Of a stretch of 64,000 bases of DNA, positions 1 through 64,000 are shown one piece after another. Source of the stretch: Anthoceros angustus (lineage: Eukaryota > Plantae > Anthocerotophyta). The translations under genes and the position numbers were made by a program. The DNA lies in contig MU008179.1 in NCBI GenBank assembly GCA_010909165.1, positions 682,001-746,000 of the forward strand, read 5' to 3'. The notes under the pieces are model-generated. The model saw nothing but the letters and a program-made list of their open reading frames with translations, was not told where the DNA came from and did no database searches. Numbering within the stretch: position 1 is the first letter of the stretch; each line of letters begins with the position of its first letter.

Positions 1-1618
1 TCCAGTCTGCACTCCAGTGCGGCCCGTCATGTGAGCCCCCCAAGTGTCACGGGATGTGCAAGCGCTGCATTCGATGCCGTTCGCCCTTCGCTGTTACGCC
101 CGCGCGCCCGCGTGTTCCTGTCTGACCGCCGAATCATCGGGTTGGATTCCCGATGATCATCGTTGTGCCTCTGCAACACCATACACAAACCCCTGCCAGA
201 TAGCCGTAATCAAAACCATTGCCATCTCCCTTGCCATAGCCTTTGCCACTGCGGTAAGCCAGAACCTGCAGACCCTTTCCAGTGCCGATGCCGTTCCCAA
301 GCCCTCATCCATCTCCCTTTCACCTGTCAAGGCCTCTCTTTCCCTTGCCATCGCCATTGCTGACGGCCATGCACACGCCAACTGACATGCATTGCCACGC
401 TCCAAATCAAAAATCCACAACGCTGCGCACGCACTGCGAATTGCGAGCAACCACGACAGAGTCGTATCATTACCGACATCACCCTGTCCGCCTTCGCCCT
501 GCCGCAACCTGCCCGTCATTCCTTCCCTCGGCAGTGGACAACTCCAGCAGTTTCAGTTTCGCCGCGGCTAAACTCGCGCAGTGAGTGCGTTTGGCCGACG
601 TGGCATACTGCCGTGGAGGATGACTCTGGAACCGTGCGACGCTACGAAACGAAACGAACAGCCAGGCCGCTTGAATAATTTGAGAATCTCTCGAGCATCT
701 GCCTCCATGGCTTGCTGGCTACGGCCCCTTCTTCAGGACCCTTCGTCAACACGCTTCCTTAGCTCTTGTGAGGCTGCCCACAATGGCTCAAGTTCATTTC
801 TGAATTGAGCTCCGCATCTCCAGGCTGCAAATCGAGCCCAGGCTCGCTGCTATCACTTCCAGATTCCCGTCACTCACTTCATTTGCGCTCCTCTTCCTGC
901 AAGGAGCCAGCAGCAACGCTTCTGTCTGCGACGTATACCACGACACAGCCAGGTATGGTTCACTCTCTGCTTCCCTTTGAGACTCCTTTCATCAGTCTGA
1001 TTAACTTTTGCCTCTTCGAGGATGTGAGAAACGTAGAGCAACAAGTCGGGCGGAACGCCAAGACATTTGCTCTGCTGCCTTCATGGTGCTCATTCTAATT
1101 TGGCAACACGATATCGGAACCACCGACAAGGCATCAGAGATCATGATAGTGATGGATTTCAGCTACTTGCTTCCTGAACCTGTGCTGTTGCTTGGAGTGC
1201 ACACCTCTGAAGGTACTTTAAGTACCCACACTAGCTCATACTGTCCTCATCTGACGTGCTCTGTTGCTCTCCCTTCGACATGTCTTGTCGTCAACAGGAA
1301 GGAGAAACCTTTCTTGAGGAGCCTGCAGCCAGCAAGGAGTCTTGAGCCAGAGTGTATCAGTTTTGGAAGGGGTATACACTTCTAGACTCTCTGAGCCTTC
1401 TCCCGCCTCCCTCTACTCTTCAAACATTTCTTGGAGGTCTTAGTTTGGACAGGATAGGCTTTGCCAGCATAACGACAGGAGGAACTGAAGCCAATGGCCC
1501 TCACAGGAACCAGCACACCACACGAGCTTATACTACGAAGGACCCAGTCTGAGGACGCACCTTAATACCACCTTCCAGCAGTCCATAGCCTAAGGACACA
1601 CACTAGAGCTGTACGACA

Positions 1619-2239
1619 ATGGCCAAATCATCTGGAGCATCTACCACGAGGTCTAACAAATCTAAGGAGGAAGAAGATGGTGGTGACAGTGAGTCGGAAG
1701 TGGAGGGACCCTTTGGAGGTTACAACACCGGTGCAATGCCACTCAGCCACCGAATTGGATACAAATGGCACCCTGTCATTCCAGTCCCTTATTGTACAGG
1801 ACGAGGGCCACATGCCTTCATCGACACAACCAAGGGAAGAAGATCTTCAAGCTCAGCAGCCCTTACAGCCAGGCTCCTTGCTAAATGGCATTATCACAGC
1901 GCCTGCAGTGTCGAAGGTCAAGAAGCCGAGCTCAAGCGAAGAGAGGATGCCTGTAACAAGTTCTACGCAGAAAGAGACAGAGTTATTGCAGAGGCCAGAC
2001 GGATGCGGGAGGAAGCTCAGTTTCGAATCATCAGAGGAGACCCATGGAAAGAGAAAGAAAAGGCTGAGCACAAGCATGTCCTTCGCAAACTCCCCTACTT
2101 TGAACCAGAGACCCTGGACAGGATTCAAGAGATTGGTTCCTCAGGAGAGGACGGATTTGATGGAAGGCTCTTTGATAACCAAGGTTTCGCTTCCACCAGT
2201 CACAGATTCAAGAGCCCGGCCTTGCCAGGAGAACTCTGA
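1619..2239 (+). CDS. 206-aa ORF overlapping the AAC4-like gene in another frame (hypothetical)
   Basis: ATG in good context (acaATGG). Charged helical segment EAELKRREDACNKFYAERDRVIAEARRMREEAQF. No recognised family. Confidence 0.3.
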   Translation: MAKSSGASTTRSNKSKEEEDGGDSESEVEGPFGGYNTGAMPLSHRIGYKWHPVIPVPYCTGRGPHAFIDTTKGRRSSSSAALTARLLAKWHYHSACSVEGQEAELKRREDACNKFYAERDRVIAEARRMREEAQFRIIRGDPWKEKEKAEHKHVLRKLPYFEPETLDRIQEIGSSGEDGFDGRLFDNQGFASTSHRFKSPALPGEL

Positions 2240-4378
2240 CTCGGTCAGGGCCTGCAGAGGTAATGAAGGACAATTGCGCAGCAAACCATCGGCAAGACCT
2301 TCAGGGCACTCAACTTGTCCTATCCGGGTGGCAAACACTCTTGGTGACGTGCAACAAGATGCTCAAACCTATAGTTGTCAACAGAGAGGCTGCCATACAT
2401 CAAACTCTATACACAGACTCTCAGTAAGTAGCACAGCCACAGGAGGTATCTATCATGATTCGACTAGGAGGCATAACCATGTTTCTGAGCCTGTGCACAA
2501 TGGTAGTAGCTTCCTACGATTACATGGTGGTCCTATAGGTGCCAACTGGGTAAAATCTGTTGCCCCAAGTAATCACGACAGGAAAATGTTGAAGGAGGAA
2601 ACGTGGCCATCAATCCATGAGTCCACCCGATTGCATGACAACAGCACACAGCCAGTTTATACTACTAAGCGCAGAAGACGTTCATTGTCTACTGTCAAAG
2701 AGACTACTGGTCCATCATGTGACCTGGAAAGTGTACATACTGCAGTGCAACAGGGATCTCTACCACCAGTCAAGAAAAGCAGACCACATTCTGAGACTGA
2801 GCAGAGAGGCTACAGAAGATCAAACCGAAATCCTGCAGATCTGCTCAGTCATGCAGCAACGAAGAGCACATCCCGGGCATCTATGACAATCAACCACTAC
2901 TTCGCTCATCTGGATATCCGATGCATAGGTAAGGGAATGAAATTAGAACAGGCACCACAATGCCGTTCAAGGGTGCTATTGCCAAGCCTGCATGGAAGGA
3001 AACACTGTAATGAGAAGGCGGCATCCACTTCAGGCAGAGGAGAGGAACTGGAGAAATCAGGAGAGGCAGAGCCCCTACCACAGCCAAGGAACTGTCAACT
3101 CCCTGGAGAGAGAGCAGATCCCTCATCCGTCACTACATCGTGCTCCTATCAAGCCAGTTGCGACACAGTAGTCAGCGACAATGCAGCAGAGAGAACCGAA
3201 CCCGTCCTGGCGATCGTCAACAAAGATTTTGCTGTGACTACGCCAGTCAAGGAGAACTTGCTTCTGACAATTGCACTGACACGAGCTAAGGACGGATCTG
3301 ATGATGATTGCGACTACATGTCTGAGAAACACCGCCTTAACACTCGCGGCCCTCTTACCCCAAAGTGCGGAAAGATATTGGTGGGGCATTTCACTGCTTT
3401 CTCTTCGTTTATGGGATTTCTGTTGGGACATGAAGCTAAAAGGGTTGCCACAAAGCCGAACGCAGGGGGCAGATCCTCTATTTCTGAGGTTTTATCTTGC
3501 CTTTTCATGTCTGCATATGTTGCCTCAATTGTCTCTGCAAAGTTCCATATGCACAACCTACATCTGACTTCGGAAAACACTGTGCTAGGCAGGTCCTATC
3601 AGTGGAGTATTTCGTCCGGACATTTCAAGCTAAAGACGTGGTCTCTGAAACAGAGGTATTCCAGACCTTTTACTGAAATCCAGTTCAGGACGCTTTGATG
3701 CATTTCATGCTGCAAGCTAAGTATGGGCTAAACACATTTCAGGTGGAATACAGCTTCGTGAACATGAAGAAAGTTGATTACATCTGCACAATATTAGGTC
3801 GGCGCGTGGGAGTTTCAGTGACTCGAGCTATGTCCTACCCAGATCCAGAGAAATTCAACGAAGATACTGCTATTGACCTTTTAAGAAAGAAACTATTTGG
3901 TTTGGTAAGTTTTCGAGTCCCTGAGCAAACATTTCAGAAGAGTTGGCGAGGCTGCAGCATTTTGCTCTAGCTTCATGGGTACACTGATTTATTCATGTGC
4001 AAATGATCCCGGACATCTTCCACTAACTTTCATCACGTTATTAGGTAGTGGCAAGGAGGGGTGTAAAGAAAAGACATGGGTTTTCTCAGTGTATTCTTCA
4101 TGTGTGGTGTGAAACTAGGAAGGCAGCCAAGATTGTTGAGGACAAATATCCAGGTGAGGAAACTGCTCTGCCAATCCTAAAACTGTCAAAGACCAGAGTG
4201 CTTGTGGGCTCATTACAATTGCCCGCATTTAATGACAGAGATATCGACGGAGATGGAGGTATCAGATGACGTGGTAATGGTGTTGACAGTGGCAGAAGGT
4301 GCAGAGGCCCGACCAATATTCTACGAGTCCTGCCTGACCTCAAAACTTCCTGCCTCTAGGAAACTTGTGTGGTGCTAA
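1677..4378 (+). CDS. AAC4-like protein (long disordered N-terminus + C-terminal AAC4/PD-(D/E)xK-like domain), multi-exon
   Basis: 673-codon open frame, then spliced exons reading PNAGGRSSISE|VLSVEYFVRTFQAKDVVSETE|VEYSFVNMKKVDYICTILGRRVGVSVTRAM...LLRKKLFGL|VVARRGV...CILHVWC...|..VVMVLTVAEG..IFYE..*, with GT-AG introns. These motifs match the Dictyostelium AAC4-like family as I recall it. Start codon uncertain. Confidence 0.7.
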
Positions 4379-4561
4379 CTGCTACTCGGACAATCTTGTA
4401 GTTTGCGACTCGAAAAATTGTTACCAACGCAAAATTAAATTGCCAACTTTTACTTCTACAAACGTTCATCAGCACATTTTGCGGAGGGTGATAGGCAAAA
4501 ACGTACCTGCTGGCTGACTCGTCCAAACTACTTGCTCAGTAATGATTGTTGTGCCTTGTTC

Positions 4562-6486
4562 CTAAACTGAAGCAGGGGCAGCTTCGAAGAGCTGGTCCAG
4601 ATCATTCAGACTGCGCAGGAGACAAAATATCACTTTCGGAGGAGCATAGTAACCATAAACCAAACAGGCAACGAATGAATATGTCATGCCTCACCTAACA
4701 TTTCCGAGGTCCGGATATACTGCTTTCGCTGAGCTGAAATCCTGCAAGGACAAACGTACCAATGTGCTTAGTGGCAAAAAGATGGCTGTAATCTCAGGCA
4801 GCATTATACAGTGCGTTGCAGGTACCTGCTGACTTGTCGAAGATGTAAAGGACACGATACATCCCATTCCAGCACCCGATGCAGCCTGACGAGAAACCAT
4901 GTCAGGTGTCGCAACAAGTTTAACCTAACTTGTTCCAGAAATGGGTTGGGCGGATGCCCACCTGAAGCCCGATGACGCTGTCCTCGACGACCAATGAGTT
5001 TTCGGGGGATACTCCAAGTTTCTGCGAGAGCAACGAAGTAGGGGACCCTAAGATAAAGCAATGCGTCTGCCAGTTTAAATTGTTCCCTATAGGAACTTAC
5101 TTCTGCAGCAGCTATGTAGATTGATGGATCTGGTTTCTTTTTGTCAACGTCGTCCCCTGCCAAACCCAGCCAGATTATCATGCAGGAAACGAAATGTCCT
5201 AGCAAGTTGACGTTGAAGACAAAGCCCTAAACTAGACCTACAAGTTGACGACTACACACCAGAATAAGAACTTGAGCTCACCTGCAAGGAAGCAATCTAG
5301 TGTCCCAAAACGCTCCTGCAAGTTTCCAAGCAACACTTAATATCGGGCTTTGGTTCCTGGTTATCTGCTGCCTATCTGCCGGCTACCTGCTGAAGGACAT
5401 ACCTCACCGAGCAGGTTTGTAAGACAGAAAACAACCGAACTCTTCGTAGCGGCGGAGCATACTGCCAGCTTCTTACCCTGCTTACACAATCCAGTAAGCA
5501 AAACCTTATGATTTGGGTGGTTTGCAAATCCAGAAAAGAAGACGTGTGATAAGACAGTAGTACAGACAGCTGCACGGGCATCATCCATCAGTCTTAAGAC
5601 TCCAGGTCGTGTCTCCACCTGCATTTCAAACAAGCACCTTTCAAAATCCACACTCACATACATCAACCATCCTCCGGTTTCCCCGCAGCCAATGTCACAG
5701 AGCGAGAGGGCAAGCTGCTTACAGTGCCTGACCGAATAAAATCTTTGTACTTTTCCGTCTTCCAGTCCTGCATGCGACCACAAAATGAAAACCGCTGCTC
5801 CCACGCTCACTGCCCTGATGAGCACAAAGCCGCTACTGAGCGGTGAGAAACATGCAAACCCCACACGCTCACCTGCAGCACGTCGATTAAACGCTCTCTG
5901 TCAGCTTCAGTTTCGGGAGGGACTGCGGACACGGAAGATGACGGCCATCCGTTCAAATTGAAGTACCTGTAAATCGGCAACACCAAACAAAATCCCCAGA
6001 TTCACATCCAAAATCCAGAGCTTAACCCTCATTGCGACCTAACAAACTTGCCTCCCTCCAACAACAACCGAAACCGCACACTCACCATCGCATCTTAGGC
6101 TTGCCCCCTCCAATCTGGTTCTGCAGCTGATCGTAGAACTCGGAAGTCCATTCCACGGGTGCGGAAGCGGAAGGGAGCGTGACATTGAAGTGCTGGAAAG
6201 TGGCATTATACGCCCGCCGGTGCAGATCCTCAGACTCCAAAATGACGCCATCGCAGTCAAAGATAAGCGCCTCCAAGGCAGCCTTCACAGTACCAGCCCG
6301 CCCCCGGGCCGAGCTCCAGAAACCAACTCCGGGCAGGAGACGCAAGGAGAGGCAGGAAGGAAGAAAAGCGGTGGCTAGAAGTCTGGTTGACACACGCGGC
6401 GTTTCCAAGGCGGAGTTGCGTTGCACAAAGCTAGAGCGTGATGGCCGGAGGCGGCATGGAGGGACAGACGCTAGCGCTGCCTCCAT
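4562..6486 (-). CDS. CbbY-like HAD-superfamily hydrolase with plastid transit peptide (At4g39970-like), ~9 exons
   Basis: HAD motif I LIFDCDGVILESE, IGGGKPKMRWYF, CSAATKSSV, AGDDVDKKKPDPSIY, VVEDSVIGL. Last exon ends ...DLDQLFEAAPASV* at 4562. Confidence 0.92.
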
Positions 6487-6956
6487 CTCATCAGCCTCCT
6501 GGATTGCTGGGTCGGAACTTGTCGTCGCTTCCCGTGTCCCTTCACCTGTTTCGGTTAATCCTCAATCCAGGGACCACGTGCGTTCGTTTCCTCCCTTTCT
6601 CCTATTCATGTTTGTATTGCAACGACTTTATGGCTGGTAACTCGGTTCGGGAAAACACACAACGCTGGTTTTTGGAAGGTGACGAAGGGTTTGCTCTCAC
6701 ACACATGCAACAGCAGTTGGAATGCCGTGGTTCTCTCTGGACTTTGAAGGAAGCAGCTGCTTTCAGTGCTTGGAGGAAGCATGTTCAAATCAGGTACCTA
6801 GTACAAAGTGGTAGAGCAAAACAAAAAGAGACACCGCCACCATCTCAGCACACGCACAAGAAGTAGCATGGGAAGAAGGGAAGGGACGGGAGAGGAGGGG
6901 AAAAGGAGGGGAGTTTTAGGACCTGATAGAGGGAATGAGGAAGGGAGAAAATTGGG

Positions 6957-7733
6957 TTAGGGGCAGAAGATGACGTTGTAATTGGTGCCATGGGCGCAAA
7001 AGAAGATGGAGGTGGGGTCGTCGTAGTTGTAGCTGTAGGCGGAGGGGCAGGCGGCCTTGAATTGCTCGGTCCCAGGGGTGGGGCCGATGCCATTCGCGCC
7101 GTCGGTGTTGATGCAGGCGTGCGGGCCTCGGCGAGGGGCAGGCTGTGCAGCTGGTTGTTGGAGGAGCAGAAGGAGACGACGTCGGAGATGGTGCAGGAGG
7201 GCGAGGGGCAGCAACTGCCGATGGCCTCGATCTGGAGGCCGATGGTGTAGGCGTCCACGTTGCTGACATCGTAGTAGGCGGTGGAGTCGACGAGGTTGAA
7301 TTCCGCCAGATTGGCCAGGTTCCTGTCTTTGGCGCCGGCGGGGTTGCCTCCGGGAGCCACGCACTGCCCTCGCACCGACGCCCAAACTGCCGCCGCAGGC
7401 CACCCGCAGGCCCACCCAAAGTCCAGGATCTGCGATTGCCCGGATACCAGCTGGTACTGGTAGATGGGTCGGCTGCCGACTGCGCGCATGGGGTTACTGG
7501 CATGGGTATGGGCACCTGTTCTGCACGTTCGCGTAGCAACCTACAGCTGGGTAACAAGAGAGGTTGTCATGTGCGAATTCCGGTTCTAGCGAGCTGCAAT
7601 TAAGCAAATCGATGTCGCAGTGTTGTGAAGAAGTACCGTGCACTGCGACGAGCAGGCTGCTAGCGATGGCCGCCAGCGCAGCAATTCCTGAATCTGCATT
7701 GTTACCGCATCTGATGATCCTTGGTTTGGACAA
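6957..7733 (-). pseudogene. Thaumatin-like (PR-5) protein, frameshifted
   Basis: Pieces in three frames: VQNRCPYP / VTPCAQ / [26 protein letters not shown] / [31 protein letters not shown]. Frameshifts near 7500, 7480 and 7130. No in-frame ATG ahead of the hydrophobic signal segment. Confidence 0.8.
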
Positions 7734-8864
7734 TTCCTATTACACTGTGCTAACGTATGCTAGCAAATTTAAACCAAGGATCATCACAGCTTAAATGGGT
7801 TGAGAAGACACAGAGAACATGTTCAACCCTAGTTTGATTCATATTTCTTCCTCCGTATCAGGTTCATTATGCACATCATCTTCCTCCAAACCTGCAAGCT
7901 CATTATTATGCACATCATCTTCCTCCGCACCAGCATGATTAGTGTGTACAAGTGATGGATTTACCAAAGATAGTATATCACTTCTAGCCGTAAGAGTGTG
8001 AGCAGAATTAGATGATGTATTAGATATATATACTCTAGTGTAGTTATAACACTGTACACTACAATAGTCTCATATAGTGTCAGGGGAGGTCATGTTAGCA
8101 GATGATGCAACTTTTCGCCGTGGATATATGTTTCCTACTCTTTTTCTGTCCTTTGCTTTCGAAACAATGTGTATTCATCTCTGTTGTATATATTATTACA
8201 TTTGAGGCCTCTATTACCAATGTTTACTCCTAGGCCTCTAAGTGTAGTTGTCTTACATCCAAATCCTCTTCTGTCACATCTAAAGCATTGCACACATTGG
8301 TGACTACTGTGATGACTTTTCACACATAGCTTGCAACAAAGTGTGGAATCATTACGTGTTATACAATAATAATTACACTTGTTGTCTTATTCATTACATC
8401 TTGTAAAATTATCACATGAAATATCTTTTGTAGAAAGTATACCTTATATCCAACTTGGAAGCGCCATAACAAGTAGACCTATGAATGCAAAAGAAAGATT
8501 ATAATATAATCTTTCTTTTGCCGATGCTTCGCTAGCTTCAGTCGCTCTTGTTTTAATTGAACTCTGTGCGACCGCAGTTCGCTCTCCAAAAGTTCTGCCA
8601 AGGAACCATGACGATGTGAGATTCTTATATTGCAGAGGGAGAGCATAAGTGCGCGCAGACTGGGGCTCCTACTTTTGGACTTGGGCACGCCGGCAAGTCT
8701 TGCGCACATTGGCATAATAGGTACCTCTGGCGCCCTTGTGCGCGCACTTCCTCTGCGTCCATGAAGTCGCTTCCTCTGTCGTGCGGTCGCGCACTCCTCG
8801 CTTTAGCACACTTGTCTTGGCGTCCTTATCTGGACCTACCTTGTTCTCGTCGATCTGTCGTAAT

Positions 8865-9974
8865 CTAAATGGCCATCTTGATAGTTTCACACTGAACACA
8901 TTTGGAAAAGCGGCTGCACTTCGGGATCTTGACATTCGGGAAGTGCATCTTCCACAGTGCGTAAAAATGAGAGTGAGATACATTTGACATCCCAGCCCGT
9001 GCCACCTCCCATTTGTAGTCTTGAAAGATCTCTCCCTTCGTATAGGAGTCAGGCAGGTTGAACACTGCAACATTTGGCATGCGCTCTACACATATCTTGA
9101 AAAACTGGTCCATCCAAGCAATGCATTCTAGCACATGGTCCTGCTTTGGACAGGCTTGGACCTTCCTTTCCGATGACCATGGTGTGTTCCGGACAACCCT
9201 GTTCGTCAGATCATGATACCTTCTCCATCCAATGCAGAACACCTTGCGAAAACTTCGAACACAACATTGCGTTCTAAAGTCTCCGCACAGGAAGTTGATC
9301 ACCTTCGTTGTGTTGGGATAGAGTTGAACTACCTCAAGCAGACTTTCCAAATACAATTTCTGTTGCTCTCGACCCATTCCCAAGAAGCGATACCTGAGGT
9401 TTTCTATATGTTTCCTTCCAACTTTCAAAACATCCTTTGCTACAACAATGCGACGACCATGCACTCTGAATCTGCTCATTGGAGCACAACCTTTGAGCAC
9501 GCTTCCACCGTCTGTTGGGATATTGCCGACGTTTGTGAGGGCTGGCCTGCATGAAAGTCTTCGATAAAGCTTTGGGATTGAATTTTGCTTCAAGTCCTCC
9601 AAAACCATCGTCTGCGATGTCGCAATCTTCCGATGGAAAATGGGAGCGTCTTGACCGCATCGTAGAATAGTGGCTGCATCTCGGGGCCTCTTCTTTTCAC
9701 GAACCCACGTCACGCTTCCATGTTCCGGAGTAGTGTCCAAAAGATTAGGCCTTGGAGAAGATGACCTTTCGTCATTCTCTAATGGAGTCGTATCCATGAC
9801 CATTACCCGTTTTGGAATAGAAGCATCAGGAGTAGTTTCCATAACAGCAAACTTGTGCGCGATGTCACGATGGCCACTCGCTGGAGGCGATTTCAAATCG
9901 CTCCTGCAACTGTCCTCTACATTCCGCATCACCCGCAATCGAATGCCATGTCGCTTTCTCCCCGATTCTGCCAT
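8865..9974 (-). mobile_element. N-terminal half of a DUF7869/Sola-like DNA transposase, truncated
   Basis: WMDQFF..CVERMPN...LPDSYTKGEIFQDY...FYALWKMHFPNVKIPKCSRFSKCVQCETIK, typical of this transposase family. Ends just after the CxxC. Confidence 0.65.
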
Positions 9975-10859
9975 ATTTGCCGGAGGGCCCTGCCCTGCAT
10001 TGCAATATGCTGGATCAAGGTATTGACAAGGTGTGAGACGAGAATGTGAAAGAGGATAGTGGCCTCGTAATCTGAACGTTCAAATTAGGGAACTTGATGG
10101 TTGGACATGATGACAGCCGCCAGAAAATAACCACTCGCAACGGCAACCCGACGCCGGCGATGTTTTGTAAACCCTAGGTTACTTAACCCTCGGTTAAAAA
10201 ACTCAGGGTTAGTGCTTAGTCAATTAACCATGGTTCCATCCTAACCGAGGTCAGTCCATCCACTAAAACGGTAAGTGCCCATTTTTAGGGTTAGTGCCAT
10301 AGGTTTTGGGCGCGGTGCGCAATTTCAGTGTTTCCTCAGCGTTTGCAGGTCCAATTTCTGTCGGATTGTCTATGGGTGTGTGGCTGCGAAGGCAATCGAG
10401 TGGAGCATGCGGGAGGGGCGCGACCGGATTCCGGTGAACGAAAGAGGCAGATCCACAGGCGCCTAGGAATTTCTATAAGGTTCCAGCTGTTCTAACATGC
10501 TCTTGGGAATTTTGTCCTGTAGAGGCAGCGTGCTTGAGGAAGCCCATGTGGACGCGCCTGAGGGTGCGCCCACATGGGCTTTGTCATGCCGTATGATACT
10601 AATCTCTGCACTTGGGTTTAGCGTTTGATTAGCATTAATTAATCTAATTACTTATCTTTAAGAAAATAATTAGTGTTAATTAATCTAAGATGCTTATGTT
10701 AATTAAGCATTGATTAGTGTTAATGGGTGCATGTCCACTTTGGTGTACCATATGTTGTCACATATGGCCGCAATCCTAGTAACCCCTCCTTCAAATGGGC
10801 CACACCTTCCATTGGTGTTAGAGTTCTTGCCGTTCCCTTTTTGTCCCGAGCCCGCAAAG

Positions 10860-11660
10860 ACAGTAATGGTGCAGCCATTATTGCCTAAGTAGGCACAAAA
10901 TTCAAAAAACTCCAATCCAGCCTTAGTTTCCAGTAGCGGGGATGTTGAATATTGCTTGCTCCTGATGACTGTAACGAGGCCACGGTCGGGTTTCTCCTCC
11001 CGTGTAATTTTGAACTGGTGCTGGAACAACAGTTTATTTAGTTTTTTTCACCGCTGTAGCATACTTTTGTCTGCTATCCCGTCACGTTATCGGCCATACA
11101 TATGTGCGGGAATCTGGAACCTCCGTCAGTACCTTCACCTGCGGCAATGGTATGTACGCCTCTCTGAGAATATCTGCCATTATGAGAAGCATGTGCGCCT
11201 CTTTGTGTTTCAAGCTTTTAGAGTAGCAAGAAAACATTTGGTCAATTTGATCATGAGTGTGGCCCACGGGAACGAAGCCCACCTTCACTTTTTCAAATGT
11301 GCCCATGACGACTAGCATGTTGAGATAAGCAATTAGTAGCTGATTCTTATTCAAACGGCATGTATTGTCCAGCTGCAAATACAGAACTTTGGGCAGGACA
11401 CCATCATAGTTGTGGATTACATCTTGAATTACGCTAATAGTCAAATTGGCATCATTCCGAAAGTTGACATAGTGTAAAAATGCTTTGGCTTTGTGCGTGT
11501 AGTTGTGGATCGTGCACCCCACAACGTGTGCTGAAATGCGGCATTCCTTATCTAGATTCTTTGGCCACCTCAAAATGTGTGGGATCTCCGTCTTTTTCTA
11601 GTCCATGTCATCAATGGCTAATAAAATATATTTATGCGGCTCCACATAATTCTTGCTGCA
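10860..11660 (-). mobile_element. Catalytic half of a DUF7869/Sola-like transposase, pseudogenised
   Basis: AIDDMD*KKTEIPH (in-frame stop), LYLQLDNTCRLNKNQ, GFVPVGHTHDQIDQMFS, then a frameshift into QHQFKIT...IRSKQYSTSP. Boundaries approximate. Confidence 0.7.
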
Positions 11661-11976
11661 ATGTTTTGTCATCTTTGGGTTCACATGTCATCTTTGGATT
11701 TTGTCATCCCAGGTATTCACATGCTTTGCAAATCCCCTATGTGTTACCGTTGGTTTCCGGTATCGTAGATCGCCTATAGACGGGACCTCATAATATACTG
11801 TAAGTGCTTGTATGTAGAGTCGCATGCTCGTTTCGCTGCCTTTAAGTTTTCCAGCCATTTTCACACACGGGGATGAAGAGGTGCGGGCTTTACGATCATG
11901 TGTGCACTCTATAATGTTCAATGTCCCCGCTGGAATGAGTCTGCCTTACCTTCCAGGTTCAACAGCTCTAAGGGCC

Positions 11977-12617
11977 ATGGATTTCAACACATTAGTGAGG
12001 ACAAAGGAATACAGCCAAGAGATTTTTGAGGTGCCATCCAGCATTCCATCCCAAGTTGGCGATGAGTCTCCTGTCTTTGAGGAGCCTTTAAGGAAACGGA
12101 TCTTGTGGACTGAAGCTCAAATATTGGTTCTCCAAGCTGACGGAGAGATGACCTACAGAGAATGTTATCTGGAGGGAACAAGGAGAAATATAAAGCTGGC
12201 CCTGAACATTGGGCCAAGATTGCCACAACTATGCGGAAGAAGAATATCAAATGCACAGCAAAGCACTGTCAAGACAAGTGGGAATCCTTGCATACAGATT
12301 GGAACAAGATATCCAATCACGAGCGACACCTTGGCTCTAGGAAGAGTTCGTATTGGGACCTCTCCATTCAAGACAAGAGGTACAAGAGACTGCCAACAAA
12401 TTTCTATACTTCCGTTTACAACTGCATGTTATCATGGTTGCCAGAAGGGAGGGATATTGTTCCAGGAGATCTACTCATGGACTCCACATTCCGCCAAAGC
12501 TCCCCCATGACTGAGCCTAGTGTTTCCGATGAGGATTTCTTAAGCTTCAGGTCTTCCATCCACTCCAAAGCTTTCTTAAGCTTCAGGTCTTACATCTACT
12601 CCAAAGCTCCCCCATGA
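11977..12617 (+). pseudogene. Trihelix (Myb/SANT-like, GT/ASR3-type) DNA-binding protein, frameshifted
   Basis: WTEAQILVL in one frame, then HWAKIATTM...CTAKHCQDKWESLHTDWNKISNHER...SYWDLS..DKRYKRLPTNFYTSVY in another. Frameshift at ~12140. Confidence 0.75.
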
Positions 12618-13050
12618 CTGAGCCTAGTATTTTCGATGAGGATTTCTTAAGCTTCAGGTCTTCCATCCACTCCAAAGCTCCCCCATGACTGAGCCTAGTG
12701 TTTTCGGTGAGGATTTCTAAAACTTCAGGTCTTCCATCTACTCCTAAGCTCCCCATGACTAGTATTTCTGGTGAGGATTTCTTAAGCTTCAGGTCTTCCA
12801 TCCACTTCAAAACTCCCCCATGACTCTTCCATCCACTTCAAAACTCCCCCATGACTCTTCCATCCACTCAAAGCTCCCCATGACGAGCCTAGTGTTTCCG
12901 GTGAGGGTTTCTTAAGCTTTGGGTCTTCCAAAGCTCCCCCATGACCGAGCCTAGTATTTTCGGTGAGGATTTCTTAAGCTTCATGTCTTCCATCCAAAGC
13001 TCCTCCATGACCGAGCCCAGTGTTTCCGGTGAGGCTTTCTTAAGCTTCAG
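12501..13050. repeat. ~71-bp tandem repeat array (~7 degenerate units)
   Basis: Unit tcccccatgactgagcctagtgtttccgatgaggatttcttaagcttcaggtcttccatccactccaaagc, with partial copies. Confidence 0.9.
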
Positions 13051-13099
13051 GTATCCACTCCGGGCTTCTTAAAACCTTCTTTCTGGTTTTAAGGCGACA

Positions 13100-13285
13100 C
13101 CGTGTGTGGTGGACACGCGTCCTCATCTTGTCCTGGCTGGTCGTCCGTGTGTGGTGGACACGCGTCTTCATCTTGTCCTGGCTGATCGTCCGTGTGTGGT
13201 GGACACGCGTCCTCATGTTGTCCGTGGCTGGTTTTAAGTCGACACCGTCCGTGAGTGGTGGACACGCGTCCTCATCTTGTCCGTC
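13100..13285. repeat. 45-bp tandem repeat (~4 units)
   Basis: ccgtgtgtggtggacacgcgtcctcatcttgtcctggctggtcgt repeated, immediately 3' of the tRNA. Confidence 0.9.
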
Positions 13286-13312
13286 AACCGAGACTGCTCG
13301 AGGCAAAACCTT

Positions 13313-13383
13313 TGCACCGGCCGGGAATCGAACCCGGGTCTGTACCGTGGCAGGGTACTATTCTACCACTAGACCACCGGTGC
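13313..13383 (-). tRNA. trnG-GCC: tRNA-Gly(GCC)
   Basis: Reverse complement GCACCGGTGGTCTAGTGGTAGAATAGTACCCTGCCACGGTACAGACCCGGGTTCGATTCCCGGCCGGTGCA, 71 nt, folds as a cloverleaf. TATA-like motif ~30 nt upstream; TTTT terminator just downstream. Confidence 0.97.
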
Positions 13384-13603
13384 ACACAGTAGAAATTTCC
13401 AAAATACATTATATAGTACTATTCGTCAACCCAGCCTTTCTATCTCTCCCTTCGTTCAGTCCCATCTTCCGTCTGAGTGGACTTTAAATAAAATTCGTCT
13501 TCGTCTTTCTTCATACGTAGTACGTAGCGATGGGATAAAAGACTGTCTCTTTCTATTAACAGGCTTGTGGCTCGTCAATTTCGCCTTTCCTTTACAGGAA
13601 ATG

Positions 13604-16113
13604 CTACACATTCAGCTGCCACCCACGAAAGTTGAGCACTTTAATGGGCGAGCTACCATTGTTAAAGAGATAGACGCGAGCCTTGTCTTCCAGAGCAAGT
13701 GTAGGATACACGCGGGATGTGATGCTCACTCTTCCTCCTTGCGCAAATGTTTCCACGATGGAGTGATCCACCTGCACCAGCCATGGTCATCAGTCCGGAA
13801 CCCGTAAAACGATATTTGCAGTACCTACTCACCACAAAAAGCAGGCTAACGAGCGATACCAGTATTCTCAAAGACAGCTGCGTTTCCGATACTTCGGTTG
13901 GCAGGAAGCTTCCATACGCAGTCTTGTCTAGATCTGCCGCAAGAGAGGATCTGCGTAGAGGTAGAGCAAACTCAGAAAAGGAATTTGCAGTGATGGCAAG
14001 GTACTGTGGTGACAGGGCTTGGGCGAGAAGGGTCTCCAACCTGCTTTGATCGCTGCAGACCAGGACTTTCAAATCCGCAGTCTGCACCAAGCGGAAGGAC
14101 ACGGCAGTGTATTCCTGCAACGCGTGGGCTGCCAGAACCAACACCCCAAAGGATTCCAGGCCTGTTCCGGAGGCCTGGCTGCACAGCTGTTGGGCCTCCA
14201 GTGCTAAAACATCCGTGGGCACGAAGAGGCCGTTGGCTTTTGCTAGTTCTGGTATGTCGAACACTACCTCGATGTCCAGCTGCACATGGCAGGCAGCTTG
14301 ATTGTCAAACTCAGAGGAAGATGGTGGAAACGGAGGCTTCGTGTGCATTCCAGAGCAGCCAGGGCAGAACAAACCCACCTGAGGCCCGCGAAGCTTTCCG
14401 ATTTTCTTCAGTCCACCAGCTTTCAAGGTGAACTCGTTCTTGGTCACTAGGTTTTGCCGCAAAGATTCGACTTCTTCAACAGGCCACTGGATGAGATGGG
14501 TGCCTGTGCTGTTGTCCAGCCATATCTTCCTTGGAATTGCCTGAAAGCAGGGCACCGGATCGGGTTACTATTTCCCACGCGGGTTACTATCTCCCATACG
14601 TGCCTCTGGAATGGCCACCCAGGATAAACAAGGCTCACCTGCACAGATGACCATCCCTTGCTGTAATCGTCTGCCACACTATCCGAGTCGTTGGCCCAGC
14701 CCCAGAGAATACGTCTCTGCTTGTTCTGGTCGTAGAAGGTCTTGGAAGCATAGAATTTGCCATAGTCATACCGCAGCCCAAGTCCAGCGTCAATGGCGTC
14801 AACCACAGGAACAAACGTATGATTCCCTCCTTCATACGTTCCCACAGTGTAGTAGTCATGCTTGGTTATGTCCAAGCTCACTTTCAAGACATGCTTCACA
14901 GAAGGCCCATTCACTGAAGTATCCAAACCTCCGTCTCCTGTGACTGGAACAGGATAAAAGTCAGGACACTCCCACATGCCTGTGAGTTTAACGGAGTGGA
15001 GGGGATGTCCGGCTTGAGTCCAAGTGAGGAAGTCGGAGCTGGTGTAGAGGAGTGCCAACCCAGTTTTGTTCTTTGGGTCTGGTGGGTCGAAGGTCGCTGA
15101 GCCAACCAGTATCCTCCACTTCCCATCGTCTCCAATCCATCCAGTCGTCGGGTCCCTGAAGTAGGTGGCATTGATACCTGGCGGAGTGCGAATTACGGGG
15201 TTTTCCGCCACCTTCTCCCACTTGAGCAACAGCGGGTCTGTGGGATCTACTGGAACAGCTTTGCTCTGCAGCTGTGCACCATCAGAAGCGTCACCCGTGT
15301 ACAGCAGCACTGGTGTGCCATCCTTCAGGAAAGTGGCTGACCCCGACCATACTCCCTTGATGTCGTACCACTTGTCAGGCACCAGGGCAGGATCCAGAAT
15401 CCGCCAGTGTATGAGATCGGTGGACACAGCATGACCCCAAACGATGTTGCCCCAGACAACATCATAAGGATTGTACTGGTAGAACAGGTGGTAATATCCC
15501 TTATAGTACAAAGGCCCTGCCACGAATTGCACATTTCCAACCTGTCATCACCCATTCCTGCATGCAGATTTCGAATCCAAGCAATCAAGAAGGGAAAGGA
15601 AGAGCATGAGGTAACTGACTAGGCACTGACCGTTTGGATCTGCGTCCGTCCAGCCCCAACATCACAGTTCCAAACGGAAGAGTTAGTCCTCGTTACTCCA
15701 TCGCCGCATTGACAAGCATCTCACTACATCACAGCATGAAGGGGACACCAACCGTTCATCCAATTCTTCGAGGGCTGGAAATGGAAAGCTGTCCTGTAGT
15801 AATCCTCCTTAGAGGAGAACGTGTTGACAGGCTCAGCACTCTTTCCCAATGCCCAGACAGTTCCAGGCCGAGAGGCTTCCTCAAAATTCAGGTCAGACGA
15901 AGTCAAGGAAGAAACATGTCTCACAAGCTCTACAATTCCAATAATCCCCCCAGCTCCCACGACGCACAACAGGAGCAACGTCGCCGCCCATTTCCGCAAA
16001 TATGCACCTTTCTCCCCATTCCACACTGGCCTTCTTCCAGCATTAGTTCCTTCAAGGAAGGAAGGCGGCACGCCGATCACAAGAGGAGCAGACTCGTTGC
16101 TCACCACCTCCAT
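13604..16113 (-). CDS. GH32 acid invertase (beta-fructofuranosidase) with N-terminal membrane anchor
   Basis: [14 protein letters not shown]|DPN|[57 protein letters not shown]...SRVYP, stop TAG at 13604. Hydrophobic segment [20 protein letters not shown]. Confidence 0.95.
15631..15639 (-). other. 9-nt micro-exon (ATCCAAACG, encodes DPN) of the invertase
   Basis: cgcag|ATCCAAACG|gtcagt on the minus strand. Restores the WMNDPNG catalytic motif. Confidence 0.92.
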
Positions 16114-16749
16114 GGTGGCGCCCGTGGCTGGGAACTCTTCCTCTGACACTATGGACTCCAACCAAATTTATGACAATGTCGAGCTGAATGCCTTCTACAG
16201 TCAGCAGATCACAGGTTAAGCCTTCAGGTAGGATCCGCACCGGATAATCCGCCTCTTTCTATAATTCATGTTCCCCCGTGGCTCCTCCTGTAGCCTGCAA
16301 TAATGCGTTTCCTCTGCCCCCGGGCAATGCAGATGACAGCAGAAACCGACAGTATCTTTCTAAACAAGTGTGACGAAACTGATGGCAGCAAGGCTGCAGT
16401 GCCCGCATGCCACGACGATGTAGCTTACAGGGCCTACACATTCAGGCTGGACGTTGGACGACCTTTACTTGGGACGACTCGAAGCGACTTTCTAGTCGCG
16501 TCCGAGTGTCATCCACGTGCAGAGTTGGACGGATGTTACTGGGCGCAGCGGGTGACCCCAGCTGTGCACGTAAGTCATTTCCATCCTCTATGCATGGTAA
16601 CATATGTATAATAACATAGTTGCGCCAGTCTTCAGAGGCGGATTGGTCCGAGGTGGTAAGGCAAAGCCCATGGCCAGAGGTAGGTACATTCTCTTGGGCT
16701 GGAAGAATTGGACAGCATGACATGTGCTTGTCTCTGATTTCATTAGGAG

Positions 16750-17065
16750 ATTTTTATTGAGGTGAAAAACTGAGAGGAAAAGCCCATCCAAGAGGGGACA
16801 ACCAAAGGGGACCAGGGTTCGAGATGGAGAGGAGCAACTAAGCTTCCTACCTAAAGTCACCTACTGCACCCACAATGTCATATGCAAGAAGAATAAACGG
16901 CCTGCAAACCACGGAGGTAGAGGAAGATGCGTCACCTACTGTCGCCGCCTTGTGGAGGATCGCCGTTGAGAGCGCCCATTGAAGGGCAATTAAAACCCGT
17001 TGTCAGAAAAGTATGCTGTGAAGTACGAGAGGGACAGCCCCGCACTGTGTCTGTGTGCATGGTAA
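16750..17065 (-). mobile_element. 5'-truncated 3' end of a CRE/RLE-clade LINE
   Basis: Reverse complement closely matches 60040-60345 (…gacattgtgggtgcagt…gtgactttaggtagg…tttttcacctcaataaa). Confidence 0.8.
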
Positions 17066-17079
17066 AACATAATAATTTT

Positions 17080-17166
17080 TGAAGGGGTTGAATAATCTCG
17101 AAGGCGGTTTTCCGTAAATAATCTCTAAAAGGGGGTTTTCCGTAAATACTCTCTGAAGGGGGTTTC
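17080..17166. repeat. Short ~30-bp repeats (possible transposon subterminal motifs)
   Basis: aataatctc..aagg(g/c)ggttttccgtaaat repeated about 3 times. Confidence 0.6.
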
Positions 17167-17517
17167 TTATGGGCCCTAAAACAACATTTTTAAGGCATTC
17201 CGGAAAACATCTCCGAAAAAAAGGGTGTCACCCACTAAAGTTCCTACTTTCCATCCAGCAATGTTTCTATCGAATGGTGGTTGCAAACTCGAACCTATGG
17301 GATTAATGCAAAGTAGGAACGGTAAGGAAGGCTGTTCTTGCCGGGAAGGGACGACTGTAAATTCAGTTTTTGGAGGAAAATGTGGTTTAGTAAGGACACT
17401 ACAAAAGCCATGGACAGGGTATTTCCAAAACACAGTAACATCTGGAATCCAGACGTACAACATTCACTCTAGGACCCTGGGACAAACCGTGATTTCATTT
17501 TCACTCATCACCAGAGT

Positions 17518-18360
17518 TCAATCCTTCGTCATCACTTGGTCCAGCTTCTCCAGCATTGTCATCACTATCTTGATGACACTTTGACTCATTTGTATGAAGC
17601 CGTGCAACTCGCAGAGCTTATCCCTTATCGCTTTTTTTTCCACCACATACACATGTTTCCGTGCGTTCAACACAAACCCATAATACAGGATGGCTCTTTC
17701 ATTCACAAACACCTCCTATATGTTTTTTGGGTAATGGACCTTATTCCCTTTTTTCCTCGGCATTAGACCAGATGGGTTGGCACTCTGACGGACTATGTAT
17801 TCCTACACATATCTCCCTTCATACGCATCTGTGTGCTCGGTCCGATACTAGTGGATAAGAAAGTGAGGTCGCGGTACATCTAGCTTCGCGTCAATGACTC
17901 TCCCCAATCCAGAATGGCCCGTTATGCGTATCCATAGTGCACGGCACTGCCAGAAACATCCCCTTCCGGATTTCCATTATGTTTCCATTCATCCGCGCCA
18001 TTTTTACTGTTGCCTTCCGACATTTTGATATGCCCCCAGTACATATCACGTTGTGGGAGGTTCCTCAATAATGCCTCATCTAGCAAAGCTTCATTCGGCG
18101 AAGTGGTGGTGTATGATCCATACGCACGTGAAAACCACTTCCAAGGGGTAGCACTAGCCCGATGTTATTCTCCACAATGATAGCAATCTCCTTCCGGTCC
18201 ACCCAAAAGGCTTCCCTCCACTTGTACTCTTCAACAGTCACCTATGGACGCAAATCTTTTAACCCTTCCTGCAAATGGGCCACACCTTCCAGCGGTGATA
18301 GGATACCTGCCATTCCCTTCTTGTCCCCCCCTCTAGCTTCACCCGCATGCACCGTAGGAT
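17518..18360 (-). mobile_element. Decayed C-terminal region of a DUF7869-type transposase-like protein
   Basis: Broken frames give GMFLAVPC..PFWIG..VID…FLIH*Y…YEGRY…AILYYGFVL, which resemble the C-terminal domain I recall from these proteins. Several stops. Confidence 0.35.
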
Positions 18361-19664
18361 GGTGCTAAGGGAGACTTAGATGACGTGTTTAAATGAAAAG
18401 GTAAAACTCATTCTACTGAAACTTTGAAGAGAATAAATATTAGTAAGAAATCAAAGCCTTCTGCCTATGTTTTCTAGTTCTAGTCTTAAAATACTAAGCA
18501 CAGTTTTATGGAGGAGGATGATACAACTTTATAAGCACGACTATGTGGTTTAGGCAATAAATACATATTGCTATACAAGCATATATCCTATAGCTATATG
18601 ATACTTTTTTCAGCTTAGAGTATTGGATTCTAAGTTATGATAGCTTTCTACTCTATTTAAAGGCCTTTAAGGATTGAGGTCTTTGGATCTTTCCTTAAAA
18701 TGTTTATGTGTCCCTACTAGAAAAGGGCAGTCATGTTACACTTTATGTTAAGATTTGGACCCCCCTTTGTTGCAATTATGTTAAAATCTTGGGGTCTTGT
18801 TACACTTTTGGGACCCCTTGTTACAGTTTAGGTTTGAAACCAACCCTCCACCTTGTTACAGTCATGTTACAGTCTTGTTGCAATTATGTTGCAATGTAGT
18901 GAGAGGTGGTTTGTGTCCCCTCTCAAAATTTCAACATAATTGCAACAACCAAAGTGTTACATCGTCTCTTGTTACAGTTTTGCAGGCTTGGTACCAAACC
19001 TCCTCCCCATCTACCTTCCTCTTTTTATTACTATTACCCTATGGAATACCTAGTTTTACTTAGTAGTTGCCACCGATATTCGTATGAATACACATATATA
19101 TAAATACATATATGAATATATTCTTTGTAAAATACACGTATTGTTCATGGTAACATATACTATATGGTAATTTCCTGTGATATACGGTCATATTCTATTT
19201 TATATAAAATAAGCATATACGTCACACGGATAACGTACATACTTTGTACACGTCCACGATACGTTTACTAATTTGTCCTTGAGCACTCGGTGCCTTTTGT
19301 GCCTACGAGTTTGTGCTACACGGACCCATGTTTGCTATGCGCCGGCGTGGGGTTGTTTGGCTCCAAGTCCTCCCTCCTTCTCTCTCCCCCTAGACAACTG
19401 CCTCATGTCCGTTACGCGCCTTTTTGCCCTGCCTCGACCATGGCTGCTGTTGGTTGCTCCACTCCTATCCTCCCTCTGCCACCCGCCTCTTCCACTCCCT
19501 TGCGTTGTTTTCACTGTCCACACTCAACACATGTCTGTTACTTGCTGGTGACAGTACACTCGCCCTTCTTTGTGCTACAGCACCCGGATCTGGCCCTCTA
19601 AACACATCCCTCCTACCGTTCATTAGCCTTGTCACTCCCTATTCACCCAAGACCCTGCCCTACT

Positions 19665-21840
19665 AGCATCGCCTTCTCTAATGTCACATCACAGTGTGGT
19701 CACGCATCAAATAAAATTTTGAGGTAGAAAATCACAGCATGGAATGGGTCTTGGCCTCACCTTGCAGCTATACATGTACATGAAACCCCTCCATTCTTCC
19801 ATCGCCTTCCCTAACTTCACATCATAGTCTGGTTACGCATCAGCTGAAAATTTGAGATAAGAAATAACAGCATGGAATGGGTCTTGGCCTGACCTTGCAA
19901 CTACTTGCAATTGTACATGTACACGAGACACCCTGCCATGCTACTATCGCCTTCTCTAACATCAAATCACACTAGCTAGTTACGCAACAGCTGAAAATTT
20001 AAGAGGAAATCACAGTATTGGAACAGGTCTTGGCTTGACCTTGCAATGCTCTGCAAGTACAAGATCTGCTTGCGGTTGTACACGTGATCCCGCCTTGCCA
20101 CCATCCCTTCACCAACATCATGTCACAGTGGTTAGGCATCAGCTGAAAAATTGAGACTGGAAATCATAGCATGGAACGGGTCTCTACTTGAAATCACAGC
20201 ATGGAATGGGTCTTGGCCTCACCTTGCACTATACATGTACATGAAACCCCTCCATTCTTCCATCGCCTTCCCTAACTTCACATCATAGTCCGTTACGCAT
20301 CAAAATTTGAGATAAGAAATAAGATGGAATGGGTCTTGACCTTGCAACTACTTGCAATTGTACATGTACACGAGACACCCCGCCATGCTACTATCGCCTT
20401 CTAACATCAAATCACACTAGCTAGTTACGCATCATGAAAATTTGAGAGGAAATCACGATTGGAACAGTCTTGGCTTGACCTTGCAATGCTCGCAAGTACA
20501 AGATCCGCTTGGGTGTACACGTGATCCCGCCTTGCCACCATCCCTTCACCAACATCATGTCACGGTTGGCATCACCAAAAATTGAGACGAAATCATAGCA
20601 TGGAACGGGTCTCTACTTGAAATCACGCATGGAACGGGCCTCCTCCTCTTCCTTCCTCTCCCTCCTCCTTCTTCCCATCTCCCTCCTCCTTCCTCCTCCT
20701 CCTCCTCCTCCCCTCTACCTCGATCCCTCTCCCCTTTTCCTCCTTGCCTCCTCCTCCTCCTCCTCCTCCTCCTCCTCCTCCTCCTCCTCCCTCCTCCTCT
20801 CCTCCTCCTCCTCCTCCTCCCCTCTACCTCGATCCCTCTCCCCTTTTCTCCTTGCCTCTCCCTCCTCCTCCTCCTCCTCTACCTCATCCCTCTCCCCCTT
20901 TTCCTCCTTGCCTCTCCACCTCCTCCTTCTCTACCTCAGATCCCTCTCCCTCTTTTCCTCCTTGACTCTCCTGCTCCTGCTCCTCCTCCTCCTCCTTATC
21001 TACCTCAGATCCCCGTCCCCCTTTTCCTCCTTGCCTATTGCGTTCTCTAACATCAAATCACACTAGCTAGTTACGCAACAACTGAAAATTTGAGAGGAAA
21101 TCACAGTATTGGAAGTACAAGATCTGCTTGTGGGTGTACACGTGATCCTGCCCGCCACCATCCCTTCACCAACATCATGTCATGGTTACATCTGAAAAAT
21201 TGAGGAAATCATAGCATGGAATGGTCTCTACTTGAAATCACATGGAGCAGGCCTCCTCCTCTTCCTTTCCCTCTCCCTCCTCCTTCTTCCCATCTCCCTC
21301 CTTCCTCCTCCTCCTCCTCCCCTCTACCTCATCCCTCTCCCCTTTTCCTCCTTGCTCCTCCTCCTCCTCCTCCTTTTCCTCCTTGCCTCTCTCTCCTCCT
21401 CCTCTCCTCCTCCTCCTCCTCCCTCTCCTCCTCCTCTACTCCTCTCCCCTTTTCTCCTTGCCTCTCCTCTCCTCCTCCTCCTCTACCTCATCCCTCTCCC
21501 CTTTTCCTCCTTGCCTCTCTCCACCTCCTCCTTCTCTCTCGATCCCTCTCCTCTTTTCCTCCTTGACTCTCCCCTCCCTCCTCCTCCTCCTCCTTATCTA
21601 CCTCGGATCCCGTCCCCTTTTCCTCCTTGCCTATCGTTCTCTAACATCAAATCACACTAGCTAGTTACTGAAAATTTGAGAGGAAATCACGATTGGAAGT
21701 ACAAGATGCGCGGGTGTACACGTGATCATGCCACCACCATCCCGTCACCTCGTCATGTCACATCACGCATCATCTGAAAATTGAGACTAGAAAATCACAA
21801 CTTGAACGGGTCTTTACTTGAAATCACAGCATGGAACGGG
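19665..21840. repeat. Satellite-like array (~130-bp monomers, ~450-bp higher-order repeat) inside the CACTA element
   Basis: Recurrent atcgccttctctaacatcaaatcacac…gaaaatttgag…aaatcacagcatggaatgggtct. Confidence 0.85.
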
Positions 21841-22210
21841 CCTCTTCCTTTCCCTCTCCCTCCTCCTCCTTCCCATCTACCCCTCCTCTTCTTTCCCTCT
21901 CCCTCCTCTTCCTTCCCTCTCCCTCCTCTTGCTCCTCTTCTTTTCCATCTTCCTCCTCCTCCTTATAATCTCCCCTCCCTGTCCTTCCTCCTCCTCCTTC
22001 CCTCTCGCCTCCTCCTCCTCCTCCTCCTCTACCTCGATCCCTCTCCCCCCTTTCCTCATTGCCTCTCCCCTTCCTCCTCTCCTGCTCCTCCTCCTACTCC
22101 TCCTCCTCCTCTACCTCAGATCCCTCTCCCCCCTTTCCTCCTTGCCTCTCCTCCTCTTCCTCCCCCTCCTCTCCCCCTTCTACTCCTCTCCCCCTCCTTC
22201 TCCTTGCCTC
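20640..22210. repeat. Three (CCT)n-rich polypyrimidine blocks (20640-21040, 21250-21630, 21840-22210)
   Basis: Near-pure C/T tracts punctuated by ctacctc(g/a)atccctct and ttgcct motifs. Confidence 0.95.
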
Positions 22211-22931
22211 CGAACATAGAGTGAGCCTCGGACCCACGAACTTAGACATAGGTAAATAATATTATGTTTAGGTCACCTTTAAAGGTGACAGTTAATGGGC
22301 ATGTTACTGTGATATTCAGGTCTGGGCACCATTAACAAATAGTTGTGAAGAGAGAGTGCAAAGAAGAGCGCTAGGAAAAACATTAACTAATTGTACTCCC
22401 AATGGGGTGTAATAAAGATGGGGACTGGGAGAGAAGAGAGAGAGGGGTCCTTGTTACAGTCATGTTGCAATTGCATGAGGAAATTCATAAACAATGCGTA
22501 TGAGAGAGGGGGTGTAGTTAAGAGGGTGAAGTGGTAGGAGAGAGAGCCAGGTTCGTGTTAAGATTGTAGGCCCACTTGGGGAAAGAAATGACAAACTTAA
22601 TACCAAGCCTCCAAATGATGTTGCAAGTTAGAAGTGTAACATAAAATTGCAACAACGACTGTAACATAGGCTGCCCTTTCTAGTAGGGTGTGAAGCTTGT
22701 CTTCTACAATTTACTTCCTCCATATTCCTTTTGAGAGGCTATATATATGAGAAAACTAACATTTGGCGAACTCATCATTATATTCTTGTTATCCATAGTA
22801 AAGAGCACCGACAGCTCGTTGGTCTAGAAGTCGCCCAATTGGACAATCTAAGGTGGGCAACTTGGATTTACTACGAGCTACTTGGACGGTTGACATGGAT
22901 TTATGGCACGCTACTTGGAGGCTTACTGTTT

Positions 22932-23560
22932 TGTTTAGTGTGTGTACTTATGTCTTCAGCACGTTTAGGCTGGCCTACTATTAGCTTACATCCCTCCTTG
23001 CCTACTATTGGCTCACATCCGTGCTTGCCTACTATTGGCTCACATCCGTGCTTGCCTACTATTGGCTCACATCCATGCTTGCCTACTATTGGCTCACATA
23101 TGTGCTTGCCTGTGCATTAGGGATTGTTGTATGTGATATGAGAGATAAGGTTGTGACGTGTCTTTACGATTGCTTAGACCAAGGCAAAATGAAGTTGAGA
23201 ATAGGGTTTTTCATTCGTCATATCAAAGATATTGTTTAGTGTGTGTACTTATGTCTTCAGCACGTTTAGGCTGACCTACTATTAGCTTACATCCCTGCTT
23301 GCCTACTATTGGCTCACATCCGTGCTTGCCTACTATTGGCTCACATCCGTGCTTGCCTACTATTGGCTCACATCCGTGCTTGCCTACTATTGGCTCACAT
23401 CCATGCTTGCCTACTATTGGCTCACATATGTGCTTGCCTGTGCATTAGGGATTGTTGTATGTGATATGAGAGATAAGGTTGTGACGTGTCTTTTCGATTG
23501 CTTAGACCAAGGCAAAATGAAGTTGAGAATAGGGTTTGTCATTCGTCATATCAAAGATAC
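22932..23560. repeat. ~300-bp tandem duplication containing a 27-bp minisatellite
   Basis: Unit gcttgcctactattggctcacatccgt, 4-5 copies per block. Blocks start at ~22932 and ~23232. Confidence 0.9.
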
Positions 23561-24264
23561 GGTTGTAAGATCTCTTAGGTTTTTCTCAAACCAAGGCAGA
23601 ATGGAGTTGAGAACAAAGCCGATGGAAGAGCGTGCTATGGAAACATTGCAACGATTTGAAATGAGGTTGAGGACAAAGCGGATGGAAGAACTGGCTATTG
23701 AAACATCGTCGCTACTTGAAATGACAGAAGAGCCTCTACTTGAAATGGCGAAAGAGCATGCCATCGAAACAATGCCACTACTGGCAGGGGTTATTGAAAC
23801 ATTGTCTCTACTTGAAATGACAAAAGAGCCTCTACTTGAAATGACGAAAGAGCATGCCTTCAAAACAATGCCACTAGTGGTGGGGGTTATCAATGAATCT
23901 TCCAGCACTAAGAGAAAAACCTTGAAAGGAAATAAGTTGCGAAGAATCATCCACAAGTCAATGAACAAAGTTGTGGAGAAAGTGTTGAGAAAAAGGAAGC
24001 AAAAGTCAAGTGAAGACCTAGTGCCATATATTGCCATATATTATTTTAGGGAACACCCCATTGTCTTTGTTGCAGAATGATAGGGAGAGTGCAATATGAT
24101 ACAGTATAGCATATTTTAGGGTTTGGTGGTATAAAATTATAGGAATTACACAATGGTATAGGTATGTGATATTATGTTAGAACGAATATTAAATAATTTC
24201 TTTATTAGGGTAGTCTATATGCTATATAAGGGCTCCTAAGCTAGGCATAGCTCTATTACAATAC

Positions 24265-24580
24265 TTTACTTTGCATGTAGTGTGATGCATCTTGTTTAGT
24301 GCTTATAGCTCTTATTATACCTTGTGTTGTACCATATAAGTCTTGACATAAGCTTCTATTTTACTTTGCATGTAGTGTGATGCATCTTGTTTAGTGCTTA
24401 TAGCTCTTATTATACCTTGTGTTGTACCATATAAGTCTTGACATAAGCTTCTATTGTGCTTCTTACTAGTTATGTACTTGCTCACTATTTTATTGTAATA
24501 GTATTATGTTATACCACAAGATAAGTCTTGACATGAGCTTCTATTGAGCTATTGACTTGTTATGTCCTTGCTCATTATTT
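24265..24580. repeat. ~95-bp AT-rich tandem repeat (2 full + partial units)
   Basis: ttactttgcatgtagtgtgatgcatcttgtttagtgcttatagctcttattataccttgtgttgtaccatataagtcttgacataagcttctatt repeated. Confidence 0.9.
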
Positions 24581-24947
24581 TAGCACAATAATATTACACT
24601 GCAATTGGTGTGGGATGAGAATTTGAAGGTACTACTTAGTGGAGTTCGGGAATACTTAGTCCCTGGTCTAGGCAATCAAGCAACTAGGTCTCACACACAC
24701 GGGTACTCTAGTTCCTAAGCAAATCAGGCTCTGCTCGCACGCAACAGGTTAGTCTCGTCGCAAACTGAAAAAGTCCTAACCGATCAAGTTCTTCAACACA
24801 AAGTTCCGCTCGTTTTTCGGACAGGGACTGATGGAACGAACCAGTTAACGGACAAATCCTGTTAGCAATATTTTCCTCCCTCAAATTCACACGCATTTTT
24901 TCTGTACTGTTTGTGAACCCTTGACTGGAAAATAAGCCCTTGATCAC

Positions 24948-26437
24948 TCAGGGATGTCCTAATCGCGCGCCAGGAAACAAAAATGTCTCCGTACAGGCTT
25001 TGCTCCACTGCATTCACCACCCCGCGTGTTTCAGAGCAGGAGGAAAAGCTGGGATATGTAGGCTGTAAATTGAGAGTAAAGAGAATCAATCGCTTAGAAC
25101 AAGGGCATACCTCTGGGCCAAAGTAGGTGTCGAACAGTTTTATGGCTGGATCACGTTCAGCGTTATACTGGTCATAGGCGTCCTGTCGAGATTTTACGTA
25201 CTCCACTTGTTGTCTATCTTCGACAGGAACAGCTGTAAACAGTGCCTTGATATATTGATCCACGTATCCGACGTACACAGTGAATAACTCTCCCTTCGGA
25301 ACCTAGAACAACTTGAAGATAGAGAAAGGTTAGCTGTACCCTTGCCTGGTTGACGAGCCTAAGCCCTAATGCGATGGCCCAGAAATAGTGATGACGGACA
25401 TCAATTTCGGCAACTGCACACCTGTAAGATGGGGTCTTCAACACCTCGGTCGGATCTGTAGAAGATCAGCTGTTTTGAGAAAAATTGGTTCTCATCAAAA
25501 TGGCGAGAGGACATCCGCCCACAGTGTCGAAGGAAAGAGTTTCTTACGGGAGCCAGGGCACGAGTATGCCTATCCAGATAAGCAGTGTCTTGCTCCAGGG
25601 GAAGAAAGTCTATCACGCAGAGAATCTTACTGGCTCCGAGTGAAATGAGGTCGATGCCGAGCAAAGGCAAGTCGAATCTGGAGTGAGTTCATCCAAATGC
25701 ACAATGCAGTTCAACTGCACTTCAGTAGAGCTACATAAGACACGCAAGGTGCAAATAAGCAACAAAATTAAAGCTCCAGCACCCAAAATGGCTAACCTGG
25801 TGTCAGGATAGAGCAAGCAATTGAAGGCTTGCCCCGCTGCGCCAGCCTCGAAGTACGTGAAACGGATGCGACGCAAACGCTCCCCGCACAGGAGCCAGTT
25901 GCAGCACCGTGCTGGTTTGGAACCTTTCTTGCTTCGTTTTAACCGCAGCTCCGATGCCAAAGGGAGAAGACGCAAGCCAGGCACTCCTTCCACCAGGTTC
26001 TGCCAAATATGGTCCATATAAGGTCTGTAGACAAGATGAACGTCCTCCCCTCCCACAGAGGCTCCCATTTCGTGCCCTGGAAGAAACTGCGCACATCAAC
26101 TTAGCAACACAACCTGACGTAAGCTGGCAGGGCTACCAGGCCATGCTCAAGATTGAGCAATTCGGACGACGAGAAAAACCGTGGCAGGATCTTCCCGTAG
26201 CTCCTCGGAGATGGAGAAGCGAGACACAGAATTCCCATTGTGACAGGTGCGAGCAGCATCCCTGTCGCTGGAAGACGACGATGCTGATGCCTTCAGCCGC
26301 CAGCCATGACCATTCTTAGCAAGGTCGCGGATCCTTCCTTTCGGACTCCATGGCGAGGTTCTGCACGAAGAGGCGTCTCTGAATGCACTTGGAAAGCAGC
26401 TGCCAGAAGGTGCTGCCCGCAGTCTGCTAAGCGACAT
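24948..26437 (-). CDS. PUBS: Ferredoxin-dependent bilin reductase of the PebA lineage (phycourobilin synthase-like), plastid-targeted
   Basis: Transit-peptide-like exon 1. RRIRFTYFEAG..QAFNCLLYP|FDLPLLGIDL..CVIDFLPL…FDENQFFSKQL…QDAYDQYNAERDPAIKLFDTYFGPE|WSKACTETFLFP is PebA-like rather than HY2-like. Confidence 0.8.
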
Positions 26438-27010
26438 CGGAGCGCGAGATGTGGCACAAGAAACGGCGAACCAGCATGCGGTTGAGGTTGGGTTTTTTCT
26501 ATGCACAAGCTCTGCACGAGGCGAACGTGGAGTCTGCTAACAATAGATGGTTGCTCATGTGGGACCTTAATCGGAGCTGACTGTGTTATGTTAGACAGTA
26601 GGTGGCAGGTTTGTAGCAGGTGAGCGCCATCCAATGATTGAACCCTTGTACAACTCAGAAGCCTGAAATTACTGAACAGTAGTGGCTGAAGGATCACACA
26701 GCATAAAACACTGTTTTATCACACATTATCCTACGTCTCCTCGTCCCTAGATAATTAAATCCTTGGCTGCCCTTATCAACCTAGATTCTACCCGATGCCA
26801 ACTCGACTGAATTCCTCCTGGAGGCTTGCCCTACTTGACACATGTCTGCAGATGAGACGAGACAAATCCGAGAATACCTACCATCGCAGGGATTTCGCCC
26901 TATTCTTCATCTGATCCAACTCTCCTGCCCCCCGTCAAGATGCAGGAGAAACTTGATTTGCCTCAGAGGGTCTTGTCCTGTATTGTCTTGCCTTGAGAAG
27001 TAAAGAAAGA

Positions 27011-27879
27011 TCACTCGGATGCTTGGAACCTCATAAACCATCTGGCAACACGGTACCCCGAGAGCACTGAGGAGGCCGCAAGGCAAACAAAGGAAGCGAA
27101 GCCCATACCAACCGCCAGCTTGGCCTGTAAACAAAAGGCTTTGGCATCTCCACAGGTGTAAAGCCCCTGGATCTTCACCTCACCGTTCTGCAGGCTCTGA
27201 GCAATAGCAGCTCCAGCTGAGGCTGCGGAGAAGAGCAGGTAAGCAAAGCCCTGGAAAACACAACCGCAGAATGTCACCGTAAGTGTAGAAGTGGTTGCAG
27301 CTGGTGGAAACAAGACACAAACACTTCAACTTCTTACAACATACCTGATCATGGCCGTAGTCAAACCAAACAGCAAAGCCTTCCGGCATAAAAGTTGTGC
27401 CAGTCTGCAGAAGCCACAGGCCAAGCCCCGTTTCTGCGAGGGAGTAGGTCCCGATAATAGCGTTCACAGCCAGGACATACCTGCATCCAGCCAGTAACAT
27501 ACTCCCGACTTTCAGTCCCGATCCCGGTCCTCCTCACCATCAGCATTGCCGCAATGCAAAGCTTCAAATATAAAAATGCCTCCATACCACACCCAATCCA
27601 GGACATGCAAATCACTCACCGATAGGCATCGTAGTCATACCACCGCACCTTGTCGGCAGAAGTAGCGACCGTATGACTGTTAGTAGCCATGAGCGCCACA
27701 GCGGCAACAGCAAAGCCGAAGGTAAGCAGCCGCAAGAGCACCAGCAGGCGGTCGGAGTGGCGGTTCTTGTTCACGATTGCGGCGGCTCCGAAGTAGTGCA
27801 CATCCTTGGAGGGAGCATGGTTCCCGTTCTCCGCGTCGCCGTAGTGAGTGAGCGTCCGTTCCTCAGCCCCGGTAACCAT
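27011..27879 (-). CDS. CASPL4C: CASP-like protein 4C (MARVEL/DUF588), 3 exons
   Basis: LLRLLTFGFAVAAVALMATN…WYDYDAYR|YVLAVNAII…VWFDYGHDQ|GFAYLLFSAASAG…FCLQA…SSVLSGYRVARW. Confidence 0.88.
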
Positions 27880-28565
27880 GGCCGGACGCGCAAACTTCAC
27901 GCCACTCCCTCCTTCCCTGGAGCTTCAGAGACAAGAATGCAGATCCTCAGGCTCCTCAAGCTCGCCCTCCAGAACCAGCTCCAATCCGACAAGCTCGCCT
28001 TGCCTCACCTCCCTGCTCAACCGTGCGCGGCTCCTCTGCACACCTCCTGTCCCGACTTGCAGAATGTGCCGCCCGAGGCTGCGCATTCATACGCAGGCTG
28101 GCCGGGGTCGGCATCGCGGCAGCGCAGCTAAAAATGGCGAGCGGGAGACGAGCACGCATCGCGCTGCGCGCCCAGGAGGACAGGTGCGTCCCGCGGCGGT
28201 CGCGGCTGCGGACCAGCGGTCGCCGGCTCAATCAATTTTTGCGCTCCACGCCGTTGGCGGTAAACCTGGCTATGTATATTAGCTAAAATCGGTGGGAAGC
28301 GGACAAGCCAACCGTGGGGTTGCCCTAAACTTGTGGGTAAAAGTTCCACCTACTGTACGTACATGAACATCACTGCCAGCCGATTGGTCCACGAGTGTCA
28401 GCAATGAACGTGGGCTGCATTTTGCGGGAAAGACGGTTGTGGGTTTTTCATCTTGGGTTGTGGACGAATTATTCGGGTTATGCCTTCCACTTGGCCAAGT
28501 GCCAGCGAGTCCAAGTTGCTTCCAACTTTTTCTCTTCCAAGACTAGGTACATACAGCGCCGTGCT

Positions 28566-28688
28566 AATGCACCTGAGTTCATGGAGGCCGGATATTTATG
28601 TCCAGTTCAGGGTGAGGTGCCCGCTGATAGAGTACCTTGATGCACCTGAGTCCATGGAGTCCGGATATTTATGTCCAGTTCAGGGTGT
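28566..28688. repeat. 72-bp-period direct repeat (2 copies)
   Basis: atgcacctgagt(t/c)catggag(g/t)ccggatatttatgtccagttcagggtg at ~28567 and ~28640. Confidence 0.85.
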
Positions 28689-30154
28689 GGCCAGTCTAAC
28701 ATCTTGTTTGACGACTAAGTTTTTAAGTTTTGGTTTAGGGGATTGATTTAATTTTTTAAGTTCATACAGTATCAGCTTTGCTAACTTGGTGTGAAACGGC
28801 AGAATAGCGAAGGCGACCGTGGAGAGGTTGCGAGCAGCGATGACAGTGATGCCAGCAGGGTAGGAGAAAGTTGGAGCAGCACTCCGCCGAAGGCTCTAAT
28901 CTGTTGTCAGGCACATTGGTGGAGGCAGATGGAGTCCAGTTCCGTCACGTCTGCTTTTGCTTCGCTTTTTGCTTCTGCTTACCATCCATGGTTATGGACC
29001 ACGGAGGTGTGCTCAGCTGCTGGTGGTGGCCAACGGGGGAGATGGCCGTGCTGTTTGAGCAAAAGGAGAGTAAGTTTGCAGGTGGAGCGAGAAACTGCTG
29101 GAGCGGGCGGCGGGGTGGTGGCCACCTGGCCTGGTGAGTGTCAGTGTGAATTCCAGGTTTGGTATGTGCGTGTGGTTGTTAGTCGACTTGTTGAGAGCGG
29201 ATGCGAAAGTGGCTCCGGCCGTAGGGGTCCGATTTCATGAGCTGTAAATTCCTTGGTTCCTTGGTTGATAGCAGCACGCACGGGGGCGTTGGTGGAGCAA
29301 AGACAAAGTCGCATGGCTGGGGCCACTGGGCCAGGCAGGTAAGCAGGGTGGTAGGTCTGTGCGGGTGAGGCTGACTCGGATGACTGGTAGATGTTGCAAC
29401 TTCCTGCACAGGTGCGAGCGATCCTTCAGTACAGGTGACAAGTATGTGGCTTGGCCAGGAGAGTCGAGACCACTCGCTGGTGCACTGTGCTGCACCTTTC
29501 CTCCTTACACGGTGCTTCCGAGACATCACTTCTATGCCCTTCCTCTCTCAATTCTGATTGGAGCGATGGGGTTCTTGTGATTGCGTAGGAAACTGTACAC
29601 AGGAATGCATCCAAGAAACTGAAGACACTAAAACATGGTTATCTATGCAAATGTTTGTTTAATTTTGTATGAAGGGGATATTTAGCAGGTTAATAAACTG
29701 GGGCCAGCTTACCGATGAGAACAGCTTTGCTCCTCGTCTCCATAGCTTACGAAGTAGTGGAGGAAGTCTTATGTCACAGCATCCGAATGAAGCCCGAAGC
29801 CTTTTGGAAGGAGGATTGGGGAGCTAGCGGGAGACGCCGAGTGTAGCCTATGGAATGTAATCGGCTTGCCGGAAAGGTGTCACGCTCGCAGAGCCAGCAC
29901 AGTCGAAACAGCAAGAGGCCCATCGGTCAGAAGACAGTCCTCCACCTCCAGCCTGTTGAGGAACATCCCCCACCGCGGCGGGCACTTGGGTGGCAGCCGG
30001 CGGCTGAGCTGGCAGAAGAGCAGGGTAACACGCGTCGCCTACGTGGCGATTGGGCTGCCGCCGGGCCTGAATTCGGACTGGTGCTCCGGCTACGAGGCGG
30101 GGCGTCGGAGAGTTGCGCGCGGTGGGTTGACGGTGGGGCTGTGTGTGGGCGACG

Positions 30155-31360
30155 ATGCATCAGGTGGAGCGTCCGAGCGAGCCCCGGGCGGGAGAGTTCG
30201 CGGGGGAGATGGAGGCGGTGTCGGTGTCGATCAAGGCGGAGATGGCCACCAGGCAGGCGGCGCTGTACGAGGAGGGCGGGGAGCAGGCGGTAACAGTTGC
30301 GGAGGATGGTGGTGCCTTGCTGAACGGCGCGGGCCGGGGCGAGAGCTCCAGGATGCAGCCGCAGGTGCTGTACGGCTGCGCGGTGCTGCACAACCTGCGG
30401 GGCCACCCGATGGAGGACCTGCACGTCGCGGAGATACGGGAGATGGGCGACGACGCGGAGGTGGGCTTGTTCGCCGTCTTCGACTCGCACTGCGGCACCG
30501 AGGTTGCCGCCTTCCTCCAGCGCAGGCTCTTCGACAACATTATTTCGGAGGGCGGGGTGTGGTGGGATCCCGCCGGGGCGACCCGCGACGGCTACCTCTT
30601 GACAGATAGGCAGGTGATGGTCGATTGATCCAACAATCTGAAGAAAACGCAGTACCTGCACACAATTCGTAAACTTTGCCCACCAATTGCCGTCCATGTC
30701 ATGTTGAACTCGTGTGGTGTTGGGCAGATTCTGGAGGGATCTGCCCAACTCCCTGCCACGGCCGGCAGCACGGCCGTCACGGCCATGATTATGGAGCACG
30801 GCAGCAGGCTGGTGGTGGCCAACTTGGGGGACTCCCGTGCGGTGCTCAGCAAGGATGGGGTCGCTGTGCAGCTCTCTGTCGATCACAACCCCGGTCGGCC
30901 CACGGAGCGGGCCAATGTGGAAATGCGCGGCGGAGTGGTCACCAGCTTGCCCGGTCAGTTTCTTTCTCACCTCTCTTTCTGTCATTCCGGTGATACCCCA
31001 ACAAATGATTTTGATTACCCGCCTCCTAATCGTGCGCTCTGTCTTTGTGTGTTTGTGACAGGTGATGTGCCGAGAGTGGATGGGCAACTGGCTGTGGCAA
31101 GAGCCTTCGGCGACAAGTCTTTAAAGGATCACATGAGTGCTAAACCGGACGTAACGGATCAGTTGATCGACCTTTCCTGCGAGTATCTTATTCTGGGTAG
31201 CAATGGCCTCTGGTTCGCTTTCAACAATCAGGATGCTGTGGATTTTGTGCGGAACATTCAGGACCCTTTGGAAGCTGCCACGAGTCTTGTGCAAGAGGCT
31301 CGTAATCGCGGTAGCGAGGATGATGTAACGGCCGTAGTCATCAGGTTCAACGAACTCTGA
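30155..31360 (+). CDS. PP2C-family protein (clade F-like) with substituted metal-binding residues, 3 exons
   Basis: MEDLH, FAVFDSHCG, GSTAVT, VANLGDSRAV, QLSVDH, RVDGQLAVARAFGDKSLK, LILGSNGLW, GSEDDVTAVV. Confidence 0.9.
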
Positions 31361-31860
31361 TAACCTTAAGACTGTCCACTACGACAGGACAGTCTTAGTT
31401 CCGATGTAAAAATTAGAAGATTCCTTAGTAGCGTAATTTGAAACCTGGGCTAATCACATTTTCCATAACAAGACAAGGCAGTGCCCTCCTGACAAATCTC
31501 AGTCACTAGCCAACGTCAATTTTCTCCGTCCTATTGCACATTCTTGACGTTGGGCAGTAAAACCTTCCCTCACCGGAAGAAGCTCGTAATTGCGGTAGTG
31601 AGAATTATGTAACGGCTGTAGTCATCAGGTTCAACGAACTCTGATAAGCTTAAGGATGTCCACTACGGCTGGACGCTCTTCATTCCGATGTAAAAACTAG
31701 AAAATTCCTTAGAAGAGTGTTTCAAACGTGGGCTAATCATATATTCCATAACAAGACAAAGCAGTGCCCACCTGACAAATCTCAGTCACCATCCAACATC
31801 AATTTTCTCCTTCCTACAGCACCCTCGACGTCGAGCAATAGACCCTCCCCCCACCGCAAG
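31298..31860. repeat. ~285-bp tandem duplication of the PP2C 3' end and 3' UTR
   Basis: gctcgtaat(c/t)gcggtag…ttcaacgaactctgataa…ctgacaaatctcagtcac occurs at ~31298 and ~31582, diverged by substitutions. Confidence 0.88.
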
Positions 31861-32140
31861 AGCAAAACCTATTCCGCTACACCTATAATTGGCTTACTAC
31901 GCTAAAAAATTGATCCAAGTCCTTAAAGACCCCATGCCAACAAAGCTTTCGAACTTGTTACGACGAAATACCATCTTGAAATTTATGTCTCGATAGTTAG
32001 TTTCCATCGTAGCTTAACCGTTCTCGCCACATTCCCGTTTCGGGGTCCTCAAGACCTGAAGGGTTCAAGCACCAGACAGAGAGTGAGTCGGCTGCGGGCA
32101 CTACCTCCCAAACGACACATTTTCTTGGGCCTGCTTTTTC

Positions 32141-34067
32141 TTACCTGCTATTGGCAGTCTTTGTCTTGCTTAGACTTGCGAGCTCCTCTATCAACTTTCT
32201 CTCCTCACTGCTCAAGCGCTTGGGGATCTCCACCTGCACTCGCACCAGCTGGTCTCCACGCAAATTGGGCTTGCCTAACAGTGGAACTCCCCTTTTGGCC
32301 ATGACCAAAGTAGTCCCTGGCTGAGTGCCTGCAGGAATTTTCAAATCTACAGTCCCATCAACTGTCCCCACCTTTGCAGTAGTACCTAGAATGGCATCAA
32401 TGTAGGAAACCTTAATCGACGTGAGAATGTTATTCCCATCACGTTTCAACTCTGGATCCGACTTCACATTTATAAACACATATAGGTCTCCTGGAGGACC
32501 TCCCCTCCTCCCTGCATTCCCCTCAGACCTGACCCGGAGTCGGCTTCCAGAGTCCACACCAGGTGGTACCTTTAAACTAATCTTCTTCGACTTCCTAACT
32601 CGGCCATCGCCATTACAGGTGTTGCAAGGGCTCACAATCTCTCCTGTGCCCCCACAGGCTGGACATGTTGAAACCTGCCTGAAGTCTCCCAGTGGAGTTT
32701 GAGCAGTCGACATAACCTGACCTTGGCCACCGCATGTCGTACAAGAGCTAGGAGTACTCCCAGGTTTAGCACCTGATCCATTACAAGTATTGCAGGACTC
32801 TAGCCGGGTAACTTCTATGTCTCTGTCTGTCCCAAACACAGCATCTCTGAAGTCCAGGAGTAGATCGTATCTCTCATCATCACCTTGCATTGGCCTATTC
32901 CGGGCTGCTCGCCCACCCATACCACCCATTCCCCCCATGCTGCCGAAGAAAGTCTCAAAAAGATCAAATGGATTGTTAAAGTCCTGCACACCCACAGCAC
33001 GCCAGGTAGTTAGCTAGCAAGCGCAAATTAAATATGCCTAGTATTGAACAACGGGAGTTACCCTAGAAAGCCACGCAGAAATAGCAGAATATGCCTACCG
33101 AGGCTCCTGCTGCACCAGCGCCTTTGAGACCAGCTTCTCCAAACCTATCGTAGAGTGAGCGCTTCTCATCATCTGACAAAACCTGCAACGAAACCAAAGC
33201 TGGGAGGTGAGGAAACAGTAATCATACTTATCTGCCACTGCAGACAAGCAGTTATACAATTAACATGTGAGACCTAAAAAATTGGCAAAACTGATAACAG
33301 TACCTCATAAGCATTACTGATTTCCTTGAACTTTTGCTCCGCTCCTGGGTCTCTGCGAAATCCCACGACCATCAACAATGTGAGATCCGGCACCTCAGAG
33401 GGCACCGAGTCTTTAAGAGCAACTGCAACTTGCACTCCTGTGCTAGTCTCGGCCGGCTTCCCCATAGCAGACGACTCACTTGTTCACGTCGGGATGATAC
33501 TGCCTTGCGAGCTTCCTGTAAGCTGTAATGAGGCAAAACCAAGTTCCGTCAGGCATTCACATCCCTAACCAGTACATAAGCCCTACGAGCGGCGACACCT
33601 CTCCTGCAAGCAAAAGGACCTTACCGCTTTTAATGTCTGCCTTGTCCGCATTTTTGTTGACCCCAAGCACAGAGTAGAAGTCCTGCAAAGTACCGAAGGC
33701 GTTGAAACGAAGACAAAGGTCTTCACTTAGAGACGACAGGATAACCAGGGCTCAGCACACAAGTGCACGAATTCGATCCAAACATCCAGAACCGCGACAC
33801 GAGACCGAAGCAAGTACCGCGCCAGCTGACACGACAAGCCTAGAATTTCGAGCACGCCGTCCCCGCCCTGGACGCGAGACTGACAACCGAAGAGCTCCGG
33901 ACGCCATAAACTCGCTGCTCGAACCCTCAATGCCATAACTGCGCCTGCAGAATGATAGCCACAAGCTTAGGTCATAGGTTATACACCACCAACACCCTGG
34001 TTTCTGGCCTGTTCACCGACACAGTCTCTGAGAGCCATGAAGCCGAATACAGGATGGAAGTTGCCAT
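32141..34067 (-). CDS. Chloroplast type-A DnaJ chaperone (DJA5/6/7-like)
   Basis: Transit peptide; J domain [22 protein letters not shown]|..[13 protein letters not shown]; G/F region; four CxxCxGxG repeats; C-terminal peptide-binding domain. Confidence 0.93.
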
Positions 34068-35943
34068 GTGCTGAGTAGGGAATCCACAATCCACGAGTTT
34101 TTGGCAAACAGGTGCCACAGGAATCAAGCATTCCTTTACCTGTTTTGCGAGGAGGGGACAGCGCGGGGAAGGCAGGCGGAGGTGCTGGGAGCGCGTTGCC
34201 ACACAGCCTCGAGCGGTGCTGCCTGCTGCATCGGCCTGGCTACTCCCACGGCCCTGGCCATGGTCTGCCTTAGCAAATTCCCTTTCCGAGCCTGATTCAG
34301 GAACCTCGTCTCCGCCCACGCCCAATCCAGGACGCTTGCGCCCTCGCAGGCCCCAGCTATTGGGATTGGCGGCCGACGCTCCAGAGCGTCCTGGTCGAAA
34401 AGCGTACAGAATCCGCGAGCTGGAGTGTGCGGGGTCTCGGCCACCGGCTGGGCCGGTCGGTCGTCGGCACACGCATTAGGGCTTCTCAGATATTTGGCAT
34501 TGGCAAGTTGGCGGTAACTGCGCGTTTCAGGGACTGTGGTGGCCACGAAGCGGCCTCGGCAGGATAAAGTGGATGCCTCTAGAAACTTGTACCGGCTGCA
34601 GCCGGTGGAAGCCCTAGACGGTGGCTCAGGAGCAGCTGGTGGCGCACAGCTTTCCAGGTGGCACTGTGGCCATGTCACTGGCCAAGTGGATTGGAAAAGG
34701 CTTCCACTTCCGAGTGCGCACCACGGAGTTTGTGGTTGCCCTGAACGGCGTGCTCAGATGGGCATCGGAGGGAGTTGTCGTAAACGTGGAAGACTATAGA
34801 GGAACACAGCTTAGGAACTCGCTTGAGCCCATCCTGGGTGGCTCCAAGAGCTGTTGCCAATGATCATCCTGCTACATAGCTGCAAGAAGTGTCAGCAATG
34901 AAGACCCTGCTATGTAGGTGCAAGAGCGTTAGCAATCAATATCCACTGCAAAATGCGCGGAAAGTGAAGTATGTCCAGTCCAAGACTCTCCTCGTGATAC
35001 CAGTTCTTCATGTGAACAAGCAGTGGACGTCTCAAGGCATCAACTCCAGTAACTTTGCACATGAACGGACAAGAAGTCGGCAACTGTAACTTGGAGGAAG
35101 CTCCTGTGAGAGGACACTGGAAGGTTGTGAAGCAAGTCCACGGCTGATGAGCAAGCGACCGCGCGCTTTAGGAAAGATGTCACCTGGACCGTACCGAAAG
35201 CTATGCCATGAACTTGAACTAGAAATCCTAACACAAACCCTAGTCAGTGAGCGTTGTCAGGGCCAGTTTACATCTGGTACTACGAATGGAGAAGAGGCGC
35301 GCCGGACTTAGGGATCTTCTGCTCCACATTAGGTTCATTCTGAAACATCTAATCCAGTGAAGCCAGAACCCGCCAACGCGCGTAGTCGCTGGTTCCTTAC
35401 AGACATCGCCAAATGGCCGGTAAAAGTAACCACGTGTCTGTGTTACTGTCTCAGGTTTCACTCTCGCTGGCGGAGTGAGCGCATGGAAGAAACAACTGGT
35501 GCGCCGTGAATTTTCGACGTCGACAACCTGCGGCAATTTAGACGTGGGATACAGCCTTGCGAGCCACGCAGCCTTTGCCCCCAGATCCGATGCTGCTCGA
35601 TTAGCGCGCGATGTATCATTTCTCGACACATCAAGAGCTGCAAAATTTCCGTGTTGCAAGAGCGGGTATAAATCAGCATCCCCAACCTCCAGAACCGCAT
35701 CCCACTCTTCATCTCCTCTGCGTTCAGCACACTCAGGTTGCACTGAACTGCTGCACATCTTCGCTACAGGTTGGTCGCATCACTGCCTCAGACTCGCATT
35801 TCCAATCTTTCGACCTTGTCATTTGTCTTTGAGGAACTCCTTTCTCAACGTACACTCACGGCGGTGAGCACTATTGTGCCACATTGTGCATGTGATTCAG
35901 CGAACGAGTTAGGAGAGTCCATTTCGACGTCCACTTCCACAAA

Positions 35944-36639
35944 ATGGCAGCAGCAACAATGGCAATCACCAGCGCAACCTTGGTCCCCGCCAGCGTCCGC
36001 AGCAGCATGAGCAGCACCTTCCAGTGCAAGGGCCTCCCACAGCTGGCGCCTCGGCGCCGGGCCATGAGCGGCGGCATCCGGTGCGAGGCCGAGTCGAACG
36101 GAGCAGGCCCCTTGACGGAGGTGCGGGAGAGCGTGGACAGGGCAACCAAGCGCGAGATCACGCGGGAGGACATCCTGCGCAACCAAGAGACGAACGAGTC
36201 GGAGCAGCGGTCCGTGATGGGCGCCCGACCGACGAGCGGCGCCCCCTACCCCCGCCCGGAGATCGAGCGCCGCCCGGAGACCGGCGACCGGTCCTTCACC
36301 AGCGTGTTCGCCTTCGACGGCCCCGCCCCCGAGACCATCAACGGGCGCATGGCCATGGTGGGATTCGTGTGGGCCTTGGTGGCCGAGAAGCTCACGGGCC
36401 TCACCGTGTTCGAGCAGGTGCTCAACCCCTACAGCTCCGGCCTCGTCTTCTTCGTCGCCACCGTGCAGCTCTTCACCTACGCGTCGCTGGTTCCCATCGT
36501 GAACGGGGAGTCCACCGACGCCAGAAGCTGGGGCCCCTTCAACGCCCGCGCAGAGCGCTGGAACGGCCGCCTCGCCATGATCGGCTTCGTGGCCCTCCTC
36601 ATCGACGAGGCCATCCGCCAGGGCCCCCTCATTCACTAG
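35944..36639 (+). CDS. ELIP: Early light-induced protein (three-helix LHC-like), intronless
   Basis: Transit peptide; AFDGPAPETINGRMAMVGF and AERWNGRLAMIGF LHC motifs; high GC3. Confidence 0.92.
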   Translation: MAAATMAITSATLVPASVRSSMSSTFQCKGLPQLAPRRRAMSGGIRCEAESNGAGPLTEVRESVDRATKREITREDILRNQETNESEQRSVMGARPTSGAPYPRPEIERRPETGDRSFTSVFAFDGPAPETINGRMAMVGFVWALVAEKLTGLTVFEQVLNPYSSGLVFFVATVQLFTYASLVPIVNGESTDARSWGPFNARAERWNGRLAMIGFVALLIDEAIRQGPLIH

Positions 36640-37000
36640 ATCCCTCGGGCTCCATCTGCTCAAGCCTTGAGCCTTGTACATTGTACATAGTACATAAGTA
36701 GCTCTGCACGACATTACAAATGTGAACGCGCATCACTTCAGGAGTGCTTGTAAAGGTTTACATGTATTTAGAAACTGAGCACTTAGCGTGGCTAAGGTTA
36801 ATATGACTACCTACGTACCTGAGGTGTTAGCACAAATCGTAACCGAAACATGCATGTTGTCCCGACTTCCTCCCTCGGTCGCGAGAGCACGGCCGTTTTT
36901 CTGGTAGCAACCAGGCTGCGGATGTCTTTCTTGGGTCGTGTAAGCGGAATGAGCGAAGTGTCTGCCAGGCCTGGCAGCCCGCGCAATCGAAGCAGCTGAC

Positions 37001-40000
37001 ATGCAATCGGAGGGAGGGGATGGCAGGGATCCGGAAGCGGCGGAGCCTGCAAGCACCGGGCTGCCGATCAGCACGCTGCACTTGCCGGGGGATGACGATT
37101 CTGATGGAGTTGGAGACTCGTTGTCGGGCAATTCCGGGGACAGGCCAGCCCGGGGTCAGGATGCAGCGGCGGAGGAGGCAGCCGAGGGTGGTGGAGAGCG
37201 GGGAGGTGTGGACATATCCGCTGCCCCGGCGATGGCAGACGGTGGAAGCGGGGAGAGCCAGGGCTCTGCTGCTACGGACTTGCCGGAAGGAGCGGTTGGG
37301 GGAAAAGACGAGGGTGGGGAGAGCAAGGGTTGGGAAGCTGGCTCTGTGACGACGGGAGGTGACGGAGTGGATGGCGAGGAACCGCCCCCGGCAGCGGTAG
37401 TGGGCGCGGATGGCGTGGCCCCGGATGAGCAGCCACAGGAGGAAACCTCCGAGTCTGGGATTCCAGAAACTGCAGCGACTGAGGAGGCGGAGCAGGTCTC
37501 CGATGGCACGCCGTCGGATGCGCCTTCTTCTGTTGAAGGCCGGCAGCAGAAGGAAGCTGCAACCACGGGCGGGGCTGGACTGGTTGGGGAGGGAGTGCTG
37601 GATCAGTCGTTGAGTGATGAGATCAAGAAACCGCCTGCGAACTCCGAGGAGTGGAGAGCTGTGGACGTACATGTGTATACTAGACGAGCGCGGACAGTGG
37701 TGGCAGCCTTGTGCTCCGTTTTGGGATTGACAAGCTTTATTTTGAGCACTGTGTTGACATACCAGATTGCGCTTCCTGGAATTCAGCATGTGTTTTTCAA
37801 GGCAAGTGCTCGGTTGACATGCCTATGACCAGTTTGACCATCTTTTTCTTGATGTCCTGATGAGCAGAGCTATGCACAGTGCTCTGCCTCGCCTGACTGG
37901 TTCAACTGCTTCCACACTTGCTGCAGAGTCTGACCATCAGCAATGCGACGGAAGGTTTCCGCACCTCGCAGGTCTTGCCTGGTTTGTACAAGAGCTGGTA
38001 CTTCTGGAACATCACAAACCCAAAAAACTATTTGAATGGGACTGAGCCTCCCAACCTGCAGCAGGTTGGATCTCCACATATGTTGAGCACATGTCTGTGT
38101 CCGGGCTTGCAAATGTAGGACTAGACGCTTTGGAGGAAATGATTGTCACTTGTTTAAGTTCTGAGTACTGAGTTTTGTTAGTGCTTCACCAATCAAGTAG
38201 CAGGTTGGTCCCTACACAATGCAGCAGGTTGTGAAGGTAACAGCAGTGAGCTTCTCCAGGCAGCAAGATGAGGTCCTCAGATCAACTGTGGTGTATGGCG
38301 TTTACGATGCTGACAAGTCCTGTGCGACCTGCTCCCTGGATGATCCGGTTACTGTTGTGAACGAAGTTTTCATGGCTACCATGGCCTCCCTTAATACTAC
38401 TGACATAGAGCTGCTGCGTACTTTTGTTCCTGGTCTCATTACTGACGCCTTGCAACACATCGAGGGTGCTGACTCTCTTTCATATTGTAGTCTTCAGGTC
38501 ATTTCCACAGTTTCCTAGCATTCTTCCAACTTCTTGTCATCTTTGTTGATCAGCGCAGAAGCAGGGACAGCTTTCAACTAACACCTCCTTCGTTTCACCT
38601 TGTAGGCTACCTTACCAAACAAGGAAAAACACCCGCTGCTGCCAAAACACAAGCTCTTCAGCAGTTTCGGGATTGTTCAGTACTGAAAGGAAAATCAATT
38701 CGAACTGTTGATCCTACTTACAAATGGCAGCAATTCCCTCCCGAGTACTGTGCCTGGGCCAAGTTCAAGAACATAAAGTTCGCTCCCCTTGTCATGAATG
38801 ATACCGAATTCCACTTTTTCATGTCCTTGGTCTTTTCAGGCCAACCTGACTCTGTGTCTAGAATTCTCAGGGCCATCAACCCTGAGCCTGGTTTCTTCCA
38901 TAACTTGAGTTGGCTCGGCTATCAGCTCTCCATTGGTATCCTGGAGTATCTAAACTACATGACAAGCAACCCTGCAAAGGGGGTGTTTACTGAGGCCGTA
39001 ATCAACAACAATGGTGGTCTCATTATCACTCGACCTGTGAAGGAACTGCTGTATGGCTATTATGACCCTTGGCTCCAGTTCATCTACGGAAACGGCAGCG
39101 ATGCAGCATGGGTGACACAGATACACAGCCAGCAAGCAGTGGAGAAGCCAACACGACCGTTTCCTGAAGCTCAGGGACGCATGGGCATCAAGACGGGAGC
39201 AGTTGACATCTCCAAGCTCTATTGGATCACCCAGCAGGGCACAGTGATGAAAACGTCCCCAGCTGCTTTCAATGCCAGAGCTGTGCAATGGGAGTATGGG
39301 AATGTCACTGTGGAAGCATCCAGTGGACTTTGTTTTGGGCCACTCAAAGTGGTAAGGGGGCAGAATGTGACCATGTGGTTGGATAACTGGTTGCGGCACG
39401 TGACACTTCAATATGTTGGAGTTGGCCACGTCCATGGCCTCGCAACATACAAATACACGTTGGATGCTTCTTCCCTCGATGCCTGTCATACTACTACTCC
39501 TCTCAGGTATGTTTGCACCTCCGTTGCGGTTCATGAATTTTGAGTTTTGAGGATGAAAGAGCTACCATCCAAACATAAATGTCATCAGCTGGGATGTTCA
39601 TTGCGTTCAGTTAATTTCAGAAAAATGTACAGACATGTTGGCACAAAAAAGGCTAGTGTCAAGAGAGGTGACAGAGTAAGTGGACAGACAGACATAGATT
39701 GATGGTCTTGCCCACGGGCTCAACAGGATTACACACACAGAAGGTCCTTGTATGTACCCCAATAGATACCGTGGTCTTATCAACATGAGCCGATTCCAGG
39801 ATGCTGTCTTTCAGACACTTCCACATTTCTATGGTGCGGACCCTCACGTTGCTGCCACTTTGGGGTACAATTCACAAGCCATGAAACCTGATGAGCGTTA
39901 TAATCTTACCATGGATATCGAGCCTTCCTTCGGCGCCAGTGTGAATCTCTCATTCTGGTTTCAGAAAGTTTTCCAGGTTAAGAGGCTGACTCTCTTGTAT

Positions 40001-41574
40001 CCAAGTCTTTGGCTCCTTCAAAGTAAAAATGCGGCACCGTTCCCAGATTCCGTCTGGATTCCTCACAGTTATTACCACATTGAAGTAAGTTTGCAAGTTG
40101 TTTCTGCTTGACAGCTGTAGTATTCTCTCTGCCGTACCTGCACCATGTAAACCATAACAATGCTTGCTGGAATCTGACAGGCCACAGCCAACAAATCTGT
40201 TTGCGATGCACTGTCTGCTGGCACATCGATCTTCTCCGCAGTTGTCTTCTTCATGATAAACTTCGTTCCATTCGTCTCTGTAGGCTGCATTGTCTGCGGT
40301 CTTCAGTGCCTGTGGCGGAGAAGGCAGATGAAACTGTGTTACATGATTTGCCTTGAGGTACACCCTGGACTGTCTTTGAAAGATCTATCCCGTTTCGAGG
40401 CTTTCAAACAAAGGAAAAGTTATCTGATCGTCGTCGGTGAGCTCATTAGGGGAAAACCGAGGATGCTGAGCCCCCCGAGCTGATAACGGCGGTTGTGATG
40501 GATCCTACGCGACTTCGAGAGTTCCTAGTTGAACAGAACCGAATAGAAGCAAGGCAGAAAGCAGAACTGAGCTGGCGACGTTTTAATGAGCATATCTCAG
40601 AACATAGCCGCGAGCATGAAAGGATCAAGCAGCAACATGCTGTACACCGAAAGTCCATCATAGAAGAGAGAGAAGCTCGAGAGAGGGCAATAGCAGCAGC
40701 TTTAGCGGAACAGGCTCGAAAGGAAAAGGAGGATTTGCTAAGAGCTCTTTCCATTGGCGAGCTTGACAAGCTGGAGCTTGGGCAACTTGAGGGCACAGGC
40801 GATGAGGGGAGCGATTTGGGGGCACGAGGAGCCTCTTTGATTGAATCGGACGAACCCTTCACAAGAGGGGTAGCGGTACCCACAGCGGTCTCAAAGCAGC
40901 CGCTGCCTACCCTGGGAGAGGAAGACTCCACTAGTCCTCGGAAAGGTGGTGCAGAGTGGTCAAGAACAGCTTCTCTATTCGAAACCAGTGGACCTGACGG
41001 ACATTCGGTGATGGAATGGTCAAGGACAGCATCCCTGATTGAAGCTTCGGGTTCAGACATCCAGGACAGCAGCGAATGGTCGAGGACATTCACCACCGTC
41101 GAAACTGAGGATTCGAGCCATGATATTATGTCACACTGGTCAAGAACAGCATCTCTCATTGAAGCTGAGCAAGGCAGACTCCAGAGGCGCTTCAAATTAG
41201 ACCAGGGAGCAAGACCATGGATGCCATCAACCACCGCCATACCTGAATCAAGGGTCGAGTTGCTGGAAGAGATGCTTGCAGTAGCTCTGACGGCAGACAT
41301 TACTCAAACAAACCCTGAACCAGATAGTGAGCCAGATCCTGAACCACATCGTGAGCCAGATCCTGAACCGCACCGTGAGCCAGATCCAGAACCACATCGT
41401 GAGCCAGACCCTGAACCGCACCGTGAGCCAGATCCTGAACCAGACCATGGACCGGACCCTGAATCAAATTCTGGACTAGATCGTGGACTACACTCCGAAC
41501 CAGATCAGGAACCGTCTGACCAGGATGGTGCTCAACAAGATGACGACAAGAAGGTGACCTTCGCAGAAGACTGA
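37001..41574 (+). CDS. CD36/scavenger receptor class B (LIMP-2-like) two-TM protein with acidic N-terminus and long repeat-bearing C-terminal tail
   Basis: TM1 VVAALCSVLGLTSFILSTVL; WYFWNITNP.NYLNG..PNLQQ|VGPY; CSLDDPVTVVN; TRPVKELLYGYYDPWL; SGLCFGP; YKYTLD; TLPHFYGADP; DIEPSFG; TM2 IFSAVVFFMINFVPFVSVGCIVCGL. The tail is joined by an inferred intron at 40358-40448. First intron is GC-AG (AAG|GCAAGT). Confidence 0.78.
41314..41465 (+). repeat. 24-bp coding repeat (EPDPEPHR)n
   Basis: gagccagatcctgaacc(a/g)ca(t/c)cgt about 5 times, in frame. Confidence 0.9.
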
Positions 41575-41958
41575 GTCACTCACAAGCTACACAGAAACCT
41601 CACATAAACGAGTGTGCCATTGCACGAGGTCACAAGATCCTCCAACAACAACACCCATCCTATGCAATCGGCCCCAACCAGGTATTTAACTGCTTCCCAA
41701 ATCTGTCCTTGTTTGTGCGTTACCAGTGACTTTCTCGTTCAGGTGCTGATTCTACCCGCCCTCATCTCCCGGTACCAGAGGACCAGCTGGAGCAGACGCT
41801 TGATACAGCATAGTGTTGCATAATGGGGAGGAAACTTCTCCGACCGCCAGTCATATGCACAGGGACCTGGACAACGAGCATGTGAGCTCAAGAGTGCTAC
41901 GTTGTGTACAAAGAGAATTGCCTTCCCCGCTTGCACAAAACGCAAGCTGCTGCCGCAA

Positions 41959-42478
41959 CTAGGACCATGTAATGAATCTGGTAGCCAGCCTTATACGGTG
42001 CGATGCCAATCTGGTAGCTTCCTGGGCAAGCGGCGCACTCACACCATCAAGTTCGAAGAGCACTTGCCCTTGCTTCACCCGAGCAACACAACCAGTGGGG
42101 TTTCCTTTCCCTTTCCCCATCCGCACCTCCGTGGGCTTGGCAGTGATGGGAATATCTGCAACCACCCGCAACCATATCTGACCGCTTCTTTTAAGCTTCC
42201 GGCTCATCACCCTCCGCGCTGCCTCAATGGCCTCGTAAGAGATCCTGCCCGGCTCGCGACTAACCAGTCCGAACTTCCCGAAAGCCAAGCGCGTGCCATC
42301 CCCCTTGATGCCATCACACCTGCCCTTGTGGACTTTGGCACGCATGATCTGCATTCAAACGCAAAAACCCCGTCACCTGCATGCCTCAAGTGAAAATTGC
42401 CCACCGCCATGCACTCAATCCCCGCATTCCTCTTACCGATTTCAGGTGCGCCAACGTCTTCGGCCCTCCCGCAGCCAT
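41959..42478 (-). CDS. RPL16: Mitochondrial-type ribosomal protein L16, nuclear-encoded, 2 exons (42478-42437, 42348-41959)
   Basis: HKGRC.GIKGDGT.LAFGKFG…GRISYEAIEAARR…QIWLRVVADIPITAKPTEVRMGKGKGNPTG..ARV…LFELDGVS, the plant mitochondrial signature. GT-AG intron. Confidence 0.9.
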
Positions 42479-42694
42479 CGCAGCTCTTTGTTTCCTGGCA
42501 CTTCCTCCACAGTTGTCTCTTGCCCTAAGTAAGGCTTACACGCACCGTTCTTTCGATGTTTGGACCCCGTAGTGTCGCCAGACGCGCCGTTGCAACGATG
42601 CAACTCTAGATCTGTACATACGCTGTTGTGCTTCCGATTTCCAGGCCGCCGCTCCTGGCCGTTGAATCCCTCGTAGTTATAATTTTAAAAGCCT

Positions 42695-42704
42695 AAACCC
42701 TAAA
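42695..42704. promoter_or_regulatory. Telo-box (AAACCCTAAA) upstream of RPL16
   Basis: gcctAAACCCTAAAc ~220 nt upstream of the ATG. Telo-boxes are typical of plant translation-machinery promoters. Confidence 0.55.
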
Positions 42705-42849
42705 CGCTTATCGTCCTTCGGGGCGTGGACGACTCGTTTTTGAGACTCGCTTGGCTACTCCCTCCTCCAAGCTTCACCTCGATCACCTCCCCCTCACCAC
42801 TCATCACTGTTATGGACCCCGTGTGGTTTCTTCACTAACCCTTTTTTGA

Positions 42850-45500
42850 ACCCGGACTTGAGCGAACGTTAACTCTTGCAATCGATAAGGTAAGGTGGAA
42901 TAGTTTTGGGGCTCACGACACCCCATTTGTGAGAAAATTGGAAGTGGAGTCAGCCGGAAACTAGACAGACCATCATGGGAGTGGTACAAAGGAGGAGGCC
43001 GAGCGAAATAACGACCCACCCTTGTTCGTGATGTCTTCCTCCTTGCAGCTTCGGTCTCAAGACACCTTGGACCCAAGCATATGTATCTCGAGAATTAAAG
43101 ACCCACGGGAGCTATAGCGAAAGAAATGGCCAGGCTTGACAAAGATGTGTCCGAGATCAAGCGTGGCCATATGACTATAGTTCCATGTCTCATGTGAGAC
43201 AGATGATTAGAGTAGGCCTTTCTGGGTTGCGGAGGACTTAGATTTCACATGTGACGAACCATATTTATTGGTGCAATGTTGGGTGACGGAGAATAGTAAT
43301 GCATTCGAAAGACGGTATATACTTGAGGAGATTTTGCCCCCAAACAACGCAAAGAGGATGGGCATGCAGCAGCGGAGGAATTGCATCCTAAGCACCTAAA
43401 TCGGCTCCTAATTTCATAGACATTCGTTTTTGTTGGAAAGCGGACAGCTTCAGGTGAGTGGGCAAACTTACCTCAAGCTGGTCTCTTTCCAACAAAAACG
43501 AATTCATATGGGATGAAGGGCGCACATGCAACATGGGATTCGTTGATGGTTCTGATTGTCATCACCCTTTTAAGTTGTGGTGCTCCCATATGGGTATGGC
43601 ACAATGTGACCAAATAGACATGCAAGGTGTGGCACCACGAGCTAGAACAATACATTTTTCATTTCATGACACCTTTAAAAAACACCAAAGACATAACGAA
43701 AGCACGTTTTCACCCAAATAAAAATCCGGATTTTAGCCATAATTCTTTTTTGTTGGAGAAACTCATTTCTACCTAGACATGATTAGTTGTTGATGTTGTT
43801 GTTGAGGAAGCTTAATTAGCCCGAAACGTTGAGAACCCTATGCCTGCAGTTTGAGTTGCTAGATAGTAACAGGTCATTGATAGCAGCATACTTTGCTGGA
43901 TGGAATTGAGAAATATACATGGTGATTAGGGGCTTCGTTTAAAGAATTAATTGATACACCGCCTCAAAAACTAGAAAAAAACCCTTTGCTTTTGAAGCTT
44001 TCTAGTTTCACGTCTTCTCTTTTATGCCATAATATCATAGGGTTATTATAAGGCATGTCGAAGGAAAAGCTACGCTGTGAGAGAGAGATAGAGTAATGAG
44101 GGCTTGTAAGTCGGGCTAAACTTAGATGTACAGGTCTGCCTGGGCCGCCTTTTCTGAAAGGACGGTGTATAGGGACTTGTGTTAGAATGTTATGCATTTC
44201 ATTGTACATAGAAGAATAAACAGACAAGCGCTATGAGGAGAGCCCTGATTTTTTGGAATACCACAACTTTGTGAAACAAGGGCATAGCCCTTGGCATTTT
44301 GTCTTGATTTATTTTCTTGCGGATCTTGTGATGTGGGCTGATAAATGAACCGATGGCCAGAGAGTGATTGATTGCACACGTTTTGGCTTTCCATTTTTGT
44401 TACACTAACGTTGTCCATCTTGTTTCCCTCACACTTGTCACACCCCCGAGTATCCAAGTCCACCGAGTGCCCAACCAACTCACAGCATAACGATGTCATT
44501 GAGCTCACGTTTGAGCAAAGTGCTATCAAGTCTAAAGTGTACCTGACTAACTCGGAAGTTCATGTTGTTTCCTTGTGAAATGAGACCGATGTCTGTGTAC
44601 TACCTCCTTGCCATACACCCGTTTTCTGAATGGCTAACTAGAATGGCTAGAGGCTATGCATACTTGTCTCAAAGTTACTAGCTATTCAACAGGTCTTTTG
44701 CAATAGGCGGGGAAGGTGTATTATAAGGCTCATCAATCAAGGTGAGCAATTACGATGGTATTAGTTTACATTACATTTTAAGTTAATAATTGATGAGTAA
44801 CCATCATAAGTAGTGTATCAGATATATATATACAATGAGGCCATGACCATACAACAGTATGTATGGGTCGTCGCAATTGTTTTTGAAGGGCGACCATGTG
44901 CGCGCCATGAAGGCTCAACAAAGCACATAGCAATAGCTTGAAGAAAACGACGTCGTACTGCAAGGGAGCCTCACGCGAGGGATAGGACGGTATTGTGGCA
45001 TGACTGCAAATTGGCATGCATGTTGTGATGTAGCTAGTTGTCGCTGCTTCGTGATCATAAAGCGCAATAAAGCAGGTGCAAAATTATGTGCATATTGTAG
45101 TCTTGTGTCACTGGTCGTAGCTCACGGATTGCACGAGATTCTTTCCAAGACAGCCCACGCAATGGTATATGTGATCGCAGTGCAAGAATAAGTGTCTGTG
45201 TTCTGATTTACCAATTGCAACAAATCCTATGGCCTCAAATGCGCATTCATGAGTTTTTCCCAGAGCTAGCTAGGTCACAGCCGTAGTGGTAGTTTAGATT
45301 GAGTATGCTAACGAGGTGATACGGAGACCAATTGTGGTGCAACTGTGAAGTTGTATACAAGACTTGCCATCTTCAAGTCGTTGTGCCTGCCGAAGACTCT
45401 CAATGAGTCATTATGGCCAAACTACAAAAGCATCACTCATTGTATGGGCAAGTTTAGTCACATGTTTGGGATATAGTTTGAATGATCAATTGCAAATAAC
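42850..45500 (-). mobile_element. Highly decayed Ty1/Copia pol remnant
   Basis: Faint motifs in Copia order on the minus strand: ILALRS (integrase), KSRQNAKGYA (~YKARLVAKGY), YGIKE (~LYGLKQ), FALFGGKISS (RNase H). Many stops; boundaries approximate. Confidence 0.4.
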
Positions 45501-46399
45501 AATCTATGGGTATGACTATATATACTAATCCTGGACTCCTCGCAGTTAACCAATGCAAGCTTCTGCCCTGTACTTGGCCCTATCGAGATGAGATTATACT
45601 TGTGTGCCTGCAGGTTGCTAGGTAATAAATTGCAACAACGAAAGCAGGCATCGATAATTACAACATGTAGAAAAATACGTACTTGGCATATGGCCCTTGA
45701 CGATAAACATGCGCTTGTCATCTAATTCCAGCAAATCCCTTGCTTTACTCACCTTGGCCAAAATGCAAAAGCGTCACAGTTTGCTACTATACCAGTAGGC
45801 TACCTCACCTATTTGCGAAACAGTTTAAAATATTAATTATAAAAAGCAATTCTATATCATTACATACACGTGCAAAAGACTCGCTACCGCCCAACTGCAA
45901 AGTGTTTGTGCCACTCTATGTACATATCAGGTTCATACTTTATGATCACTGGTACGCATCAGGTGCGTAGCGAAGTACAGTGATACAAAGAACCTGGCTG
46001 AGATTGTGGGTATTGCGTGGTTGTTTGCAGCTAATTGCTAAGGGCATTATTGAACATTGAAAATGCTTGTCGTTAGTGGAACGTTGTAGTGTAGGTGGGT
46101 AGTAGTGTGAGCCGACGACCAGCTATTGTCACAACAGATAGACCGTCCTCATGACCAAGATTGTACGCCCTTCTCGTCAACCCCCCGATGTTATAAAGAG
46201 AGACCTACATGCGAACTACCCTCCAACCATTTGCTTCAGTTGTATCTTGTAGTAATATTTCCGCATCCCGTTTACAAGATTGATGAGAAGATCGTTACAG
46301 ATGCAAAGTATTTGTCGTAGTGTAATTAGTCCCACATAGGCTTGACAACCTTCTCACACGACACAGAACATGTGTTATGCGTACAAGTATAAAAATGAA

Positions 46400-48240
46400 C
46401 CTGTGGGGGGTGGAGGGGTGCGAGTCCGTGGCTTTTAGAGAGGGGGCGATCTTGGAGTCCCATCTAGATTGGATCGCATTGCAGGTGGACGTAGAAAATG
46501 CTTTTAACACTGTCTCCAGGGCGGCTATTTTCGATGAGCTCAAGGATGTAGGTGGGCAGCTTGCTAACCTTATTCCTTTTGTCCGCTCCTTTTATGGGTC
46601 TCCCTCCAATCTCTACTATTAGCATGGGCTTGGGGTCGAGGGGGTTTTGGTGTTGGCCCCAGCAACTAGCACCAGGCAAAGGGATCCGTTGGGTGGTGCC
46701 CTCTTCGCCATGGCTCATTTTCAGGCTCTGTTCATAACCGCCTCCTCGTTTTGGGATTGTCTGTATCCCTCGGTGGCGGACGACACCCATATCATGGGAC
46801 CTGGTGACCGGGTTAAGGGGGCTTTTGATCTTTTCTCTTTGGAGCTCTCCCACCTCGGTCTGACAGTGAAGATTTTGAAGTGCAGAGTTCTGTCCCCCTC
46901 CGGCACGGTGCCCTCTCTTTAGTATCTTGAGGGGGATATTGCTTATGTACCCCTAGGGCCTTCAAGTTTTAGGGGTCCTAGTGGGGCCCCCAGCTTTCGT
47001 ACAAGAATTCGTGGATGCAGCTTGGGAGGAGGACTTGACACATATTAGCAATCTCTCCCAATTGAGGGATCCATAGGTGGCATTCGGTATTCTATCTTCC
47101 TGTTTTGCGCGCCAGCCAGGCTACCTTCTCCGCACAGTTCCACTCTTTCCCGGATTCTTGTCGAGCCTGAGGTGCTTGGGCCAATGATGTAGGCGTAACC
47201 TGCCTCAGGCCCAGGCACCTTCGAGTACGGTGTTGGGACTTGGCCAGGAGACAGGTGTCCCTCCCTATTGCGTAAGGGGGCACTGGTATTTTGGTTACGG
47301 AAGCCTCTGCATCAACAGATTTCCTTGGGAGTTGGGCCCTCTCTGCTCCCATCCTGGTCTCTCGCTTCGTCATTAGGGATTCTTGCATTTTGGAGTCTTT
47401 CGTTGCGGGAGTGGAGGAAGGCTTTCCGAATCGCACCAGCCTCTTTTTCTATCACGATGAGGTTTTGCCTGGCTTGGTCTAGCCTCTGGCCTGCTCTCTC
47501 CAGACTTGCAGCTGTGGGACGCCCCTCAACCACTCGGGGACCCACCTTACCCGTTGTCCCGTGGGCGGGCAGCTCATTGCTCCAGATGACGCTGTTCGCG
47601 ACGTCATGTTTTCGTTGGCTAAGGAGAGAGACTTCTTTCCTTACAGGGAGCGCCCTTATGCTCCTAACAAGGTTTCCCTCCAGACGGACCTTTTTTTGGC
47701 CCAGGGGGACAAGGTTTCGGTTGCAGATGTGGTTGTCACTGACCCTATTCGGGATTCCGTCAGTGAGCATGTGATCCTCAACCTTCCGGGGTGGGCGGCG
47801 GAGGGATGTGTCGTAGTGAAGGTTTGTAAGGACTCTCCTATGCAGTAGGGGCACGCCTTTATCCCCCTCGCCATCGAGATCCATGGGGCTATGGGCAAGG
47901 CCTTTCTAGGTTCCTTAAGACTTGTGCCAGGGAGTACCATAGCCGCAGGAATGGGGTTGGCCTCCCTCTTTCATGTATCGTGGCTTTCTACAGGCAACGG
48001 GTGTCCATCGCCCTATAGCGGGCTTTGGCCAACGCGGTGTATAGAAAGAACGACGGCAACCGCAAGGCAGGCAGCTTCTTCGGCATCAGTGGTAAATAGG
48101 TCTTTTCGTATCCCCGATTTTGATATCCTTTGCGCGGTAGGCAGTTACAAAATTGGTGACAATGGGGGTTGGTCCCCCATGGTGACAACGAGGGTTAGTC
48201 CCCCATGGTGACAACGAGGGGGACTAGTGCCCTCCTAAGG
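46400..48240 (+). mobile_element. 5'-truncated CRE/RLE-clade non-LTR retrotransposon, pseudogenised
   Basis: LQVDVENAFNTVSR, TRQRDPLGGALF, SVADDTHIMGP, zinc knuckle C-S-C-G…HLTRCP.GG..IAPDDAVRDV, RLE-like VADVVVTDP…FIPLAIE. Contains stops and frameshifts. Confidence 0.85.
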
Positions 48241-48833
48241 GGTGTTCCCCTTCTCTTGGGGTAGATGGATTTTCCCATCTCCTTTTCATAATAATGTCTC
48301 CACTTCCACCATGTGCAGGTTCCAAAAAGATCATATGGACGGATCCAACCCGTATACACTTAGATAGAGAAAGCCAGCTCTTTTGATATTTTTACAATTC
48401 AAAAAGCCAAGTAGGACACTAGTGCGAATCAAGCCAAACTATCAAAGACGGGACCTAGGCTCCAAGGAGGCATCGAGCCTTGGAGCGTAGGCATTAACTA
48501 GGTACTGGATCCAAGCGAGGACTTGGCCCAAAGGGTGCTTGACGCTGACCTGAAATGGCTCCTACCGATGGCGTCGGGACACGGACACTTCACAATTGCA
48601 GGGTCCTAGTAGATGTGAACAAGGTTGAAAAAAGGGTTCAATAGCATGTTAACGAGGTCTTTTATCAACAAAAAATGGAAACTTGGTTTCAATTGATAGG
48701 AGCTCCAATGGCTGGGAGAAAGGTTCCAACAATGGAAAAGGGAAGACCTTGCCCGTCCCACAACGCAAGTGCTAATGTCGCGTTCACATTCGTTAAGTTC
48801 AATCACTTGTAAGAGGGAAAAAGTGGGTTCTCA

Positions 48834-64000: not shown

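Follow-up and report, generated by a model that had tools for sequence, protein, structure and literature searches.

The window analysed here, a 64 kb stretch of DNA from the hornwort Anthoceros angustus, carries at positions 37001-41574 (+) a gene of seven exons in one open frame of 1253 codons, which sequence comparison identifies as a genuine CD36/SR-B (CD36/LIMP-2 family) gene in plant nuclear DNA. The gene is transcribed and spliced in the hornwort, and its pattern of substitution points to purifying selection. Taken as a whole, the evidence is best explained, with good probability in our judgement, by an SR-B nuclear gene that was kept by vertical descent and that encodes a lipid-tunnel ectodomain and docking tails, with a splice-gated output. 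The gene is laid out as follows (X1, X2 and so on denote RNA data sets):

36866..37000 (+): 5' untranslated region, minimum extent, from X1 record 1
37001..37801 (+): exon 1, an acidic low-complexity N-terminal tail, predicted to be cytosolic, then the predicted helix TM1 (nt 37688-37774)
37802..37926 (+): intron 1, GC-AG, skipped by a 125-nt joint in X1, X2 and X3
37927..38064 (+): exon 2, where the CD36 ectodomain begins (WYFWNITNP)
38201..38465 (+): exon 3, ending at the proximal phase-1 donor of intron 3 (G/GTGCTG)
38606..39506 (+): exon 4, an expanded apex, which has a Cys pair conserved in streptophytes, followed by the CD36 core (GGLIITR, ELLYGYYDP, G..FGP)
39727..40084 (+): exon 5, the C-terminal CD36 part (LPHFYGADP, DIEPSFG)
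40181..40357 (+): exon 6, the predicted helix TM2 (about nt 40223-40306) and a juxtamembrane Cys/Arg cluster, CGLQCLWRRRQMKLCYMIC
40450..41574 (+): exon 7, the predicted C-terminal cytosolic tail (374 aa), through the stop codon

Exon 1 is a single open reading frame from its ATG and is covered without differences by an X1 contig; because window position 37001 is position 136 of X1 record 1, the 5' untranslated region is at least 135 nt long. All introns are GT-AG except the GC-AG intron 1, and exon 3 has acceptors in tandem (38201 and 38204), the first of which is used in X2 record 6, where 38064 is spliced onto CAGGTTGG with its first letter at 38201. The X1 contig (3164 nt) shows no differences from the window and has introns 1, 3, 5 and 6 removed, and the X2 contig, running from 38105 (inside intron 2) into exon 7, has introns 3, 5 and 6 spliced. 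The joint between exons 5 and 6 (40084/40181) is found in both X1 and X2; that between exons 4 and 5 (39506/39727) is found in X3 only, the contigs of X1 and X2 still containing introns 2 and 4.

In an exon-by-exon Pfam scan CD36 (PF01130) was the sole family matched, and the matches lie in order on exons 2-5, covering profile positions 47-396 of 463: exon 2 at 47-76 (E 2.3e-4, 20.2 bits), exon 3 at 76-140 (E 3.8e-6, 26.1 bits), exon 4 at 137-304 (E 1.4e-13, 50.6 bits) and exon 5 at 313-396 (E 2.3e-8, 33.4 bits). The exons were scored separately, and the gathering score of 26.5 bits is passed by exons 4 and 5. The first-pass annotation had called the family from a series of ordered motifs; the call is upheld by the colinear Pfam matches, the motifs are present in the exon translations (WYFWNITNP...PNLQQ/VGPY, LDDPVTVVN, VKELLYGYYDP, GLCFGP, TLPHFYGAD and DIEPSFG), and the limits given there for the ectodomain, 37927-40084, coincide exactly with exon ends. 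Searched against PDB sequences, a profile of the exon-4 region matched only human CD36 (5lgd, 3.6e-16) and LIMP-2/SCARB2 (7.5e-15), and the nearest clusters in the ESM Atlas are all CD36. The blocks TR.V.ELL.GY.DP, G.D...F.P, LPHF...ADP and DIEP.TG are shared with mammalian CD36 and LIMP-2.

Within the family the hornwort protein is, by sequence, very divergent from the solved members: compared as a single sequence, it matched neither of the solved proteins CD36 and LIMP-2. Alignments read by eye place no cysteine at the positions of CD36 C243, C272 and C333, and by the profile alignment, also read by eye, CD36 Lys164 and most of the cysteines of the animal disulfide pattern appear not to be conserved. 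The predicted fold of exon 4 alone has low confidence (pLDDT 47.8), as does that of the Chlorokybus relative used as a proxy (pLDDT 50.1, a poor model); a Foldseek search with the latter at E <= 0.001 returned only LIMP-2, SCARB2 and CD36, with TM-scores of just 0.15-0.24.

Two hydrophobic segments on the Kyte-Doolittle scale, at aa 230-258 (peak 2.17) and about 835-862 (peak 2.42), flank the exons that Pfam matches, in agreement with the two transmembrane helices proposed in the earlier reading. Between them lies a predicted ectodomain of about 570 aa, which contains seven Cys residues and all 13 N-X-S/T sites (many had been claimed), compared with none in the roughly 620 aa of the tails; each helix has an Arg-rich R/K cluster on its tail side. 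The placement of sequons and basic residues fits an N-in/C-in topology with a glycosylated extracytosolic loop. The protein resembles mammalian LIMP-2/SCARB2, CD36 and SR-BI in its Pfam family and predicted two-pass topology, glycosylation being predicted here from sequons. It differs from them in the length of its ectodomain (about 400 aa, 391-423, in the solved LIMP-2 and CD36 chains) and of its cytosolic tails, which are short in mammalian CD36, LIMP-2 and SR-BI and in animal CD36 members typically, and here reach about 229 aa (N-terminal) and 390 aa (C-terminal). The palmitoylation sites of CD36 are juxtamembrane cysteines on the cytosolic side, and the hornwort cysteines are placed likewise, in the exon-6 Cys/Arg cluster that is kept in L001 and L002, two genes of another organism.

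An exhaustive HMMER search with the exon-4 profile against 1.84 billion representative proteins (E <= 0.001) yielded ten relatives. The top three are paralogues, all from one other organism, and at least one related organism besides the hornwort has a three-gene CD36-type family (L001, L002 and L003). The hornwort TM1 region is 51% identical to L001, and exon 4 is 54% identical to P0001. The best match after the paralogues is Chlorokybus atmophyticus Chrsp104S01203 (789 aa; 9e-11), and Mesostigma viride Mv11326 (695 aa; 1.4e-4) is also among the ten; these streptophyte-algal proteins, the closest named relatives, are both of the form TM-CD36-TM, and we found no published discussion of them as SR-Bs. 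They share with the hornwort protein the apex expansion bearing A-[LV]-Q-Q-[WF]..C and P-E-[YF]-C-A, and the alignment with Chlorokybus extends throughout exon 4, including this expansion and its Cys pair, which is common to streptophyte sequences only; identity, however, is just 21-26%. In the tree, hornwort-type genes are sister to the pair of Chlorokybus and Mesostigma. Chlorophyte SR-Bs (from Volvox, Chlamydomonas, Gonium, Chloropicon and others) carry PF01130 in full TM-CD36-TM or partial form (Table S2 of PMC10715195), and since none of them reached E <= 0.001 in the exon-4 profile search, they are more distant than Chlorokybus.

A 2023 survey (Genome Biol Evol, PMC10715195) found no SR-B in Arabidopsis, Selaginella, Marchantia, Klebsormidium or Chara, and concluded that the family was lost in streptophytes, linking its absence to the lack of phagocytosis. 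A land plant with a transcribed SR-B under apparent purifying selection contradicts that conclusion, and bona fide SR-Bs in a hornwort and in two early streptophyte algae would place the losses, then multiple, inside Streptophyta. The gene probably descends vertically from that of the streptophyte ancestor, with losses in several other lines of streptophytes. The first-pass annotation had left open whether the gene was retained or acquired; retention fits better, because Chlorokybus is the best relative outside the paralogues and the ten also include Mesostigma, and acquisition fits less well. Its statement that the family is not known from flowering plants accords with the sole survey that we found (none in Arabidopsis; PMC10715195), but its extension to seed-free plants was too broad, the gene being demonstrated in the hornwort and one other organism, and a liverwort and a lycophyte having none in the survey. 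The roles that it suggested, in sperm, spores or symbiont interaction, find no support in these data.

The case for horizontal acquisition, with an alga or protist as donor to a hornwort ancestor and later duplication to three copies, draws on this patchy distribution, given which vertical descent needs many losses (four to six independent ones, a count that weighs against our reading). Vertical descent is, moreover, weakly tested by the tree, since its nine rows are without chlorophyte, animal or amoebozoan sequences. We nevertheless consider acquisition unlikely: the best relative after the paralogues among 1.84 billion proteins is a streptophyte, with a second among the ten; the hornwort-type genes fall outside the Chlorokybus and Mesostigma pair, as the species tree predicts, and are not nested beside one donor; the six spliceosomal introns are at positions common to anciently diverged paralogues; and the G+C content (61% in the exon-1 region and 47-51% in the remainder of the gene) stays close to the values found elsewhere in the window.

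The C-terminal tail contains the following features:

40471..40650 (+): conserved membrane-proximal segment, PPEL.TAVV...WRRFNE...QHA.HR, aligned with L001
40825..41179 (+): five repeats of [ED]-W-[SA]-R-T-[AT]-S-L-[IF]-E, from a regular-expression search and alignment
41312..41463 (+): 24-nt tandem repeat encoding (EPDPEPHR)n, from Tandem Repeats Finder
41548..41562 (+): the C-terminal K-K-V-T-F, which is R-R-V-T-F in L001

The L002 tail likewise contains the WRRF core, and L001 has the repeats in equal number and identical order. The terminal [KR][KR]VTF resembles, as a pattern match, the PP1-docking motif RVxF. Neither this end nor the W-S-R-T-A-S-L-I-E repeats were seen in the Chlorokybus and Mesostigma proteins, whose C-terminal tails are about 55 aa long compared with about 390 aa in the hornwort. 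The five repeats fit the CDPK-SnRK1 motif (hydrophobic at P-5, basic at P-3; PMC2782308) and are putative sites of the basophilic Ser-kinase type. RNA runs differ in length at 41302 and 41431.

Long SR-B tails call for care, in that the 2023 survey cautions that they are often fusions of gene models (PMC10715195). If that were so here, intron 6 would stay unspliced, the CD36 gene would terminate at the stop codon of 40481-40483, and the reading frame of 40498-41574 would be a separate adjacent gene, beginning at a Met that is conserved at the equal tail position in the window and L001. X3 record 14, which is unspliced over 40236-41391 at a depth of 54, as against a depth of 2-5 for the upstream exons, agrees with such an arrangement, as does the depth of merely 3.2 for the 40357/40450 joint in X1; the depth of the X1 and X6 contigs, however, is confounded by the opposite-strand uL16 gene that they include, and the X2 contig links exons 6 and 7 in frame through a GT-AG intron at a depth of 23.8. 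A tail reading frame also follows the TM2 exon in all three genes of the other organism, each time after a donor at ...C-I-E, and its start (E-x-[VI]-[TV]-A-[VE]-V...WRRF) is homologous across L001-L003 and the window. That the tail belongs to a neighbour is accordingly doubtful, and we keep it as part of the CD36-type gene.

Splicing of intron 3 offers a choice of two donors, which are spanned by a short conserved block:

38459..38536 (+): ultraconserved block of 78 nt, spanning both intron-3 donors
38466..38497 (+): 32-nt extension of exon 3, included on use of the distal donor (GT at 38498)

The block is 97% identical to L001 5384-5459, compared with about 72% for coding DNA, in which synonymous sites are saturated; it was not found in the paralogues L002 and L003, and a fold search of the 78 nt gave no stable RNA structure (z 0.49). 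The distal-donor joint (38497/38606, 108 nt skipped) occurs in X1, X2 and X3 and shifts the frame, so that translation would end after about 26 codons of exon 4; a distal-donor premature stop is also predicted in L001. The productive proximal junction, 38465/38606, is absent from all four RNA data sets. At the position homologous to the proximal donor, all four genes (L001, L002, L003 and that of the window) have a phase-1 GT donor. We propose that the choice between these two weak 5' splice sites gates protein output, with the proximal donor giving the full protein and the distal donor a premature stop, which makes the locus a candidate for regulated unproductive splicing.

In the mechanism that we favour, the glycosylated ectodomain would face the outside or the endomembrane lumen, its hydrophobic tunnel would serve, like that of CD36, SR-BI and LIMP-2, to move lipids or other hydrophobic compounds between the bilayer and the extracytosolic side, and the two unusually long cytosolic tails would serve as regulated docking platforms. 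Lipid transport by the hornwort protein is thus suggested by analogy with these relatives. The only non-metazoan SR-Bs with tested functions, LmpA, LmpB and LmpC of Dictyostelium, act in phagocytosis and phagolysosome biogenesis (PMC10715195). They can be likened by description to the hornwort-type genes, as a three-gene family outside animals with proteins larger than the animal ones, but their phagocytic role cannot apply here, because land plants do not phagocytose. With the hornwort gene, the role of the ancestral CD36 tunnel beyond animals and amoebae can be studied in plants that are walled and non-phagocytic. The lineage is genetically tractable, and the gene's long tails with their motifs and its ultraconserved splice switch offer concrete starting points for experiments. 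A bolder version, which is speculative and to which we give little credence, is that a three-gene SR-B family was kept in hornworts, lost elsewhere among the sampled land plants and rebuilt into signalling receptors, in which a lipid- or microbe-sensing CD36 domain would be joined to tails that bear five sites of the kinase/14-3-3 type and end in a phosphatase-docking motif, the output being switched on only in certain cells or conditions (for example, in gametes or on colonisation by Nostoc or fungi) through the ultraconserved splice choice.

The earlier description of the gene as intact holds for its reading frame (seven open exons in one frame) and is qualified by the RNA. No full-length coding mRNA was observed among the assembled contigs of the four data sets, in that the 38465/38606 joint is unseen and introns 2 and 4 are retained in X1 and X2; every assembled transcript meets a stop codon prematurely, owing to use of the distal intron-3 donor and to the retained introns. 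These transcripts could be the non-productive remnants of a decaying or silenced locus that no longer yields full-length protein. We regard such decay as distinctly improbable: all seven exons are open, and dN/dS against the orthologue is 0.23 in exon 3, 0.28 in exon 4 and 0.07 in exon 5, at a dS above 1 (that is, relative to a gene with saturated synonymous sites). The proximal donor is intact and conserved, both donors lie within a block under extreme constraint that is not expected to survive decay, and contigs lose rare isoforms, low-abundance RNA being enriched in unspliced forms.

Hornworts host many associates, which counts for a contaminant origin. CD36 genes are, moreover, common in protists, oomycetes and ciliates (PMC10715195), but the idea that DNA of an alga, protist or other plant associate was mis-assembled into the plant sequence can be set aside as having a negligible probability, given that the gene lies mid-window with plant-type genes on both sides (the neighbours are CRR42-like, bilin reductase, PP2C, GH32, DnaJ and organellar uL16 genes and a weak DUF26 match), resembles them in introns, G+C content and spacing, is matched by a window-identical RNA contig and by near-identical copies in runs under four organism labels, and has an orthologue with the same introns in a second organism.

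Three-frame translation of the forward strand over 37001-41600 gives open segments in series, which we joined at canonical splice sites (dinucleotides checked by script) into seven exons that form a single frame of 1253 codons:

Exons of the CD36-type gene
37001-37801, forward strand, exon 1, with a GC donor
37927-38064, forward strand, exon 2
38201/38204-38465, forward strand, exon 3, with tandem acceptors
38606-39506, forward strand, exon 4
39727-40084, forward strand, exon 5
40181-40357, forward strand, exon 6
40450-41574, forward strand, exon 7, with the stop codon at its end

Database searches and folding of this gene were performed exon by exon; the joined model was used solely for length, hydropathy, sequon counts and local tblastn against loci such as those on L001, L002 and L003 (Logan contigs from one other organism, the first carrying an orthologue and the other two paralogues). 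Hydropathy places two helices, at residues 230-258 and about 835-862, on either side of the CD36-matching exons, in line with the first-pass annotation, and the many N-X-S/T sites that it reported in the ectodomain are confirmed: all 13 lie between the helices and none in the tails. Arg/Lys clusters occur on the tail side of either helix. At the sequence level the protein is therefore predicted to pass the membrane twice, and it falls within the operational definition of scavenger receptors class B (SR-B) used in an earlier survey (PMC10715195).

The sole Pfam family on exons 2, 3, 4 and 5 is CD36 (PF01130), and the matches are colinear (exon 2, profile 47-76, E = 2.3e-4, 20.2 bits; exon 3, 76-140, E = 3.8e-6, 26.1 bits; exon 4, 137-304, E = 1.4e-13, 50.6 bits; exon 5, 313-396, E = 2.3e-8, 33.4 bits). 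Exons 4 and 5 each clear the gathering threshold of 26.5 bits on their own. A profile of the exon 4 region and its relatives matched only human CD36 (5lgd, 3.6e-16) and LIMP-2/SCARB2 entries (7.5e-15) in the PDB, and the nearest ESM Atlas clusters were all CD36. Judged by these matches, the gene almost certainly belongs to the CD36/SR-B family, as first proposed. When exon 4 and exon 5 were compared with PDB chains by single-sequence phmmer, no solved CD36 or LIMP-2 and nothing relevant was found; the predicted protein is strongly divergent, its family being visible to profiles only. AlphaFold gave a low-confidence model for exon 4 alone (pLDDT 47.8) and a poor one for the closest usable full-length relative, from Chlorokybus (P0004:100-789; pLDDT 50.1); with the latter, Foldseek returned only LIMP-2, SCARB2 and CD36 at E <= 0.001, with TM-scores of just 0.15-0.24. 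Given such models and scores, we infer the putative CD36 fold and tunnel from family membership.

Exon 4 had a single relative in a word-index search (P0001, with 54% identity over that exon), because hornwort proteomes are evidently absent from that collection. P0001 lies on the 9-kb contig L001, which carries the orthologue in full, its seven exons all matching in order. Two further paralogues with matching exon order lie at L002:1473-4802 and L003:1605-4850, the latter with one local match across exons 4-5. Exhaustive HMMER with an exon 4 profile against 1.84 billion representatives returned only 10 proteins at E <= 0.001: P0001, P0002 and P0003 (three paralogues from one sample, SRR33208241), one each from Chlorokybus atmophyticus (9e-11), Mesostigma viride, a Hodarchaeales metagenome-assembled genome (MAG) and a ciliate, a 4359-residue repeat protein (P0008), and two metagenome proteins. 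PF01130 was present in all eight relatives scanned (the set without P0001 and P0008) and, by precomputed annotation, in P0001. The Chlorokybus and Mesostigma proteins have a TM-CD36-TM layout; the Chlorokybus alignment spans all of exon 4, including an apex expansion of about 115 residues outside Pfam coverage, and a Cys pair in this expansion is common to the streptophyte sequences only.

In word-index searches, neither the Chlorokybus protein nor a CD36 alignment of six sequences recovered anything other than the query, so our maximum-likelihood tree of nine rows is without labelled chlorophyte, animal or amoebozoan sequences. In its outgroup the ciliate protein is sister to a pair made up of a metagenome protein and the Hodarchaeales protein, and its ingroup unites Chlorokybus with Mesostigma (90/90, ultrafast bootstrap/SH-aLRT) beside (L003, (L002, (window, L001))) (75/82). 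The gene is of streptophyte kinship. The first-pass annotation had allowed that it was either retained or acquired; since the tree agrees with the species tree we favor vertical retention, which is probable on this thinly sampled tree, whereas horizontal transfer into the hornwort lineage, for which nine rows leave some room, is improbable given that topology. A survey of 165 proteomes found SR-Bs in seven chlorophytes and in no streptophyte, and remarked that they are absent from lineages without phagocytosis; its streptophytes were Arabidopsis, Selaginella, Marchantia, Klebsormidium and Chara, without a hornwort, Chlorokybus or Mesostigma (PMC10715195). Full-text searches for CD36 or scavenger receptors in hornworts, Anthoceros, streptophytes or bryophytes found nothing beyond that survey.

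The gene is transcribed. In X1 (one of the RNA sequencing runs compared with the window as Logan contigs), a 3164-nt contig with no differences from the window begins at least 135 nt 5' of the ATG and shows splicing of introns 1 (GC-AG), 3 and 5, indicating that it is RNA-derived; intron 6 is spliced on a small contig. Run X2, from a relative about 93% alike, has one contig extending from inside intron 2 (38105) into exon 7 and a separate one joining 38064 to 38201, and run X3 has the joint 39506|39727. Introns 2 and 4 are retained in contigs of X1 and X2. Exon 7 contributes 374 residues to the C-terminal tail, and that this tail belongs to a separate gene is unlikely, since the long X2 contig includes the in-frame joint 40357|40450. 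We discounted one X3 joint (38633-38722) as unreliable (non-canonical ends, depth 2, one side of 30).

Wherever intron 3 is spliced out in the RNA contigs, in three runs, the donor is a distal one (38498), and use of the proximal, frame-keeping donor (38466) is not seen; exon 3 thereby gains 32 nt that put exon 4 out of frame, with a stop after about 26 of its codons. The first reading of an intact multi-exon gene thus holds for the open frame but not for the RNA, there being no full-length coding mRNA among the assembled contigs of the runs compared. The proximal donor (G|GTGCTG, phase 1) has its GT at the homologous position in L001, L002 and L003, and this retention in an orthologue and two paralogues marks 38466 as the predicted ancestral coding junction. 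At the border of exon 3 and intron 3, the window and L001 share 97% identity over a 78-nt block (38459-38536) that spans both donors and 38 nt past the distal one, whereas their coding DNA is about 72% identical and their synonymous sites are saturated (pS 0.58-0.74). The distal donor of L001 adds 30 nt with an in-frame TAG, and so would bring a premature stop there too. The block is absent from L002 and L003. Its RNA folds no better than shuffles, making a stable hairpin an unlikely cause of the conservation; the best reading is a putative switch in which regulation decides whether the productive or the unproductive 5' splice site is used.

Both cytosolic tails are long. The N-terminal tail (about 229 residues, acidic, of low complexity) shares an exon with the first helix. 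Near the membrane the C-terminal tail has a conserved segment whose WRRF core recurs in the L002 tail; it then has five repeats of [ED]-W-[SA]-R-T-[AT]-S-L-[IF]-E, the same in number and order in L001, and ends in K-K-V-T-F (R-R-V-T-F in L001). A 24-nt tandem repeat at 41312-41463, encoding (EPDPEPHR)n, varies in length between runs (6 nt missing at 41302, 12 nt extra at 41431 and, in X2, 61 nt skipped). A juxtamembrane Cys cluster after the second helix recalls the palmitoylation sites of CD36. The 14-3-3 site of nitrate reductase has the same R-T-A-S core, and [KR][KR]V.F resembles the PP1-docking RVxF motif. Counted from the Ser, position P-5 of the repeats is hydrophobic and position P-3 basic, the canonical CDPK/SnRK1 recognition pattern (PMC2782308). 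The CDPK/SnRK1, 14-3-3 and PP1 likenesses are pattern matches only. An acidic dileucine candidate after the second helix (E-P-P-E-L-I) was rejected for lack of conservation in L001, L002 and L003, and an ESM Atlas search with the C-terminal tail gave no usable match. The tails of L002 and L003 are also long, with related R-x-x-S-hydrophobic-hydrophobic-x-E sites, and that of L002 has an internal R-V-A-F.

The product would be a glycoprotein that crosses the plasma membrane or an endomembrane twice and whose ectodomain would pass hydrophobic molecules via a tunnel, as LIMP-2, CD36 and SR-BI do; phospho-regulated tails may govern trafficking or signaling, and the splice-site switch would set protein output. 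By analogy with these receptors, we regard lipid-tunnel function as an evenly balanced proposition. The gene is under purifying selection (dN/dS against L001 of 0.23, 0.28 and 0.07 for exons 3, 4 and 5, with dS >1); the tails diverge faster (33-38% identity to L001) and their frames are still open. A silenced or decaying gene is highly improbable.

The surrounding window contains the following:

Neighboring features
14447-15529, reverse strand, GH32 invertase/fructosidase-type exon
25616-26068, reverse strand, ferredoxin-dependent bilin reductase fragment
41962-42354, reverse strand, bacterial-type ribosomal protein uL16 (Pfam Ribosomal_L16, E = 1.2e-39)
52000-52506, forward strand, CRR42-like (chloroplast NDH assembly)

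A PP2C, a DnaJ and a weak DUF26 match are also present. The CRR42-like gene, the bilin reductase and other neighbors identify the window as plant nuclear DNA, and contamination can be set aside. The uL16 gene, whose product is presumably organelle-targeted, is convergent with the CD36 gene, about 390 nt past its stop codon. Since uL16 and exon 7 occur together on RNA contigs in X1 and X6, the two genes probably overlap at their 3' ends. We had considered an internal promoter for exon 7 (5- to 50-fold higher depth) and withdrew it for X1 and X6, because their contigs also hold uL16 and depth is one mean per contig. In X3, one contig (record 14) with a depth of 54 spans 40236-41391, from exon 6 through an unspliced intron 6 into exon 7, with upstream exons at 2-5; strand is unreadable from contigs, and this one could reflect an internal start, antisense or read-through RNA from uL16, or an assembly effect.

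The Hodarchaeales match comes from a family treated as eukaryotic (PMC10715195), and a full-text search turned up no relevant paper on CD36 in Asgard archaea. The protein (P0005, L004:10001-14887; 1628 residues, PF01130 E = 2.1e-89), from a MAG of Candidatus Hodarchaeales, an Asgard archaeon, has its CD36 domain between N-terminal and C-terminal hydrophobic helices, with four repeated modules upstream of the domain, and the genes on its 35.8-kb contig form a compact archaeal set, among them TFIIB/TFB, HMG-CoA reductase and NadA.
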